A DNA stretch of 32,250 nucleotides from Sphaeroforma arctica JP610 (lineage: Eukaryota), in contig NW_014039651.1 in the NCBI RefSeq assembly GCF_001186125.1, positions 1 to 32,250 of the forward strand, given 5' to 3'. The notes under the pieces were generated by a model that was not told the DNA's origin, did not search any database, and was given only the letters and a program-made list of their open reading frames with translations. Numbering within the stretch: the first letter of the stretch is position 1; every line of letters begins with the position of its first letter. Positions 1-32,250 of the stretch are shown in pieces. The position numbers were made by a program, and so were the translations under genes.

Positions 1-11
1 TGTGTGTGTAT

Positions 12-98
<87 letters not shown>
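1..98. repeat. Compound (TG)n/(TA)n microsatellite, probably intronic in the CRT-like gene
   Basis: Dinucleotide runs read directly, upstream of the acceptor at 286. Confidence 0.95.
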
Positions 99-101
<3 letters not shown>

Positions 102-286
102 CTTGAGAGTTATATTGTTTTAGTAGAAGCGCTTGTACGTTCGGATATTTAAATTAATATCAACCGTGATTGTAGCTGCTCGTGATGTATCAAGCTGCTC
201 GTAATCTGATTGGGACGAGGCCGTTACTTTTCTGACCAAATTCTTTACTCGTGTTTTCTTTTACATTGTGCAAATTCGAGTTGCAG

Positions 287-2739
287 GCGCTGGTGACAAA
301 GAAAACTGGTTATGCCATGCACAGGTTTCCGTACTTTATACTTCTGGTAGTTTCCTTCGCATTTGTGCCGTTGTTCTTCGCTATGGTGCTATTTATTCAG
401 TTCAAATCGGGAGGTTTTTCACAGCACACCAAAACCGCCTCGTTACACCTGAAATTCTGCGTTGTCGGAGCCCTGAATGCCTTGAACGGTATGAAATACT
501 GAATTGGGCTGCTCTTCAGACCCTTTCACGCGAGAAGTTTGTACTTGGCATTACCAATCCGAATTTGCTGGCTTAGAGTCATGCAGTTGTATTCTATACA
601 GCGACATGAGCGTCATGTTGTCATTAAAACTGTGCCAGTATTTCTACTAGGGATCAGTAGACTGTTCGTAAAGTAGCCTTCTGTTGTCAAATGTGGCGTC
701 GTAGTTTCCGCCCTTAAGCATTTAGCCAGGACGATGATTCAGCATCAATTCTGACGTGTATTGACTTATTATGTCTCTGCAATCGCAGGTATGTGCGTCA
801 TATTCGCCAATCCGCACGTACCAGGCAGTCTGCAGCAGATTATGGTACAAGCAGTGATGCCCATAACCATGGGGATGTCCATCGTCATTCTGGGCTCCAA
901 GTTCCATCGTTTGCAGCTGCTAGGCGCTCTGATGATCTGTATGGGAGTCATAATCGAGCTGTACCCTCTGTTCATCGGATCGAAAGGTCCGGGTGGGGGC
1001 CTCGAAATATCTCCTGGCGCTGTTGATGATGCTCAAATGCACTCGCACGAGCTTCTGACGAGCGGAACGCAAACGAGTACATATCCGTATGCCTACAGGT
1101 ATACTAGCGGCAGTGCGATAGTAAGCACTGGTGCAAAAAATAACGCCCAACAAAGCCAACCCCCAGCGTATTTCTGGTCGATGGTATTTCTGCTGGGTCA
1201 GGTACCCATGGGCATGCAGAGTGTTTTTCAGGAGCTGGCCTTCTCGCAGGCGCACGTGAACGTCGTGTACATGATGGCCTGGTCATCACTGGCCCAGTTT
1301 CTGTCTTTGTGTGTGCTGAGCGTGTTTAATTTCATCCCAAAGTTTGGGGCTGTGGCGCCCGGTGATTTTGGAGAGTACATGAAAGAGTCACTTCAGTGTG
1401 CCCGGGGATATGGAGACGGATGCGAGCAAGCTCCTGTGCTGTTGACGTGCTTCGTGATGATTATGCTCACCGCCCAGATAGTGCAGGTAAATATGGACTG
1501 TAAAGTTGTATGTATCTTTTGAAAGTTTGGAGCTCGTGTGTAGTTGCAAATATATTTGGTTAGCGATGTATGGATTTTATTGCAGCAGCATGCAATGCAT
1601 CGTTCAAAGTCAGCAGGGTGAGTATTTAGAGCTACACACTTTGTCATGAGGCATATCTAGGATGGTCAGTTGCGAATGCGGAACCATACTAGATTTTAAG
1701 ATGATCATGGCACAGCTATCAAACGCTCTCATTGTCATCTTTCGTTTCCGTTCGTCTGGACCGACTAGACTAACACTTTCACATATTTAAGTAGTTTGCT
1801 TCACACTTAAATCCATCGCCCTGATACTGTCTTGCCATACAAATGCTATCCTCAGGCACTCCTGGTCAAGAAGTCAAGTGCGGCGTTAGTGGTTATAGTC
1901 CTTACCGTCATCACACCCCTATCGACGGTGTGTTTCTCGATACCATATTTAATGGGCGAGCACACCGAGGCCTTGAAAATTAGCACCTGTGTGGCACTTG
2001 TTGTGTTGACTGTGGGTGTTATTATCTACCGAGTGCCCGATGCGCTAGTACTGAAAGAGGGCCGGAAGTGCGAGGCTGACGAGAGGTAAGTGCATGCTGG
2101 TTGTAAGATATCCACGCTGTCTGCCACGTGCAGAAAGTACTTGGTTTTATGCGTTTGATGCATAGATAGTCAGCAACGAGTTCACAATGAAAGCCAGCTT
2201 CACACTGCTCTTTACTTCGGTGCAGGATGGTAAAATATTCATTTGCGAAGTTTCACATTCCTGCAACCTTTAGTACTTGAGAAAATTGCTAGTAACTTTT
2301 AAATTCTGCATTTTCAGCAGCTTCACGGATAGCGACGGGCTGCATACGCAACGTAGGGAGACTGAACCATTACTCACCCGTAAGAAGTAAGTCATCAGGT
2401 TCGATCGCTGATTTATCTACGTAGACAGCAATTTTCTTTTCTGTCATGCGGATTCACTCCGCCATTCTTGTTATCGGAAGCTCATTTGTTTCATTTCTGC
2501 TCACTCATGATAGATCGAGGACAGCCACGACTGATAGTGATAGGCATCCGGTGATGCTCAATTCAAGAATTGGAGTCATCTCTTCGGAATACACGGGCGA
2601 GGCTGACATATCCGATGGCATCAAGACCATTCTGTACAGCCACACACATCTCACGGAAGGGGATGCGAACGCGCACCCAACGCACACGCACGCACACACG
2701 CATACGATGTCCCATTCATACTCAAATGTAGATGCTTGA
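287..2739 (+). CDS. CRT-like (chloroquine-resistance-transporter family, DMT superfamily) membrane transporter, 5'-partial; exons 287-488, 789-1486, 1856-2085, 2318-2386, 2514-2739
   Basis: All introns are GT-AG (donors gtatga 489, gtaaat 1487, gtaagt 2086, gtaagt 2387; acceptors cag 286, cag 788, cag 1855, cag 2317, tag 2513). Phases are compatible: 1425 nt = 475 codons ending in TGA. The product is multi-pass hydrophobic with CRT-like segments 'GALNALNGMCVIFANPHVPGSLQQIMVQAVMPITM', 'QSVFQELAF', 'MAWSSLAQFL', the Cys pair 'SLQCARGYGDGCEQA' and 'LLVKKSSAAL'. Confidence 0.85.
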
Positions 2740-4931
2740 CCTTTCGGTGACTGCGGACCTTCTCATAAAACGCCGAGCTCCTTGAACGTGGAAGTGGATT
2801 AGAATCCCCGCAGTGGGTGCGCGAGTGAGTTCATATTATGAACACGTGTGTACAGGTAAAGCGAGCTCTTCTTACTGGATTTTGTTTTTCCAGCACATGC
2901 GGTGTCGTACCGTGATCACCGTTATGTATGACCCGATAACACGTGTAGTTATAGACAGCCGGTGGATCGTGCGAATGCTACGGTGAATCTGCAGCGGTAG
3001 TAGGTCTTAGCAGTAGGTCTTAGCTGATGCAATCATGTCCGACTATTGTCATCGCTTGCTATTTCTACCCGCGTTGCTGGGCTGAATCGCAAGTCGGCAT
3101 GAGACAAGCCATGAACAGCGAAGGGAAGAACGAGGATCTAGGAGCTGACCTGTGGCATGGTACGCCTCCTTACGGGTGTTAAGTGAACATCCGAAAATTG
3201 ACACAAGACTGGAAAGCTCTCTGCTGGTGTTCGACAACTTAATAACGGGCTAAGCGTAGAATAGCCAGAGGCCTGTTCCCATTGATGGGTTGGGCGTGGA
3301 ACGGGTGTGATAGCTGTCGACGGTGCATTATGGACATTCGATTCGTGGTGGAGACCTAAGACAGTGGTGTTGTCAGTCAATCTGTTCATGCAGACACCCA
3401 TTTACTTGTATGTCGAGGTATGCACTTTCACAGAGTCAAAAGAAACGCACGACGAATGGACGGTCTATATCAGAAAAGTACGGACTGAGATGGTAGTGCC
3501 TAGTTATATATGCCTGACGCCATTATTGAAAGGAAGAGTACAGAATCCGAACCACTACCTTATCTAAGTTTCAGTCGAGTGGAATTTGGAAGCTGACAAA
3601 AGTATATGTTTGAAATTTTCACGGCATCACCAATCAACTATTTAGCAGAATGGTCATCGACTACGGAATGAAAATCAACAATCCACTGTGAATGTTGGCA
3701 TGGTGTACGATCGTCGCTAAACAACTGCTATATCTCAACCGCTAGATGCCAAGAGCTATGCATACCACCGCAAAAATTTCGAAGTGATTTAAGATGTAGT
3801 GTCATGCCGGCCGATGCATTAGAAGGCGGTGACCGTGTATAGTCGAGGGTTGAAGTCCTGCTTAAATTAGATTTAGAAACTAAAACCTAGATTATGTGTA
3901 GCACAAATCAGGAGGTGAGCATTTTGCAAACTCACTTGATACAATCTGCTGACACAGTTCTAAATAGCTGTCAGCCGTAGTCGCATGGGCTGCACCATCC
4001 ACAACTCCATATGGGTCGGTCCTATTAGAACCATCTTCATCGTACCTCGAGAGATGCCAAACAGTTTATAGACAGGAACGAGATCACCTACAACTTGTTA
4101 GGTACGAAGGTGTACCCGCCAGAACAAATGAACGTTTTATACATGTATATTGCGCAGAAGTTCACGATTATGACAGTATTTTCCAATGGCGTCGGAACCA
4201 GCACTTCCTTCCCCTATTTCAACTTGGCATATATTGCACCTGAAATATCAACGCAAGGAAGACGCGCCGCATTAATATCTATGATTTATAGTATATACGT
4301 TGCGTGAGTAAGCAGAGTGTAAAAAGTAGGCGTATCTATTGAATTCCACCCGAATCTAAAAGTACAGCCTCATTTACCCTCAGAAAAAGAGATAGTGTGT
4401 TGTTGGGAATGACCGAAAACTTTCATACACTCCTACCTTGCCTTATATGCGCAATTTCTTGATGATATAAATTTTCAAATTTGTGTTTTCAAATATATCT
4501 GAGATATGAGAGCTATGTCTAATTGTATTGAAGCCGATGGTTGTGGTTGCTCCGTCTATAACGATCCTGGTACGATCCTGGTGCAAGTTAGGCTACCTAG
4601 CGAAACAAATTATAATTGCCGTAGCGGAAATTCTCAACAAGGTTCAACTTTAACAATCAAAAGTCCCTTGTCCACAATAGTTGGGTTTCCTTACTCTAAT
4701 TAGGCTGTCTTCCTCATAGAATGTCTTTTCCACTTGCATAATACTAAACCTCAACTCGAGCCGACTGGAAGTTTTCTAACAAATAGTATTGCATATGTGA
4801 GAACGGCGTTATCATTCCCAGCAAAGGTGTCTATGCTGGTATTTGAGGTATATATGCTTTGTTGTCATGAGTATTGCACAGGCCTTGCCTGTTTAAACTA
4901 TATGTATAAATAATCTTTGTATAGCATACTT

Positions 4932-5003
4932 TATGTATCCGTCTAGTACTTATGTATGAATCCGTCTAGTACGTATGTATGTATCCGTCTAGTACGTATG
5001 TAT
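4932..5003. repeat. Short tandem repeat, about 3 copies of ~23-bp TATGTATGTATCCGTCTAGTACG
   Basis: ATCCGTCTAGTAC occurs three times in tandem. Confidence 0.85.
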
Positions 5004-5484
5004 ATCTCATAAAGCCTTGATTTCATTTTGGGGAAACCTAGTCAGAGTTTGGAGTGGAAATCTGAACGGCCTCGCAGGCTAAAAATCGAGAGACTGGTCA
5101 ATCAGAGACAGAAGGCTTTTTTGCTGCCAAACTCATGGGTACAAAGAAGGCCACTCGACGAGAGCCTCGACCGACTACCCACTCTTCTGCTATTTTGCTC
5201 GCCTATAGCCAAAAATGTGATGCCTGTTTCTCCTACTGTCCCAGGTGCGGACGAGTCAGAGATCGCGCTCGACGGATATGGTTTGCTGTTAAAAGGGACT
5301 TTATTAAACATTGTTCGCAATGGGCTACGCAATGGTTTTACGAGAAAACACAGTGGCAAAATTACGATACAACAATCACAAAACCGAGTTGAGAATCCGT
5401 GTGGTCTCGAACGGTGTATAAAAATTGATTTACGTAAATAAACGCTGATCGGCCCGTTTAAGGTTGCCAAGGTTAATTTCCACC

Positions 5485-5959
5485 ATTTTAGGATATCCCA
5501 CTAATAAGTTAGCTCATCTCAACTGAGCCGTGCAGACGAATTCATCAACAACAAAATTACCCGCGCCTGGAGAAATTTGTATCCTTCTGTTTCAGTTATT
5601 GCACGAGCCTGCGACGGGTTTTACACCGTGTCAGAGAATGCCCGTCTCGTACCTATCCACAAAAGTGATTACATGCCTTTAATAAGCTTCGTATGGGGCG
5701 GATATCCCACTAATAAGTTAGCTCATCTATAAGTTAGCTTATCTAATTTTAGGATATCCCACTAATAAGTTAGCTCATCTCAACTGAGCTGTGCAGACGA
5801 ATTCATCGTCAACAAAATTACCCGCGCCTGGGAGAAATTTGTATCCTTATGTTTCAGTTATTGCACGAGCCTGCGACGGGTTTTACACCGTGTCAGAGAA
5901 TGCCCGTCTCGTACCTTTCCACAAAAGTGATTACATGCCTTTAATAAGCTTCGTATGGG
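5485..5959. repeat. Direct duplication of ~212 bp (5485-5697 and 5746-5959) with a partial third start between the copies
   Basis: Both copies run ATTTTAGGATATCCCACTAATAAG...AATAAGCTTCGTATGGG with few mismatches; 5700-5745 repeats GATATCCCACTAATAAGTTAGCTCATCT. Confidence 0.95.
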
Positions 5960-8900
5960 ACGGTAATCTGTACATTGAGTAGCTATCTTGCTATCTATGA
6001 GAAACTAGCTGACGTACTCGATCGGCCATACATTGAGGGTGGCACTCATGAAAAAAAAATCGGTCGGGTTGATGAGGTTGTTTTTCTGCACCAACTTGTC
6101 TTCTATGAGGCACAGAGCGCAGTGATCTGCCACATCTTCAAATATTTTAGGATTCCAAGATCGTAAATCAACATGTTGTTGGTCAGTTGGTTGTAGAATG
6201 GGTAAGAGTGGTGATGAATCTTGATCTTATAGCTAGGAGTATCACCAAGGTGAAGCAAGAGAATCTCTTGACGTTGCTTCACACATTCTTTACAACCACT
6301 ACAGGATAAGTCTGACAAAGAAGAAAACATGGTATACTATGATTTTATCTCAAACCAGGCCGTATGTGCAGCGACTCTTTTGGCTCCTTTCTCATGGTGA
6401 CAAGCTGCAAAAGCACAAGTACAAGCGAACCCCTCAAGCGGTAAAAAAGGACACTAAATCGCATATTTGTATCAAATTAAATTGATCATCTGGTACAACT
6501 CTGATCCTTCGCCCAGATTGGCAGGTGTAACAACTGCTATTGATGCGTCAATAGCAATTGATGAAGGAGGCTGATATTCAAGTGGGCGCTCACATAATCG
6601 TATCGTACTCTGTTTGTGCGCTTGAGCTTATGATGATAGTTTCCACGGTCGCTTTCTGTGCTACAGTGTTTGCAGGCCATACGAAGGTTTCCGATTCACC
6701 CGATGCTGCTACTTGGGCTCTTGAATCATATGGAGGCGATGCGAAGAAAAAAAGTAGTCTCCGAACACCGCCAGCCGTCAAGGTATGCACAACACGTCAA
6801 CTTTTACTTTATTGATTACTAGCCATAGCCCGTAAGTAACGGCTGTTCCGCACAGTATTTTTGTGTATATACTGTTTCAAAGTATAGGATATCACATTAT
6901 CAGAATTAGTGGCTTTTGGTAAGTGACCAAAAATATTTCCCGAACTGAACGTCTGCATATCACAAAAAAAAACATCGCACGGAAAGAGGAACACAGTGGT
7001 CCGAAAGTGATGCAGTATTCGCTCGGTGAGTTTTCATAACCTTGACATATTATTTGTTAATGTCTACGCTAGGCAAGTCTACTGGAAGGACTAACGTGTG
7101 GGTTAGACGAAGTACTGCTTTTCTCATGAGGTAGTAATTAATGCAGCGTATTGAGCGTCTAAAGGATGCTACATAACAATTGTACCACTTTGTTAGGAAT
7201 CAGTGAGTACACACTTCCGTCAAGTAACCCACTCTGCTGTGCTGGGTCGTTGTGAGAATCTTCTCCTCATGCACTCCACTCTGAGGGGCTGTTGTAAATG
7301 AAACACTCCAAATACGTATACCACACTGTTCACGGTGTGAATCGCGTGCATATATTTCGTTCTCGCATTTTCGTTTCTTGATTGGCTTATATATAGCCGA
7401 ATTAGGAGCCTTCTTCATCCTGGGAACAATGTCAAATCGGGATACAGAAACCACAACAGAATCTGTGAGGTTTGTACGGTATAGGTCACAATCATGCGTT
7501 CGGGTTGAACAACCAAAATAATTTCACATGATACATCTCACACTGTCTGATGCTTTTTGCATTCTTCTCATTTTAGAATTTGATCGCATATCACCTCTCC
7601 GAAATCTGGTTGCTTTCTGATGGGTCAAGTGAGTGCTTTCAGTTGCAGTGTGCCCCATCGAAATACCGCGCCTTGCTTGGAAAAGAGTATATAGTAGAGC
7701 TGCGATAGCCGACATGCTCGGGACGTATTGTCCCCACTATGATAGAGCTGCCAAGGGGGATATGATCTTCGACATTATATTAATACAAGGATCGAGCTAG
7801 AGTTTGACGTTTCTTGGCATCTTTGTAGTTTATTTTTATTTATTTTTGCAAGAACATCATGATGTGTTGTCTTTGAAGTGTTTTGCGTTCAAGTTATTGA
7901 AGAGAGAAACATCGGACTCTTTAACTCTGATAAGAATAGGTCTTTTGGACTACTGGGGTACCCTGATATGGAAAGATATATATTTCTCTATTTAAATATA
8001 GACTCGCTTTGTGTCATACTTACAAGTTCTGTGAGCCATGAATCTGACTCATGTAACGGACAAAACACTGTTATGGTAGTCCTGTGTAGTTATATGAAAT
8101 TATTGAAGAGTCGAACAATAAGTTGCCAAGGTGGGTTACCTCACTGTAGTTTTGTATTTTAAGAGTTATATTTGAAAGACACCTAAAGGATGATTTGATG
8201 TTCTTCAAATTTTTGTACAGTTGTACATTATCACGTGATATAAAAATATTGTAAATGATCGCAAATATCTTTTGCGCTAGCTTAACTCATCTTGGATTAT
8301 ATTTCCAATCGGTGGCTAAGATACCTTTAATTGATGACTTCCTGTTAGTTTTAAATACTGCACTAAACATCTATATGCTATATACTGTAACATCTTTTAT
8401 TTGCCAGTAGTGCTAGGTTGACTATATTTGTTGCTAGCTATTTCATATCACCCCATCCGCTAACATCTTCTCGATTTGTTCGTTTACTACAGTGTACTAG
8501 ATTTATTTTCTTACATGCAAAGTCAGGCATCGATACCTTGACTGTGCTAGATGGTGGCATATATGGATTCAACAATATTAGAAAGTTTTGTAACGGTAAT
8601 TCCTGTTAAGTTTAGGGGCTAGGGTAGCGACTATAATGTCGTTGTTCTGTGCCATCTTAACTACCACTGGCTGATTGGTATTTGCTCAATCGTCGGCCGA
8701 TGCGAATTTAATGTCCATTGCCATGGTGTCACTCTCGGAAATCTCTGGTCTGCTAGCAAAAGGTAAGTCGTCTGTGTTCCACGTTCGATGTTTTCCACTG
8801 AAATAAGCTAATCAGATACCTCTGAATCTAAATCGAATCAATATCAGAGCTATATTACATTGCAGTATACAAATAATATGACAATACACTCACCTGAGTT

Positions 8901-9091
8901 GTTATATTGTTTCTGAAGGGATTGAATCCAGTATTAAAATTTTCATGCCAATTTGATACGAGGCTTGCTGTCACAGGCGTTGACCTCATTAAAAAAGTGT
9001 GCGCAAGCTGGAGCGTATTTACGACTCCAGTGTCCGTTATGTACAAGCTGGTATATCTCGTAGTAGCACTTATCATCGGCACACATCTTAA

Positions 9092-10938
9092 GGGACTACA
9101 GGTCTCGGAGAGACTACAGGTCGCAAACCAGATTTTACAGCAAGAAGTACTTTTTGATTTCTAGAAATCATCAGAGTTAGCTCACTTCCGGGAGCTAATC
9201 AAGTTGCTTAACTTACTCTCGAGAGTTGAGTTGATACTTAACCGACTCCCGAGAGTTGATGAAGTTTGTCAACCGCCTCCCGAGGGTCATTTAAGTTTAT
9301 CAACCGCAACATTCTATATATATAAATAGCTGCATCCCTATGCGAGTCACAACCTATGCGGAAAGGCATCATGTGATCAACGTGAGATTTAGTTATAGAG
9401 AAGTCGAAATAGAATAGCATTAAAGTCTACTACATTACGCTCTAACACTTCATATTTTGCTCATAAGAGGCCTCCTTTTCTTCACAAGTTCTTAACTCAT
9501 CATGATGGTAGTGTTACGTCACGCGAGCGTTCATTAATCTCGAGAACTTTTACCTTTCCATTAGAGGTTACGCGTGCTTCTGAAAAGATCACCATGTTGC
9601 TGATCGTGTTGATGATTACGGTTTAGTCTGACCAGATAAAAACTTCTTCCGATTTGTTCGCATGGCTCATTGAAGTATTTTTATTTCAGTTATATCTGCA
9701 CTTTTTTGCGATGATCGTTGCTATACACATATGTTTCTGTGACCAAAAACCCTACAACACGAGGATAGATAGCAACCAATATCACTTGGAGTTATTACCC
9801 ATAGTGACATGAAGTTTCACCAGGTCGGAGTCAAGTTATTTAAGATATAGCTTGGGTATTCACTTCTGTTTGATAGTTATTAGCCATCGTGTGCGATTTC
9901 CTTCTTTGCAGTCAGCTCATCAACAGATGCATTAAGGGCATCTATATCAGAAGGTACATCTCGATTTGAAATACCGGGTTCCTGACACTGTAGAAGCACA
10001 TGTTTACATAGATCTCAAAATCTGGAATGCGTACAAAGCGTGAAGGATGTATAGTGCCGATCAAAGCATTCCAAATTTTGGAAATCGGGAGACACTATGC
10101 TATACATTAAATTTGAGAACTCTATCCTCGACGGTATTACAGTGTGCTTCTTTCAATATAATAGTTTTCCACCAATATTAAATATATATTTACAACACGG
10201 GCCAGGTCAGAAACCAAATGATATATAGTCAAGTACTCACACACAGAGTAAGACAATCTACTATGAAATAGGACATGTCGAGCTCTCCTGGAAAGTCAAC
10301 TAGATGTTCCCGACTATGACTTAAATAGGGTGGAGAACTAGGTACCACGTTGTGGTATCATGGGCGCAGTGTAATCACTGAACCAGCTTGGTGTTTTGAT
10401 ATAATAAGTTGGGTTTGCATCCATTTAATGGCGCCGAGTACTTCTATGGCTGGGCGACATACTTGAAGCATGAACGCAGCCAATCGATGTCGCTTCAATC
10501 TATAGACCAAGAGTGTATCAGTCTAAAGTTTTCATATCTTTTAGCACTCTACCGAGGTCTGAAGCAAAACATAATTATTTCTCATACATAAGGTTGTTCA
10601 TGTGCACTTCCTTCTTAGTCTAGACGCGCATATTCAACTTCTTTGGTATGTATAGCTTTGGTATCTTTGCATTCATGACCAAAGTTGAGTGTTGAATTTT
10701 CACGACGTTCTGCTGAAGATGTTGGTGATTGAACATCATCTCCATCCACAACATATATCTTCTCGGTAGACGCCACTTCAAAAGAGATAGTATTTTCACG
10801 AAACTGGAGAGAGAGAGAGAGAGAGACCTAAAACCCAGAAACTTGATTACCTCTCAGGAGTGAGCTAACTCTGAAATAAATTCTATATATCACGAGGGTT
10901 TCTTGCTGTAAAATCTGACCTGAGACCTGTAGTCTCTC
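9092..10938. mobile_element. Non-autonomous or decayed TIR DNA transposon with ~100-110-bp imperfect terminal inverted repeats
   Basis: 9092-9205 (GAGAGACTACAGGTC...CAGATTTTACAGCAAGAA...TCAGAGTTAGCTCAC...TAATCAAGTT) is the reverse complement of 10840-10938. The left end is TTAA|GGG; there is no matching TTAA on the right and no intact transposase ORF. Confidence 0.7.
10807..10825. repeat. (GA)n microsatellite
   Basis: Direct read. Confidence 0.9.
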
Positions 10939-10948
10939 AGACGCCACA

Positions 10949-11214
10949 TGTGGTCTGAATACACCAGGTAGGGTTAAACTTATATTTATTAGAGTTTATT
11001 AAAGTTTATCAGAAGGATCTGATAAACTTAGTTTTTGCCGATTAATAGAATCAGCACATGACTCATCAATTAGAAGTCAGCGATTTATAAATCGGAACAT
11101 GACTCATTAATTAGAGGAGTCATGATTTTTACGATTACTAATAAAAGAACAACGTCTCCCTCTCTATGGGGGTAGAACGTTGAGATACAGTTATCTTAGC
11201 GTGCACTTACGACA
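10949..11214 (+). repeat. 5' LTR (266 bp)
   Basis: TGTGGTC...TTACGACA. About 90% identical by eye to 17056-17325 (around 20 substitutions, 2 indels). Contains TATAAA (~11085) and AATAAA (11140-11145). Confidence 0.95.
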
Positions 11215-11291
11215 TTTTTAACTTACCATAGATGTTGTTAGTTTTTTTAGCAAAGATAGACGGTAGCTAGTAGATTTTTTTTTGTTAAGGA

Positions 11292-13000
11292 ATGTCGCAA
11301 CAAAATGACGAGATCTTCCAAAATTTGCCTAACGAAGAGGAGGATAGCGGGTTCACAAGTAGTGATGCCAGCGCTACGATGCCTTCATTAATGTCAAACA
11401 GAAGCAGTGAAGCGGAGGAAGAATCGAGACCGGATGGCCACATGAATGCTCCGGGGAACCACCCACGAGTGCTGAGGTGAATGAAAGCAGGTTCAGAATT
11501 AACAGTAACGTCACGGCTCGACATCTTGAACGATTTAGATTATCTGGCCGGCTCCCAGCGGCGTTTGGACAACGAGTACAAAGGCAGAAACTGTTCCTAC
11601 AGTCGAATCCGTGGAGGAAACCTCTCAGTCAAGTACATCAATGGCAAAAGAACGACAAGGACGGGCCCAGAATGATCAAATGACGAAGACAGAGAACCAG
11701 CCAGAAAACTCAGATAAGTAGTTACATATTAGGAAAGGCAAATAAGGTTGAATGGGTGTGATGCATGAGTAGAATTTTGCAATGAAGTAACAAGCTTAAA
11801 CCCTAGTTGAGAGGAGCTGTTAGGAAAAGAGGAGGCTCTTTAGGAACTACGGTGGCAGAAATGGGAAGTGTACATGGATAGAGCCGAACCGGCTAGTATT
11901 ACGACATAGAGAAATCAGTAGAATACTATATTTGATTTACAAGAACACGGAATAATTGAAGGTTGAGTTATACAAACTAGAACATAGTCTTCACCTAGAA
12001 TAAACGTTAGTTGATGATACAGTGCACACATTAGTTGATGATACAGTGCACACATTAGTTGATGATACAGTGCACACATTAGTTGATGATACAGTGCACA
12101 CATTAGTTGATGCAGACGATCGAATGTACCAAGCAATGACCAAAACACAGGCAGGACAAGCGTTACAGATAATATATGTAAAGGGTACGGCGGGCATACC
12201 AAGCACACGACAAGAAAGTGAATAATTTATGCCAAGGAAGCTTGGTAAGCCGACGAAATCAAGAAGTAGAAGTTGAGCGGCAACCTATGCGCATTTAATG
12301 ACAACCTTATTCAGCACGGAATATAGGTTAGTTTCGAATGATTTAACCGATAGATTTGTAGCTTCCAAGACGAATATACAGAAGTGGTTAATTAGAATAA
12401 TTAAGTTAAGGGTTACTACAGCGGGTAGTGACGAAATTGCACCAAAACAGGAATCCAAGTGAAGACGTTTACAACCAAGATTGTACGAAGAGTGCTATAT
12501 ATGGGTTTCGTCGACAAAATAAGTTACGGGAGTGTACATAGAGCAATAAGTAAGCACCAGTGAGCTTCCTTAGGATCATATAAGGGTGTTTTCGTACGTA
12601 ACATGAGCGGTGCAAGTGGTACATTATTAAATTATGCATGTGTGATGTGAGAACGTATACGATGTAACAGAACCTCCAGGTAAAACAGGTAAATGGGGAA
12701 GCTTAGGAGAACGCTCAGGGTGCGTTGTTTGTTGGAGAGCATTTTAGGAGCGCAATAGTTGACGACATACCATATATGACAGGGAACATAATTCGACGAC
12801 CGCAAGGGCACATGACGAAACACGACGAGCAGAGGAAACGAAGTAAGAAAAGCAAGAAGAGAATTCAGGAGCTTTCTATGGAGTAAGAGACGGTGCACCG
12901 AAAGTAGGTTTGATGCCACATCGGAGTAGGAGCAGACTACAAAGGTTTTAAGAGATGTTCCGACAAGCGGGACGTACCTCAGCAAGGGATTTATTCGAAG
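11292..13000 (+). pseudogene. Decayed first ORF of the LTR element (unidentified; accessory ORF or atypical gag)
   Basis: ATG 78 bp after the 5' LTR. 11292-11480 and 11481-11675 are one frame split by a TGA (MSQQNDEIFQNL...RVLR*MKAGSELTV...). Purine-rich, coding-like composition continues to ~13000 with many stops; the end is approximate. Confidence 0.45.
12007..12112 (+). repeat. 24-bp minisatellite TTAGTTGATGATACAGTGCACACA x4.4 (encodes LVDDTVHT repeats)
   Basis: Four perfect copies plus 10 bp. Confidence 0.97.
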
Positions 13001-13227
13001 GAAGAGCAAGACATCAGACCGTTGGATGGTGAGTCGAGACTCATCTACCACTCTGTGGGTGAAGTTGAAGTAGTCGAGAATGGGCTAACTGTTCCACGAG
13101 GACAATCGTCGAGGCTTAATGTGTTAGAGGGATGGACTCTAGAATTGAAACGGGTATTTATACTCAATTCTTTCCGAGTTCGTTCGCACACATTTCAAGA
13201 TCTCCGTTGAAACACACTTCCTCCACC

Positions 13228-14180
13228 ATGTCCAACCTACGCCAAAGTCATAGACAGCAACATCTAAACCCTGAACGTCGGTACAAAGCCCCGCCAATCT
13301 AATCAAGACCGCACCAGCCAAGAATCAGAGCAGGATCCGGAGGGGTAACAACAGGCACGTCTAGAGGTTCGTCACCCGACGTTCACTAACGGTAGGCAGA
13401 CATCAACAGCACACGGAGTTGAGCCTAACCACTCAGAGGAAGACGTCGTATTCGACACTGAGTCTTGAGAGTTCCCGACCTGCGTGCGGATCAGAGTCAG
13501 GCCGTTACTGGTGAATATGTAGCTAGTAACGATCTGCCTTACTCATTCTTCTTCGGGAACATCCGGCTCTACGTCCTCAGGCAACGACCAGCCACACCTA
13601 CCGCCCAGCAAGCGTAGACGTCATCGCCGACTTACTACTAACAAGGGTACGGGGCGTGAACAGGTCTCCACACTGAAACTAACTCAGTTGATGGCGCAAC
13701 AACAGCCTTTGTTTGACAAGTACGAACAACGTCTTTAACGTACTTCTTCTGACCGGTCCACGCTCACCCCTACTGCCAACGAGATATCGGACAGCACACA
13801 CAAACGTGAGCACACGTCATCAGGGGACGATGACAAGCCGTCGTTCCATATTCAGGGCCGCACTCAACCACATCACGGATTCGGGTATGTATCACCAGGA
13901 TCGGAAGGTCTTCTATCCGAGGGTGAGATCCAATCCTTGCAAGATTTTGCGCGTGAACAAGTGTTAGCGAAGCAGAAATAAGTGGACTCCACAATTACAA
14001 ATCGAACAGATCTGCTCGCATGAGACGCAAGCCACAGTCGACCCCGCGTTTCGCAAGCTGGCCAAGGGCCACAGTAAGAATATGCACACCCCCATCATGG
14101 AACAAATGACGCAGCTCATGGAAAACCATAGGCGGGCACGCGAGCGGTGCCAAACGGACGCAGACTTTCAACAGAACTCA
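13228..14180 (+). pseudogene. Putative decayed gag region
   Basis: Lies immediately upstream of the protease remnant. C/A-rich coding-like sequence with a helical-looking peptide (ETQATVDPAFRKLAKGHSKNMHTPIMEQMTQLMENHRRARERCQTDADFQQ). No diagnostic motif seen. Confidence 0.35.
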
Positions 14181-14259
14181 TTAAAATCAACTTATTAAAA
14201 TCTGTATGTACATTTAGTGACTTTCCCATGTAGGCCATGTACATTTAGAGTATTTCCTC
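14181..14259. mobile_element. AT-rich fragment carrying one end of the MITE family seen at 27549-27767, inserted in the LTR element
   Basis: 14204-14259 GTATGTACATTTAGTGACTTTCCCATGTAGGCCATGTACATTTAGAGTATTTCCTC closely matches 27713-27767. Confidence 0.7.
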
Positions 14260-14261
14260 AT

Positions 14262-16760
14262 TTAGCTGGCAAGGCGGTACGAACTCCTTGACTGGGAACG
14301 ACGGAAGTATTGCCTATTCGATACGGAACCAAGATTATCGACGGATCACTTGAACTGATGAATTTACCTGCAGGAATGGACATCATAGTGGGGCAATATT
14401 GAAAGGTTTGGGACTATACATAGGCGGTATCCAATCGCCTCTCACACCGATAAATCCTACAGAACTTGATGAGCTCATCGAACCTATCCCACGCCGACAA
14501 GCACCGAACACGACAGAGCCTGCCGACGCACGCCAACGGCTCGCAACGCGTTGATTGCCGATAACGCGAGATGTCGTTTGGCAGGGAGTGAAGTTACCAC
14601 CCCAGTCAAACGTAAACAGGCTATGCACATGCGTAGGTCTACGAGCAATTTTGAATACGACCGATGGCTGCCCTACGTAGACGAGCAAGTGCAGACGTGG
14701 TTGGCGGATTTGGTAATAACGAAACGTACGACACCGACAACAGTGAACCTCCCTTTTCTAGCGGTTCCGATGTTCGATGTGGAAGGAAACGTGAAGAAGG
14801 TGAGGGTATGTTTAGACATGTGCGCCGTCAAATTTGATTCCAAAGGTCAACGAACTTATCTCCCCACTAAAGAGTAAAAAGTACTACACAATTTTGGACA
14901 TCTCTGCAGCATACCACAGGCTGCCGATACATCCAGATTCACAATACTTATTTAGTTTCACAGACGAGCGTTCTCAGTACTCGTTTACATCAGCACCGTT
15001 TGGACTCCATGTTCTCACACAACAGTTCCAACGTACATTGAGCACGATACTCGACGGCATACCGGTCCATCACTATATCGACGACATAGTTATTGCTAGC
15101 GACGACTATGACGAACATATTAGGACGGTGCAGAAGGTGATCCAACGCTTGATATACTATAGCATTAAGCTCAATCCCGCTGAGTGCCACTTTGCTATCC
15201 CCGGAAGTTATGATCATAGGGAAAAAGGTATCCGCGCAAGGCATCGACATTGAGCATGAGAAATAGGCAAAGCTAATCGACTGGTCTACCCCACTATGGT
15301 ACAAGGACATCGCTTCCGCCTTAGGGTTGACGAACTACCTCCATGAGCATCTCCCAACTTCGCAAACACAGTCGCACCCTTGTGCAAATTTTGCAAGCTC
15401 AAACCTAATGAGTTGATCGGCGATCGCTGGGAGGAACGACATGCGCAGGCGTGGTAGGCGATAAAAGATACAGTTGTTTATACAGTCGCATTGCACTTTC
15501 CGGTCGACGATATACCATTGAACTTAGAAACAGACGCTAGCGATTACGGTTTGGGAAGAGTATTATTCCACTGGGTCATCGGAAAGAAAGACTACTTGAT
15601 GTTCTTTAGTAAGAGACTGAACCATGCGCAGCAGAACTACGCTACACCAATGAAGGAGTTATTAGCTTTGGTGTATGGGCTTACACATTTCAGGGAGCAC
15701 CTGGATGGGCAACGGTTTGCAGCCTTCACAGATCACAAGGCCCTGGTGTATATGAACACGCAGCTTAAACTTAATCCGATGCTCCAGAGATGGCACCACA
15801 TCATGGCACCGTTCAACTTCACCATATCACATATACCAGGGGAAGCAAACGTGCCACCAGACATGTTGAGCAGAGTGCACGAGGGTACAGCGGAGCGAGA
15901 CGAACCTAAAACATTGTATACAGATTGTTGGCAATTATTTCCTAGTTACTTTAAACAAGCTCAGAAACACTTCGGTCCGAATGACATAGATGTATTTGTG
16001 GACCCGACTAACGCTCAACTACCTCGATTTTGGATGAAGGAGGACGGGGAAGGCGCCTTTGCCCACGACTGTTCGACGGTAGACGGGTGGATAAATCCAC
16101 CATGGGGGAAGATACCTAGAATGTTGTGCAAGATAAGAGCCCACAGTGCAAGTGCAACCGTATGCTTACCTTGGGTTACGAGAGCGCCGTGGTTTGACTT
16201 GTTGAAGTAGTTGCTACAGTCAGAACCAGTGCTGGTTCCACGTACGCCACATACGTTCATAAAGTATGCTAAGTACGCATGTGTTAAGACACCATGGGGG
16301 GCACACGGTGATCGCACGAGCGGGTCCACCAACCGGTTACAAACTAGAGCCACTCTTTTCACAACGACTAGGTGTTTAGATACAGCATGGGAAATATCGG
16401 TGGCAATGTCAGAGGCAGAGGGTACACCGGAAGAACGACAGCGCCGTACACAACTCACGCAAGCTTACCACGAACAAGGCTACCATGGACACAGTTCAAC
16501 AACTCCGACATAAAGGCCAGATGTGGCCGGACGCCAGCTGAAGTCAAATGACAGTGTGTTACATGCCTGGGTCAAGACATGCTACGTAAGTTCATCCGAT
16601 GATCAGCATCGACGCGCGCTACCCGTAGGACCACATACAAGTTGATTACATTCTTATGCCACTTGAGTCCCCGAGGAAGAACAATTACATCCTTCACGTC
16701 CTGGATATCGCTACAGGCTACTCAATCCTTCGAACAACACCTGACAAGACGAAAAAGACG
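14262..16760 (+). pseudogene. pol: pol pseudogene: protease C-terminal remnant, reverse transcriptase, RNase H, amino-methyltransferase, truncated integrase
   Basis: PR tail 'MDIIVG' (~14377). RT 'KKVRVCLDM', 'LDISAAYHRL', 'APFGL', 'YIDD' (15074-15085). RH 'LETDASDYGLG' (TDAS 15530-15541), 'KELLALV', 'FTDHKAL', 'HIPGEANVPPDMLSR'. IN 'YHEQGYHG' (~16466-16489) and 'P*DHIQVDY...YILHVLDIATGY' (~16623-16722). Several frameshifts and stops. Confidence 0.93.
15923..16300 (+). other. DNA amino-(N6-adenine-type) methyltransferase domain, DIRS/phage-Dam-like, in frame with RNase H
   Basis: 'DCWQLFPSYF...FGPNDIDVFVDPTNAQLPRFW...GAFAHDCS...WINPPWGKIPRMLCKIR...ATVCLPWVTRAPWFDLL' follows the pattern of the DIRS MT domain. 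The catalytic-type NPPW is at 16094-16105. One in-frame TAG at 16208-16210. Confidence 0.85.
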
Positions 16761-16928
16761 ACGGACGTGGGAAACAGCGGAGGCATTTGACGATGCCAAC
16801 GATATCGCGGCCTACCACAAGGCCTCGCAGACACGGACACGTAAACGCCAACTTGCCCATATCCAACCTTTATCTTAGAAACATGACTATTCGGTATGAC
16901 GGCGCGCTCGAGCCGTGGTTTTCGAGCC

Positions 16929-17038
16929 CTCTAGCTCCCAGAGGTTAATTGCCTGCATGCCAGCACACTGCTTTAGCTCCCAGAGGATAAATGCCTGTCA
17001 CATGCAAGCACACTGCTCTAGCTCTCAGAGGGTAAATG
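16929..17038 (+). repeat. 2.5 imperfect tandem copies of a 42-45-bp unit in the element's 3' untranslated region
   Basis: CTCTAGCTCCCAGAGG..AATGCCTG..CATGC.AGCACACTG units start at 16929, 16971 and 17016. Confidence 0.9.
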
Positions 17039-17053
17039 GTGGGGGGGGGGTGG
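17038..17053 (+). promoter_or_regulatory. Polypurine tract (plus-strand primer)
   Basis: G10 run (17041-17050) ending a few bases before the TG of the 3' LTR at 17056. Confidence 0.85.
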
Positions 17054-17055
17054 CT

Positions 17056-17325
17056 TGTGGTCGGAATACACCAGGTAGAGTTAAACTTAGATTTATTAGA
17101 GTTTATTAAAGTTTATCAGAAGAATTTAAAAAACTTAGTTTTTGACGATTAATATAATCAGCACATGACTCATCAATTAGAAGTCAAGGATTTATAAATC
17201 GGCACATAACTCATTAATTAGAAGAGTCATGATTTTTACGATTACTAATAAAAGAACATCATTTCCCTCGGGGGGAGAACGTTGAGAACGTTGAGATGCA
17301 GCTATCTTAGCGTGCACTTACGACA
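17056..17325 (+). repeat. 3' LTR (270 bp)
   Basis: TGTGGTC...TTACGACA; direct repeat of 10949-11214 with a 9-bp internal duplication (GAACGTTGA x2). Confidence 0.95.
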
Positions 17326-18283
17326 CACTTGAAAGCTAAAAACTAGCCCTCGGGTCTACTGAATGTTGGGGACGAGAGGCCATTTGTTGTGACCGATGTT
17401 GGTCTTAATCCTCAGCAACAAACGTTTGAATGGATCTTCGAGTTCTCGACGTCAAAAAATCTCCTTGGATCAGCTCTGGAAGAAGCTAGCAGCTACCACA
17501 CCACTCGCAACTCTATCGCAGAGAACGTAACAGATATGATTTGTATGCCAAGGAAAAGTTATCTTGGTGTACTAGCTATAAGACGAATCACTGGTACTAC
17601 TAATAGTACTAGTGGTGCTACAAAACCAGGTTTTAACCTATACCGCTCTGAAGCGACCATAGGCCATCATTTAGACGACCCAATCCTGAATAAATGTATG
17701 ATCTCATGGAACTTAAAAGAGGCGTACGAACATTGTAATATCGATCCTCACTTACCACGCAACCCTGGAAATCGGGACTTTGGTAATCCCTATACCAGAT
17801 CCTCACTGGAGAATAACGACTCCGATACTGAAAGCGATACAATGGAAGCCAGGCAAGCACGAATCAGATACCTACGCATGGATATATAAAACCAATAGGC
17901 CGACCGGGATGACATTAAAAATGCGTGGCTAACTCGTCAAGACGAACATTTTCAGCTATTTAACGACAATAAACGTCAATAATTAAAGTGCCTCTGGGTC
18001 AACCTCTATAGTAAAAATCCCCGTCTCCAAGATACCTACTGTTTTTGTAGTCCACCCCTATCACATTTATCACAGTTCTTCATAGCTTTATTGTATAACT
18101 CTGATAGCCATTGATCTACTTCTGGTTTCAATTTGTTGGGTTGTTGATTGTGAACGGCATTCCTAAGTTTGTGGAAAGCTTTTATGTCATTGAGATCGTC
18201 TGCCGTCTGTGTGTACAGCTTGTCCACTAGAATGCCTATAATGTAGGCATTACCCTTGTAAATAGTCTTGTCTATGACCACAT

Positions 18284-18651
18284 TGAACTTGCTCATTACT
18301 CGATTCATTGGTGCTCTAGCTGGTACGGATTCATCATCCATGTGCATCGCCCCCTAACCATTATTCGGAGTGCACGTGCGTGAAGATGCTTGTAAAACTG
18401 GCATTGTATAAGCTCTTTCGTACTACTCGTGTCCGTTGATAGGGCGCAGAAGTCATTGACTGTTGTGTGAACTTGCTCATTACTCGATTTATTGGTGCTC
18501 TAGCTGGTACGGATTCATCATCCATGTGCATCGCCCCCTAACCATTGTTCGGAGTGCACGTGCGTGAGGATGCTTGTAACACTGGCATTGTATAAGCTCT
18601 TTCGTACTGCTCGTGTCCGTTGATAGGGCGCAGAAGTCATTGACTGTTGTG
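18284..18651. repeat. 184-bp tandem duplication (18284-18467 / 18468-18651) inside the LINE
   Basis: TGAACTTGCTCATTACTCGATT...GTCATTGACTGTTGTG repeated head to tail with few mismatches. Confidence 0.95.
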
Positions 18652-19373
18652 TGTGTTCAGTGTTCATTGTAATGTTAAAATACTTGTTTGTGTGGTGTGC
18701 ACAATGTGCTGTATTGTTGCCTGTATTTGTTAACATAAATGAACTCTTCTGTTCAGACACCTTTCATGTTAACTTTGGTGATTTACCTTTGTGTTAGTCC
18801 CCGATGTAGTGTCTCACTCTTGTTTGGCTCAATTTGACGTCTTCCTTGACATCTGGGTTTTTATTGAAGGGTTATGGTTTTAGTGGATAAACTCTGGTTT
18901 ATATTTGTTCGTTTGTCTTGTCTGTTGTAAACTTAGTTCTTGTGTCAACTCAGTTTGCTGTGTTGACAACCTTGGTTTATGGTTTTTCTTTTGTGGTTAG
19001 TGGCTTGTAGTGAGTACCAAAATTCTAGAATTCGTCGTGTGCGAACTTGGTTTATTTTGGATTGTGTTCGTGTACCGAACTGTTGCCTGCGAATATCGTG
19101 TACTGTGGTGTGTGACTATTCACTCGTTTGCCTTATGATTTCTGGCTGTGTTTCTCCATGGATTATGGATTGTCGTGTATTCCTGTGTTTGTACAAACTT
19201 AAAATTCCGTGACCTTGCTTCGAGCTACAGTGTTATGTTCCTGCTATATGTTTATGCATAGGTGTATCGTTGTTTTCGTGCTTGGTTTGATACCGTGGAT
19301 GTTCATTCAATGTCTTTGCATGTATCTCTGCAGTACGTAAATTCCATAGCTTGTGAGATATTAATTGTAGAAC

Positions 19374-19524
19374 AAAGTCGCTATATGTACATTGAAAATG
19401 TGGAAAAGTCACTAAATGTATATTCACCTATTTTACCGATGAAAACGTACTGAAATATTGAACAAATATGTACAAATGTACATTTAGCGACAATTCCGTT
19501 TTTCTATGTACATTTACTGACTTT
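19374..19524. mobile_element. Palindromic MITE-like element related to 27549-27767, interrupting the LINE RT region
   Basis: AAAGTCGCTATATGTACATTGAAAATGTGGAAAAGTCACTAAATGTATATT pairs imperfectly with AATGTACATTTAGCGACAATTCCGTTTTTCTATGTACATTTACTGACTTT. It shares GTCACTAAATGTA with the 27549-27767 copy. Confidence 0.55.
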
Positions 19525-19699
19525 ATCGTGTATAATTTGCTTAAATTTGAATTAAAGAGCCTTGGGCTATATCTATTCTTTTACGAATAAATTTGTTTAG
19601 CAGGTTATGTTGTCTTTTATTATTTGTTGTTCGTATATACTAATTCACTCAAGCTTTTCTCACTGCCCAGTGCGTAACTCACGTGGTCTGTGAATATAC

Positions 19700-19737
19700 T
19701 ATATATTTATATATATATATATATATATATCTATATA

Positions 19738-19783
<46 letters not shown>
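19700..19783. repeat. (TA)n microsatellite near a 20-N gap
   Basis: Direct read. Confidence 0.95.
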
Positions 19784-19787
<4 letters not shown>

Positions 19788-20664
19788 TAGTACGTAGTTA
19801 CTAACGNNNNNNNNNNNNNNNNNNNNCTCAATTGTATATTCTTGTGTGTAAATATCTGCGCAATGGTTCGTGTGTAACAATCTCTGTACATTGGTGAGAC
19901 TGTTGTTGACGTTTATGGCATAGTTGTCGTTACCAGACGTCAAGTATGAGTTATGTATTTTTGCTTGTGACTTTGATGCCATCTATGACCTCCATGTGTT
20001 TTGGTACTTGTATGTGTTTCCTGGATTAAGGTTTGGATACTTATAGTTCGTTGAATTGCATTGTGTAACGTGTAGTTCATTCTTCATTACTGTGAAATAT
20101 TTGTTTTCTGTGGGTCCCTGTTTGCCTTTTGGTGTGATATGTGCATACTTTATACCGATGCCGATTTCGTTCTGATCGTCAAACACCTATCCGTACGTGT
20201 ATATTCGTTATGACTATATATTTATTTTCTTCTTTGTGTTGATAATCTTTCTGGTATGGGTGCTATTGTGTTAGTGCTATTGTATTTTTCGAGATGTCTT
20301 GTGTTTAGATTCGATTTACCTTCTTATATATCATGACCTGTCCAAAACCTAGTTTGTGATTTGATGGTTGGTTTTGTAATATGTAATTTATATATCCTCT
20401 TGCCTTTTTTCCTGTAGTTGGAAAGTATGTCGCTGTTTTAGTATGTAATTGTATATCTCATATATGTGTACCTTGGTTTAGTTTCATGTTTAGTAATTGT
20501 TTGTGGTCACAATCTTATCATCTACATTCAATGAGTTCTGCAACTCGGTGGATGTTGAAATGTGTATATCGGATAGTGTGCTAAGTGATGCTTAGACGAC
20601 CAACTGTTTCCTTACTACCGACTTTCTATATACGAGGGATTGGTATTTGTTTCTAATTTGTATA

Positions 20665-21248
20665 TGTTTATATATCCATTTTTCATTGTACTTGTGTGTC
20701 TAGGTTTCTTATAGTATATATTACCATTTAGATCTTATATTATATTACATAACCATTTAAATCTTGGAATTGTTTCTGATTTGTATTTCTATGCTTGAGA
20801 TATTCTTAAGCTTAAATGTAGTTGTAGTGATTCCCTTATCATTTAGAGTGAGTGTGCCACATATGCTTGATTTTCTTAGCGCCCCTGTTTGTGTACGCTC
20901 TTGTTTGTATGACTCACTATTTTCTATGTTTTCTAGTTTGTTTATATATCCATTCTTCTTTGTACTTGTGTGTCTAGGTTTCTTATAATATATATTACCA
21001 TTTAGATCTCATATTATAATATATAACCATTTAATCTTGGAATTGTTTCGGATTTGTATTTCTATGCTTGGAATATTCTTAAGCCTGAATGTAGTTGTAG
21101 TCATTCTTATGTAACCCTTCTAGCTCAGTTCATGCTGTTTTTTGTTTGATGCATGCTTGTGGTTATTGGTGCTTTATCATTTAGGGTGTGTGTGCCACAT
21201 GTGCTTGATTTTCTTAGGGCCCCTGTTTGTGTATGCTCTTGTTTGTAT
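20665..21248. repeat. Diverged tandem duplication in the LINE APE region (~20665-20910 vs ~20939-21248; second copy has ~70 bp extra)
   Basis: TGTTTATATATCCATT...TGTACTTGTGTGTCTAGGTTTCTTATA and TGTGCCACAT.TGCTTGATTTTCTTAG each occur twice, in the same order. Confidence 0.9.
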
Positions 21249-22227
21249 ATGTTTTCTATCTTCCCAACATTTATAAATCAATCACACTTGACACTTTTCT
21301 ATTTAGGTACACCTGTTCTCACTTAGTTCTCACAAGCACGTTCTCAGTTGACACAATCACCCTAGTTGTTGGTCTTCTCGTGATTTGCACTGAGAAGAGG
21401 CTCAGTCTTCTTTTCGCAACTCTCCAACCTTTCTTTGTCTGTTCGGGCTGGCTACGCTTATTCTTCGCTTGTTTGAGTGCTCGCCTCTGTTGTTGTGTAC
21501 CTCTTGTCCTCAACTCGGCAGCACCTCCTAGCTTAGTTCAAGTTCATATTAAAAGTATGCTAAGCTCACCTTGGCACTCTTGTTCTTGTGTTCTCTCTTA
21601 GCTATTTGACCTACCGTAGTAAGGAGCTCGTTAAAATTTAGAGTTTGAGAGTAGCTGATAAGACATGACCAAAAGAAACAATAGACCTCTTTTCAAGTGC
21701 GAATCTTTCAGCTAAGTAAAAATCCTAGGCTGAAGGACTCGCATTGAGTCTTTATTTATTTGGTATTTCTACACTAGACTCAACTTCTACTCAAGTGTTT
21801 CTCTCACACGCGGGAGTTCCAGTATCATCTACCGGTAATGCCGCTATATTTCTGATCACTCTAATATCAGAAATATCGGATCCTGGATCCAAAATCAGTA
21901 TTTAACAATCCTTGGTTTTGGGTTTTGGAATGGCGTTTCTGATAATCTGGTTCCTAGATGGTACAAAGGAACCGCCCGGCAAATGTGATACTGGTGCTCA
22001 TGTGTCTGTTGGTAGTTTACGATTGATTCGATACGAAATTTTCAGATTTTTGCGAATTCAGCAAAACAATGATGAAAACAACTTTTCCTCATAATTGAAA
22101 TTCGATAGAACGAATAATTCCGATCATGTATCTAACTTATCTTATGCTGATTAAATATTTGACAACCTAATTGACCGGACGGATTCTGTAGTTTTGGTTC
22201 GTCATTTACATATTCAGAAGTGTGGCC

Positions 22228-22315
22228 AACATTGAATACATCAATAGTATAGAAGAAAAAACACACAAAATAACATTGAATACATCAATAATATAGAAGA
22301 AAAAACACACAAAAT
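22228..22315. repeat. 44-bp tandem duplication
   Basis: AACATTGAATACATCAATA(G/A)TATAGAAGAAAAAACACACAAAAT x2. Confidence 0.95.
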
Positions 22316-22419
22316 GCAAACCGAATAGTCATGGAACAAACTTCTAGCTTCTTTTTTATTTGAGAAAGGGCAGGGGGCTAAAAGTTTAACCTACGGCCTA
22401 AACATAATTGCATGGGCTC

Positions 22420-23860
22420 TACCTATATGGGATGCCGAGTGGTACAACTCAACACTAATACAAGTAGAAACCATCATTTAAACAGACACTGCATTCCCGA
22501 GACTCCTGTACCAGCGCGTATGGCTTCTCCGCTTCTGCGGCTTACTTCCAGCACGCCAACTTGCGGGGGTACCATGGTGGCTACATGAGACTACATCTTG
22601 ACTCGGTCAACATTACAAACCCACTCGCCCCGCTAATGCGAAACTCGCTTGGACACGTAACAGTCCTCTGGACAAATTTATGTTCAATATTTACGCTTAT
22701 ATGTATTTTGTGCCATGATAGCAACTAACACCTCCCATTCAATTGCTTGACTATCGTAATGGGGGATGCCTTTGTCCAGTGTGCCCAGGAGATAAGTTTA
22801 TTTCCAGCCACTTTGCTTGTATCAGTAACATGAGACGTATTCTGGTGGGTCCTAATCTACTACCAATTGAACTGCACTTACTACAACAGCACGCAATCGA
22901 CATGACTACCACGGCATATAGACTCTTCACGAACATCTCGGGAGCTTTTTTCTCCATGAACAGCGGACATAATACAAAACTCGCTTGGGCATGTAACGGT
23001 CCTCTGGACGAATCTCCGTTCAGTTTTTACGCATATCTGGATTTTGTGCCATGATAGCAACCAACACCTCCCATTTAAACTGCTCGACTATCGTACTGGA
23101 GGATGCCTCTATCCAGTGTGCCCCGGAGGTAAGACTTTTAATTCCGGCCACTTTGCTTGTATCAGTAACTTGATACGACGTATTCTGGTGGGCCCTAATC
23201 TACTGCCAATGGAACTGGACTTACTACAACAGCTTCGCAATCGACATGGATACCACGGTATATAGCCTCTCCACGAACATCTCGGGATCTTCCTTCTCCA
23301 TGTACAACGGGCATCAATTTACCCCCATCCAGCACTGGTCAACAGATGTTTCTTATGCCCCGCCACCTTTTGGTATAGGACAAATCTTCGAGACTTGTTG
23401 TACTGTCTATGATACTTCCCGCTATAGCTAACCAGGATATTCTAAATACATCAGTTGTGTGGAATGGCAACAGACAGCCGTCAATTTCGCTCCGAAACAG
23501 AATTGCGGATGCTAGCCAGACTCACCCTACTTGGTATCATGTTCAATAATACTCAGATTGACCCGGCCCAGATTTCCACTACGAGTGTGGGCTAGCTTTC
23601 CCCCCCACACAATGGCACACAAGCTTTAGCTCCCACCCAAGGGTGGAAATGTTCTGATCTATCGCCGCAAATTAGCGCACCGTATGTTTTCCATCGTTGC
23701 ATCGCGGCAGTTCCACAATCTTAACTTCCTTTCAATCTTCTCAGAACCTCGCCAACGAATATGGAACCTGATGCGCATCTCGACATATAGTATTTCACCA
23801 TTGCCATCTACTTAGTATATCAAAACTACGCTGAACAACTTCAATATAAAAGAAGGTACA
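22420..23860 (+). mobile_element. Probable decayed 3' part of a non-LTR retrotransposon (Cys/His zinc-knuckle-like motif) with an internal ~336-bp duplication (22641-22970 / 22977-23314)
   Basis: 'CPVCPGDKFISSHFAC' at 22773-22820, repeated at ~23110. The sequence is C-rich, intronless and full of stops. Segment 23705-23778 is homologous to 26321-26397 on the minus strand. The duplication is certain; the element identity is tentative. Confidence 0.4.
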
Positions 23861-23891
23861 TCCGGTATTCTTCCGATATATAAATACTAGT

Positions 23892-24784
23892 GTATGTAGA
23901 GCTTGTGCTATCCTTCTTGCACTAAGCGTGATTTGCTTGTTATAGTGGCTATGACCTCTATAAATTTATACTCACTGCAATTCTGTATCGGACTTTGTTT
24001 TACTTTGATTACATAAGTGTTTGAGTGATAATTATTTAGTTTCACAACTAATACCTGAAGGCCTGTTAGAACCACAAGTAACNNNNNNNNNNNNNNNNNN
24101 NNNNNNNNNNNNNNNNNNNNNNNNNNNNNNNNNNNNNNNNNNNNNNNNNNNNNNNNNNNNNNNNNNNNNNNNNNNNNNNNNNNNNNNNNNNNNNNNNNNN
24201 NNNNNNNNNNNNNNNNNNNNNNNNNNNNNNNNNNNNNNNNNNNNNNNNNNNNNNNNNNNNNNNNNNNNNNNNNNNNNNNNNNNNNNNNNNNNNNNNNNNN
24301 NNNNNNNNNNNNNNNNNNNNNNNNNNNNNNNNNNNNNNNNNNNNNNNNNNNNNNNNNNNNNNNNNNNNNNNNNNNNNNNNNNNNNNNNNNNNNNNNNNNN
24401 NNNNNNNNNNNTTTATACTCACTGCAATTCTGTATCGGACTTTGTTTTACTTTGATTACATAAGTGTTTGAGTGATAATTATTTAGTTTCACAACTAATA
24501 CCTGAAGGCCTGTTAGAACCACAAGTAACTATTAATATACCGGTTGTACAGTGATCGTACAGGTATGTAGAGCTTGTGCTATCCTTCTTGCACTAAGCGT
24601 GGTTTGCTTGTTATAATGGCTATGACCTCTATAAATTTATACTCACTGCAATTCTGTATCGGACTTTGTATTACTTTGATTACATAAGTGTATGAGTGCT
24701 AATTATTCAATTTCACAACTAATACCTGAAGGACTGTCAGAACCACGAGTAATTAGTACTATACCGGTTGTACAGTGATCGTAC
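23892..24784. repeat. ~222-bp tandem repeat spanning a 329-N gap
   Basis: The GTATGTAGAGCTTGTGCTATCC... unit occurs at 23892-24082, partially at 24412-24562, and as a full diverged copy at 24563-24784. Confidence 0.9.
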
Positions 24785-26299
24785 TGTTGCTTGCACTACA
24801 AACGCATCTTATTCCAAAGCATATGTATGGCTACTTTTGAATTTCAACGAAGCATCGTAGTTGAGATATCAAATATTTTTTGATAGTTTGATCTTAAATT
24901 GCGTACTAGAACGAAGCAGTACAAGAATCCTCGATGCTGTATCTTATGCTCTCACCCAATCCGTCGCTCTCGGTTCATAAAACATTGATAAAGCACTTTC
25001 AAAATTGACCGCAGACCACAAACAAAAGTGGCACACCAACAAATAAATTAAATGGAAAGTCGCAATGTACACTAGTCATTCCAAAATGTCATAGTCCAAC
25101 CAACGTAAATGTAAAAGCTGTGTAAGGTAGAAAAGTTGGAGCATAATTCGATCATGCGTACCTACTATTCTCAGCAATGTTTGGCAAATCAAATTGAATA
25201 CTCAACTTGCATAGAAAAATTTCATTTATAAAACCCATGGGAATTGCACAATAGCCTTCAGTGAAGTCTAAGTATAGTAGGTGCAACCTACATGGCACGA
25301 CAACAATAGCTCGTCTTACATTATACTACTGATGCAGCAATATCGCTACCAAGCCACACTATCCAAAACTTGATCTCGAATACCACATTCGATCTTAAAT
25401 ACTACATCGTACAGAAACATGCTGCAACTTCGGCAACAAAAACTCCACTGCTATGTCTTGTATAATAACAAACATACTTTAGACTGACTGAAGGCACCAT
25501 ATCGTTACATTCTGTAAATGTCTACTTTGGTTCACATTTCTCTGGTTGAAAAACTATCCGGTCAAAAACTGAAAAGCCCACATACACCAGAAGGTCGACG
25601 AAAATGAAGTTATATAACAATCTCAGAACATATATTCAAGTAGAAGGCATATATGTATTGAAATACAACCCTCTAAACGATGGATATCACTCAGCCAACT
25701 AGCCGATTTTCCATATGGTGAACAGATGGTATTTAGTATATAAATGGAGGTATATCGCAACGTTGAGATTCCTTTATGAAGAACAATAAAATTCATATAT
25801 GGCCGGCAATGTGCAATACAAGAATTATAGGGCGATTTACTCATGTATTTATCTAAGAATACTCGCCATCAATACAGGCAACCGTTCATTCAAAACCCTC
25901 GTCACACAAGTCTAGCAGGTTTAGCAAACGACAGCATCGAGCCAAATTAAAACAAAATGGTAACGAAGACTACGATTGAGGTAAGCGTATGCAGTCATTC
26001 ACAAAAAAGAAAAATTGCTCTTTATGACCAGCTCATCTACCATGTATATTGTGATATATACCTACTACATTTCAAGGCATGTTTGTTAGATTGTACCAGG
26101 TACAAATTATACACGCAATATTAAATATTAAATATGTAGGAATGTATTATGTACTAACGAAGTACAGTGAATAAAACAGCGGTTCACGGCTGATTCTAGG
26201 GTTGAAAAGTTGTTTCATCATCATTGGTATAAGCGCACTGAATCTTACCAGGAACAAGGTTTGACACTTTATAGGAATAATAGTATTTATTCAATTTGA

Positions 26300-26760
26300 G
26301 GTAAATTATTACATGTCTACATGCACGTCAGGCTTCATATTCGTTGGCGGGGTTGTTCTGGGAAGATTAAAGGGAAGTTAAGATTGTCGAACTGCCGAGG
26401 GAAAAATGATAGCTTGGTCCGATGAGAGTTCACATCATCGTTCGCATTCAGCATGCAATCAATGATGCCATTACGCCTAAGTTCGAAAGGAAGCTGTTTG
26501 GGGATGATTTTAGGCGTTGTTACAACCAATTTGAACTGAAAGCATCAGGTTGATAGCTTTTGCCAGGTCTCGGGAAAACTGTGAATGTAACATGTCGTCC
26601 AAGCCTGGTTTGTTCATGATACGCTGCGGTCATAAAACAACGACGCTATGCGAAATACGATCAAGCTCTCGTGGGGGTAAAGCGTCAAGTAAGAAAGAAC
26701 CGGAAGCGATGAGCCCTATTGTGTTGCAGACAATATGATTTAGAAGTGGTAGCCTGTGTA
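26300..26760 (-). mobile_element. Possible 3' end of an RLE-type (CRE-like) non-LTR retrotransposon
   Basis: The minus frame reads 'IVCNTIGLIASGSFLLDAL...FSRDLAKAINLMLSVQIGCNNA*', resembling the terminal helices of restriction-like endonucleases of CRE-type elements. It is followed by the segment shared with 23705-23778. Confidence 0.35.
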
Positions 26761-27548
26761 AAAATGATCGGTGTTGCCTTCTGGTAAGAGACATAATAAC
26801 CTCAATCACACAGTGTTACGTACTTCTAGAATCTTTATTAGATATTTTCTAATTGAACAGCTATGGGTTCATAGCTCACATGGTCGCAATGTAAACATGT
26901 ATATGAACCTTGGTAATACAACAGTAATTATAAATAAAGGTTCTACTGAATAAAAGGTAAAACAGAAAAAGAAAACAAAATCTTCAAACAAAATCTTGGA
27001 GATTGGCGGGAGAACCAACACCATAAGTATGTAGTCGTTTAGACTTTATGAAATTTAGTCTATAGTCTCCTACAGAATGTGCTATTGTCTTAAAAAGAGC
27101 AAAGCATATGACCCAGTCATACCAAATAATCAGACTATATGATCGCAAAGTGGACTTAGAACACTTTGTAGTTATGGAAGAAGAATATGTATTTAGTCAT
27201 TGTTCAAATACAGTATACAAAACCAATGTGATCATCATATTTTGTCTTGATATTTTAGACTGATCAGAGGCCGTCTTTATACAGATCATCGACTCTACAT
27301 ACATCTTTTTTTGACATTTGATTTGTATTCGTTGGCTATTATGTATACACAGTTTGCTGGTTTACTGCATTTTAAGTTCAGTTGATTCTTTTGCGCATAG
27401 TAATAATTCAGGTTTAACAAACATATATGTTTTGTGGTTGCAATGCAAGAATCCACTAATATTTACATTGAAGTGACACCGGTTTGCATACAACGGCGCA
27501 CAAAACAGCTGACAATCCTACAGTGCGATGTACACTATTTTGTTAAAA

Positions 27549-27767
27549 GAACGAAATATCCATAGGTACATTACCGCACTGGAAAGGTCACTAAATGTAC
27601 ATAAGAAGTCTCTTGTACCTTTAAATGTTTAATTGAAATAAATTTGAGAAAGGAATTGAAAATCGCATTTAGAGAATTTGATTGGGTAATTAGAAAACGT
27701 ATCCGTAAAGTCGTATATACATTTAACGAATTCCCATGTAGGCCATGTACATTCAGGGTATTTCCTC
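27549..27767. mobile_element. MITE-like element (~220 bp) with ~55-bp imperfect TIRs
   Basis: Left arm GAACGAAATATCCATAGGTACATT...GGTCACTAAATGTACATA pairs with right arm TATATACATTTAACGAATTCCCATGTAGGCCATGTACATTCAGGGTATTTCCTC. The core is AT-rich; the right arm recurs at 14204-14259. Confidence 0.65.
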
Positions 27768-27818
27768 TGGCTTGTACCAAAGCTGTGAATGAGTCTTACT
27801 AGTAAAATTGACAGGAGG

Positions 27819-28079
27819 TGTGGACAAAGTATCCTAGATGAGTATTTAGGACCGGACCAGAGGACCGGACCCAGGAGATTATTTCTGGACCGGAGCCAGA
27901 GAACCGGACTAGATAGTAGAATAGAGTATCCAATAAGCGAGAAGTGATGACTCATCGGACCTCTTCATAATTTAGTATCTAAGAGACCAGAACCATATAT
28001 GCGGGTGATTTGATATTCTCTGACGCTGAGTTCACTTATGCAGACATAACAAACTTTACTATACTCGGTTTTGACCGCA
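27819..28079 (+). mobile_element. LTR of a second retrotransposon family (261 bp), probably a 5' LTR followed by decayed internal sequence
   Basis: Inverted termini TGTGGACAAA...TTTGACCGCA and internal GGACCGGACCAGA repeats. Homologous to 31098-31398. Followed by TTTTTAA, exactly as the 5' LTR at 11214 is. Confidence 0.65.
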
Positions 28080-30866
28080 TTTTTAAATGACGGAGCTTCA
28101 GTATTTATTACATTAAGTTCTTTACAGGCTAAGTTAACTATAATTTAATTAGTTATGTAATTGTTTTGTTTCCACGATACAGAATGAACATACTACGTGG
28201 GCGAAAAAATTGTGTTCGATTGTTGAAACTACTGCTTGAAATTCAATAGCAATTAACATTGTTCACTGCTGAGGCGGTGACTTAATTTTCTCTGATTCGA
28301 CACCGGATGAATAAGCCGATGCAGAGGTCCATGATACGCCAAACCGACTAGTATCCAGGACTCAACAATCGAGATATGCGTCAGATAAAGCAAAACAACA
28401 TATTAAAGGAGTTATCGAGCGGAACAACCACTTGGGGATGCTGGCACACGCACAGAAAGCTGCGGAGATTATTCCGTTAATTCGGCTACTATTTTGAAAT
28501 TTTCGTGAATTTCTAATAGAATGGGTTGACTCGACTCAAGGTGATGACAGTCTAGCGGACTATGCAATTGAAAAGAGCTCATGATTTTTTTCTCAGGAGC
28601 CACCCGAAATCTGTAAGTTCTGAACTTAATAATTATACCAATTGTACAACTTCATCCTATTTAGCCGTCCGGTGCTGAACCAAGAGGAATAGTGCACAGT
28701 CTTGCTAGGTATCATTGTATAGGAGCTCATGTACATGATACACACAGTTCATACGTATGCGGGCGACGAACGTCAAAACTTTAGCTAATATTATGTGAAA
28801 CCACAACAGTTAATCTGAAACTTAACAACGACATATTTCGGTCATATAGTGGGTTCAGATTGAACAAGACAAGCTACAACTTGTCAAGGGTATGATCGCT
28901 AGTGCACCAATAGAAATACTCAAGGAGACCATAGCCGATACCAGGGCCAGTGGGAAGTTTTTAAAAGCAACCGCGAATATTATAGGTTACGTCGGTATCC
29001 GTTGGTATTGCAACTCAGGAATGATTAACGCAGGAATAATTAATCAGAAAGTCACTAGCTTGAATTTGGAAAATTACACAAGTTTTCGGATTAAAATCTG
29101 ACTCGAAAGTACCTCTGCTTGCCGCGGTTTGTGAATTAGTGGTAAAGTAGGCGGTTTGATTGCTGTTGCACCACTCGAATTCATGCTGGTTTCGACTAAA
29201 AGATGCATTAAGTGCGCACAACGGTATTGCAACTAAGGTATTCACGAGGTACTGGCGACAACAGCATCTACAACGATATGACTTCCGGTGATTATTTATG
29301 ATGCATAAAATCTTAAAACACGGCAAGCAGACATATGGTAAGTATCTATGAGAGGATGCTGTTGTTTTGTAAACTTTCTTCCAATGATGTCAAACCATCG
29401 TTCTGGGGCGATATGTGAGTACCTGTGTGTGTATATGTCATGAGGCTTTAATATGACCTGGGTACAGGAGGGTATGAAGAGATACACGCACTAAATCGCA
29501 AAATATATTTGTTGAAATATGTGCGGAGTCAACAGATGAGAGATGTTAGACACGATTGGGAATTCGTAAGTGTCTTGGAAACGTTACTATGAAACACGTG
29601 TTTTTACTATGAACACAATTGTTTCATCACTCAACGAGTATTACCACAGAGATTATATACACACGAAGCTCATTCATATGGTGATTAAATTGACGAAAGG
29701 GCACAAATTGTTTAACATGTATTGATGGTGACGGGCCTTGGGTTAATTTTTGGGTTAGACCATTGTTTCTATGCTATGGTAGAAGACTCCAAGACGAGGT
29801 GTAACATTTGGTATTATCGAGTTTAAGAACTGAGATGTGGATATAAGACTATAGCAAATGTCAGTTTTAAGAATAAGAAATCGTTGCTTGGGCTATAGGC
29901 CATTTACAGTCGGACCAACAAGATGGTAGCAAACCATTGCAACGTAAGAAGACCATTTAATCCGTGGCGATATTACTCGATTATTTTACCGGGCTGTGGA
30001 GCTACCGTTGGAGGAATTGCTGTGGCTAGAATAGGAATCGGTATTTGGCTACCGGGATGAGCAGCTGCCCTTGGGTGAATCGCTGTGGCTAGAAGGGATA
30101 TTGACATTAGGATACATCATCACCACTGCCGCGAGGAGGCTTGCAACAATCGGAATACGAGGAGTGCTGGATATAAGTATTTCATACTTTGCTGCTTTTG
30201 ATGATCCAAACGGGGTACCAGCTTATTGCAAGTCAACTCACACATGGGGTACAGAGTCGATGTCAGCGCCGGAGGATTCAAGGGTAGAGCGGCCTTGGTC
30301 AGTGTAATGTATGACCAAGGTTGCGACCTTTGCGCATGCGCGTGCTGCGAAAACAGACACGCATATTATGTATTGGTGGTTGTAAAAATTGATCAGCAGT
30401 ATAGGTGGCTGAGGTGTAAATTTTAGGTATGCACGTCTTACCAACACACATATAGAGAGACTATGTATTATGTAGTATATATGATAAGTACACATGGACA
30501 TATTCGTACGAAACGAAAATTACCGTGATACATTATTTTATAGTATAGGTGTATTCAGATTATATCATATCAGATAGATACACAGCATACAAATAACTTG
30601 CACACGAATAGATGTACCGCTGCTGTTTGTATATAAAGCGTCATACATAAGGATTCTCTGGGGCGCATTTTTATATATAAAACACCGCCACGCTGCACTG
30701 TAAAGGAAATCAAAATAGAAGGGGAATAGAATATTGCGCGTTGCTAGACACTAGAGCACGGTGATAAGCTGCATTGTAACAAAAATATCAAAAGAAACGA
30801 GAGTAGGACGCTACGCGTCACTCAACACCAGTGTTGGTCATGGGTGGCAAGTATATATGTATGCTT

Positions 30867-31466
30867 GAGTGCAGGCGAGCACCCTGCACATTCTAACTCA
30901 GCGGCGAGCAACTCTGAGGACACGGCGCATTGAATTCAGTGTGAGCACCTAAGAGTCGATGAGCAACCGCAGCTTCGAGCGTGGTGCATGACACACATTT
31001 AAACAATAGACCTGAGAAGTATTCTTTTATATGCGTAGAGTGCAAGCCAGCACCTGTACACTCTGGCTCAATGGCGTGCAACCCTGGGGACACGGCGGAT
31101 ATTCAGGACCGGACCAGAGGACCGGACCTATGAGAGGAGTTTAGGACGGACTAGAGGACCGTAACTAGGATACTATATCAGAACTGGACCTGAGGACCGG
31201 ATCAATTAGCGGAATAGAGAATAAGATATAAGTGAGAGACGGGTATTTTCACAATACCCGATGGTAGAGAAAGTCTCGTTCCACATAGGATCGTGATTAA
31301 AATGTACAGCAGATGCGCCATTCCCAATGGCACTTCTGACTGAGTTCACTTATTCAGACAAAATAAACTTTACTAAGCGTTACTCGGTTTTGGCCACACA
31401 GGCGCATTGAACTTTGCACGAGTGCATACGAGTCGGTGAGCAACCACAGCTCGAAGCGTGTTGTAT
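30867..31466. repeat. Diverged ~171-bp tandem repeat whose second unit is split by an LTR insertion
   Basis: Unit 1 (from 30867) reads GAGTGCAGGCGAGCACC...GGACACGGCGCATTGAA...GAGCAACCGCAGCT. Unit 2 starts at 31038, stops at GGACACGGCG (31097) and resumes as CAGGCGCATTGAA...GAGCAACCACAGCT at 31399. Confidence 0.75.
31098..31398 (+). mobile_element. Solo LTR of the second family (5' end degraded)
   Basis: AGGACCGGACCAGAGGACCGGACC and CTGAGTTCACTTAT.CAGACA.AA.AAACTTTACTA...TACTCGGTTTTG are shared with 27819-28079. Ends TTTTGGCCACA. Confidence 0.65.
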
Positions 31467-32250
31467 AGTCGCCCTGAGAGGTGTTGAGTTGGTATATCAT
31501 TATTACGTAGAAGGCGGAACATGTATAGGCGCCGTGACGGAGTTGTACACGAAAAGCGTGTCCAACTCGAGTATGCTCATGTGCTCACCACGCCATTGTA
31601 AAAGTCCGACTAACTAGGCTGACTATACAGTACCAATACGGTTTAGTTTAGCTTCAGCCCTCGGTAATGAAATAAGGATTGGGGGATTTAAGACTGAGGT
31701 TTATGTGTATATAGTTTTGCTCTAGTCACTCACTACGCCGGTTTAGATTTATTTTATGTCTGTAACTAAGATCATGTGATATTCTATTAGATGCATAATA
31801 TTTCATTTCACGCATCGAAACAATCCTCCAATTGTAATTACTAAAAAAAACACCCCAAGTTCTACTTTAAAAGATAAATATCAAAACACTCAGCTGGTGC
31901 AATAAGATGTCTGCATCTATACCCCATCGCTCGGTACCTAGCTCTCCATCCCATTTAAGGCATAGACGGACACATCGAGTAGGCTGACTAGGAGGAGTCG
32001 ATATCATGTCCTATTTCTCAGTGGACTATTTTGCACTGAGAGTATTTGGAAATATAAAGTGTGTCACCAAGTATCAATCTTCACCTGAGACTCGCCCTTG
32101 ATTATATCCCAATATTGTGATAGATAACGTATCTTCATAGAAAAACCACCAACAGGTCAACAATATAGTTTCCATACTCTATTGTGTACGATTGTACGAA
32201 ACCCTACCTACAATTTCGTTTGGACATATCCCAGTATTTTAATTATATAG

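What the first reader, a model, noticed from the sequence alone, without database searches (positions are those of the whole stretch)
15923..16760. Ty3/Gypsy LTR retrotransposon encoding a DNA amino-methyltransferase between RNase H and a DDE integrase
Seen: one reading frame runs from RNase H (...PDMLSR) through a short linker into 'DCWQL...FGPNDIDVF..PTNAQLPRF...GAFAHD...WINPPW..IPRMLCKI...ATVCLPWVTRAPWF'. After one TAG the same frame continues into the integrase His-His zinc motif. The integrase core start (DHIQVD...YILHVLDIATGY) follows, all inside direct TG...CA LTRs with a PPT. Known: [DNSH]PP[YFW] is catalytic motif IV of N6-adenine/N4-cytosine MTases. A Dam-like MT domain after RNase H is typical of DIRS-class elements, which use a tyrosine recombinase; it is not part of the standard Gypsy PR-RT-RH-IN layout. 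Inference: a Gypsy lineage that captured a DIRS-type MTase in frame and could mark its own cDNA with 6mA/4mC, for example to mimic active host chromatin, evade silencing or aid integration. This copy is dead. I cannot confirm from here whether this architecture has been reported before.
Basis: partly seen in the sequence, partly recalled or inferred. Interest (0 to 1): 0.88.

Follow-up and report, generated by a model that had tools for sequence, protein, structure and literature searches.

The report
Dead gypsy retrotransposon with Dam-like methylase
This is a broken gypsy-type jumping gene, likely from a single-celled relative of animals, that carries an adenine-methyltransferase-like domain between its RNase H and integrase; the domain is real and conserved in intact relatives and likely marks the element's own copies, but this design was described in a 2026 preprint, so it is an ordinary extra example.

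Summary
A 6.4-kb element (10949-17325) has direct TG...CA LTRs, a G-rich tract, Ty3/Gypsy RT and RNase H, then in the same frame a Dam-like domain (Pfam PF05869, 28.5 bits; NPPW intact; predicted SAM-methyltransferase fold), then an integrase remnant. The RT groups with integrase-bearing elements, not DIRS-type RTs (100/99). Intact PR-RT-RH-Dam-IN polyproteins exist in relatives, and two Sphaeroforma arctica proteins share the RH-Dam junction, so this is not a nested DIRS fragment. Corrections: the domain runs past the TAG to about 16310, the integrase core is in another frame and only its first third survives, and the zinc motif is barely recognisable. It is not new: bioRxiv 10.64898/2026.05.21.726589 describes DAM-LTR retrotransposons, including an ichthyosporean lineage (S. 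arctica, Abeoforma, Pirum) enriched in 6mA, and proposes the same mechanism. Catalysis is unshown: that paper's E. coli assay was negative. The best solved-structure match here is the RNA cap methylase PCIF1 (Z 7.8, modest), which keeps an RNA or RNA:DNA substrate open. A second, decayed Dam remnant lies at 7979-8340. Verdict: real, a new copy of a known kind; interest 0.2.

The parts
10949..11214 (+). 5' LTR (TG...CA), 266 nt
   Evidence: 242 of 263 aligned bases identical to the 3' LTR
11215..14249 (+). Leader and decayed gag region; no recognisable domain; includes a 24-nt tandem array at 11980-12123
   Evidence: only short broken ORFs, no Pfam hit for the two scanned on this strand
14250..14461 (+). 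Aspartic protease remnant (C-terminal part), weak
   Evidence: tblastn segments to P0022 residues 101-158; own profile, 6.6 bits, E 0.0035
14545..15253 (+). Reverse transcriptase, Ty3/Gypsy type, split by a frameshift near 14820-14840; YIDD intact
   Evidence: RVT_1 E 1.1e-16; trees
15458..15877 (+). RNase H of Ty3/Gypsy type
   Evidence: RT_RNaseH E 9e-26; best solved relative Ty3 Gag-Pol 7q5b, E 1.4e-15
15920..16310 (+). Dam-like (PF05869) N6-adenine methyltransferase-fold domain in frame with RNase H; DVFV at 15989-16000, NPPW at 16094-16105, internal TAG at 16208-16210
16466..16604 (+). Decayed integrase zinc-binding region (His pair 16469/16484; frameshift and stops follow)
   Evidence: (weak)
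16605..16760 (+). First third of the integrase catalytic core; the rest is missing
   Evidence: E 1.5e-12, profile positions 2-55 of 167; 26 of 52 identical to P0022
17037..17055 (+). G-rich polypurine-like tract before the 3' LTR
   Evidence: seen directly
17056..17325 (+). 3' LTR (TG...CA), 270 nt

Best explanation
This is a dead Ty3/Gypsy LTR retrotransposon whose Pol reads protease-RT-RNase H-Dam-like domain-integrase, likely a member of the published ichthyosporean DAM-LTR lineage, and in active copies the domain likely adds N6-methyladenine to the element's own reverse-transcription products so that new insertions would enter a host's 6mA-marked, expressed chromatin state. Shown here: anatomy, fold prediction, intact NPPW, Gypsy-side RT, shared junction in sister proteins, conservation in intact relatives. 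Inferred: host (probably Sphaeroforma), origin of the domain from a DIRS element, catalysis, substrate and benefit. My odds: a bona fide DAM-LTR 0.95; ichthyosporean lineage 0.8; active DNA or hybrid 6mA self-marking 0.55.
For: Pfam and PHROG methyltransferase hits; model pLDDT 80, pTM 0.77 whose top 18 solved matches are all SAM-dependent methyltransferases incl. T4 Dam, M.TaqI, E. coli Dam and whose best viral matches are phage N6-adenine methyltransferases (E 2.4e-4 to 1e-3). RT tree: window inside a 15-row Gypsy-type clade against 47 DIRS-like RTs, 100/99, and in an 11-row subclade with two Abeoforma whisleri proteins, 99/90; with 10 RTs from loci carrying a tyrosine-recombinase-like motif added, the split stays 100/99 and the subclade is 94/86. 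No such motif in six frames of the element, against 17 of 43 fetched loci. Closest Dam relatives are S. arctica SARC_07150 (61%) and SARC_12577 (53%), both with the same RH-Dam junction. 6 of 24 scanned hits (picked from 150) show RT, RH, Dam and integrase Pfam domains in one ORF. Across 6 intact polyproteins (15 pairs) mean identity is Dam 0.49, RT 0.47, RH 0.43, IN 0.38, linkers 0.17-0.21. NPP[W/F] in 14 of 16 LTR-type domains. The preprint reports more 6mA and expression on DAM-LTRs in S. arctica and A. whisleri.
Against: The preprint's heterologous assay in Dam-deficient E. coli showed no gain of 6mA, and Iyer et al. judged DIRS1 MTase domains likely inactive. This family has Val where 151 of 157 relatives have Ala in the D-x-F-A motif, and Cys where most have Asp/Glu before the conserved Trp; the Val is shared with SARC_07150 but SARC_12577 keeps Ala. 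In the Dam trees the window plus SARC_07150 sit on a long stem whose link to the Abeoforma clade is unresolved (support 9/73). The relatives were picked by a Dam query, which inflates Dam conservation; no dN/dS was possible. Host not confirmed: no genome held, sequencing-run look-up gave no answer. No depletion of CpG, ApT or GATC signal of note inside the element.
Confidence: 0.6

Rival explanations
1. Same element, but the domain works on RNA, like its structural kin PCIF1: it would methylate or bind the cap-proximal or internal adenosines of the element's own transcript inside the particle.
For: Best solved match is zebrafish PCIF1/CAPAM (6irx, Z 7.8, rmsd 3.2, 126 aligned), then mostly RNA methyltransferases KsgA/DIMT1/Erm (Z 5.5-6.7), with T4 Dam at 5.8; one DIRS-like hit also matches Pfam PCIF1_WW (P0010); Iyer et al. 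place DIRS1 MTases in the PCIF1 clade; the domain is only about 130 aa and the preprint says it lacks part of the DNA target-recognition region; no DNA methylation in E. coli.
Against: Z under 8 may reflect only a common fold (tool note); Foldseek on PDB found nothing at E<=0.001; sequence and viral-structure matches are phage DNA adenine methyltransferases; the preprint's DNA 6mA enrichment and AMT1 co-occurrence point to DNA.
Confidence: 0.2
2. The domain is catalytically dead and is kept as a nucleic-acid- or SAM-binding module or spacer; the 6mA on these elements would come from host AMT1.
For: Negative E. coli assay; Iyer et al. inactivity claim for DIRS1 domains; family-specific changes near the SAM-binding motif; other windows of this scan noted catalytic-motif loss in other families (unchecked).
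Against: NPP[W/F] kept in 14 of 16 LTR-type and 35 of 47 DIRS-like domains; conservation equal to RT.
Confidence: 0.15
3. One-off chimera: a DIRS fragment inserted in a Gypsy copy, or a DIRS pol beside an unrelated integrase.
For: Most of the 150 listed Dam relatives with an RT are DIRS-like (47 of 61 RT rows); the Dam branch is not resolved with the other LTR-type domains.
Against: RT and RH are Gypsy-type; junction shared with two S. arctica proteins; one intact relative, P0022, matches colinearly from protease to integrase; direct LTRs, no recombinase motif.
Confidence: 0.03

Closest known systems
DAM-LTR retrotransposons, Ichthyosporean lineage (Fernandez-Moreno et al., bioRxiv 10.64898/2026.05.21.726589; whole main text read)
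   Same: Ty3/Gypsy-like organisation with a PF05869 Dam domain, no chromodomain seen, Asn-Pro-Pro-aromatic motif, closest named relatives from S. arctica and A. whisleri; the proposed mechanism is the same.
   Different: This copy is decayed; its Dam is a divergent subfamily (long branch, Ala-to-Val in D-x-F-A). I could not see the paper's figures or supplements, so whether this family or copy is in its data set, and the exact domain order it draws for this lineage, are unknown.
DIRS1-like tyrosine-recombinase retrotransposons (RT-RH-MT pol; PMC2685390, passages)
   Same: Same MT domain directly after RNase H; many of the closest Dam relatives are DIRS-like.
   Different: Here direct LTRs, a protease remnant, an integrase core and a Gypsy-side RT; no recombinase motif found.
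PCIF1/CAPAM cap-adenosine N6-methyltransferase (PDB 6irx; Iyer et al. PMC4738411, passages)
   Same: Best solved-structure match of the model (Z 7.8); literature groups DIRS MTases with PCIF1.
   Different: 14% identity; no WW or helical domain; substrate of the retroelement domain unknown.
Phage Dam-like N6-adenine methyltransferases (PF05869, PHROG 111)
   Same: Profile hits and best viral structure matches.
   Different: Embedded in a retroelement polyprotein rather than a free phage gene.

Membership tests
Ty3/Gypsy LTR retrotransposon | Direct LTRs with TG...CA ends and a PPT | tested here: met
Ty3/Gypsy LTR retrotransposon | Order PR-RT-RH-IN | tested here: met
   protease weak, integrase truncated
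Ty3/Gypsy LTR retrotransposon | RT groups with Gypsy rather than DIRS | tested here: met
   (100/99). No named Repbase references, and no BEL or Copia RTs, were in the trees; RH is closest to Ty3 among solved structures
Ty3/Gypsy LTR retrotransposon | Primer-binding site and target-site duplication | tested here: inconclusive
   no TGG-type PBS next to the 5' LTR; flanks match 3 of 4 at best
Ty3/Gypsy LTR retrotransposon | Complete DDE triad and HHCC finger | tested here: inconclusive
   only the first third of the core survives here; Pfam rve or H2C2 present in intact relatives
DAM-LTR (2026 preprint) | PF05869 Dam domain (their threshold E 1e-5) within an LTR element | tested here: met
   E 1.4e-6 to 6.6e-6
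DAM-LTR (2026 preprint) | Asn-Pro-Pro-aromatic catalytic motif | tested here: met
   WINPPW at 16088-16105
DAM-LTR, Ichthyosporean lineage | Dam domain falls in the ichthyosporean clade | tested here: inconclusive
   sister to S. arctica SARC_07150 (100/96-99) but link to the Abeoforma clade unresolved; RT does group with Abeoforma (99/90; 94/86)
DAM-LTR, Ichthyosporean lineage | No chromodomain | tested here: inconclusive
   none seen, but the integrase C-terminus is mostly deleted
DAM-LTR, Ichthyosporean lineage | Ichthyosporean host with AMT1 and 6mA on insertions | not testable with these tools
   no genome held; no read data obtained; host inferred from nearest named hits
DIRS1-like | Tyrosine recombinase, no protease or integrase, inverted or split repeats, DIRS-type RT | tested here: not met
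Active N6-adenine DNA methyltransferase | SAM-dependent methyl transfer to DNA adenine | not testable with these tools
   fold and motif compatible; published assay on relatives negative

The most novel reading that the evidence does not exclude
The retroelement 'Dam' domain is not a DNA methylase but a PCIF1-like RNA adenine methyltransferase that modifies the element's own genomic RNA (cap-proximal m6Am or internal m6A) or the RNA strand of the RT hybrid inside the particle, which would explain the failed E. coli DNA assay; and this Sphaeroforma-type family may be a further independent capture of the domain.
Probability: 0.2. Interest if true: 0.6.

Novelty: new member of a known kind. Interest (0 to 1): 0.2.

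Why it matters
DAM-LTRs suggest that retrotransposons can write the host's own activating mark (6mA) onto new copies. That idea and this architecture are already in a May 2026 preprint that includes Sphaeroforma arctica, so this decayed copy adds little. What stays open, and would matter, is the substrate: nobody has shown catalysis, and the structural closeness to the RNA cap methylase PCIF1 gives a concrete alternative to test on intact natural domains.

Tried and rejected
No whole genome is held, so no copy census, young copies or dN/dS. The sequencing-run look-up gave no result. Two word-index protein searches on the Dam region found nothing (0 of 102 and 0 of 5 candidates); an RT search found 1 of 156 (P0167, a fragment ending in RNase H, so it cannot show whether sisters lack the domain). 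Viral-contig scan with P0022: 0 of 8 pattern matches confirmed. Metagenome scan: 43 loci from 285 matches, only L001 with an integrase core, so no close LTR pairs for codon analysis. Single-sequence fold was poor (pLDDT 53) and not used; Foldseek on PDB gave no match at E<=0.001. PDB sequence searches matched only the RNase H part, PCIF1 at E 0.68. The Atlas gave unnamed eukaryotic clusters for the domain and no host clue for the neighbouring transporter gene. No tRNA in the window. Self-priming was considered: only 7-nt complements between the post-LTR sequence and the LTR, rejected as chance-level. Dinucleotide and GATC ratios in the element are unremarkable. Rows left out of trees: near-identical cluster members (P0154, P0156, P0160, P0168 and similar), P0142 from the RT tree, and subsamples of DIRS-like rows; trees used LG+G4 without the mixture model and bootstraps had not fully settled. 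Look-ups of earlier findings by place and sequence returned nothing.

Full report
Observation. The window holds a 6,377-base element between two direct repeats, 10949-11214 and 17056-17325, that begin TGTGG and end ACGACA and are identical at 242 of 263 aligned bases (K2P 0.085). A G-rich tract lies at 17037-17055. The frame 15458-16207 is stop-free and scores for Ty3/Gypsy RNase H (PF17917, E 9e-26) and then for Dam (PF05869; E 1.4e-6, 28.5 bits against a cut-off of 28.1 for 15920-16207). PHROG 111, DNA methyltransferase, also matches (E 6e-7). WINPPW is at 16088-16105 and the TAG at 16208. Homology to intact relatives continues to about 16303, so the stop interrupts the domain. The same frame reaches a His pair at 16469/16484; the integrase core starts in another frame at 16605-16629 and ends by 16760, covering profile positions 2-55 of 167 (E 1.5e-12; Pfam rve only E 0.13). 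RT (RVT_1 E 1e-16) and a weak protease remnant lie upstream. Frameshifts near 14830, 15200, 15350 and 16490 and several stops make the copy dead. There is no TGG-type primer site and only a 3-of-4 flank match.

What it is. A full phmmer search with the linker and domain (116 aa) gave 581 relatives, 150 listed. The best are Sphaeroforma arctica SARC_07150 (61%) and, seventh, SARC_12577 (53%); both carry the same RH-to-Dam junction, so the fusion is a family trait. Of 24 hits that I picked by rank and length, 6 show RT, RNase H, Dam and an integrase Pfam domain in one ORF (P0003, P0005, P0022, P0038, P0109, P0112); three more long ones (P0007, P0013 and Abeoforma whisleri P0024) lack a Pfam integrase hit at E 0.001 but align through the integrase region. 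P0022 matches the window colinearly from protease to integrase. In an RT tree of 62 rows the window lies with 14 Gypsy-type rows against 47 DIRS-like rows (100/99) and in a subclade with two Abeoforma proteins (99/90). Adding RTs from 10 metagenome loci that carry a tyrosine-recombinase-like motif anchors the DIRS side and leaves the split at 100/99, the subclade at 94/86. The element has no such motif, 17 of 43 loci do. In Dam trees the window pairs with SARC_07150 (100/96 and 100/99) on a long stem; its link to the Abeoforma-containing LTR clade is unresolved, and chromodomain-bearing or other LTR elements fall elsewhere among DIRS-like domains, in line with repeated capture. Among six intact polyproteins (15 pairs) the domain is as conserved as RT (0.49 against 0.47; linkers 0.17-0.21), though these were found with a Dam query, which biases this upward. 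NPP plus an aromatic residue is kept in 14 of 16 LTR-type and 35 of 47 DIRS-like domains. The window has Val where 151 of 157 relatives have Ala in the D-x-F-A motif, shared with SARC_07150 but not SARC_12577.

Structure. With a 79-sequence alignment the domain folds at pLDDT 80, pTM 0.77. Foldseek on PDB found nothing significant. The wide VIA search returned SAM-dependent methyltransferases in ranks 1-18: PCIF1/CAPAM (Z 7.8, rmsd 3.2, 126 aligned), KsgA/DIMT1/Erm (5.5-6.5), T4 Dam (5.8), M.TaqI (5.4); the tool warns that Z under 8 may mean only a common arrangement. Viral structures: phage methyltransferases, mostly named N6-adenine, E 2.4e-4 to 1e-3.

How it likely works. In an active element the domain would be made as part of Pol, packaged with the RNA, and released beside RT-RH and integrase (inference from Ty3/Gypsy biology, recalled). 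The most likely job is adding 6mA to the cDNA or RNA:DNA intermediate so that host AMT1 maintains an expressed state after integration (about 0.55). Support is correlative and from the literature; catalysis is unshown. Rivals: RNA substrate like PCIF1 (0.2), inactive binding module (0.15), one-off chimera (0.03). Nothing here favours 4mC.

Comparison with what is known. bioRxiv 10.64898/2026.05.21.726589 (whole main text read; figures and supplements not seen, and they may list this family) reports DAM-LTRs as a first identification, at least four transfers from DIRS into Ty3/Gypsy, an ichthyosporean lineage in Pirum gemmata, A. whisleri and S. arctica without chromodomain, more 6mA and expression on these elements in S. 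arctica and A. whisleri, and no activity in Dam-deficient E. coli. Iyer et al. (PMC4738411, passages) put DIRS1 MTases in the PCIF1 clade and call them likely inactive. PMC2685390 (passages) gives the DIRS layout. Searches listed no other paper whose title or abstract start describes a Gypsy element with this domain. Other windows of this scan reached the same preprint for other genomes (23 findings, 8 shown, unchecked); I had found it independently.

Verdict. A real and correctly read feature, a decayed member of a kind described in May 2026, probably from a host lineage that paper studied. The host is inferred from nearest named hits only (no genome). Interest 0.2; the RNA-substrate reading would deserve about 0.6 at probability 0.2.

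Noticed in passing
window 7979-8340, minus strand (faint RT N-terminal piece at 8446-8487): A second, much more decayed Dam-like remnant with NPPW, closest to a different intact RT-RH-Dam-IN polyprotein (P0112; 51% over 53 aa, E 1.6e-15); RT and RNase H between the two pieces seem deleted. Suggests a second DAM-LTR family in this host.
   Followed up: partly
window 9105-9208 and 10837-10941: Inverted repeat pairs (87-88% complementary, about 1.7 kb apart) ending 7 bases before the 5' LTR; looks like a non-autonomous terminal-inverted-repeat element.
   Followed up: no
window 14196-14259 (related copies 19381-19426, 27544-27603, 27706-27767): A roughly 60-nt dispersed repeat lies where the protease N-terminus should be; possibly a small insertion that broke the element.
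   Followed up: partly
window 11980-12123: 24-nt tandem repeat, 4-5 copies, in the element's leader.
   Followed up: no
window 755-1522 (+), gene extends on both sides: Host gene for a CRT-like (chloroquine-resistance-transporter-like) membrane protein, Pfam PF08627 E 2.7e-25, apparently intron-containing.
   Followed up: partly
window 11215-11234: No tRNA-type primer site after the 5' LTR; the priming mode of this family is unexplained.
   Followed up: partly
P0142: A relative with the Dam domain upstream of RT instead of after RNase H, showing that the position varies among families.
   Followed up: no
L001:1-3207: A JGI metagenome contig with a near-intact RT-RH-Dam-IN element related to the Abeoforma group.
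   Followed up: partly
window 23705-23799 and 26300-26397: Another inverted-repeat pair about 2.5 kb apart enclosing 190-nt direct repeats and an assembly gap.
   Followed up: no
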